Source: Candidatus Nanopusillus sp. (GTDB taxonomy: Archaea > Nanobdellota > Nanobdellia > Nanobdellales > Nanobdellaceae). Taken from it: 32,000 nt of DNA. The stretch is taken from the NCBI GenBank assembly GCA_028275885.1, contig JAPWTW010000005.1, positions 1-32,000 on the forward strand. The letters run 5' to 3'. The notes under the pieces were generated by a model that saw only the letters and a list, made by a program, of their open reading frames with translations, was not told the origin of the DNA and did no database searches. The position numbers and the translations under genes were made by a program. Numbering within the stretch: the first letter of the stretch is position 1; each line of letters starts with the position of its first letter. Positions 1 through 32,000 of this stretch are shown here, in pieces.

Positions 1-356
1 CAATAAATGGACAAACATATTATATAATAGATGCTAATAAAATAAATGAAGCAAATATAGCAGGATTTTATACATATAAAGAATGGGTACCTAACTTTGT
101 AGCAGCAATGAACACACCAGGAACATACGCAGCAGGACTACCAGGAAATTCTCCAGTATTCCAATGGGAAAACTTAACAGGAACTGTAGCGTACCAAACA
201 AAGGTATATGGAGAATATGGACCATTTCCTGGAGGGGCCGTACTAGTACAGTCCAATAGAACTATAATTCCATATGGAGTAAATACCAATATTCCTGCAG
301 GTACATACTTATCGAGTTTTTATGCTCCTCAGCAAGTATACAATTCTTCTAGATAA
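1..356 (+). CDS. 3' end of a larger secreted/surface-protein gene (5' part lies off the left edge)
   Basis: Frame 3 is open from nt 3 to the TAA at 354-356. Hand translation of 3-107 gives INGQTYYIIDANKINEANIAGFYTYKEWVPNFVAA with no stop, so track ORF 108..356 is only the Met-delimited tail. The product is Gly/Pro/Thr/Tyr/Asn-rich and the DNA is visibly GC-richer than its surroundings. It contains PGNSP, which also occurs in the neighbouring 851-aa protein. No family recognised. Confidence 0.5.
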   Translation, partial: INGQTYYIIDANKINEANIAGFYTYKEWVPNFVAAMNTPGTYAAGLPGNSPVFQWENLTGTVAYQTKVYGEYGPFPGGAVLVQSNRTIIPYGVNTNIPAGTYLSSFYAPQQVYNSSR

Positions 357-371
357 TTTTTTTGACAATTT

Positions 372-2927
372 TTACGATACACTTATAACATAGGGAACTC
401 CATAAGTAACTATAACCCAATCCAAATACATATAACCTGATCCACCTCCCGAGCCTGCTGAAATGAACAAATAAGGATTCTCACTATTATACATGCTTGC
501 GATATCTTGTAAATAATTTATAGTAAGAGAATTTGAAAGACTACTATAATATTCTTCAGAACCAAATGTTCCTGGTATAAAGTTGTTATTATTTACCTCA
601 CTCCATGTAAATGGTAAATATTTATTCAGAGCTTCTTGGGGATTTGCTGGTTGATTAAACGCCGTATTATATGCATTTATGTATGATTGTATGAATATTG
701 GTTCTCCAGTTATTGTATTTGTAGATGCTGGTGGGTTTGGTGGTATTGCATATGCACTACATGTAGAACATCCAAATAATCCGCAGTTACATTCCCAACT
801 ATATTTTTCTGAAGCAAGTGAATAATTAAATATATTTCCATTCATTAAGAAAAATATATTTATATTATTGTTATTACCGGTCTGAAACCAATTATATAAC
901 CAAAACACACCATATTGATAATATTGTTGATTATTTTTCTGATTAGGTGGCATAAATGGGAAATAGTCTTCTCCTTTATATCCTTTTATATTTCCAGTAT
1001 TATCCTCTACAAAGAAATATTTTAAACTAGGACAACCCAAAGGGCATGTAAAACTATATGAAGTATCCCATCCAGATCCTGAATAATAATAATCATAATA
1101 TCCACTTGGATTTGGATTTTTTGTATATTGTGTAGTTAAAAAATATCCTAAAGTATTATTATATTGCAATATCCCAACATAATAACCAGGACTATTTCCT
1201 GGTTCTGCACCCACAAATTTCCAACCATATTCATACATAAACATTGGAAAATTAAGTGGTAAATATGTTTCTTCCCCAACCCATATTCCTATTCCTATAT
1301 ATTTATTTCCAACTTGATTTTTAAGATTATAATTATTATAATAATTTACAGTATTTATATTTAAATTACCATTATCTGTAATATATGATAATACTACTGC
1401 ATGTGAAACATAAGGGCTAGGATATAAACAATCTATATTTATTCTAGAAAAGCAAGAATCTTCCCATGGTATTCCAGAAAAGTATACAAATGTTTGTAAT
1501 CCCAATCCATTTTGTGATTTAGATAATCTATAAAATGTATTTTTTAAAATATCAGATGTAATTAATGCATAAGATCCTTGATTTGTTCCATTAACCATTA
1601 ATAATCCTTGAAAAGGTCTATCAATTACAATACCTATATTAGCAGTTCCATTTAAATAAATATTTACATTATTATATGGAGGTAATATATCATTAAATTG
1701 TAAATTTTGATAACATACTTTATATTTACTATAATCACAATTATCCGAAGGTATCATCTCTACCCAATATGCATTATTATCTTGATATGGATAAAAATTT
1801 ACATATATTGGAAATACATTTAATCCATTATCATATATAACTGCTGAATATGGATTATTTGGATCTAATGCATAAGGATCACCTCCAATTGTTCCATTTA
1901 AATATGGTAATAAATTTTTATCACTAAATCCAACAAATAATGATATAATATTACAACCAAAATTATTATTATATAATGAAGGAATATTTAATAGATTAAT
2001 GAAGAAATAATAATTCCCATTATATTTTCCAGCATACCATGAAGGTAATGCATAATATTTACCATTATAATTAAGTAAAAATACAACATTATCCCCAACA
2101 TATGGAGAATTTTGAATATAATTACTTAAAGGAGGACCAATTACAACTAATATATTTTGAAAATCATCCATAGAATATCCTCCTTTATTTGATAAAGGTA
2201 TAGCTAAATATGTTCCATTAATTATTTTTATATTTACTGTATAATCATAATATTTAGAATTTGGATAAGAATTTCCTAATAAAGATATTGCTGGAGTTAT
2301 ATTTATATATAAAGGTTTATCTAAATAGAAATTTTGTATATTTTGACTTTTATCTGATTTACATAATATACAAAAATATATAAAACTACCTGCCTGATAT
2401 TTTATACGATTATTTCCAACAATACTACATTCATATTTATTTCCTTGATATGTATATATAACATTATTTCCTTCATAAGTATTATTTGATAAACTAATTA
2501 CAGATTCTAATTCAACATTATTTAATGAACTTATATCAAAAGATGTTGAAATAATATTTATTATATTTTCAGGATTTATTTTTAATATATTATTACTATT
2601 ATTAACTCCACTATAAATATTTGTAATATTATAATATATATTCCAATTATTTTGATCTTCAATAAATGATTGAACATATTTTATATCAAATCCATTCTGA
2701 TAATATATACTTACCATAATTGTTGAATTTATGGTATTAAAATTATTGTTTTGGTTGTTTTGATTATTTTGGTTTTGTATTGAAATATAATATTGAGATG
2801 GATTATTAATATGATAATATTTAAATATTGAAGTTAAAATAAATATAATTCCTGCAAGGATTATAATAAATATTGGAAGATAATAACCTATAAAAAGCAT
2901 GAGACTATCAAAAATTTTTCCTCTCAT
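372..2927 (-). CDS. Large (851 aa) N-terminally anchored, Asn/Tyr-rich, Cys-paired extracellular protein; possible lectin-fold (DUF2341/LamG-like) C-terminus; function unknown
   Basis: A long uninterrupted ORF in a stop-codon-rich AT genome. It starts MRGK followed by ~25 hydrophobic residues. It has a (QNN)n linker, about eleven N-x-S/T sequons by my count, and 14 Cys in seven close pairs. The C-terminal GYMYLDWVIVTYGVPYVISVS resembles the terminal strand of DUF2341/concanavalin-like modules. The start overlaps the stop of the upstream mini-pilin ORF (ATGA). Confidence 0.8.
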   Translation of the reverse strand: MRGKIFDSLMLFIGYYLPIFIIILAGIIFILTSIFKYYHINNPSQYYISIQNQNNQNNQNNNFNTINSTIMVSIYYQNGFDIKYVQSFIEDQNNWNIYYNITNIYSGVNNSNNILKINPENIINIISTSFDISSLNNVELESVISLSNNTYEGNNVIYTYQGNKYECSIVGNNRIKYQAGSFIYFCILCKSDKSQNIQNFYLDKPLYINITPAISLLGNSYPNSKYYDYTVNIKIINGTYLAIPLSNKGGYSMDDFQNILVVIGPPLSNYIQNSPYVGDNVVFLLNYNGKYYALPSWYAGKYNGNYYFFINLLNIPSLYNNNFGCNIISLFVGFSDKNLLPYLNGTIGGDPYALDPNNPYSAVIYDNGLNVFPIYVNFYPYQDNNAYWVEMIPSDNCDYSKYKVCYQNLQFNDILPPYNNVNIYLNGTANIGIVIDRPFQGLLMVNGTNQGSYALITSDILKNTFYRLSKSQNGLGLQTFVYFSGIPWEDSCFSRINIDCLYPSPYVSHAVVLSYITDNGNLNINTVNYYNNYNLKNQVGNKYIGIGIWVGEETYLPLNFPMFMYEYGWKFVGAEPGNSPGYYVGILQYNNTLGYFLTTQYTKNPNPSGYYDYYYSGSGWDTSYSFTCPLGCPSLKYFFVEDNTGNIKGYKGEDYFPFMPPNQKNNQQYYQYGVFWLYNWFQTGNNNNINIFFLMNGNIFNYSLASEKYSWECNCGLFGCSTCSAYAIPPNPPASTNTITGEPIFIQSYINAYNTAFNQPANPQEALNKYLPFTWSEVNNNNFIPGTFGSEEYYSSLSNSLTINYLQDIASMYNSENPYLFISAGSGGGSGYMYLDWVIVTYGVPYVISVS

Positions 2928-3112
2928 TTTATTAGATCAGAAATTGGTTGATTTGTAACATTATTAAAGCTATTATTAATGAAATTAAATGACTGATTTG
3001 ATGCTATATTTCCACCTAAAAATATTTTATATCCAAACATAACTGCCAAAATTAATATGATCAGTGCAATAACTAGAATAATTACTATATCTATTGATAT
3101 ACTATTTTTCAT
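2924..3112 (-). CDS. Mini type-IV-pilin-like protein (62 aa): basic N-terminus, one hydrophobic helix, glycosylation-sequon-rich tail
   Basis: The N-terminus MKNS is followed by ISIDIVIILVIALIILILAVMF. The Asn/Gln/Ser tail carries NQS, NNS and NVT sequons. The ORF is paralogous in architecture to 9422..9628 and 9681..9866. A TATA-like TTTATAAT lies at -30..-23. The stop overlaps the start of the 851-aa ORF. Confidence 0.6.
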   Translation of the reverse strand: MKNSISIDIVIILVIALIILILAVMFGYKIFLGGNIASNQSFNFINNSFNNVTNQPISDLIK

Positions 3113-3134
3113 ATATATCTAAAAAATTTCATTA

Positions 3135-3142
3135 ATTATAAA
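3135..3142 (-). promoter_or_regulatory. TATA-box candidate for the mini-pilin/851-aa operon
   Basis: The minus-strand 8-mer TTTATAAT occupies -30..-23 relative to the ATG at 3112, the same phase seen at most operon-leading genes in this window. AT-rich background limits specificity. Confidence 0.4.
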
Positions 3143-3430
3143 TTTTATTGAAAAACCTCTTTCTATAATAATACAATATTATTGAATAAATTAAAAAGAA
3201 CATAGTATGAATGAAAATATTACAAAAAATAAATTATAAATTATCTTAAACTTTCTTATATAATAAAATTATATATTTCTGAAGTTATTTCAAACAATTT
3301 TGAATATGAACTTCTTAATACATTTTCACAATTTATTTAGGTATTATTAATAGTGCAGAAATATGATAATAAACTATTTATTAAAACAAAAATTGAGAAT
3401 ATTGCCAATAAAATTAAATATAAAACAATA

Positions 3431-3438
3431 TTTATAAA
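3431..3438 (+). promoter_or_regulatory. TATA-box candidate for the 3460 gene
   Basis: TTTATAAA lies at -29..-22 from the ATG at 3460, preceded by an A-rich BRE-like run (AAAACAATA). Confidence 0.4.
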
Positions 3439-3459
3439 TTTTTGAATAAATAAACAAAA

Positions 3460-4017
3460 ATGGAGAAATATTACTATTTATCATTTGAAAAAGAAGAAAT
3501 TAACAAAAAAATAAAATTAGAAAATGAAGATCCATTGTTTATTATTAATTATAATCCATTAATATATTCAATAAGGTATACATTCTCATTACTTTTACTT
3601 TTCTTTATATATTTAGTTATGTTTTTCATTTCACAATCTTATAATGTACACGTAGTATATTTTTTTCTATTATTTTTTATTGCTTCAATTTTATTTTATA
3701 TTGTTTTTAAATACTATGAAACAGCAAAAAACTATTATGTGATATTTACAAATAAAAGATTAATACTACTTGTAAATGAAAATATTAGATCAATAGAAAA
3801 TTCATATATAAACAACATAGAAATATTTCAAAGTTTGTACGAAAGAATTAAGGGTTTATATGCAATAAAAATTTATACCCATACACTTTTATTAAACAAA
3901 AATTTAAGTTTAACAATTGAATTGCCATTACTTAAAAAGGAGGATATGGAAAAAATAAGAGAAATTATTATAAATAATATATCTAAGAAGCCTGAGCAGG
4001 CGAAACCTGCTCCTTAA
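3460..4017 (+). CDS. Membrane protein with two TM helices followed by a bacterial-PH (bPH_2/DUF304, YdbS/YdbT-like) domain
   Basis: Two hydrophobic helices (IRYTFSLLLLFFIYLVMFFI, VVYFFLLFFIASILFYIVF) are followed by YYVIFTNKRLILLVNENIRSIENSYINNIEIFQSLYERIKGLYAIKIYT. This matches my memory of the bPH_2 pattern Y.iT..Rl......ip...I..vei.qs...R..Gl..l.i.t. Confidence 0.6.
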   Translation: MEKYYYLSFEKEEINKKIKLENEDPLFIINYNPLIYSIRYTFSLLLLFFIYLVMFFISQSYNVHVVYFFLLFFIASILFYIVFKYYETAKNYYVIFTNKRLILLVNENIRSIENSYINNIEIFQSLYERIKGLYAIKIYTHTLLLNKNLSLTIELPLLKKEDMEKIREIIINNISKKPEQAKPAP

Positions 4018-4306
4018 ATTTTTCTAAATGTACTGGATGAACAATTATAACTTTTTCTTTTCCTTTATCATTTACTAAAACTTCATAACATCTTCCTCTC
4101 TTTCCCAAAATTATTCCAATCATTCCATGATATTTTGGATGAGGCATTGTTTTATTATATGAAGGATCAATCTTTATTACAACTTTATCATTTATATTAA
4201 ATTCTTGTAATATTTTCCTTATTTTTATTTTACCATGTTCCCTTACATTTAATGATAATTTATCCCTTGTTTTTCTTCTAGAACCTTTTCCCTTTCTTGC
4301 AGTCAT
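3983..4306 (-). CDS. rpl21e: 50S ribosomal protein L21e (eL21)
   Basis: GKGSRRKTRDKLS...GKIKIRKILQEFNINDKVVIKIDPSYNKTMPHPKYHGMIGIILGKRGRCYEVLV matches the L21e SH3-like signature (dps..kGMPh..yhG.tG.v). Neighbouring rpoF and DUF655 genes match the usual archaeal gene cluster. Confidence 0.9.
   Translation of the reverse strand: MTARKGKGSRRKTRDKLSLNVREHGKIKIRKILQEFNINDKVVIKIDPSYNKTMPHPKYHGMIGIILGKRGRCYEVLVNDKGKEKVIIVHPVHLEKFKEQVSPAQAS
3994..4012. other. GC-rich perfect hairpin (7-bp stem GAGCAGG/CCTGCTC, loop CGAAA) inside the 35-nt overlap of two convergent CDS
   Basis: Read directly: GAGCAGG at 3994-4000, CGAAA at 4001-4005, CCTGCTC at 4006-4012. It sits between the L21e stop (3983-3985) and the stop of the 3460 gene (4015-4017). 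It may act as a bidirectional 3'-end element. Confidence 0.4.
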
Positions 4307-4328
4307 TAAATTAAAAGTTCATGATATA

Positions 4329-4336
4329 TTTTTAAA
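4329..4336. promoter_or_regulatory. Single central TATA box shared by divergent rpl21e and rpoF (bidirectional promoter candidate)
   Basis: TTTTTAAA at 4329-4336 lies at -30..-23 from the + ATG (4359) and at -23..-30 from the - ATG (4306). The two ATGs are 53 nt apart. Confidence 0.45.
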
Positions 4337-4358
4337 TAATATTTAAAAAGATATATAA

Positions 4359-4676
4359 ATGGAAGTACTGAATAAAAAGATTATAACACCTGCAAATGTT
4401 AAAAATATATTACTAAAAAATAAAGAAAGGAGAAATTTATTATATATAGAAGAAAGAACATTAAAATTCCTTAATGATACATATAAATTGGATGAAAATA
4501 AAGAAAAAGAAATATTAGAAGAATTAAAAGATATAAATTTACCTGATGAAGTAAAAATACAAATATTGGAATTTTTACCAAAAAATGAAGAAGAATTAAG
4601 AACAGTATTATACACACATACTTTAAGCAAACAAGATATGGAAAAAATATTAAATGTAATAAAAAAATATGGATAA
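4359..4676 (+). CDS. rpoF: DNA-directed RNA polymerase subunit F (Rpo4/RpoF, Rpb4 homologue)
   Basis: The size is right (105 aa). The helical pattern ...EILEELKDINLPDEVKIQILEFLPKNEEELRTVL....LSKQDMEKILNVIKKY resembles archaeal RpoF (..dllP.d..ELR.i......s.ee...IL..i..y). Conserved L21e-RpoF-DUF655 neighbourhood. Confidence 0.75.
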   Translation: MEVLNKKIITPANVKNILLKNKERRNLLYIEERTLKFLNDTYKLDENKEKEILEELKDINLPDEVKIQILEFLPKNEEELRTVLYTHTLSKQDMEKILNVIKKYG

Positions 4677-5208
4677 AAAAGAGGAGTATGCAATTGTAAT
4701 ATATTATTTACCCGGAGGTGACCCCACAAAAAATATAAAAGAGCCAGTAGTATATACTGTAGGGAAAGATTATTTTACATTATTATTATTAACATTAAAA
4801 CCTGGTGTTAAAGTAAATTTATTTGAAGAATTATATATTGGAAATAAACAAAGGGATAAAGTAAGATCTATATTAAAAAGATTATCATTTGATGAATTAC
4901 CAGAAATTGCAAAAGCAAATTTAGAAAAAGCAATAAAAGATTTAATAGCAAAAAATGAGAAAAAATTTGTAGAATTTTTTAATAAAGCTGGCCCATTAAA
5001 TATTAGAATTCATTCATTAGAATTATTACCAGATATTGGAAAAGTAACTGTACAAAAAATTATTGAAGAAAGACAGAAAAAACCATTTGAATCATTTAAA
5101 GATATTGAAGAAAGAATAAGGGGAATTAAAAATGTACAAAATATAATTTATGAAAGAATAATTAGAGAATTATCTGGAAAAGAAAAGATAAAATTATTCA
5201 CTATCTAA
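4669..5208 (+). CDS. DUF655-family protein (OB-like N-domain plus helix-hairpin-helix; putative RNA/DNA-binding)
   Basis: EEYAIVIYYLPGG...VYTVGKDYFTLLLL..KPGV...LSFDELPEIAKANLEKAIKDLIAKNEKKFVEFFNKAGPLNIRIHSLELLPDIGKVTVQKIIEERQKKPFESFKDIEERI matches the DUF655 consensus as I remember it (a.VLDyLp.G, FtLLE, nE.rFv.FfN.A.p.t.r.H.LeLLPgIGkk). The start overlaps the rpoF 3' end by 8 nt. Confidence 0.8.
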   Translation: MDKKEEYAIVIYYLPGGDPTKNIKEPVVYTVGKDYFTLLLLTLKPGVKVNLFEELYIGNKQRDKVRSILKRLSFDELPEIAKANLEKAIKDLIAKNEKKFVEFFNKAGPLNIRIHSLELLPDIGKVTVQKIIEERQKKPFESFKDIEERIRGIKNVQNIIYERIIRELSGKEKIKLFTI

Positions 5209-5469
5209 GCTTATATTATTCATTTTTGCTTTTATCTTTAAATATTTCTCATAATTCGTTAATTCAATATTACTCTTTTCCTTTATATTAATTAATAATA
5301 ATTGTTTCATAAATTTCTTCCATTTTCTTTTATTCATTGTAACATTTCTTAAATGAGATTTCATTAAATGTTTACTATACTTTTTACTATTTACAAATAT
5401 ATGACCACATAATGGACATTTAAATATTTCCCTTCCATTTCTACCAATTTCTTTTATAGCATGCAGCAT
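5194..5469 (-). CDS. Small C2H2 zinc-finger protein
   Basis: FKCPLCGHIFVNSKKYSKHLMKSH is a textbook C-x2-C-x3-F-x5-[LY]-x2-H-x4-H finger, followed by a Lys-rich tail. TATA-like TTTTTAAA lies at -30..-23 (5492-5499). It overlaps the DUF655 3' end convergently by 15 nt. Confidence 0.6.
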   Translation of the reverse strand: MLHAIKEIGRNGREIFKCPLCGHIFVNSKKYSKHLMKSHLRNVTMNKRKWKKFMKQLLLINIKEKSNIELTNYEKYLKIKAKMNNISLDSE

Positions 5470-5499
5470 TTTTTATATATTTATAATAACCTTTAAAAA

Positions 5500-6174
5500 T
5501 TATTTATTTTGAACCAAAAACATTGAATGATCAATATGATATGGCTCCAATCTTACTTCTTTTATTATCTTTAATCCATAATCTTCCAATTCTTTTCTTA
5601 CTTCTTTAAATATTTCTTTTGGATCTTTAGATACATCAATTGATCTTGCCTTTACAGCCAAAAATCCATATCCCTTATTCTTTAAATAATATTCAATATT
5701 TTTAATAAATATTTTTACCTGATGTGGTTGTGCAACATCTTGATATATTAAATCAACCTTTGTAACAATATGTAAATACTCCCATGGCTTATCAGCATCT
5801 GCCAATATTCCAATAATATTTTTTCTATCATATAATACTGGAACTAGATCTCTCAATATTCTTGAAGAAATATCTACACCAAATATTAATCCATTTTTAT
5901 CAATTATATCAGAAATATGGGATGCTGTTGTACCAGAAGCAATACCTAAATATAATATTTTATCACCTTTATTAATTGGCACTTCTCCAATATTTTTCTT
6001 AATTGCTGCTGCTAATTTAGATCTATTTGTAATCCATTCTCTATATTCTTCATTATTATATTTTACCAATCTTTCTCCATATACATTTTTTCCAGGTACC
6101 AAATTTTTTGTATATAATTTTCCCTTTTCATCAATAAATATATTTTTATTTTCCTTTAATTGTTTTAATTTCAT
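5500..6174 (-). CDS. flpA: Fibrillarin-like rRNA/tRNA 2'-O-methyltransferase
   Basis: YGERL...EYREWITNRSKLAAAI......KGDKILYLGIASGTTASHISDII...GLIFGVDISSR..RDL.......NIIGILADA.KP..Y..........IYQDVAQP.Q is the fibrillarin signature. ATGA overlap with upstream nop5. Confidence 0.95.
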   Translation of the reverse strand: MKLKQLKENKNIFIDEKGKLYTKNLVPGKNVYGERLVKYNNEEYREWITNRSKLAAAIKKNIGEVPINKGDKILYLGIASGTTASHISDIIDKNGLIFGVDISSRILRDLVPVLYDRKNIIGILADADKPWEYLHIVTKVDLIYQDVAQPHQVKIFIKNIEYYLKNKGYGFLAVKARSIDVSKDPKEIFKEVRKELEDYGLKIIKEVRLEPYHIDHSMFLVQNK

Positions 6175-7154
6175 TTTTCATATAATTCCCTAAACCTTTT
6201 ATCCAATTCTTCCTTCAATTTCTGATATATTGTCCTTCCACTTAAATCTGCTTTTACTGCAATAGATATTTTTGATGCCAATGTCCTAGCCATTGCTCCC
6301 CTTCTTTTTGGAGGTAATTTTTGTAAATATGGATGATTAAATATTACACCATGTTTTGGAGGTTTTATACCTTTAGATAAATGCAAAAATAATGCTTTTT
6401 CTGCACCTAAAACCTGTATTGTTGAAGAAGGTAATAATGATAATTCCTTTAATCCACCTGCCAATAATATTAATCTTGCACCTATTTTTGGAGTAGCAAT
6501 TTCTGATAAATTTGGAGCAATTTCTTTCATTAATTTTTCAATATAATCTTCCAAATCTTTTCTTAAATCATATAACTCCTTTATTTTTAATGATATTTTA
6601 TTCATTATTTCCAAATCTTCTTTTTTAAATATTTTTCCACCCATTGTTTTATTAATATTGTACTTTTTCATTAATTCTTCTCTATCAGAATTTATAATTG
6701 TTCTTATAAATTTCTCATGATCTTCAATTTCTTGTGAAATTTCTGGAAAATATAATCCATACCATTCCCTAAATCTTTCCATAAATAAATTTAATGATTT
6801 ATTTAAATCATCAAGAAAACTTATTGCCTGAATTATTATTTCATCTCTACTTATTGAATCTGATATTTGTTCTTTTAATAAATCAATAAATAATTTATTA
6901 TCAATCTTCTCTTCTCCAATTTTTTCCAATGCCTTTCTTATTATACTTGTATCTTCTGTATACTTATATCCATCAAATTTTTGTCCAATAAAAATATCAT
7001 TTTCTTTTATATAACTTTTTAACTTTTCTGGTAACTTGTTTTTATATATTTCCTTTAAATCATCCAAATTTAATTCAACATTAATTTTCTGAAAATTTTC
7101 TAAATTATCATCAAATATATATAATCCGTTATATCTCAATAAAACATAGCTCAT
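6171..7154 (-). CDS. nop5: Nop5 (Nop56/58) C/D box snoRNP core protein
   Basis: The NOSIC/Nop domain motifs are present: EWYGLYFPEIS, APNLSEIATPKIGARLILLAGGLKELSLLPSSTIQVLGAEKALFLHL....KPPKHGVIFNHPYL...P...RGAMARTLASKISIA. It lies directly upstream of fibrillarin. Confidence 0.9.
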   Translation of the reverse strand: MSYVLLRYNGLYIFDDNLENFQKINVELNLDDLKEIYKNKLPEKLKSYIKENDIFIGQKFDGYKYTEDTSIIRKALEKIGEEKIDNKLFIDLLKEQISDSISRDEIIIQAISFLDDLNKSLNLFMERFREWYGLYFPEISQEIEDHEKFIRTIINSDREELMKKYNINKTMGGKIFKKEDLEIMNKISLKIKELYDLRKDLEDYIEKLMKEIAPNLSEIATPKIGARLILLAGGLKELSLLPSSTIQVLGAEKALFLHLSKGIKPPKHGVIFNHPYLQKLPPKRRGAMARTLASKISIAVKADLSGRTIYQKLKEELDKRFRELYEK

Positions 7155-7465
7155 TTTATTATCTTTAATGATATTCTAAATCCTTTTGATGGAATTTGCA
7201 TATTTATAAAATAATTTTTGAAAAATCTTTCATCATTTGCAACATCTAAAAATCTTCTATATATTCTTATTTGATATGTTTCATATATTTTTGTACCTCT
7301 TTTTCCCAGTGTTCTCATAGTGGGTATTCTAATTATTTTTGTTGGTAAATTAACAGGACCTCTCTTTTCAATACCTAATTGTTCAATTATTTTTAACAAT
7401 TGATTAGTAAACTTATTCATTGTCTTTAAATCTGTTCCCCACATTTTAATCCTTATCATTGACAT
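7151..7465 (-). CDS. rps10: 30S ribosomal protein S10 (uS10)
   Basis: IRIKMWGTDLKTMNKFTNQLLKIIEQLGIEKRGPVNLPTKIIRIPTMRTLGKRGTKIYETYQIRIYRRFLDV fits the uS10 pattern (RIkl.g.d...ld......i...a...g....GPvpLPTk...........G.G...w..fe.RiHkRlidi). ATGA overlap with nop5. Confidence 0.85.
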   Translation of the reverse strand: MSMIRIKMWGTDLKTMNKFTNQLLKIIEQLGIEKRGPVNLPTKIIRIPTMRTLGKRGTKIYETYQIRIYRRFLDVANDERFFKNYFINMQIPSKGFRISLKIIK

Positions 7466-7489
7466 AAATTGATAATGTATATTATATTT

Positions 7490-9370
7490 TTAAATACTTT
7501 CTACAGGTTCAATTTTCAATATATAAAATATTTTATCTAATACTTGTTTTGTTAAGTATACTAGGAATAATCTGTGTGGATATTTATCTTTATAATTTAA
7601 TATTGGAACATTTTGGTAAAATTCATTAAATGATCTAATCAAATCTATTGAATATCTATATAAATGGTTTAATTCCAATGACTTTTCAATATCATAAATT
7701 ATATCTTTAAACTTAAATAAATTAATAATTAGTTTTTCTTCATATTTATTTAATTCATTTATTTCAAATTTTTCAGGTATTTTATCAACTTTATTTAATA
7801 AAGATTTTATCCTTGCATATGTATATAAAAAGTATATTGCATTTCCCTCTTCCAAATTTAACATTTTATCAATATCAAACAATATTGTAGTATTTCTATC
7901 ATATTTTAATATTTCTAATGATATAAAACTTTTTACTATCCTTTCAGAAGTTTCTCTATCTTTAAATTTCTCATATGCAATATTATATAATTTTTCATAT
8001 AAATCATCAACATTTATATACAATCCTTTTCTTCCAGACATTTTTATATCCTCATTTATTCCAAAAATTTTTGCAGTATTTCTATGCAATCTAACCAATC
8101 CATATCCATAATATATATATTTAGATTCTTTATCAATTTCTTCAATTACTCTTTTTACCATTAATTGATTATGCATTTGTTCCATTCCAATTATATTTAT
8201 TGAAATCTTACATGGCTCAATTTCTTTTCCTCCATTATTTATTTCATATATATATTCTCCGTTTGGTTGCTTTATATATTCTTTAAATTTAATATTTGAT
8301 TTAATTATACCATGTTTCCACATTGCATATGCAATATCTTTTGCAATATATGTAGTAGTTCCATTTGATCTTACAAGAACCTTCTCTTTATTTGAATATG
8401 CCTTATATATATCTTTCCATCTTGTTAAATCTAAAGAAATTGTATTATTCTTTTTTATCATTTTATTTTCTTCCAATATTTTTAATGCACTGTCAAATAA
8501 TTTATATCTTAATATATCTGACTCTCTAATAATTATATTAAAATATATATTAAATTTCCACAATGTATTTAACTGTTCATATAAAATTCTTTCAGATATT
8601 CTTTTAGATAAATAATACACTTCATTATTACCCTCTTCAATCATCTTTATAATATTATATTTGTATTTTTCCAATTCTGGAATTATTTCATACAATTTAT
8701 TAACTATTACATATATAAAATCTCCATAATAATGATCAAATTTTTCAGGAACCTCATATCCATATAAACTTTTCAATATATTCATTCTTTCCAAAAATAT
8801 TTTCCTAATTTTTTCTTCATATTCTTCCTTATATAGATTTTCTCTTATTAAAAATTCTTTAATATTATTTATTACTTTTTCCAAATTAAAATCTTTTGGC
8901 TCTTCAGGTATCTTTAAATAATATATTCCCAAAATATTATCACTAACCTGAACCCCAGTATCATCTATATAATTTATTACATATACATCATAGTTTAATG
9001 TTTTAAATAACCTATATAGAGAATCCCCAATTATTGAATTTCTTAAATGACCCATATGTAATGCTTTGTTTGGATTTGCAGATGTATGCTCCAAAAATAT
9101 TCTAATATTCCTTTTTTCAAAATCAAGTAGTTCTTTATAATTTTCCAATAATTTTCTTTTATTCAATTTAACATTTAAATATCCATTTATAAATTTATAA
9201 TCCAAAACAAATTCTTTTATTTTTTCAATTATTTCATTTACTAATATATTTGGATCTTTTCCCTTTTTCATTTCTTTGAATAATTTAATTGATATATCAT
9301 AATCTAAATTTTTTAGAGGTTCAGAAAATTCTATATCATAATCTTTTAATTTTTCTCTTATTATCCACAT
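7490..9370 (-). CDS. argS: Arginyl-tRNA synthetase (start reassigned to Met24 of the track ORF)
   Basis: Class I motifs: EHTSANPNKALHMGHLRNSIIGDSLYRLFKTLNYDVYVINYIDDTGVQV (HIGH region) and IKMSGRKGLYINVDDL (KMSKS-equivalent). The C-terminus is anticodon-binding-like. The track ORF runs to 9439, but the first 23 codons (MTFLYHKFLCICHIFKLFIKINF) are unconserved-looking and would cover the shared promoter. The ATG at 9368-9370 has a TATA-like element at -22..-29. Confidence 0.9.
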   Translation of the reverse strand: MWIIREKLKDYDIEFSEPLKNLDYDISIKLFKEMKKGKDPNILVNEIIEKIKEFVLDYKFINGYLNVKLNKRKLLENYKELLDFEKRNIRIFLEHTSANPNKALHMGHLRNSIIGDSLYRLFKTLNYDVYVINYIDDTGVQVSDNILGIYYLKIPEEPKDFNLEKVINNIKEFLIRENLYKEEYEEKIRKIFLERMNILKSLYGYEVPEKFDHYYGDFIYVIVNKLYEIIPELEKYKYNIIKMIEEGNNEVYYLSKRISERILYEQLNTLWKFNIYFNIIIRESDILRYKLFDSALKILEENKMIKKNNTISLDLTRWKDIYKAYSNKEKVLVRSNGTTTYIAKDIAYAMWKHGIIKSNIKFKEYIKQPNGEYIYEINNGGKEIEPCKISINIIGMEQMHNQLMVKRVIEEIDKESKYIYYGYGLVRLHRNTAKIFGINEDIKMSGRKGLYINVDDLYEKLYNIAYEKFKDRETSERIVKSFISLEILKYDRNTTILFDIDKMLNLEEGNAIYFLYTYARIKSLLNKVDKIPEKFEINELNKYEEKLIINLFKFKDIIYDIEKSLELNHLYRYSIDLIRSFNEFYQNVPILNYKDKYPHRLFLVYLTKQVLDKIFYILKIEPVESI

Positions 9371-9391
9371 AAAATTGATTTTTATAAAAAG

Positions 9392-9399
9392 TTTAAAAA
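9392..9399. promoter_or_regulatory. Single central TATA box shared by divergent argS and the 9422 mini-pilin gene
   Basis: TTTAAAAA at 9392-9399 is -30..-23 from the + ATG (9422) and -22..-29 from the - ATG (9370). ATG-to-ATG spacing is 52 nt. Confidence 0.45.
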
Positions 9400-9421
9400 T
9401 ATGACAAATGCATAAAAATTT

Positions 9422-9628
9422 ATGGTAAAGAAAAGTCAATCCATAGCAATTAATACAATTGTTATATTAATAATAGCACTTGTTGTATTAGTTATTATTA
9501 TACTATACTTTACTGGTACATTTTCTAAAGGTACAACTGGAGTAAATAACATAATAAATCCTGCATTAAATCAAACAAATCAAACAAGCCAATTAATAAA
9601 TAATTTATCAAATCAGGTAAATGGGTAA
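9422..9628 (+). CDS. Mini type-IV-pilin-like protein (68 aa)
   Basis: MVKKSQSIAINTIVILIIALVVLVIIILY is followed by an Asn/Gln/Thr tail with NQT, NQT and NLS sequons. The KKSQSIA start resembles the KKGQIA-type class III signal peptides of methanogen pilins. It is a paralogue of 2924..3112 and 9681..9866. Confidence 0.6.
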   Translation: MVKKSQSIAINTIVILIIALVVLVIIILYFTGTFSKGTTGVNNIINPALNQTNQTSQLINNLSNQVNG

Positions 9629-9680
9629 TCTAGTTTATCTTCTACAAGCTCATCTTCCATATAATAAACTTAATTAAGAT

Positions 9681-9866
9681 ATGAAAAGATCTGATACTAT
9701 AGATTTTGTAATTTTTTTAATAATTGGACTTATTGTTTTAATAGTAGTTATAATTTTTGTAGCCCCACAAACTTTAAAAATTGCATCATCTCAGCAGAAT
9801 TTATCAAATACATCAAATAATATCTTAAATCAAACATTCAGCAATATATCGAATTATAATATTTAA
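9681..9866 (+). CDS. Mini type-IV-pilin-like protein (61 aa)
   Basis: MKRSDTIDFVIFLIIGLIVLIVVIIFVA is followed by a Ser/Asn/Gln tail with NLS, NTS, NQT and NIS sequons. It has no well-phased TATA of its own, so it is probably co-transcribed with 9422..9628. Confidence 0.6.
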   Translation: MKRSDTIDFVIFLIIGLIVLIVVIIFVAPQTLKIASSQQNLSNTSNNILNQTFSNISNYNI

Positions 9867-9887
9867 AAATATTTCTGTTTTCGGTCT

Positions 9888-9958
9888 TGGGCCCGGGGGG
9901 ATTCGAACCCCCGTCAATGGGTCTGGAGCCCACCGTCCTACCACTAGACTACGGGCCC
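9888..9958 (-). tRNA. tRNA-Trp (anticodon CCA), 71 nt, no intron, CCA not encoded
   Basis: Hand-folded reverse complement: GGGCCCG TA GTCT AGTGGTA GGAC G GTGGG CTCCAGA CCCAT TGAC GGGGG TTCGAAT CCCCC CGGGCCC A. The acceptor and T stems are fully paired, U33 is present, and the anticodon is CCA. By my count 48 of 71 nt are G/C. The 5' G is the last base of the aIF-1A TAG stop codon. Confidence 0.9.
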
Positions 9959-10263
9959 TAGAATTCCTCCTCAAATTTTAAATATCCTTTCTTTTTTAAC
10001 CATTCAACTTCAGAATCTGTATATGAATATAGTATATCTCCTTTTTTATCAGATTGCAATTCCCATGGTTCTACTAATACATATGCACCTTTTTTTAACC
10101 ATATATTTCTATGCATTTTCTTATTTTGTGGAACTCTACATATCCTTGTTTTTCCATCAAAACATCTTACTCTTGCATGTGCCCAGCCAACAACCTCTTC
10201 AATTATCCCTATAACCTGTCTGTCCTTTGGAATGGGAATTCCTTCTTCTTCGAAAAGAGACAT
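9958..10263 (-). CDS. eif1a: Translation initiation factor aIF-1A
   Basis: IPIPKDRQVIGIIEEVVGWAHARVRCFDGKTRICRVPQNKKMHRNIWLKKGAYVLVEPWELQSDKKGDILYSY matches the aIF-1A/eIF1A S1-like OB fold (P.e.e..g.v....G.....V.c.DG..r.crIpGk.+..iWi..GD.VlV.pW..q.d.KgDIi.rY). Confidence 0.9.
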   Translation of the reverse strand: MSLFEEEGIPIPKDRQVIGIIEEVVGWAHARVRCFDGKTRICRVPQNKKMHRNIWLKKGAYVLVEPWELQSDKKGDILYSYTDSEVEWLKKKGYLKFEEEF

Positions 10264-10295
10264 TTAAAAAATATTATAAATTAAACATTAATAAC

Positions 10296-10430
10296 TTACC
10301 ATTCTTCTTCATCCCACTCTTCGTCCCATTCTTCATCCCATTCCTCTTCATATTCCTCCCAACCTTCTTCACCCTCTTCTGGCTCCATCCTTAATTTCCT
10401 TACCCTTCTTTTTAAGTCTTCCCAATCCAT
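10296..10430 (-). CDS. Unlisted small ORF: 44-aa basic-helix plus acidic Trp-repeat peptide (MDWEDLKRRVRKLRMEPEEGEEGWEEYEEEWDEEWDEEWDEEEW)
   Basis: Hand-translated: ATG at 10428-10430, TAA at 10296-10298. A perfect TTTATAAA (10453-10460) sits at -30..-23 from the ATG in the 35-nt gap after the NMD3-like stop. The region is GC-richer than true spacers. It has six TGG codons in 44 codons despite the AT-rich genome. The opposite-strand frame is open but has no start codon. Confidence 0.45.
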   Translation of the reverse strand: MDWEDLKRRVRKLRMEPEEGEEGWEEYEEEWDEEWDEEWDEEEW

Positions 10431-10452
10431 ACCCTTTATTATTATATAAACT

Positions 10453-10460
10453 TTTATAAA
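10453..10460 (-). promoter_or_regulatory. TATA-box candidate for the acidic Trp-repeat ORF
   Basis: TTTATAAA (identical to its own reverse complement) lies at -30..-23 from the ATG at 10430, preceded on the minus strand by AAAAC (BRE-like). Confidence 0.4.
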
Positions 10461-10465
10461 GTTTT

Positions 10466-10981
10466 CTATGCATCTTCCTCACTCCTTAGTAATATTGTTA
10501 CAATATATTTCCTATTTCCACTTTTTTTATCATAACCAACCAATTTTTTACTTAATTTTACTTTCCCATATTTTTTTAATATATTATAATAACTCTTTAC
10601 TCTATTTTTTCCTACATATAAATATATATCAAGGTCTTTTTCATTTAATTCATCTACTTTTTTTATAATATCTTTATTTTTCTTTGCTATTTTTAATATT
10701 TCATCTTCAATATTTTTATTATATCCCCTTATTTGCAAAATTAGATTTGCCTTTTTAATTAAACCTTTACATCTTGGGCAAATCGTATATTCATATTCAA
10801 AATTATTTATATCAAAATTATTATACCATTTATTATGATATTTTATTCTTCCACAATATCTACATATATATACTTTTTCTTTCTTCTCTTCCTTTTTATT
10901 TATTTTTAAATAACATTCATAACATAATCCATCGTATAGTCTTTTAACTTCTCTTCCACAAGAAGGACAAATCCTATTCAT
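10466..10981 (-). CDS. NMD3-family protein, shortened (171 aa)
   Basis: Four Cys pairs occur in NMD3 order: ICPSCGREVKRLYDGLCYECYL ... YICRYCGRIKYHNKWY ... ICPRC. This matches the archaeal NMD3 N-terminus (fC..CG......l..GLC..Cy......i..C..Cg.....g.W). It is much shorter than typical archaeal homologues. ATGA-type overlap with upstream DUF424. Confidence 0.65.
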   Translation of the reverse strand: MNRICPSCGREVKRLYDGLCYECYLKINKKEEKKEKVYICRYCGRIKYHNKWYNNFDINNFEYEYTICPRCKGLIKKANLILQIRGYNKNIEDEILKIAKKNKDIIKKVDELNEKDLDIYLYVGKNRVKSYYNILKKYGKVKLSKKLVGYDKKSGNRKYIVTILLRSEEDA

Positions 10982-11265
10982 AAATAAATAACAAAAGTAT
11001 ATGGTATTCCAGAAATTCTTTTAATATCTTTTTCTTCAATTATTTTTTTCTCTTTTAATATATTTATAGATTCTTCTCCAACAGCATATATAAAATATAT
11101 ATCCTCAAAGTCTTTTTCATCAATTTTTTCTCTCTCTTCTCCTTTAAAAAATTCATTTAATTCCAATACAAATTCTCCCTCCTCAAATTTTTTTCCATAT
11201 AAATCTTTATCACATAAAACCAGAGCATATCCATAATTATCCTTATACTTTTTTACCAATATCAT
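10978..11265 (-). CDS. DUF424-family protein
   Basis: YALVLCDKDLYGKKFEEGEFVLELNEFFKGEE......FIYAVGEESINILKEKKII.....KRISGIPYTFVIYL fits my memory of DUF424 (vlvAvCD.eLlGk.feeg.l.l.v...FY.Ge........i.n.vG..sv..l.e.g......i..i.gvPha). It has the typical ~95 aa size. Confidence 0.65.
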   Translation of the reverse strand: MILVKKYKDNYGYALVLCDKDLYGKKFEEGEFVLELNEFFKGEEREKIDEKDFEDIYFIYAVGEESINILKEKKIIEEKDIKRISGIPYTFVIYL

Positions 11266-11690
11266 TTTAACCTATATATTACAGGACTTTCTGCACCACA
11301 AGCTAAACATTTAATAATATATACCCTTTCCTTCTTCTCCAATCTTGTATCTAATTTTTTACATATTGGACATCTAACAAATATATCTATAAATTTATCT
11401 AACTTTGCTTTTATTTTCTCAAATTCTACCCTTTTCTGTAATATTATTTTCTTATCTTCAATTTTTGACGCAACATTAAATTCTTTCCGTAAAAATTCTG
11501 CTAGTAATTTTATATCTCTATTTATTATATCACAAATTGTTCCAGCATTTTCTATAGATGTCCATTTTCCAATATAATTTATTTTTGGTAATGGTATATT
11601 TATTGATCCTAATGTAGATCCATATAAAACTTTCATACTACTCAATTTCTTATATGCTTCATCCAACATTTCTTCATATGTTGGTATCAT
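11262..11690 (-). CDS. eif2b: Translation initiation factor aIF-2 beta subunit
   Basis: YEEMLDEAYKKL...INIPLPKINYIGKWTSIENAGTICDIINRDIKLLAEFLRKEFNVASKIED.KIILQKRVEFEKI...LDKFIDIFVRCPICKKLDTRLEKKERVYIIKCLACGAESPV shows the aIF2beta core plus the C-terminal C-x2-C...C-x2-C zinc ribbon. Confidence 0.9.
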   Translation of the reverse strand: MIPTYEEMLDEAYKKLSSMKVLYGSTLGSINIPLPKINYIGKWTSIENAGTICDIINRDIKLLAEFLRKEFNVASKIEDKKIILQKRVEFEKIKAKLDKFIDIFVRCPICKKLDTRLEKKERVYIIKCLACGAESPVIYRLK

Positions 11691-12262
11691 ATAACTTTAT
11701 ATTTTTCTGGTGAAGATTCATAAATTTCTCCAGCTGATAAAAGATCCTTTATAATATTTAATAGTTTTTCTTCATTTATATCAAAAAAATCTTCTATATC
11801 TTTTAAAGATACTCCATCTCCTTTATCATTATCTCTTATAAATTCTAAAATTTGTTTTCTTAACTTAACTTCCTCAGGTAATTCTTCATCATATATTTTT
11901 TCTTCTTTATTTTTTTCTTTCTCCATCTTTTTCTCTTTATTAATTTTCTTTATATTCCTTTTTATTTTTTTAATGAAAAATTTTCTCCATGTAATTTCAT
12001 CATTTTCATTTAATGTACTTAAATATCTTGCAATTACAGAAAAACTATTATTATATTCAGAAACTTTCCCTAGAATTAATAAAGTATCAAATAATTTAAT
12101 ATTATATATATCAAATAGAACAACATTAAAAAATCCAAAAGTATCTAATAATTTTAATCTAATTAATTTTTTTTCTTCCTGAATATCTATTACTTTTCCA
12201 ATTAAACAAACTTTTTTATCCTTATAATTCTTTAAATCTTTTGAAAATATTGGTAAATACAT
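11687..12262 (-). CDS. OB-fold plus C-terminal winged-helix protein, RPA32/Stn1-like (putative ssDNA-binding or replisome accessory subunit)
   Basis: The N-terminal VCLIGKVIDIQEEKKLIRLKLLDTFGFFNVVLFD....LFDTLLILGKVSEYNNSFSVIARYLSTLNENDEITW follows the RPA32-type OB pattern (V.ivG.V......t...y.ldD.TG.i.v........g..v.v.G.v..y.g...i.a..i....d.NE...h). A Lys/Glu linker follows. The C-terminal WH is ...GDGVSLKDIEDFFDINEEKLLNIIKDLLSAGEIYESSPEKYKVI. It starts 2 nt after the MCM stop. Confidence 0.55.
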   Translation of the reverse strand: MYLPIFSKDLKNYKDKKVCLIGKVIDIQEEKKLIRLKLLDTFGFFNVVLFDIYNIKLFDTLLILGKVSEYNNSFSVIARYLSTLNENDEITWRKFFIKKIKRNIKKINKEKKMEKEKNKEEKIYDEELPEEVKLRKQILEFIRDNDKGDGVSLKDIEDFFDINEEKLLNIIKDLLSAGEIYESSPEKYKVI

Positions 12263-12264
12263 AT

Positions 12265-14265
12265 TTATACAGCTTTATATTTTTTCTCTCCTGATTCATA
12301 TATATATCCTTCCTTTAATAATTTCTCAATTGTTTCTTTTACTTTTTCCTCCTCTAAATTATATTTCTTAGATTCATTTAATATTTCATTTAGTGGGACA
12401 CCATCTGGAAAATCTTTTTGTAAATCTTTTATTATATCCAACACCTTTGATAGTTTTTGTCTTTGTGTAGAAGAAATTCCAGACATTATTATATCTATAT
12501 CCAATCTATTGGTTTCTGGATTTATTCCAACCTCTTTCAAACTATATAATAATAATTCTTTTGCAAGATTTACATCATCTTCAGTAACTATCGGAGATAA
12601 TCTTATCTTTGCAGAAGCTTCAGCTATTCTTATTATTGACATTAGCTGCCTTGTAGTTATTGGTATTGTACCTTCTCCATAACTAGATCTTAACTTTATA
12701 TAGAAATCTTTTACAATATCTAAAGCTGTGTTTGTCCATTGTGGTTCAATTTTCTTTGCATATATTATATATTTTCTTAATAAATCTTTATCCAATGGTG
12801 GTCTTCTTTCTTCTTTTAAACCTTTCAATAGTTCATTAACAATTGTTTCATCCTGTTGTGGATTTGGTTCATCTATAAGAACAAATATCAAATCAAATCT
12901 ATTAACTATTGTTGGTGGTAAATCTATTTGATCAGCTATACTTTTCATCTTGTCCCATCTACCGAACTTTGGATTTGCAGCTGCCAAAATTGATGTTTCT
13001 GTTCTTAATGTTGCATGAATATTTGCTTTATCAATTGTTATTGTTTGCTGTTCCATTGCTTCATGTAAAGATTGCAATTCTTCTGTAGATAATTTATCAA
13101 GTTCATCAATACATACAAGCCCTCCAGAGGTTAATACTAAAGCTCCAGCCTCCAATACCCAACCACCTTTAAATATTTCATCCCTCCTAACAGCTGCAGT
13201 TAAACCTACAGATGATGAGGTTACTCCAACCACATATTTTGATTTTGGAGCAATTTCTGATACATATTTTAATAATTTTGATTTTCCAACACCAGGATCT
13301 CCTAAAATTAATATATGTATATTTTTTCTTTCATCAACGCTTCTCTTTCTTTTTCCACCAGATACTAATTGTAATGCAATTGCTTTTTTAATTATTTCAT
13401 ATTGCTTTCCATATAAACCTGGAGCAACAGAACTTGCAATTAGATTTAATAAATCTGTAGATTTTGCCAATTCTTTTATTTTTCTCTCATCTTCAGGAGA
13501 TATTGATATATCTTCAACATCTTTATCTACAGGTTCAATATAAATTGCATCTATATATAAATCCAATATTGCTTTTAAATTTGAACTTTTTAATTCTTTT
13601 ACAATTCCATATATTTTAACCCTTATTCCTGGCAATGTTTTTCTTTCCATTCTAGGTTCACATAGATCTTCCTTTAATATTACAGTAATTTGTGCAGGTT
13701 GTTCTCCCTTTTCAATTTGATCTGCAGGTTCTTCAATTAATAATCTTTGTATATCTATTGTTTCATGATCTATTTCAATAAATTTTCCCTTTGTACCACC
13801 ACATATAGGACATTTTTTTGGTTTTTCTATTACAAAATTCTTATTTTCAACCCAAAATTCTCCACCACAATCTTCATGTAAATACTTTGTTTTTATAATA
13901 AATGGCCTTACTTCAGAAGATATTTTTATTATACCTTCAACCTGTATCAATTTATCTTTATGTTCAGATCTAATATCCCTTATCCTTAAATATCTTAGAC
14001 TTTCTGGAAGATTTTTTATCCTTACTTTTACTTTTCTATCCAATCTTTCAGAAAAATATATACTTATTTGTTCTAAAAATTTTTCTGTCTTATTTAATAG
14101 AAGATCTAGCTGTTTATTATTTAGATATGATTTTATTTTCTCATAATCTAATATAATAGATTTTTCTTCTTCCCTAATAAATTTTTCAATTTCTTCTTTT
14201 GAAGCATCAAAAATTTGTCCCAAAAATCCTACATCCAAAATTTCAACTTCCTTGATATTATTCAT
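12265..14265 (-). CDS. mcm: MCM replicative helicase
   Basis: Motifs seen: zinc motif CPICGG, Walker A ILILGDPGVGKSKLL, Walker B GLVCIDELDKL, sensor/arginine finger NRFDLIF, MCM box IHEAMEQQTI-like (LHEAMEQQTITIDKANIHATL), and a C-terminal winged helix. Confidence 0.95.
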   Translation of the reverse strand: MNNIKEVEILDVGFLGQIFDASKEEIEKFIREEEKSIILDYEKIKSYLNNKQLDLLLNKTEKFLEQISIYFSERLDRKVKVRIKNLPESLRYLRIRDIRSEHKDKLIQVEGIIKISSEVRPFIIKTKYLHEDCGGEFWVENKNFVIEKPKKCPICGGTKGKFIEIDHETIDIQRLLIEEPADQIEKGEQPAQITVILKEDLCEPRMERKTLPGIRVKIYGIVKELKSSNLKAILDLYIDAIYIEPVDKDVEDISISPEDERKIKELAKSTDLLNLIASSVAPGLYGKQYEIIKKAIALQLVSGGKRKRSVDERKNIHILILGDPGVGKSKLLKYVSEIAPKSKYVVGVTSSSVGLTAAVRRDEIFKGGWVLEAGALVLTSGGLVCIDELDKLSTEELQSLHEAMEQQTITIDKANIHATLRTETSILAAANPKFGRWDKMKSIADQIDLPPTIVNRFDLIFVLIDEPNPQQDETIVNELLKGLKEERRPPLDKDLLRKYIIYAKKIEPQWTNTALDIVKDFYIKLRSSYGEGTIPITTRQLMSIIRIAEASAKIRLSPIVTEDDVNLAKELLLYSLKEVGINPETNRLDIDIIMSGISSTQRQKLSKVLDIIKDLQKDFPDGVPLNEILNESKKYNLEEEKVKETIEKLLKEGYIYESGEKKYKAV

Positions 14266-14302
14266 ATATCTTATATTACAAAAAACACATATAAGAAAAA
14301 GA

Positions 14303-14310
14303 TATAAAAA
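14303..14310 (+). promoter_or_regulatory. TATA-box candidate positioned to start transcription at or very near tRNA-Ile position +1
   Basis: TATAAAAA at 14303-14310 lies at -32..-25 relative to the mature tRNA 5' G (14335), leaving no room for a long 5' leader. Confidence 0.45.
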
Positions 14311-14334
14311 ATTAATAAGTGAAAATATGTATAA

Positions 14335-14424
14335 GGGCCCGTAGCTCAGAGGTGGAGCGCCGGCCTTATAAGGCTACGCTCCTAAGAAAGCCGGAGGTCA
14401 GGGGTTCAAGTCCCCTCGGGCCCA
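14335..14424 (+). tRNA. tRNA-Ile (anticodon UAU) with an 18-nt intron at canonical position 37/38; 72 nt mature; CCA not encoded
   Basis: Hand fold: GGGCCCG TA GCTC AGAGGTG GAGC G CCGGC CUUAUA[intron]A GCCGG AGGUC AGGGG TTCAAGT CCCCT CGGGCCC A. The acceptor GGGCCCG and A73 are typical of archaeal tRNA-Ile. The anticodon loop is C-U-UAU-A-A after intron removal. Confidence 0.85.
14371..14388 (+). other. tRNA intron (18 nt) forming a canonical bulge-helix-bulge (3-4-3) splice motif
   Basis: The central 4-bp helix pairs 14365-14368 (CUUA) with 14383-14386 (UAAG). The 3-nt bulges are 14369-14371 (UA|A) and 14387-14389 (AA|A), each with the splice site after the second bulge nt. The outer helix is G14372-C14382 and G14373-C14381. 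Confidence 0.75.
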
Positions 14425-14459
14425 AAAATTTTTATAATTATTTAAAATAAATTAAAAAA

Positions 14460-15791
14460 TTACTTTATTTGTATTTGTTTTTCTTTTACACTTAATACTT
14501 GTCCAATTCCAATTGTTTTATTCATATCTCTAATTGCAAATCTTCCTAATGATGTGTTTGGGAAGTCTTCAAATCTTTCTACTACCAATGGTTTTGTTGG
14601 TACAAACTTTACAATTGCTGCATCTCCTGTCTTTAAGAATTGTGGATTCTTTTCAACTTCCTGTCCAGTCCTTGGATCTATTTTTGATTGTATTTCTACA
14701 ATTTTACATGCTACTGCTGCAGTATGAACATGTATTACTGGTGTATATCCAACAGCAATTGCAGATGGATGATATAATATATAAATTCTTGCAGTAAATT
14801 CTTCTGCCAATTTTGGTAATGATTCCCCTAATTTTCCACATACATCCCCCCTTAATATATCGCCACTTTCAGGTCCTTTAACATTAAATCCAATATTATC
14901 CCCTGGTAATGCTTCATCTAATCTTTCATGATGCATTTCTATAGATTTTACCTCACCTATGACACCATTTGGCTTCTTTGATGGTAAGAATATTACTCTA
15001 TCACCCGGTCTTAATCTTCCAGATTCTACCTTTCCAGTTGGTACAAGTCCTACACCTTTAATATTATATACATCACCAATTGGGATTCTTAATGGTTTAT
15101 CTACTAATCTTGGAGGTTCATCTAATAGATCAAATGCTTCATATAGTGTTGGACCATTATACCATGGCATTTTTTGTGATTTTTGTGTTACATTTTCATC
15201 TGATAAGAATGCAGCAACTGGAATAATTGCTTTTATTTGTTTTTCAGTATAACCAATCTGCTTTGCCAATGTTAATACCATATTCCTTATATGTTCATAT
15301 CTCTTTTGATCATAATTTACAGTATCCATTTTTGATATTGCAACTATAACTTGTGAAATTCCCAATGTTCTTAATAATAGTAAATGTTCTCTTCCCTGTC
15401 CTTCTGGACTCAATGCTGTTTCTGCTTCACCAGGTGCTGCAGAGACTACCAATATTGCAGCATCAGATTGTGCAGTACCACTAATCATATTCTTTATAAA
15501 GTCTCTATGACCTGGAGCATCTAATATTGTTAATACATATTTCTTTGCAGGTATTTTAATTGCAGCTACATCAATTGTTAATCCTCTCTTTCTCTCTTCT
15601 ATTGATTTATCCAATAAAAATGCTAAATACTCAGATTCTCTTCCTAATTCTTTTGCTACATTCTTTAATTCTTCTAATAATTTCTGATCTATTAAATTCA
15701 AAGATACCATTAGCCTTCCTACTAATGTTGATTTTCCATTATCTACATGCCCTACTACTACCAAATTAATATGTGGTTTTTCTCTTGCCAT
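14460..15791 (-). CDS. tuf: Translation elongation factor EF-1alpha (aEF-1A)
   Basis: KPHINLVVVGHVDNGKSTLVGRL, DAPGHRDFIKNMISGTAQSDAAILVVSA, the NKMD-equivalent ISKMD, and domains II/III are all present. GC-richer codon usage is typical of a highly expressed gene. Confidence 0.97.
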   Translation of the reverse strand: MAREKPHINLVVVGHVDNGKSTLVGRLMVSLNLIDQKLLEELKNVAKELGRESEYLAFLLDKSIEERKRGLTIDVAAIKIPAKKYVLTILDAPGHRDFIKNMISGTAQSDAAILVVSAAPGEAETALSPEGQGREHLLLLRTLGISQVIVAISKMDTVNYDQKRYEHIRNMVLTLAKQIGYTEKQIKAIIPVAAFLSDENVTQKSQKMPWYNGPTLYEAFDLLDEPPRLVDKPLRIPIGDVYNIKGVGLVPTGKVESGRLRPGDRVIFLPSKKPNGVIGEVKSIEMHHERLDEALPGDNIGFNVKGPESGDILRGDVCGKLGESLPKLAEEFTARIYILYHPSAIAVGYTPVIHVHTAAVACKIVEIQSKIDPRTGQEVEKNPQFLKTGDAAIVKFVPTKPLVVERFEDFPNTSLGRFAIRDMNKTIGIGQVLSVKEKQIQIK

Positions 15792-15826
15792 TTAAGATTA
15801 TATTTATAAAAAAATTTATATATAAT

Positions 15827-16744
15827 TCAGCTAGATACTAAAGGTTGTAATATGCTGTTAAATAAATTATATGGTAAAGCCCCTGCAAACTCAAACATTA
15901 TATATTTATAATCCTCTGTTGTATATACTGAAGGACTTAATCCATATTGCTTTAATTGATTTAATACATTATTAACCTGTTGAACTGCTTGGAATGTAAT
16001 TGATGATGTCTTTACAACTACTATAAATGTTGGAGTTCCTCCAATTCCATATGTGTCTCTATAATATTTTAATTCATTATCTATTTGATTATAGTATTTT
16101 GAACTATTTACACAAGATTCGATTTTATTAACATCCAATCCTAAAGATTGTGCCTTTTTATTAAATTCTCTATATACATCTTGTTGACTTGGTAAAGTAT
16201 TCCAAGACACGCCTTGCATTTGATTATACCAAGTCCAGTTTGCAAATTGATCCCATGTATTAAATCCATATAATGTATATACACATGTTAAATATTGTGA
16301 TGTTAGATTTGCATATGGGTGTATCTCATATAATGGAAAATTTATATATACCCAGGCTATTTTTCCATTGTCTATATAATTTTGTCTAATTTGTGGGAAT
16401 GTTTGTAAGTGAAATCTATCACAATATGGACACGCATAATCTGAGAATTCATATACAACAACATTTACATTACTCGGATTTCCATATACTGGATCTATAT
16501 TTGAAATATTTGGCAATGGTACCTGTGGTAATGTTTGTAAATATGCTTGCAATTGATTTGAAGAACTACTAGATGACACATATATTTTTATATTTGATAT
16601 TGAATTGGCTATAATATAAGATCCTAAAACTACTGATATTGCCAATAATATAAATCCTATTATTATTGATTTTTCTACATTAAGATTGTACTCCCATTCC
16701 TTCTTTTCTTTATTTTCTTCAGTTTTTTCTTTTTCCTTTTCCAT
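15827..16744 (-). CDS. Membrane-anchored DsbA-like thiol:disulfide oxidoreductase (thioredoxin fold, CPYC active site), exported
   Basis: A charged N-terminus and one TM helix (SIIIGFILLAISVVLGSYIIA) are followed by a poly-Ser linker. Then comes VVVYEFSDYACPYCDRFHLQTFPQIRQNYIDNGKIAWVYINFPL..HPYA ... GIGGTPTFIV. This matches DsbA/Thioredoxin_4 (ivEFsDyqCPyC.rf......l...yi..gkv....r.fPl..H..A ... gv.GTPtF.i). Confidence 0.8.
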   Translation of the reverse strand: MEKEKEKTEENKEKKEWEYNLNVEKSIIIGFILLAISVVLGSYIIANSISNIKIYVSSSSSSNQLQAYLQTLPQVPLPNISNIDPVYGNPSNVNVVVYEFSDYACPYCDRFHLQTFPQIRQNYIDNGKIAWVYINFPLYEIHPYANLTSQYLTCVYTLYGFNTWDQFANWTWYNQMQGVSWNTLPSQQDVYREFNKKAQSLGLDVNKIESCVNSSKYYNQIDNELKYYRDTYGIGGTPTFIVVVKTSSITFQAVQQVNNVLNQLKQYGLSPSVYTTEDYKYIMFEFAGALPYNLFNSILQPLVSS

Positions 16745-16772
16745 TCAAAATATTTTAATAAAAGATTTTTAT

Positions 16773-16925
16773 TTATTTAGATTCATTACTTTCAAGTAAA
16801 TAAAATATTCCCATTATAAATGGTATTATTGATAGGGTTTTTGAATATGTTAAAAGATAAGTTAGAACTCCTAATAAAATTATTATTCCAAATATTATCA
16901 CATCAATCCTATTTATTTTTACCAT
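16773..16925 (-). CDS. Unlisted small ORF: 50-aa two-helix membrane peptide (MVKINRIDVIIFGIIILLGVLTYLLTYSKTLSIIPFIMGIFYLLESNESK)
   Basis: Hand-translated: ATG at 16923-16925, TAA at 16773-16775. A perfect TATATAAA (minus strand, 16948-16955) sits at -30..-23. Fifty stop-free codons are unlikely by chance in this AT-rich sequence. The N-terminus RIDVIIFGIIILL echoes the mini-pilin motif TIDFVIFLIIGL. It lies 28 nt upstream of the DsbA-like gene on the same strand. Confidence 0.4.
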   Translation of the reverse strand: MVKINRIDVIIFGIIILLGVLTYLLTYSKTLSIIPFIMGIFYLLESNESK

Positions 16926-16947
16926 AATCACTCTTGTAAAGAAACAT

Positions 16948-16955
16948 TTTATATA
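16948..16955 (-). promoter_or_regulatory. TATA-box candidate for the 50-aa membrane ORF (and possibly the DsbA-like gene)
   Basis: The minus-strand TATATAAA lies at -30..-23 from the ATG at 16925. Confidence 0.45.
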
Positions 16956-16967
16956 CTTTATTTTAAA

Positions 16968-16975
16968 TATATAAA
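16968..16975 (+). promoter_or_regulatory. TATA-box candidate for ileS
   Basis: TATATAAA lies at exactly -30..-23 from the ATG at 16998. Confidence 0.5.
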
Positions 16976-16997
16976 CTTATGGTAGAATATCGGATCT

Positions 16998-19900
16998 ATG
17001 AACACAAATTGGAATAGAAATATAGAAGAAGAGATAAAAAAATTCTGGAAAGAAAACTATATATATGAAAAATGGGTTTTAAAGAATGAAAAAAACAAAA
17101 AATATATATTTCTAGAGGGTCCACCATATACAACAGGTTCTCCACATATGGGACATGCATATAATAGAACAATTAAGGATATAGTATTAAGATATTATCA
17201 AAAGAAAGGATTTAATGTATGGAATCAGGCTGGTTTTGATATGCATGGATTACCAATTGAAGTAAAAGTTGAGGAAAAATTAAATATTAAGGATAAAAGA
17301 GATATAGAGAAAATTGGTGTTGATAAATTTATTAAAGAATGTTTTAATTTTGCATATGGATCGATGAATGAATTTACAAAATTCTATGAAGATATGGCAC
17401 ATTGGCAAGATATAGATAATCCATATTTACCAATTAAAAATGAATTTATTGAAAGAGTATGGGAAGCTTTAGCAAAAGGTTATGAAAATAAATTAATATA
17501 TAAAGAAAAGAAACCTGTTTGGTGGTGCCCACATTGTCAGACATCATTATCAAAACAAGAAATAGATTTGGGATATGAAGATCCTTTATATAAAAAAGAA
17601 ATATCAAATGCAATTTATGTAAAATTTAAATCAAAGGATATGGATAATACATATTATATAATTTGGACAACAACACCATGGACATTATTATATAATTTAG
17701 GAATTATGGTAAATCCTGAATTAAAATATGTAAAAATAAAAGTTCCAAGAATATATGTTGAAGAATTAGAATTAGATTATAATAATCATAGGATTATAAA
17801 AATGAATATTAAAAGGGAAAATAATTATGAATATTGGATTATTGCGAAAGATGTATTAGAAAAAATAATGAGCAAATTAAATATTGAATATGAAATAGTA
17901 GATGAATTTTACGGAAAAGATTTAGAATTTAAAGAATACGAACCTCTATTCCATGATGAATTAAAAGATTATATAGAAAAGTTTAAATCTGAAAGTAGTG
18001 GAGTATTTAGAATTTGGTTATCAAAAGAATATGTAAATACACAAGAAGGTACTGGTTTAGTCCATTCAGCCCCAGGTTGTGGTTTTGAGGATTATGAAGT
18101 TGCTAAAAGATATAATGTTCCACCATTTAATACAACAGATGAAACTGGAACTATTTTAGATATAAAATATTTTGAAGGATGGGTTGCAAAGAAAGATGAT
18201 TATAAATTTATATTAGAAGTATTAAAGAAGAAAGCTTTGATATATTTTGAATGGTATGAACATGATTATCCAATATGCTGGAGATGTAGAAATAAGGTGA
18301 TTGTTAGATCTCCAGAACAGATATTCATTAATATATCTTCAATAAAATCAAAAGCGTTATTAGATATTGAAAATATTAATTTTATACCTGAAGCAGCAAA
18401 AAAAGCATTTATAAATATTGTAAAATCCGCACCAGATTGGGTAATATCTAGGCAAAGATATTGGGGAATTCCAATACCAATGTGGGTTGATAAGAACGGA
18501 CATATAAAATTTGTTAGAAATATTAAAGAATTGGAAAAATTAACTGGATATAAATTTAAGGAAATAATAATAGTAGTAAAGTTTACAAATTATACTGAAA
18601 AATTATTATCAAGATATTTCAAAGAAAATAAAATATATTATGAAGATGAAATAAATGATATAAATAAACTATATGAAGTATTTAATAAATATGAAGATAA
18701 ATCTGTAATAATTGTAAATAAGTTTAAATACGATATATTAGATCAAATAAATGATTTATATTATGTAAGGACATATGGATCGAGAGACTATGAAGTAATA
18801 TATCTATATAATTATAATTTACATAGACCATATGTAGATAAATTTACATTCAAATGTGAAAAATGTGGAGAAGAAATGAGAAGGATTCCGGATATATTAG
18901 ATGTATGGGTTGATTCCGGTTCAGCAACAGTAGCAACAGATACATATCCCGTAGATTTTATAACAGAAAATTATGATCAAATTAAAGGATGGTTTTATTC
19001 TTTAGCAATGATAGGAGAATTATACTATAATGATATACCATATAAAAATGTATATGTTGGTGGATATGTTTTAGATGTATATGGAAGAAAAATGTCAAAA
19101 TCTTTAGGAAATGCTGTTTCTCCATATGATATAATTAATAAATATGGAGCAGATACTATGAGACTTTATTTAGGATCTATTGTAGAAGCATATGAGGATA
19201 TAAAATTAAAATGGGAAGATATAAAAGTTAAGTATCAAGTAATAAATACATTATTAAATATTTCAACATATTTAGAAGAATATTCTAAATATTATAATAT
19301 AAATCCAGCAAAAATAAATGTAAAAGATTTAAGATGGGAAGATAAATATATGTTACATTTCATAGAAAAGAGCAAAAAAGAAATATACAATGCATTAGAC
19401 AACTATTTAATATGGAAGGCTGGAAGAATATTACAAGATATGATATTAGAATTATCAAAATTTTATATAAAAGCAACAAGAGAAAGAATAAAAAGAGAAC
19501 CTGATAAAGTATTATTTGTAATATATAAATCTCTATATAATATAATAAATATAGGATCAATTATAATTCCATTTATTTCTGAATATATTTATCAAAAATT
19601 AAGAAATTTATATGGATTAGAAGGTGAATCAATAATATTAGAAGATCTGCCAGAAGTTGAGAAACAGTATATAGATGAAAAAATAGAGGAAGAATATAAA
19701 CTATTTAATATAATTGTTGAAAATGCATTAAAATTAAGAAATATGATAAATATAAATATACGAAGACCATTAAAAACACTATATTTATATAAAAAAGATG
19801 GAAATATTTTATTTGAAATTCTAAATAATAAAGATATTGTAGAATTATTGAAAGATTATTTAAATGTAAAAGAAATAAAAATTGAAGATGTAGAAAAGGA

Positions 19901-20225
19901 TTATGTAAATGCTCAATCTGATTATGGAATTATAAAAATAGGACTTGATACAAAATATTATCCAGAATTAGAAGAAGAATGGTTATATAGGGAAATAAGG
20001 AGAAGATTACAAGATATAAGAAAAGAAAACAAATTAAGGAAGGGACAGAAAGCAAATATAGAAATATATGCTGATGAAAAATTACTAAACATAATAAAGA
20101 AATATAAAGATACTTTAGAAAAAGATACGGATACTATAATAATAATAAAAAACTCAAATGAAGATTTAAATAATGTAGAAAGAATATATGAAATGAGTAT
20201 ATTTTATAGGCTAAATATTTTATAA
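16998..20225 (+). CDS. ileS: Isoleucyl-tRNA synthetase (with an apparent lineage-specific insertion before the zinc-knuckle/KMSKS half)
   Basis: Motifs seen: FLEGPPYTTGSPHMGHAYNRTIKDIVLRYYQKKGFNVWNQAGFDMHGLPIE (HIGH region, IleRS-type), CP1 editing motifs WTTTPWTL and GTGLVHSAPGCGFEDYEV, DWVISRQRYWGIPIPMW, NLHRPYVDKFTFKCEKCGEEMRRIPDILDVWVDSGS, and KMSKSLGN. Confidence 0.9.
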   Translation: MNTNWNRNIEEEIKKFWKENYIYEKWVLKNEKNKKYIFLEGPPYTTGSPHMGHAYNRTIKDIVLRYYQKKGFNVWNQAGFDMHGLPIEVKVEEKLNIKDKRDIEKIGVDKFIKECFNFAYGSMNEFTKFYEDMAHWQDIDNPYLPIKNEFIERVWEALAKGYENKLIYKEKKPVWWCPHCQTSLSKQEIDLGYEDPLYKKEISNAIYVKFKSKDMDNTYYIIWTTTPWTLLYNLGIMVNPELKYVKIKVPRIYVEELELDYNNHRIIKMNIKRENNYEYWIIAKDVLEKIMSKLNIEYEIVDEFYGKDLEFKEYEPLFHDELKDYIEKFKSESSGVFRIWLSKEYVNTQEGTGLVHSAPGCGFEDYEVAKRYNVPPFNTTDETGTILDIKYFEGWVAKKDDYKFILEVLKKKALIYFEWYEHDYPICWRCRNKVIVRSPEQIFINISSIKSKALLDIENINFIPEAAKKAFINIVKSAPDWVISRQRYWGIPIPMWVDKNGHIKFVRNIKELEKLTGYKFKEIIIVVKFTNYTEKLLSRYFKENKIYYEDEINDINKLYEVFNKYEDKSVIIVNKFKYDILDQINDLYYVRTYGSRDYEVIYLYNYNLHRPYVDKFTFKCEKCGEEMRRIPDILDVWVDSGSATVATDTYPVDFITENYDQIKGWFYSLAMIGELYYNDIPYKNVYVGGYVLDVYGRKMSKSLGNAVSPYDIINKYGADTMRLYLGSIVEAYEDIKLKWEDIKVKYQVINTLLNISTYLEEYSKYYNINPAKINVKDLRWEDKYMLHFIEKSKKEIYNALDNYLIWKAGRILQDMILELSKFYIKATRERIKREPDKVLFVIYKSLYNIINIGSIIIPFISEYIYQKLRNLYGLEGESIILEDLPEVEKQYIDEKIEEEYKLFNIIVENALKLRNMININIRRPLKTLYLYKKDGNILFEILNNKDIVELLKDYLNVKEIKIEDVEKDYVNAQSDYGIIKIGLDTKYYPELEEEWLYREIRRRLQDIRKENKLRKGQKANIEIYADEKLLNIIKKYKDTLEKDTDTIIIIKNSNEDLNNVERIYEMSIFYRLNIL

Positions 20226-20247
20226 GTTTTTATTAGATTTATTAAAA

Positions 20248-20841
20248 ATGGTTACATGGGAGATTTCAAATGCAGTTGTTACAATATATTTTAATGTAAG
20301 GTTACCATTAGATAAAATTGCAAATCTAATTCCTTATGCTCAATACGATCCAGAAACATTTCCTGGATTGATTATACCATTAAAAGAAGGTGAAAGTAAG
20401 GAAGAAAATATTAAAGCATTAGTATTTAATAGTGGAACAATAAATATATCTGGAATAAAAAGATTAGAAGATATAGAATATGTTACAGAAAAATTAAGAA
20501 AATTATTTAAACAAATTGATATAGAATTACCAAAAGATTATAAAATAAAGGTACAAAATATTGTTGTAAATGGAAAATTTGATTATGATAATATAGATAT
20601 AGTAAAATTGGCAGATGAAATACCAGATTCTCAATATAATCCAGAGGCTTTTCCAGCAGTTACTGTTACATTTAATGTATCTGAGAATTATAAAGTAAAA
20701 TTCAATGTATTTAAAAATGGAAAATTCGTATGTCCAGGATTAAAAGGAGAATTTAGTAGTTTTGATGAAATTAAACAGCACGTAGATTACGTATTGAATT
20801 CGTTCCAGGAAAAAGTAATAAAAAAATATGTAAAAAAATAG
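20248..20841 (+). CDS. tbp: TATA-box binding protein (TBP)
   Basis: Two tandem TBP repeats are present: ISNAVVTIYFNVRLPLDKIANLIPYAQYDPETFPGLIIPL...KALVFNSGTINISGIKRLED and VQNIVVNGKFDYDNIDIVKLADEIPDSQYNPEAFPAVTVTF....KVKFNVFKNGKFVCPGLK. TATA-like TTTTATAA lies at -30..-23. Confidence 0.85.
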   Translation: MVTWEISNAVVTIYFNVRLPLDKIANLIPYAQYDPETFPGLIIPLKEGESKEENIKALVFNSGTINISGIKRLEDIEYVTEKLRKLFKQIDIELPKDYKIKVQNIVVNGKFDYDNIDIVKLADEIPDSQYNPEAFPAVTVTFNVSENYKVKFNVFKNGKFVCPGLKGEFSSFDEIKQHVDYVLNSFQEKVIKKYVKK

Positions 20842-20871
20842 CTTATAAATATATTTCATTATAATAGAACT

Positions 20872-21489
20872 ATGACAGAATTATCTGGAACAACAATTGT
20901 TGCAATAAAATTTAAAAATGGGGTATTAATTGCATCAGATAAACAAACAACGGCAGGAATGATAGTATATCATAAGAGAGCACAAAAATTACATCAAATT
21001 ACTGATAATATATTAATGGGAGCTGCTGGTTTAGTTGGTGATATTCAAGTTTTAGTAAAAATATTACAAAAAAATCTAAAATTAAAATATTTAAGATCAA
21101 AAAATGAGCCAACTGCAGAAGAAGCTGCAAGTTTTCTAGCAACATTAATGAACTATTATAAATGGTTCCCATTCTTTTCAGAAGTAATAATTGTTGGAAA
21201 AGACAATAATGATTACCACATATACTCAATAGATGAAGCTGGAGGGTTAGAAAAATTTGATAATTTTACATCTACAGGTTCTGGAATGGTATTTGCTTTA
21301 GGTGTATTAGAAGCAGAATATAAAGAAAATATGAGTGAAGAAGAAGCAAAAGAATTAGCAAAGAAGGCAATATTAGCTGCTATAAAAAGAGATTTAGGAT
21401 CTGGATATGGTATTGAGATTTGGACATTAACAAAAGAAGGATTAAAAAAGGAACTTTATGAGGTAAAGGAAGAATTGCAGAAAAAATAA
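20872..21489 (+). CDS. psmB: Proteasome beta subunit (propeptide MTELSG, catalytic Thr at the TTIVAIK start)
   Basis: G|TTIVAIKFKNGVLIASDKQTTAG...H...QKLHQI.DNILMGAAGLVGDIQ.L ... GSGMVFALGVLE..Y...MSEEEA..LA.KAI.AAI.RD..SG is a standard Ntn-hydrolase beta subunit. CTTATAAA lies at -30..-23. Confidence 0.9.
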   Translation: MTELSGTTIVAIKFKNGVLIASDKQTTAGMIVYHKRAQKLHQITDNILMGAAGLVGDIQVLVKILQKNLKLKYLRSKNEPTAEEAASFLATLMNYYKWFPFFSEVIIVGKDNNDYHIYSIDEAGGLEKFDNFTSTGSGMVFALGVLEAEYKENMSEEEAKELAKKAILAAIKRDLGSGYGIEIWTLTKEGLKKELYEVKEELQKK

Positions 21490-21534
21490 TTTTTTAAATT
21501 TTATACTTAATTATAAAAGGTATTTACATTATTT

Positions 21535-23388
21535 ATGATGAATATTAGAGAAGAATTATTAAAGGAATTCCAATCAAAGGACATAAATAAAATAATATTT
21601 GAAGGACCAAAAATAGTTATATATGTAAATAATGTAGATTTATTTATAAAAGGAATTGAAATAGGAAAAAATTTAGCACAAAAATATAAGAAAAGGATTG
21701 AAATAAGGATAAATCCAAAATTATTAAGGGGAGAAGAATATATTAAAGAAAAAGCAAAGGAAATATTAAATGGAATAGAAATAAAAGATATATACCTTGA
21801 AAAGCATAGATCTGTATTATATATTGAAACTTATGAACCAGAGAAAATTGATTTAAATTTAATTAATAAATTAAGAGAAGAAACTTTATGTAATATTATA
21901 ATACAAAGGGCACCATTAAAATCTTCAAAAATAATAAATGTTATTAGAGCATACTTACATAAAAATTCTTTATATAAATCTGAATTTTTAAATAAAGTTG
22001 GAGAAAAAATATTAGAAAGAAAACCACAAAGATTAGACCATTATAGAATTGTTTTCTTAGGTGCTGGAAGAGAGGTTGGAAGATCTTCATTTTTATTACA
22101 AACAAAAGAAAGTAATATTTTGTTAGATTGCGGATTGGGTGTAGGAAATTATTCAGAAGATAAATATCCAATATTAAATATTCCAGAATTTGATATACAA
22201 AATTTAGATGCTGTAATTATTTCGCATGCTCATCTAGATCATGTTGGATTTGTTCCATATTTATTTAGAATTGGATGGAGGGGACCTGTATATTTAACAG
22301 AACCAACAAGAGATGTTGCAGCTTTAGTTTTATTAGATTATTTAAAAGTAAGTAATAAACAGAGCAAAAACCCAATATTTACAACAAAAGAAATTAAATT
22401 ATTTTTAAAACATTCTATTACATTAAATTATTCTGAAGTAACTGATATAACTGGTGATATAAAAATATCTTTCCATAATGCAAATCATATAATTGGATCT
22501 TCAATGGTTCATATTAATATCGAAGGAAAACATAATATATTATATACTGGAGATTATAAATTTAATAAAATTCCTTTATTGGAAAGACCAAATACAATAT
22601 ATCAAAGATTAGAAACATTAATAATTGAAAGTACATATGGAGGATTTAATGACAAACATCCATCAAGAGAAGAAACTGAAGTACTGTTTATTCATGATAT
22701 AAAAGAAACAATTGAGAAAGGAGGAAAAGTATTAATACCAGTACTAGCAGTAGGAAGAGGACAGGATGTTTTATTAACATTACTAAATGCAATTGAAAAT
22801 AAAATATTGCCAGAAGTAAATATATATTTAGAGGGAATTGTTTGGGAAACATCAATGATTCATACAGCATATCCCGAATTTTTAAGTAAAGAAATTAGAG
22901 AAAAAATAGAATCTGGAAAAAATCCGTTTGAAAGAGAAAATGTAATAAGAGCAAGTAAACATGAAAGAGAACAAATTATGACATCTAATGAACCTTCAAT
23001 AATAATTGCAACATCTGGTATGATGCAAGGAGGTCCCATATTAGATTATTTTAGTTATGCTGCAGAAGATGAAAAGAATTTATTAGCATTTGTTTCATAT
23101 CAAGCACAGGGTACTTTGGGTAGAACAATATTAGATGGACAAAGAGAAATTATATTAAATGACAGAAAAATAAATGTAAAAATGAAAGTAAATAAATATG
23201 AAGGCTTTTCAGGTCATGCAGACCATTTTGAATCATTATCATTTATTAAATATTTAAGACCAAAACCAAAACAAGTTATCACAGTACATGGTGAAATTCC
23301 AAAACCATACGAATTAGCATCAAAAATATATAGAAAATTTGGAATATATTCATATGCACCAAAAAATGGTGATATAATTAGATTATAA
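21535..23388 (+). CDS. fttA: aCPSF1/FttA: KH-domain beta-CASP metallo-beta-lactamase ribonuclease (transcription termination / RNA 3'-end processing)
   Basis: An N-terminal KH-like region is followed by MBL motifs LLDCGL and ISHAHLDHVGFVPYLF, then a beta-CASP region (ESTYGG..., GRGQDVLL), and terminal motifs FSGHADHFESL and VHGE. The 617-aa size is typical of aCPSF1. Confidence 0.9.
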   Translation: MMNIREELLKEFQSKDINKIIFEGPKIVIYVNNVDLFIKGIEIGKNLAQKYKKRIEIRINPKLLRGEEYIKEKAKEILNGIEIKDIYLEKHRSVLYIETYEPEKIDLNLINKLREETLCNIIIQRAPLKSSKIINVIRAYLHKNSLYKSEFLNKVGEKILERKPQRLDHYRIVFLGAGREVGRSSFLLQTKESNILLDCGLGVGNYSEDKYPILNIPEFDIQNLDAVIISHAHLDHVGFVPYLFRIGWRGPVYLTEPTRDVAALVLLDYLKVSNKQSKNPIFTTKEIKLFLKHSITLNYSEVTDITGDIKISFHNANHIIGSSMVHINIEGKHNILYTGDYKFNKIPLLERPNTIYQRLETLIIESTYGGFNDKHPSREETEVLFIHDIKETIEKGGKVLIPVLAVGRGQDVLLTLLNAIENKILPEVNIYLEGIVWETSMIHTAYPEFLSKEIREKIESGKNPFERENVIRASKHEREQIMTSNEPSIIIATSGMMQGGPILDYFSYAAEDEKNLLAFVSYQAQGTLGRTILDGQREIILNDRKINVKMKVNKYEGFSGHADHFESLSFIKYLRPKPKQVITVHGEIPKPYELASKIYRKFGIYSYAPKNGDIIRL

Positions 23389-23389
23389 A

Positions 23390-23397
23390 TTTTTTTT
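23390..23397 (+). terminator. Oligo-T tract (T8) immediately after the aCPSF1 stop
   Basis: Archaeal intrinsic termination uses T-runs, and this T8 starts 2 nt after the TAA. Specificity is low in an AT-rich genome. Confidence 0.3.
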
Positions 23398-23410
23398 AAA
23401 AGAAAAATAA

Positions 23411-24016
23411 ATGATTAAAAAATATAGGTATATTGCAATTGAAGGGATTGATGGATCTGGAAAAACAACAATTGCAAATTTATTATACAATAAGTTATCT
23501 ATAAAATATAATAAGGTAATACTAATGAAAGAACCATATGATAACGATTTATCTAAAAAAATAAAGGAAATAATTTTAAAAGAGCATGAAAAGAATTTAG
23601 ATTATGGATATTTATTGGCACTATTATTTACTGCTGATAGAAGTATAAAAAATATTGATTTAAAGAAATATTTAAATAATAATTATATTATTATTTCTGA
23701 TAGAAGTATTTATTCTACATTTTCTTATCAAATTTTATATGAAGGAATGGATATTAATTGGTTAAAATGTATATCAAAACATATAATTAGACCTGATATT
23801 ACTTTTATATTGGATATTGATCCTAAAATTGCGATAGAAAGAATAAATTTGAGGGGTAAAAATATTACAAATTATGAAAATATTGAAGTCTTAAAAAAAG
23901 TGAGAGAAAATTTCTTAAAGTTAAAGGAAATATTTCCAGAAGATAATATAGTTTATATTAATGGAGAAGAAAAACCTGAAGAAATATTGAATAAAATATT
24001 AAATATAATAGAATAA
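23411..24016 (+). CDS. tmk: Thymidylate kinase (dTMP kinase)
   Basis: The P-loop YIAIEGIDGSGKTT is present, along with LLFTADR (DR motif), ISDRSIYSTFSYQ, and the lid-like RINLRGKN. Size is 201 aa. Confidence 0.85.
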   Translation: MIKKYRYIAIEGIDGSGKTTIANLLYNKLSIKYNKVILMKEPYDNDLSKKIKEIILKEHEKNLDYGYLLALLFTADRSIKNIDLKKYLNNNYIIISDRSIYSTFSYQILYEGMDINWLKCISKHIIRPDITFILDIDPKIAIERINLRGKNITNYENIEVLKKVRENFLKLKEIFPEDNIVYINGEEKPEEILNKILNIIE

Positions 24017-24472
24017 AAAAAATATGTAAAAAATAATAGATAGGATTATAGAAAATAATGCATCTGATAACCAATGTTTTAAAGTAATGATTCTTAATAT
24101 TGGAGTTATTAATACTAAAATATTTCTTGTTATTATAAAAGATAAAGTTGCGATAATTGTATGCTCACTTGGAAAAGAATGGTTTTCATAAACTAATATA
24201 GCAAATCTTTTATCAAAATAATAATAAGGTCTTTTTCTATTAACTATTATTTTTAAAAAATAAGTTATTGCAGTAGATGCAATAAAAAGAAAAATATAAT
24301 TAAAATTAATAAAAAATATTATATAAAAGATAAAAGATAAATTTATTAAATATGAAATTGTATCAATTATATAAACAATATTTAATCTATCTCTCAATTT
24401 TCTATAAAAAAATTCTGATATTTTATAATCAATCATAAATATTTTATTAAAGAACTTTAAATCATTATTCAT
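23999..24472 (-). CDS. PAP2-superfamily membrane phosphatase (polyprenyl-diphosphate phosphatase-like)
   Basis: Multi-TM protein with the three PAP2 motifs in order: KIIVNRKRPYY (KxxxxxxRP), SFPSEHT (PSGH-like), and TLKHWLSDALFS (SRxxxxxHxxxD-like, degenerate). It overlaps tmk convergently by 18 nt. Confidence 0.65.
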   Translation of the reverse strand: MNNDLKFFNKIFMIDYKISEFFYRKLRDRLNIVYIIDTISYLINLSFIFYIIFFINFNYIFLFIASTAITYFLKIIVNRKRPYYYFDKRFAILVYENHSFPSEHTIIATLSFIITRNILVLITPILRIITLKHWLSDALFSIILSIIFYIFFLFYYI

Positions 24473-24779
24473 AAAATTTTTATATAAATCATATTTTTTT
24501 AATCTATAAAGGTTCTCTTATATTAATAAAAAAATTATATTATTATTTACTTATGAAAAAATAAATTCAAACCAAAAAATATTTAATCAAAATATTTTTA
24601 AATCCTTTCATAAATTTCAATATTACAATTTATAGAAGATTTTTACATATTTAATAACCATTTCCATCTAGATTTCATGTAATAATATTTAAATCATTAC
24701 AATTTATTAAATTAGATACTCTAATTAATGATCTAATTTCTCTTCTAATATATTTCATCTATATTACTTATAAGAAACT

Positions 24780-26555
24780 TCAATTAATTCTTTTTTTTCT
24801 ATTTAAATAATCCTTAATAAAATTATATAATTCTTCTCCAATTTTTTTCTCATTTTCTTTCATAACCTTAGACAAATCTTTTATTATTTCCACATTTTCT
24901 TCAATTATTTTTTCCTTTAAACTTATATCTGGTTTATTTTCTAATTTTTCCAGATTTTCTTCCATTTTTCTTGTAAAGTTTATGTCTAAAATATCTGGAT
25001 AATATTTCTCAAATATTTCAATAATCTTTTTTCCCAATTCAGTTATTTTTATTGATCTACCTTCAACATATTTTCTTTTAAATAGTATTTCAACAATATC
25101 TGCCCTTGTACTTTTTGTTCCTAAATTTAATTCCTCCATTTTTTTAACTAAAGAAGCTTTATTATATCTTGCAGGCGGTCTTGTTTTTCTCTTTAATATA
25201 TTAACTTTATCTACTAACAATTTTTCTCCTGTATTAAATTTTAAAGAAATAAAATTATTCTTATATATTTCCCAATAAACATCTAACCATCCTTTATATT
25301 TTATATCATAATAATTATAGACAAAATTTTCTTTTGTAATAACATCTATTTTATACAATATTGCTGGATCATAAAATGTTGAAATAAATCTCCTAACTAC
25401 CAAATCATAAATTAATTTTTCCTTATAATCTAAATATTCTGGAATATATCCTGTAGGATGTATTGCTGGATGTGCATCATCTTTAGGTCCATTATTTGGT
25501 TTTAAAATTTGTTTTCCCAATAAGAGAATTATATATTTTTTATAAGAATTTATTGATGATAAATTTGATAATATTTCCCTAAAATTAATTGTTTCTGGTA
25601 GTCTTTGAGAAGATGTTCTTGGATATGATATATAACCTTTTTCATATAAAGATTGTAAAATATCTAAAGTCCTCTTTGGACTAATTTTATAATATTTATA
25701 TGAATCCATTTGTATATCTGTTAAATTATATGGATGTGGAGGATTTATTTTTTCCTCTTTTTTCTCTATATTATTTATAATTAGATATTTTCCTATATTA
25801 TTTTTTATTTTATTTGCTTCATCTTTATCCTTTATTTTGTCTTTTATATATGAAAATTTTAATTTTTTATCATCTTTTATAACCAAAGCTTCAACTTTAT
25901 AATATTCTTCAGGTTTAAAGTTTTCAATTTCATTTTCTCTATTGAATACTAACATTAATGTCGGACCCTGAACTCTTCCAATACTTAAAACAAATTTTCT
26001 AGTATAATAAAATAATGATTTTGTTAATGCTCTAGATAAATTTATACCATATAACCAATCTATTATATGTCTTGTTTCTCCAGCATATACATATCCAAAA
26101 TTTAAACTTTCTTTCCTATTATTAAAAGCTCTAATTATATCTTTATATGTTATTGCAGAAAATATCATTCTATCTGAATTTTCTTTATTTAATACATATC
26201 TTAAAATATTATAACCTATTAATTCCCCTTCTATATCATAATCTGTTGCAATTATTATTTCATTCTCATTTTTAAATTTACTAAACATTTCAATATAATA
26301 TTTTTTTGCAATAATCCCATCCTCAAAATATGATGGAACCCACCTATAATTGAATGTAGGATAATCATATTCTTTATTTAAATCTGATAATGTAAATAAA
26401 TGACCAATTGATGGAACAACATATATATTTTTTCCCTCCTGATTAAAATAATAATAATATATATTTTTTGAAAATCTTATTTTTCTATACTTATTATTTG
26501 ATAAGAATGATGAAATCTTTCTAGCTACAGATGGTTTTTCTGCTATTATTAACAT
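24780..26555 (-). CDS. topA: DNA topoisomerase type IA (TopA/Topo III-like core, no C-terminal zinc ribbons)
   Basis: The TOPRIM domain is present (MLIIAEKPSVARKI, acidic cluster IIATDYDIEGELIG). Also present: GETRHIIDWLYGINLSRALT, SIGRVQGPTL, the active-site Tyr in GYISYPRTSSQRL, HPAIHPT, and LGTKSTRADIVEILFKRKYV. The start overlaps the upstream stop (TAATG). Confidence 0.9.
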   Translation of the reverse strand: MLIIAEKPSVARKISSFLSNNKYRKIRFSKNIYYYYFNQEGKNIYVVPSIGHLFTLSDLNKEYDYPTFNYRWVPSYFEDGIIAKKYYIEMFSKFKNENEIIIATDYDIEGELIGYNILRYVLNKENSDRMIFSAITYKDIIRAFNNRKESLNFGYVYAGETRHIIDWLYGINLSRALTKSLFYYTRKFVLSIGRVQGPTLMLVFNRENEIENFKPEEYYKVEALVIKDDKKLKFSYIKDKIKDKDEANKIKNNIGKYLIINNIEKKEEKINPPHPYNLTDIQMDSYKYYKISPKRTLDILQSLYEKGYISYPRTSSQRLPETINFREILSNLSSINSYKKYIILLLGKQILKPNNGPKDDAHPAIHPTGYIPEYLDYKEKLIYDLVVRRFISTFYDPAILYKIDVITKENFVYNYYDIKYKGWLDVYWEIYKNNFISLKFNTGEKLLVDKVNILKRKTRPPARYNKASLVKKMEELNLGTKSTRADIVEILFKRKYVEGRSIKITELGKKIIEIFEKYYPDILDINFTRKMEENLEKLENKPDISLKEKIIEENVEIIKDLSKVMKENEKKIGEELYNFIKDYLNRKKRIN

Positions 26556-27631
26556 TAATTATATTTCTTAAATAATTCTATATAATTTTCGCATATCTTT
26601 TTTTCAATATTATTTTCATCATAACAAATACCAAATCTTCCTACTTTCTTCTTCCATTCATTTACTATATCTCCAAATGTCCAAATAAATACTCTAATAT
26701 CAGGAGAGATCTCTTTTATATTTTTTATTGACTCTTCAATATATTTATATCTAATTTTTTCTTCCTCATAACTTTTAGCATATAGACCTGTTTCTGTTAT
26801 CCAAATATCACTAACTCCTGATAATTTTTTATAATGAAATATTACATTTTGAATATCCTTTGGATTATATGAATTTATTATCCCAAATAATTTACTTCCA
26901 AGATAATTTTTTCCATATGAATTAAATCCATAAGTTCCATAATAATTTATATCTAATATGTCATAAAGATTTCTCAATTTTCTAACCTGATCTTCAAAAG
27001 ATTTCAGGAATTTATTAAGTATTTTTCCTATATTTTTTGGATAAAGAGAAAAAACATTAAAATGTATTATCTTTTCTCCTTTGAATTCATCATAAATATA
27101 TTCTTGTATTTCTTCTACATTTTCTAAAAATATATTTAGATAAAAAATTCCCTTTGGATTTATTTGAATATTTATCCAATATGCATTTATTGGCTCATTT
27201 ATAGGGGATATATGTTTCACATAGCTAAATATTTCTTTTATATTTTCTATATGATTTATAAAATACTTTGGAAAATCCTTATCAAAAATGTTTGGCCAAT
27301 TTTTTGGATATGTAAAATGCAATAATACTAATAATACATCAATTCCTTGATTTCTATATTGTTCTAATAAATATAGAATGTTTTTTAATTTATTTTTATC
27401 TATTTTTCCATCTAAATTTTCTATATATGATGGTAAATAAGATAATCTAACATTTTTTATATTATATTTTAATGTTGATAGTTCTATTAATTTATCTAAA
27501 TCTAATTTATTATCTAAATCTATATTATTTCCTCTATTATCTAAAAATCTATATTTTTTATATATTATATCATTCTCCAGATTTGATTCTCTAGCAATCT
27601 GAACTAAACTATAAGATATACCTATAGTCAT
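26555..27631 (-). CDS. Minimal glycoside hydrolase family 1-like (clan GH-A TIM barrel) protein, 358 aa
   Basis: GH1 motifs occur in canonical order: NVRLSYLPSYI (R.S..WsRi), QGIDVLLVLLHFTYPKNW (GI.P.vTL.HfD.P.W), the acid/base ISPINEPINAY (T.NEP), the nucleophile IWITETGLY (ItENG), and FIWTFGDIVNEWKKKVGRFGICYDENN (W...DN.EW..GY..RFGl..VD). It is roughly 100 aa shorter than typical GH1 enzymes. Confidence 0.65.
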   Translation of the reverse strand: MTIGISYSLVQIARESNLENDIIYKKYRFLDNRGNNIDLDNKLDLDKLIELSTLKYNIKNVRLSYLPSYIENLDGKIDKNKLKNILYLLEQYRNQGIDVLLVLLHFTYPKNWPNIFDKDFPKYFINHIENIKEIFSYVKHISPINEPINAYWINIQINPKGIFYLNIFLENVEEIQEYIYDEFKGEKIIHFNVFSLYPKNIGKILNKFLKSFEDQVRKLRNLYDILDINYYGTYGFNSYGKNYLGSKLFGIINSYNPKDIQNVIFHYKKLSGVSDIWITETGLYAKSYEEEKIRYKYIEESIKNIKEISPDIRVFIWTFGDIVNEWKKKVGRFGICYDENNIEKKICENYIELFKKYN

Positions 27632-27653
27632 TGATATATATTATTTTTACCAC

Positions 27654-27661
27654 TTATATAA
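27654..27661 (-). promoter_or_regulatory. TATA-box candidate for the GH1-like/topA pair
   Basis: TTATATAA (identical to its own reverse complement) lies at -30..-23 from the ATG at 27631. Confidence 0.45.
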
Positions 27662-27738
27662 GATGCTGAATATGTATTATAAATTTTTATATTTCCAACC
27701 TGTTTATTCCTATATTTATCAATGCAGTCATTATATAA

Positions 27739-29466
27739 ATGAAAAAGCTCCATTACTATATAGTATTATTCTTATCCTCTGTTATAGTTCCTGGAATACC
27801 TTTTCTTATATTATTAATGAATACTCAATATATAAGTATCCAATATTTTTTAATATCTTCAATTCCGATCATTTTAACATTTATTTTATTGTCATATTTA
27901 TTTAGAGATTCTATAACAAGAGATCCAAATCCTTTAGGAATATTTCACTATATATCCAAACTTTCAAAGTATTTATTACCAACTTTTGGATTTTTTTATT
28001 ATTTATCAATAATATCATTTATTTCTTCTGAATTATTGTTAATAAATGATTATTTCAAAATTATAAATCCATTTTTGTTTTTAATACCATATATAATAAT
28101 ATTTACCTTTTTAATATTCAATTTGCTTAATATAGATATTGAAAGTAAAATACAGGAAATTATTTCATATATTTCTATTATATCTTCCATTATTTTAATT
28201 TTGTTTTTTATATTCCCAATAAATATAAATATTCAATACAATTCAATAGACCCTTTTTTGTTTGTAATAACATATAATATATCAATATTTTCTGGTCTAG
28301 ACATACTTACATATTATTCTAATTATTCAAATAATAGAAAAACTGGAAATGCTACTTTTTATGGGACACTACTTCTCTCAATATTTTCTATATTATTATA
28401 TATAAGTTTACTAAATATTAAAATAAAAAATATTAGCAATATAATTCTTTTAATATTTTTACCAATCGGTATATATTCCACATATATATGGTTTTATACT
28501 GCAAACAAAATATTAGAAAATATATCAGAGAACAAATTGATATCATATTTCTTTAGAATAAAAAATAATAGAGGTTCCCCAATTTTTAATGTATTTCTAT
28601 CTACATTCATTATTTTAATATTTTTATTCTTGAACAATTTTAATTATTTATTATCCTTCTTCTCATCCTTTACAATCATTATATACATACTATATATAAT
28701 ATCTTATATAAAGATTAAAGTAGAAGGAAAAAGCATACATAAGTGGAGGTTAATAAAAATATTTCTTGCTGTTTTTTCAATGACAACTTTATTTTATTTA
28801 TTATTGTATGATTTTCTAAATAATATATATGCAATTATACCAACTTTTTCAATATCTATTACCATATTAATAATAACATTAAATATAACATGGAAGAAAA
28901 ATATAAAATTTGTTAAATTCTACTTTTCTAAATTATATTTCATTCCATATTTAATTAGAAAAAGAAGATATAAAGAAGATATAAAGATAATTGAATATTA
29001 TGTAAAAGATGGATATAAAATATTAGATTTTGGACCATTTCTTAGTGATATATCTATATACATTGCAAAAAAATATAATGTAAAAGTTTATGCTTTAGAT
29101 ATATCGGAAAAAATTGTAAGAAAATTACAGAAAAAAACAAAAAATCTGAACAACTTTTTTGTATATATTGCAAAAAAAGATGAAATTCCAAAAATATTTC
29201 ATAATAGCATTGATTTAATAATTATATATGAAACATTAAAGTTCATTATAGATAAAAATAAATTTGTAAAAAGTATATATAGAACATTAAAAAATAATGG
29301 ATATTTAATATCAATAACTTATGCCAATTTTCTAGAAAAAAAAGATATTAAAGAGGAAATTAAAAAAATAAGAGAATTACTTGAATATCATAATATAAGA
29401 ACATTATTGATAAAATCTCACAAAGGATTATATACTAAATATATATTAATAGGTAAAAAAATTTAA
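27739..29466 (+). CDS. Fusion protein: APC-superfamily-like polytopic transporter domain plus C-terminal class I SAM-methyltransferase-like domain
   Basis: Residues ~1-400 contain about 12 hydrophobic helices. APC-like landmarks are IFSGLDILTYYSNYSNNRKTGNATFYGTLLLSIFSILLYISLL (cf. af.Gfe.....aeE.knP.r.iP.Ai......v..lY.l) and FRIKNNRGSPIFNVFLS (cf. k.g.P..a.l). The C-terminus has MTase-like strands KILDFGPFLSDISIYIA, VKVYALDISEKIV, IDLIIIYETLKFI and LKNNGYLI, but the Gly-rich SAM loop is degenerate (DFGPFLSD instead of D.G.G.G). Confidence 0.55.
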   Translation: MKKLHYYIVLFLSSVIVPGIPFLILLMNTQYISIQYFLISSIPIILTFILLSYLFRDSITRDPNPLGIFHYISKLSKYLLPTFGFFYYLSIISFISSELLLINDYFKIINPFLFLIPYIIIFTFLIFNLLNIDIESKIQEIISYISIISSIILILFFIFPININIQYNSIDPFLFVITYNISIFSGLDILTYYSNYSNNRKTGNATFYGTLLLSIFSILLYISLLNIKIKNISNIILLIFLPIGIYSTYIWFYTANKILENISENKLISYFFRIKNNRGSPIFNVFLSTFIILIFLFLNNFNYLLSFFSSFTIIIYILYIISYIKIKVEGKSIHKWRLIKIFLAVFSMTTLFYLLLYDFLNNIYAIIPTFSISITILIITLNITWKKNIKFVKFYFSKLYFIPYLIRKRRYKEDIKIIEYYVKDGYKILDFGPFLSDISIYIAKKYNVKVYALDISEKIVRKLQKKTKNLNNFFVYIAKKDEIPKIFHNSIDLIIIYETLKFIIDKNKFVKSIYRTLKNNGYLISITYANFLEKKDIKEEIKKIRELLEYHNIRTLLIKSHKGLYTKYILIGKKI

Positions 29467-29470
29467 TATA

Positions 29471-30481
29471 ATGATAAATTATTTTGAATTAAAGAAATGG
29501 TATAATGAAAATGCTGAAAAAATAAATAATTCTATAGTAAAAAATATATATAATATTGAAGATGGAATTGTTTTTGAATTATATAAACCAGGTTTGGAAA
29601 ATAGATTTTTATATATAATTCCAGGAAAAATTGTTTTTTTATATAATGTTAAAGAAAGGGAAGAAACAAATAATTTTACATTAAAATTAAGGAAAGATTT
29701 TAATGAAACAAAAATAAATATTGAAATAGATAATAATGATAAGATTATAATAATAAAAAATAATGAAAGAAAATTATATATAGAGCTTTTTCCAAATGGA
29801 TTATTAATTGTAACAGATTATAATGATATAATTTTATATGCAAATCAATATAAAAACTTTGGAGTAAGAAAAATATTTAGAAATGAAAAATATATAAAAC
29901 CTCCAGGTTCCGTAAATATTATAAATAATATAAATGATTTTTTTGAAAAAGTAAATAATACAAATAAAAAAGATGTTGTAAGATTTTTAGCAATAGATCT
30001 ATCTTTAGGAGGAAAATATTCTGAATATATAGTAAAAAAAGCAAATGTTGATAAAAATAAAAGTCCAAAAGAACTAAATAAAGAAGAAATAGAAAAAATA
30101 TATAATATTTATAATGAAATAGTAAACTTAAAGATTATAATAGATGAAAATGGAAATATTATTGATGATATAAATAAATATTTCATAAATCTTTATTTAA
30201 ATAGTAGAGAAAATAGAAGAATAAAGAAACTAAATGAAGAAAAAGAAAAAATAAAAAGAATAATAGAAGAGCAAAAAAGATATTTGGATGAAATTAATAA
30301 AGAAATTAATAGGTTAGAAAAAATTGGCGAATTTTTAAACATATACTCGTGGATATTTAAAGATTATGACAAAAACAATATAATAAAAAATTTTAGAGAA
30401 ATTAATATTAATATAGATATTAAAAAGGATGATAAATATTTAATTATTAATATAGATGATAAATATTTAGAGAATAAATAA
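29471..30481 (+). CDS. NFACT-N (Rqc2/NEMF/FbpA-like) protein, N-terminal half only: NFACT-N plus HhH plus coiled coil, no NFACT-R/DUF814
   Basis: IVKNIYNIEDGIVFELYK.....FLYIIPGKIVFLYNVK.......FTLKLRKDFNETKINIEIDNNDKIIIIK...RKLYIELFPNGLLIVTDYNDIILYAN...Y.KPP follows the FbpA/NFACT-N pattern. VVRFLAIDLSLGGKYSEYIVKKANVD is HhH-like. A Lys/Glu coiled coil follows. At 336 aa it is about half the length of archaeal homologues as I recall them. Confidence 0.6.
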   Translation: MINYFELKKWYNENAEKINNSIVKNIYNIEDGIVFELYKPGLENRFLYIIPGKIVFLYNVKEREETNNFTLKLRKDFNETKINIEIDNNDKIIIIKNNERKLYIELFPNGLLIVTDYNDIILYANQYKNFGVRKIFRNEKYIKPPGSVNIINNINDFFEKVNNTNKKDVVRFLAIDLSLGGKYSEYIVKKANVDKNKSPKELNKEEIEKIYNIYNEIVNLKIIIDENGNIIDDINKYFINLYLNSRENRRIKKLNEEKEKIKRIIEEQKRYLDEINKEINRLEKIGEFLNIYSWIFKDYDKNNIIKNFREININIDIKKDDKYLIINIDDKYLENK

Positions 30482-30484
30482 ATC

Positions 30485-30503
30485 TTTTTTTCTTTTATTT
30501 TTT
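30485..30503 (+). terminator. Clustered oligo-T tracts (T7, T4, T6) after the NFACT-N gene
   Basis: TTTTTTTCTTTTATTTTTT begins 4 nt after the stop at 30479-30481. Archaeal RNAP terminates at such runs. Confidence 0.35.
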
Positions 30504-30574
30504 GTAAAATTTCTCTTTTTGAAACTTATATATTTACCCAATAAATATATAAATTTTTTTAGTAAAAATTATTA

Positions 30575-30730
30575 ATGGTAGAACAATATATGGCATACTG
30601 CGTCAGATGCAAGAAAAAAGTGCCAGTACAGAATCCACAAAAGGTTACATTGAAAAATGGAAGGACAGCAATAAAAGGAACATGTCCATATTGTGGTGGA
30701 ATAGTATATGTGTTTGTTAAGTCTGAATAG
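30575..30730 (+). CDS. Unlisted small ORF: 51-aa DUF5679-like zinc-ribbon protein (MVEQYMAYCVRCKKKVPVQNPQKVTLKNGRTAIKGTCPYCGGIVYVFVKSE)
   Basis: Hand-translated: ATG at 30575-30577, TAG at 30728-30730. C-x2-C ... KNGR.A.KG.C..CG matches my memory of DUF5679. ATATATAA lies at -30..-23 (30545-30552). It is GC-richer than flanking spacer. It falls below the size cut-off of the supplied track. Confidence 0.6.
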   Translation: MVEQYMAYCVRCKKKVPVQNPQKVTLKNGRTAIKGTCPYCGGIVYVFVKSE

Positions 30731-30731
30731 G

Positions 30732-32000
30732 TTATTCGTAATATATTCCTTTTTGTTTTTGTATAAGATCTAATCTACTATTTTGTTTATTAATTCTTGG
30801 CCTTTTTGTTTCTTCATCAGTTCTCATTGTTATATTCAATTGTTTTAGAAATATATTTAATCCCTCCTTATTTTCATATATACCCAAAGCTTTTCCATAT
30901 TTACCAGGTTCCCCTGCAAATACCAAAATTCTATCAGAAATCCAATTCAAAAATATTAAATCATGATCTACAACTAAACATGCTTTCCCCCTAATTTTTA
31001 TTATATCTCTTATAAATTTTGATAATAATAATCTTTGTTCTATATCAAGATCTGCAAACGGTTCATCTATTAAATATAAATCTGCATCTTTTATCAATGT
31101 ACCAAATGTATATACTGTTTGTAATTCTCCTCCAGATAATGTATTAACCTCTCTATCTAATAGATCAGAAATATTTAACATTGATAAATATTCTTTATAA
31201 TCTTCTTTATATTTTTCATTAAAACTTTTCAAAAATTGATCTACAGTTATATTATAATTAGAAAAATCATAAAATTGTGGTTTATATGATATTGTTAAAT
31301 TTTTTGATATATTTCCTTCATATTTTATTTCTCCGGCTAAAGCTTTTACAAAAGTGCTTTTTCCAATTCCATTCCTTCCAACTACTCCAATTATTTCATT
31401 TTCTCTTATAAATCCTTCATTTGCCTCAAGTCTAAAATTATCTAAATTTACTATAACATTTTCCCATTCAACAATTTTTTTTCCAAATTTTACATCTGTA
31501 TAACTTTTTACATCCAATCTTATTGGCTTATCTCTTATTTTTAAATTCTCCCTCTTTATAAACCCATCTAAATATTGATTTATACCTTCTTTTGCTCCAA
31601 CAGGATATGAAAAAGCACCATATGCTTTTTGTACCCCATAAACAATATGTATTATATCAGAAATTGAATCTAAAAATAATAAATCATGATCTATTATTAA
31701 TATTGTATCTTTTTCCTTTATTTCATTTAAATTATTTAATATTCTTAATCTTTCATATATATCTAAATAATTTGTAACCTCATCAATTAATAATAAATTA
31801 TGTTCCTTATATACTGAAAATATATATAATATTTTCTGAAATTCCCCACCAGATAAATCTCCAATTTTTCTATCCAATATATTTTCTATTTCAAATTTTT
31901 TTGATATTTCATCTAAATTATTTATAACTTTTGATAAAAATTCTCTAACTGTTTTATCCTTTAACATATTTTTTATTTTAGTAATATTTTGTGGTTTATA
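30732..32000 (-). CDS. abce1: ABCE1 (RNase L inhibitor homologue, ribosome-recycling ATPase), 5'-truncated by the window edge
   Basis: The track ORF starts at an internal Met just before the NBD1 signature LSGGEFQK and Walker B LLLIDEVTNYLD. I checked that the frame stays open from 31968 to 32000 (YKPQNITKIKN), so the FeS domain and the NBD1 Walker A lie off-window. The hinge, NBD2 Walker A GVVGRNGIGKST, LSGGELQ and LYLIDEPFADLD are present. Confidence 0.9.
   Translation of the reverse strand, partial: YKPQNITKIKNMLKDKTVREFLSKVINNLDEISKKFEIENILDRKIGDLSGGEFQKILYIFSVYKEHNLLLIDEVTNYLDIYERLRILNNLNEIKEKDTILIIDHDLLFLDSISDIIHIVYGVQKAYGAFSYPVGAKEGINQYLDGFIKRENLKIRDKPIRLDVKSYTDVKFGKKIVEWENVIVNLDNFRLEANEGFIRENEIIGVVGRNGIGKSTFVKALAGEIKYEGNISKNLTISYKPQFYDFSNYNITVDQFLKSFNEKYKEDYKEYLSMLNISDLLDREVNTLSGGELQTVYTFGTLIKDADLYLIDEPFADLDIEQRLLLSKFIRDIIKIRGKACLVVDHDLIFLNWISDRILVFAGEPGKYGKALGIYENKEGLNIFLKQLNITMRTDEETKRPRINKQNSRLDLIQKQKGIYYE

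Follow-up and report, generated by a model that had tools for sequence, protein, structure and literature searches.

The window analyzed here is a 32,000-nucleotide stretch of contig JAPWTW010000005.1 of Candidatus Nanopusillus sp., an ectosymbiotic nanoarchaeon, as the preliminary description of this DNA had assumed. Two adjacent genes on its reverse strand encode a membrane micro-protein and a large surface protein; a third gene, which is convergent with them, is represented by its 3' end (Table 1). Checking of the sequence confirmed the positions and strands given earlier for the pair, as well as the overlap of the stop codon of the small ORF with the start codon of the large one. The same ATGA overlap recurs in the related loci L002, L003, L004, and L005. 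The two genes are adjacent in the relatives across four genera and form one conserved overlapping unit; the pair with its 4-base overlap is found in Nanobdella, Nanobsidianus, YN1, and a Nanopusillus MAG, and orthologues are present in all cultured terrestrial members of the group (MJ1_0040, YN1_3820, and Nst1_036). The sequence of the TATA-box-like element is kept between the window and L005. Given the known archaeal TATA-to-TSS spacing, its position suggests a leaderless bicistronic transcript of both ORFs, and from the coupling of the genes we infer that their products may interact physically.

Table 1. Features of the locus (positions in the window).
Feature	Position	Strand	Basis or comment
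Convergent gene, ~344-aa type II membrane protein, 3' end (last 117 codons)	3..356	+	67.5% identity to L005 protein, E = 5e-43
Large ORF, 851 aa	372..2927	-	Orphan surface protein; ORF list
C-terminal head, residues 321-851 (~530), candidate ConA-like jelly roll with long insertions	375..1967	-	AF2 model m9d8ff3b2a757
Beta-sandwich (Ig-like) stalk, residues 64-320 (predicted)	1968..2738	-	AF2 strands, pLDDT 60-85
Low-complexity Q/N spacer, residues 39-63	2739..2813	-	Sequence; pLDDT < 50
Signal-anchor TM helix, residues 4-38 (predicted)	2814..2918	-	AF2 helix
ATGA, small-ORF stop codon overlapping large-ORF start codon (translational coupling)	2924..2927	-	Sequence
Small ORF, 62-aa micro-protein	2924..3112	-	ORF list
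TTTATAA, TATA-box-like element, center 27 nt upstream of small-ORF ATG	3136..3142	-	
VKOR pseudogene, immediately upstream of small ORF	3147..3417	-	tblastn vs L005 VKOR, E = 2e-10

The 62-aa protein consists of a short N-terminus, one TM helix of ~22 residues, and a polar tail. It begins with MKNSISID followed by IVIILVIALIILILAVMF, and this N-terminus is kept in the orthologue alignment, which agrees with the MKNS start and hydrophobic helix noted previously. The three N-x-S/T sequons reported in the tail are present (N39, N46, and N51), and all of them are kept across four genera in the alignment of five orthologues, whose identity is 48-85%. The topology of the protein is probably N-in/C-out. 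In relatives, the micro-protein is paralogous to a 49-53-aa protein of a downstream gene cluster (z = 7-11, compared with z = 1-2.4 for another small TM protein used as a control).

The preliminary description took the small product for a type-IV-pilin-like subunit and the large one for its tip protein; in this model, a prepilin peptidase would process the 62-aa protein as a minimal type IV pilin, and the tip adhesin of the resulting pilus would be the 851-aa protein. The micro-protein does have a pilin-like trait, a hydrophobic N-terminal helix of ~20 residues after a short charged segment, and it is predicted to be glycosylatable; very short archaeal pilins exist, for example, MMP1685 of M. 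maripaludis. However, pilin identity did not hold up, since none of the orthologues tested has the FlaFind class III motif: a scan with the pattern [KRDE][GA]|[ALIFQMVED][ILMVTAS]x3 near the N-terminus gave 0 matches in five small and six large orthologues, and the residue at the putative cleavage position -1 is N, S, or D instead of G or A. The Class_IIIsignal, Pilin_N, and archaellin profiles gave no match, and the Pfam and NCBIfam searches at E <= 1 revealed only sub-threshold unrelated matches. T4P systems and archaella are reported to be present in the genomes of Nanoarchaeota (PMC6142677), and a FlaFind-type [DE][AG]|[IL][IV]AS motif is retained in a single protein of the cluster that adjoins the locus in relatives. 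Nevertheless, genes for a prepilin peptidase, a PilB-like ATPase, or a PilC-like platform protein were found neither among the window ORFs scanned against Pfam (most ORFs of >=90 aa) nor within +/-9 kb of the pair in L002-L005. In addition, the large protein has a conserved membrane anchor of its own, as suits a protein residing in the membrane and not a filament tip, and no evidence for its role as a pilus tip adhesin was found. We consider the pilus explanation very unlikely.

The large product is predicted to be an N-terminally anchored, beta-rich extracellular protein, as had been suggested. Its MRGK start with a hydrophobic stretch and the QN linker after the anchor (spacer QNQNNQNNQNNN) were confirmed, and its C-terminus reads GYMYLDWVIVTYGVPYVISVS. 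The earlier count of 11 N-x-S/T sequons is correct; an enrichment of sequons was considered and rejected, as 14.7 would be expected from the composition. The count of 14 cysteines is also correct, whereas their arrangement in seven close pairs was overstated: 12 of the 14 form six close pairs, and C167 and C325 are 158 residues apart. Only C167, C186, C189, and C325 are conserved family-wide, C397 and C405 are widespread, and the other eight are lineage-specific. A disulfide-forming context is present. The ORF at 15827..16744 does encode a TM-anchored Thioredoxin_4/DsbA-like protein; the VKOR gene beside the pair is intact at the equivalent position in three relatives (L003, L004, and L005), and in the window it is broken into three frame-shifted pieces with in-frame stops.

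The suggestion that the 851-aa protein belongs to no characterized family was supported: it has no Pfam, NCBIfam, or PDB-sequence match, and no known S-layer or enzymatic family was found on checking. The search of its profile against PDB sequences returned only noise (IL-21R, E = 0.19). When its profile was run against 1.84 billion representatives, the family recovered only itself, and a search seeded with the distant member P0112 added no further relatives. The family contains 45-56 members, all of them nanoarchaeal or located in islands of host genomes; as far as sequence comparison reaches, it is an orphan family restricted to Nanopusillaceae. An S-layer identity of the large protein was rejected, the Nanobdella orthologue being MJ1_0040 and the S-layer candidates in the literature being MJ1_0160 and MJ1_0707.

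Comparison of evolutionary rates across related genomes, as had been proposed, indicated that the large gene evolves fast and that the small ORF is constrained. The dN/dS of the small ORF is 0.16-0.36, i.e., it is under purifying selection. For the whole large gene, dN/dS is 0.44-0.50, versus 0.07-0.14 for L21e, fibrillarin, and Nop, and it evolves 3-6 times faster than the housekeeping neighbors. This matches the excess of non-synonymous SNPs reported for those hypothetical surface proteins of Nanoarchaeota that have an N-terminal anchor (PMC6142677). Residues 121-240 of the stalk evolve fastest, with a local dN/dS above 1 that is, however, noisy. The anchor region (residues 1-60) has an identity of 0.79-0.83, among the highest of all 30-residue segments (the peak of 0.85 is at 301-330), and the dN/dS of the anchor is 0.11-0.19. 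Even the distant L006 relative, which is 24% identical, retains the helix motif IFIIILAG.xFIL.

The AF2 models of the large protein are all-beta after the helix and have moderate confidence (pLDDT 58 and 67). The predicted stalk contains the conserved C167, C186, and C189. When the full-length model was compared with the PDB using Foldseek, Gram-positive shaft pilins (Ig/CnaB-type) were nearest, with a non-significant score (E = 0.02, TM < 0.2); they were rejected as reflecting generic Ig-like sandwiches. The head model (pLDDT 67, pTM 0.78) includes several conserved features, namely the invariant sequon N344-G-T, the block YDNGxNVFPIYVNFY, and the last strand GYMYLDWVIV. Of the 50 best PDB matches of the head, about 45 are ConA-like lectins or glucanases, and the L-type lectins Emp46p and VIP36 and those of legumes rank highest. 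The best probability is 0.91 with TM 0.47-0.49; the best E-value is 0.012, so that no match reaches E <= 1e-3, and TM stays below 0.5. Among the BFVD viral structures, the named matches are also ConA-like/LamG, and none is significant. A ConA-like (lectin-type) fold of the head is thus weakly but consistently indicated by the models; this part of the previously proposed lectin-fold adhesin is tentatively supported, while its placement at a pilus tip is not.

The resemblance of the C-terminus to DUF2341/LamG modules, which had been pointed out earlier, was not substantiated by HMMs. DUF2341 (PF10102) and Laminin_G_3 gave no match at E <= 1 in the whole protein and 29 homologues, and the DUF2341/LamG HMMs gave none at E <= 10 in segments 240-345 and 600-851, each excised from four to five members of the family. 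The likeness is at the motif level, comprising GDNVVF...YYALPSWYAG...FVGFS and the terminal YLDWVIV strand.

The ConA-like superfamily also takes in GH7, GH16, and PL20, and Cel7 and glucuronan lyase are among the structural neighbors of the head. The head might accordingly be catalytic, of the glucanase or lyase type, and open the glycan coat of the host S-layer; for Nanobdella, surface proteins with a degradative function have been suggested (bioRxiv 10.1101/2023.10.27.564410). However, lectins dominate the match list, and the enzyme matches have probabilities of only 0.11-0.13. An ExDxxE-type catalytic motif is not evident among the invariant residues, and there is no GH or PL Pfam match, which makes an enzymatic head highly improbable.

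The convergent gene is always located next to the large gene in relatives and was transferred together with it to hosts. Synteny and co-transfer therefore link this ORF to the pair, as the preliminary description had supposed, but the PGNSP sequence that was also cited as a link does not: it is present in both proteins, yet it is not conserved in the homologues of either and was rejected as a chance match. Directly past the convergent gene in Nst1, YN1, MJ1, and L005, a conserved cluster of nine genes encodes N-terminal-TM proteins (401, 48, 61, 53, 309, 369, 282, 162, and 500 aa), and the paralogue of the micro-protein sits inside it. Instead of being a free adhesin, the pair might be a structural component that builds or anchors an envelope machine together with the convergent gene and this cluster; the machine could be the attachment organelle or portal of Nanobdellales, which is cone-shaped (PMC11420986; bioRxiv 10.64898/2026.06.04.730037), or an anchor of the S-layer. 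However, the cluster lies outside the window, and the distant L006 member has neither the micro-ORF nor the convergent gene nor the cluster in its vicinity. The Nanobdella S-layer candidates mentioned above are also other genes. On balance, we regard an envelope machine as unlikely.

Low-GC islands containing only the large gene and its convergent neighbor were found in three host (Thermoprotei) genomes. They are independent symbiont-to-host transfers, by which these two genes entered host genomes on three occasions. The part of the large gene present in the islands is the C-terminal head module, and the host copies either have no anchor or signal or are frameshifted. The convergent gene is intact with a TM helix in every host; in the L008 host, it is an in-frame chimera, in which a host-derived N-terminus of host composition, comprising the start and the TM helix, is joined to the symbiont ectodomain. 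A bPH-domain protein beside the S. ohwakuensis island was considered as part of the island and rejected, as it has no similarity to the bPH gene of the window despite the apparent synteny.

The state of the host copies of the large gene could mean that they are non-functional debris of DNA leakage at contact sites, and that the gene itself encodes a fast-evolving, lineage-specific housekeeping envelope protein unrelated to the host. However, capture of the same two genes three times, the always intact convergent gene, and the in-frame L008 chimera argue against this explanation, which seems quite improbable to us. It can also be imagined that the large and convergent proteins are the host-contact pair of the symbiont, that this very locus is captured repeatedly by hosts, and that the convergent ectodomain, placed on a host-derived membrane anchor, was domesticated in one host or more; this is a speculative and distinctly unlikely scenario. 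If it were true, the host copy could keep further nanoarchaea from attaching, as a decoy or exclusion factor, or it could be a recognition tag that the host has co-opted. DPANN attachment would then have its first molecular handle, and a host would for the first time be seen to domesticate contact genes of its symbiont.

We propose, with a probability of about 0.5, that the pair is a Nanopusillaceae-specific bicistronic operon for a glycosylated, lectin-like, two-subunit surface complex serving cell-cell (host) contact. The leaderless transcript would give rise to a single-pass membrane micro-protein carrying three N-glycans on its short outer tail and to the 851-aa protein, held in the membrane by its uncleaved, sequence-constrained N-terminal helix. 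The latter would reach outward via the Q/N spacer and then the Ig-like beta-sandwich stalk, with the ~530-residue ConA-like jelly-roll head at the tip and its variable loops stapled by lineage-specific disulfides. Most likely, the head would bind a glycan or glycoprotein ligand at the envelope surface, and this binding would serve host contact jointly with the convergent neighboring membrane protein. The confinement of the family to ectosymbiotic Nanopusillaceae and their hosts supports this complex, and the surfaces of N. acidilobi are known to be glycosylated (PMC4935971).

The operon bears on host recognition and docking by Nanobdellales/Nanopusillaceae and on their cone-shaped attachment organelle (PMC11420986; bioRxiv 10.64898/2026.06.04.730037). 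Earlier surveys, which depended on the detection of signal peptides, overlooked it. The operon is surface-directed, evolves fast, and has a lectin-like predicted fold; it supplies named candidates that can be tested in the cultivable co-cultures MJ1-Metallosphaera and YN1-Sulfurisphaera. That three host lineages each took up these two genes points, independently and unexpectedly, to a role of the locus at the symbiont-host interface.

Among known systems, archaeal type IV pilins with a class III signal (MMP1685/EpdE) resemble the micro-protein in small size, the N-terminal hydrophobic helix, and the glycosylated (here predicted) tail, but the micro-protein differs from them in having no [KRDE][GA] cleavage motif, pilin Pfam match, or adjacent assembly genes. 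The absence of an HMM match likewise distinguishes the large family from the DUF2341 (PF10102)/LamG modules of MshQ-type pilus-associated proteins. The Nanoarchaeota S-layer candidates (NEQ300, MJ1_0160/MJ1_0707, and Nps760) are also large, beta-rich, glycosylatable envelope proteins; however, their anchor is C-terminal or absent, whereas that of the large protein is N-terminal.

The closest structural neighbors of the head are L-type lectins (Emp46p, VIP36, Pterocarpus, and Griffonia; PDB 2a6x, 2dur, 2gme, and 1lec), with probabilities up to 0.91 and TM normalized to the target of 0.40-0.49, although the E-values are non-significant, the sequence identity is 4-8%, and the head has ~280 extra residues in insertions. 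A two-sheet jelly roll closed by the terminal strand would be common to these lectins and the head. Within the same clade, MJ1_0179 of Nanobdella aerobiophila combines ConA-like and Ig-like domains with an N-terminal TM helix, and host recognition has been proposed for it (Kato et al., bioRxiv 10.1101/2023.10.27.564410). No sequence relationship between it and the large family (MJ1_0040 orthologues) was detected; unlike MJ1_0179, the latter shows no lectin domain at the sequence level and has a head of about twice the lectin-domain size, a coupled micro-protein, and a convergent partner gene. What the two share is the predicted architecture of a TM helix, an Ig-like stalk, and a ConA-like head, together with a proposed role in host recognition.

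The 62-aa micro-ORF and the 851-aa large ORF are both real genes. The large protein has a 100% identical database entry, and its 45–56 relatives come only from Nanopusillus, Nanobsidianus (Nst1_036), Nanobdella (MJ1_0040) and YN1 (YN1_3820), or from their hosts' contigs. The ATGA overlap of the two ORFs noted in the preliminary description is present in the sequence, and the pair is also adjacent in relatives: in four further genomes from several genera, the micro-ORF immediately precedes the large ORF, and the two overlap by the same four bases. The five micro-protein orthologues show 48–85% identity and keep all three sequons; the dN/dS of the micro-ORF is 0.16–0.36. A TTTATAA element is centred 27 nt 5′ of the micro-ORF ATG and is also kept in the Nanopusillus MAG locus (L005). 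Because its position fits the known archaeal promoter geometry, we infer a leaderless bicistronic transcript for the pair. The G+C content of the window is about 23%, and its housekeeping genes (L21e, Rpo4, fibrillarin, Nop, MCM, EF-1a, TBP and others) are archaeal.

Locations of the gene pair, its neighbours and the host-genome islands
Feature	Location	Strand	Description
Micro-ORF, 62 aa	window 2924..3112	-	ATGA overlap with the 851-aa ORF
Large ORF, 851 aa	window 372..2927	-	ATGA overlap with the 62-aa ORF
Convergent gene, 3′ end	window 3..356	+	From the gene for a type II membrane protein of ~344 aa, invariably in convergent orientation to the large gene
VKOR pseudogene	window 3147..3417	-	Flanked by the bPH-domain gene and the micro-ORF; frameshifted into three frame pieces, with in-frame stop codons in the Cys loop
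DsbA-like thioredoxin	window 15827..16744		TM-anchored, intact
Nine-gene cluster	L005 12805-19429; L004 12480-19184; L002 9433-14373; L003 13269-18610		Related nanoarchaeal loci; not in the window but past its coordinate 1; conserved
Host island	L001 8001-10331		S. ohwakuensis YN1HA, host of YN1; complete chromosome AP031374; lower-GC stretch
Host island	L008 ~845-3110		58%-GC Thermoprotei MAG contig; 31%-GC island; large and convergent genes
Chimeric convergent gene	L008 2478-3290	-	High-GC 5′ part joined in frame to low-GC ectodomain part
Host island	L009 ~5640-9360		Stygiolobus sp. RP850M contig; also molybdopterin dehydrogenase, Mrr and transposase genes

With a probability of about 85%, the product of the large gene is a surface protein with a membrane anchor, glycans and stabilising disulfides, and is produced jointly with its micro-protein partner. 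Few parts of the large protein are as well conserved as the anchor helix (identity 0.79–0.83, dN/dS 0.11–0.19); such conservation speaks for a helix that is kept under functional constraint and against a disposable signal peptide. The whole-gene dN/dS is 0.44–0.50, versus 0.07–0.14 for the neighbouring L21e, fibrillarin and Nop genes. Codons 121–240, in the stalk region, gave pairwise dN/dS of 1.2–2.4 against two relatives, in short, noisy windows with unusually low dS (0.06–0.14); diversifying selection or a recent recombination event could explain this signal. The sequons had been counted correctly (11 for the 851-aa product, three for the 62-aa product), but 11 is fewer than the 14.7 expected from the composition of the large protein. 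All 14 cysteines were confirmed, but only six of the seven proposed pairs are close, the remaining two residues, C167 and C325, being widely separated in the sequence. C167, C186, C189 and C325 are conserved and C397/C405 are widespread; the other close pairs are lineage-specific and located in variable, indel-rich regions.

The QNN spacer and the C-terminal strand of the large protein are both found in the sequence. The resemblance of this strand to DUF2341/LamG modules did not extend to an HMM match for the large protein or 29 homologues, excised segments at E ≤ 10 included; no Pfam or NCBIfam model matches any of these proteins, and the family profile does not match PDB sequences. When 1.84 billion cluster representatives were searched with a profile, only 120 matches came back; most were fragments, and every one belonged to this family. 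One distant full-length member from another nanoarchaeote (24% identity) retains the anchor helix and C-terminal strand and has no micro-ORF upstream. The member from Candidatus Nanopusillus massiliensis (P0165, on a 607-kb contig) is only 459 aa long, with ~54% of the query covered, which suggests a split or truncated gene. An S-layer identity was rejected, the proposed S-layer candidates being MJ1_0160/MJ1_0707 and their YN1 orthologues.

In the AlphaFold2 model built on the family alignment (pLDDT 58, pTM 0.62), an N-terminal helix (4–38) is joined through a disordered Q/N spacer to an ectodomain that is all beta; this full-length model has no significant PDB neighbour. The separate model of residues 321–851 is better (pLDDT 67, pTM 0.78). 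The great majority of its PDB neighbours are ConA-like L-type lectins (Emp46p, VIP36, legume lectins, calreticulin), and the few named BFVD matches are again ConA-like or LamG; however, the best values against the PDB are only E = 0.012, probability 0.91 and target-normalised TM 0.47–0.49. A lectin-type head, as proposed earlier, is somewhat favoured; ligand binding by the large protein in host contact is a tentative proposal.

The preliminary description also read the pair as a pilus subunit and its tip adhesin, which is improbable. The FlaFind class III signal pattern is absent from both proteins in every genome examined, no pilin family matches, and assembly genes (prepilin peptidase, ATPase, platform) were not found in the window or, in relatives, in the 9 kb on either side. 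A canonical pilin is unsupported. In relatives, a conserved nine-gene cluster adjoins the far side of the convergent gene. Its proteins (~400, 48, 61, 53, 309, 369, 282, 162 and 500 aa) each start with a single hydrophobic helix and match no Pfam family. The cluster includes a 49–53-aa paralogue of the micro-protein, and one ~370-aa member keeps a class-III-signal-like [DE][AG]|[IL][IV]AS motif; given these two features, the micro-protein may have a degenerate pilin ancestry. The cluster is a candidate envelope machine; that the pair, together with the cluster, forms part of a larger envelope structure such as the attachment organelle is unlikely.

An intact VKOR gene lies directly upstream of the micro-ORF in Nst1, YN1 and the Nanopusillus MAG and is absent in Nanobdella. 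The C-terminal CxxC of the window pseudogene was not recovered. The DsbA-like neighbour was described correctly. The PGNSP motif said to link the large and convergent proteins is not kept in homologues of either. A 185-aa membrane protein with a sub-threshold bPH_2 match (3460-4017, +) adjoins the locus in all relatives. Elsewhere in the window, a 90-nt tRNA (14335-14424, +; Rfam 63.9 bits), to which ARAGORN assigns no anticodon, is probably an archaeal tRNA with an intron; an ordinary tRNA-Trp is located at 9888-9958 (-).

The assignment of some homologues to Sulfurisphaera, Stygiolobus and Thermoprotei is correct: they do lie in host DNA. A tblastn search with all neighbouring nanoarchaeal genes revealed that the large and convergent genes alone were captured, in low-GC islands centred on their 3′–3′ junction and with the large gene truncated or frameshifted. 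The YN1HA copy comprises the convergent gene and the part of the large gene that encodes its C-terminal 460 residues (64–67% identity to YN1's own genes). In the Stygiolobus copy the large gene is nearly complete, with a frameshift near codon 133, and the convergent gene is intact. In the Thermoprotei contig, codons 1–60 of the chimeric gene have host composition (64–67% GC) and give the start, basic segment and TM helix, and codons 61–270 (24–39% GC) encode the nanoarchaeal convergent-protein ectodomain. This in-frame fusion suggests host domestication of the ectodomain. On its other side, the island appears to interrupt a host ORF whose N-terminus is metallophosphoesterase-like.

The NJ tree joins the YN1HA copy to YN1 (100/100) and places the Thermoprotei copy as the sister of these two (99/100); the Thermoprotei copy shares 64% identity with P0043, a protein from a Nanopusillaceae MAG. 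The Stygiolobus copies are nested within the Nanopusillus/Nanobsidianus clade. Each host copy is nearest to its cognate or co-occurring nanoarchaeon. By this phylogeny, genes passed independently from symbiont to host at least three times, a count from a search seeded with the large gene. Transfer of four unannotated proteins between clade 2 Nanoarchaeota and Thermocladium was reported earlier (PMC6142677). The large-protein family is an orphan with a design familiar for DPANN surface proteins, namely an anchor, an Ig-like stalk and a lectin-like head; the unusual additions to this design are the conserved coupled micro-protein, the convergent partner gene and the repeated capture by hosts.
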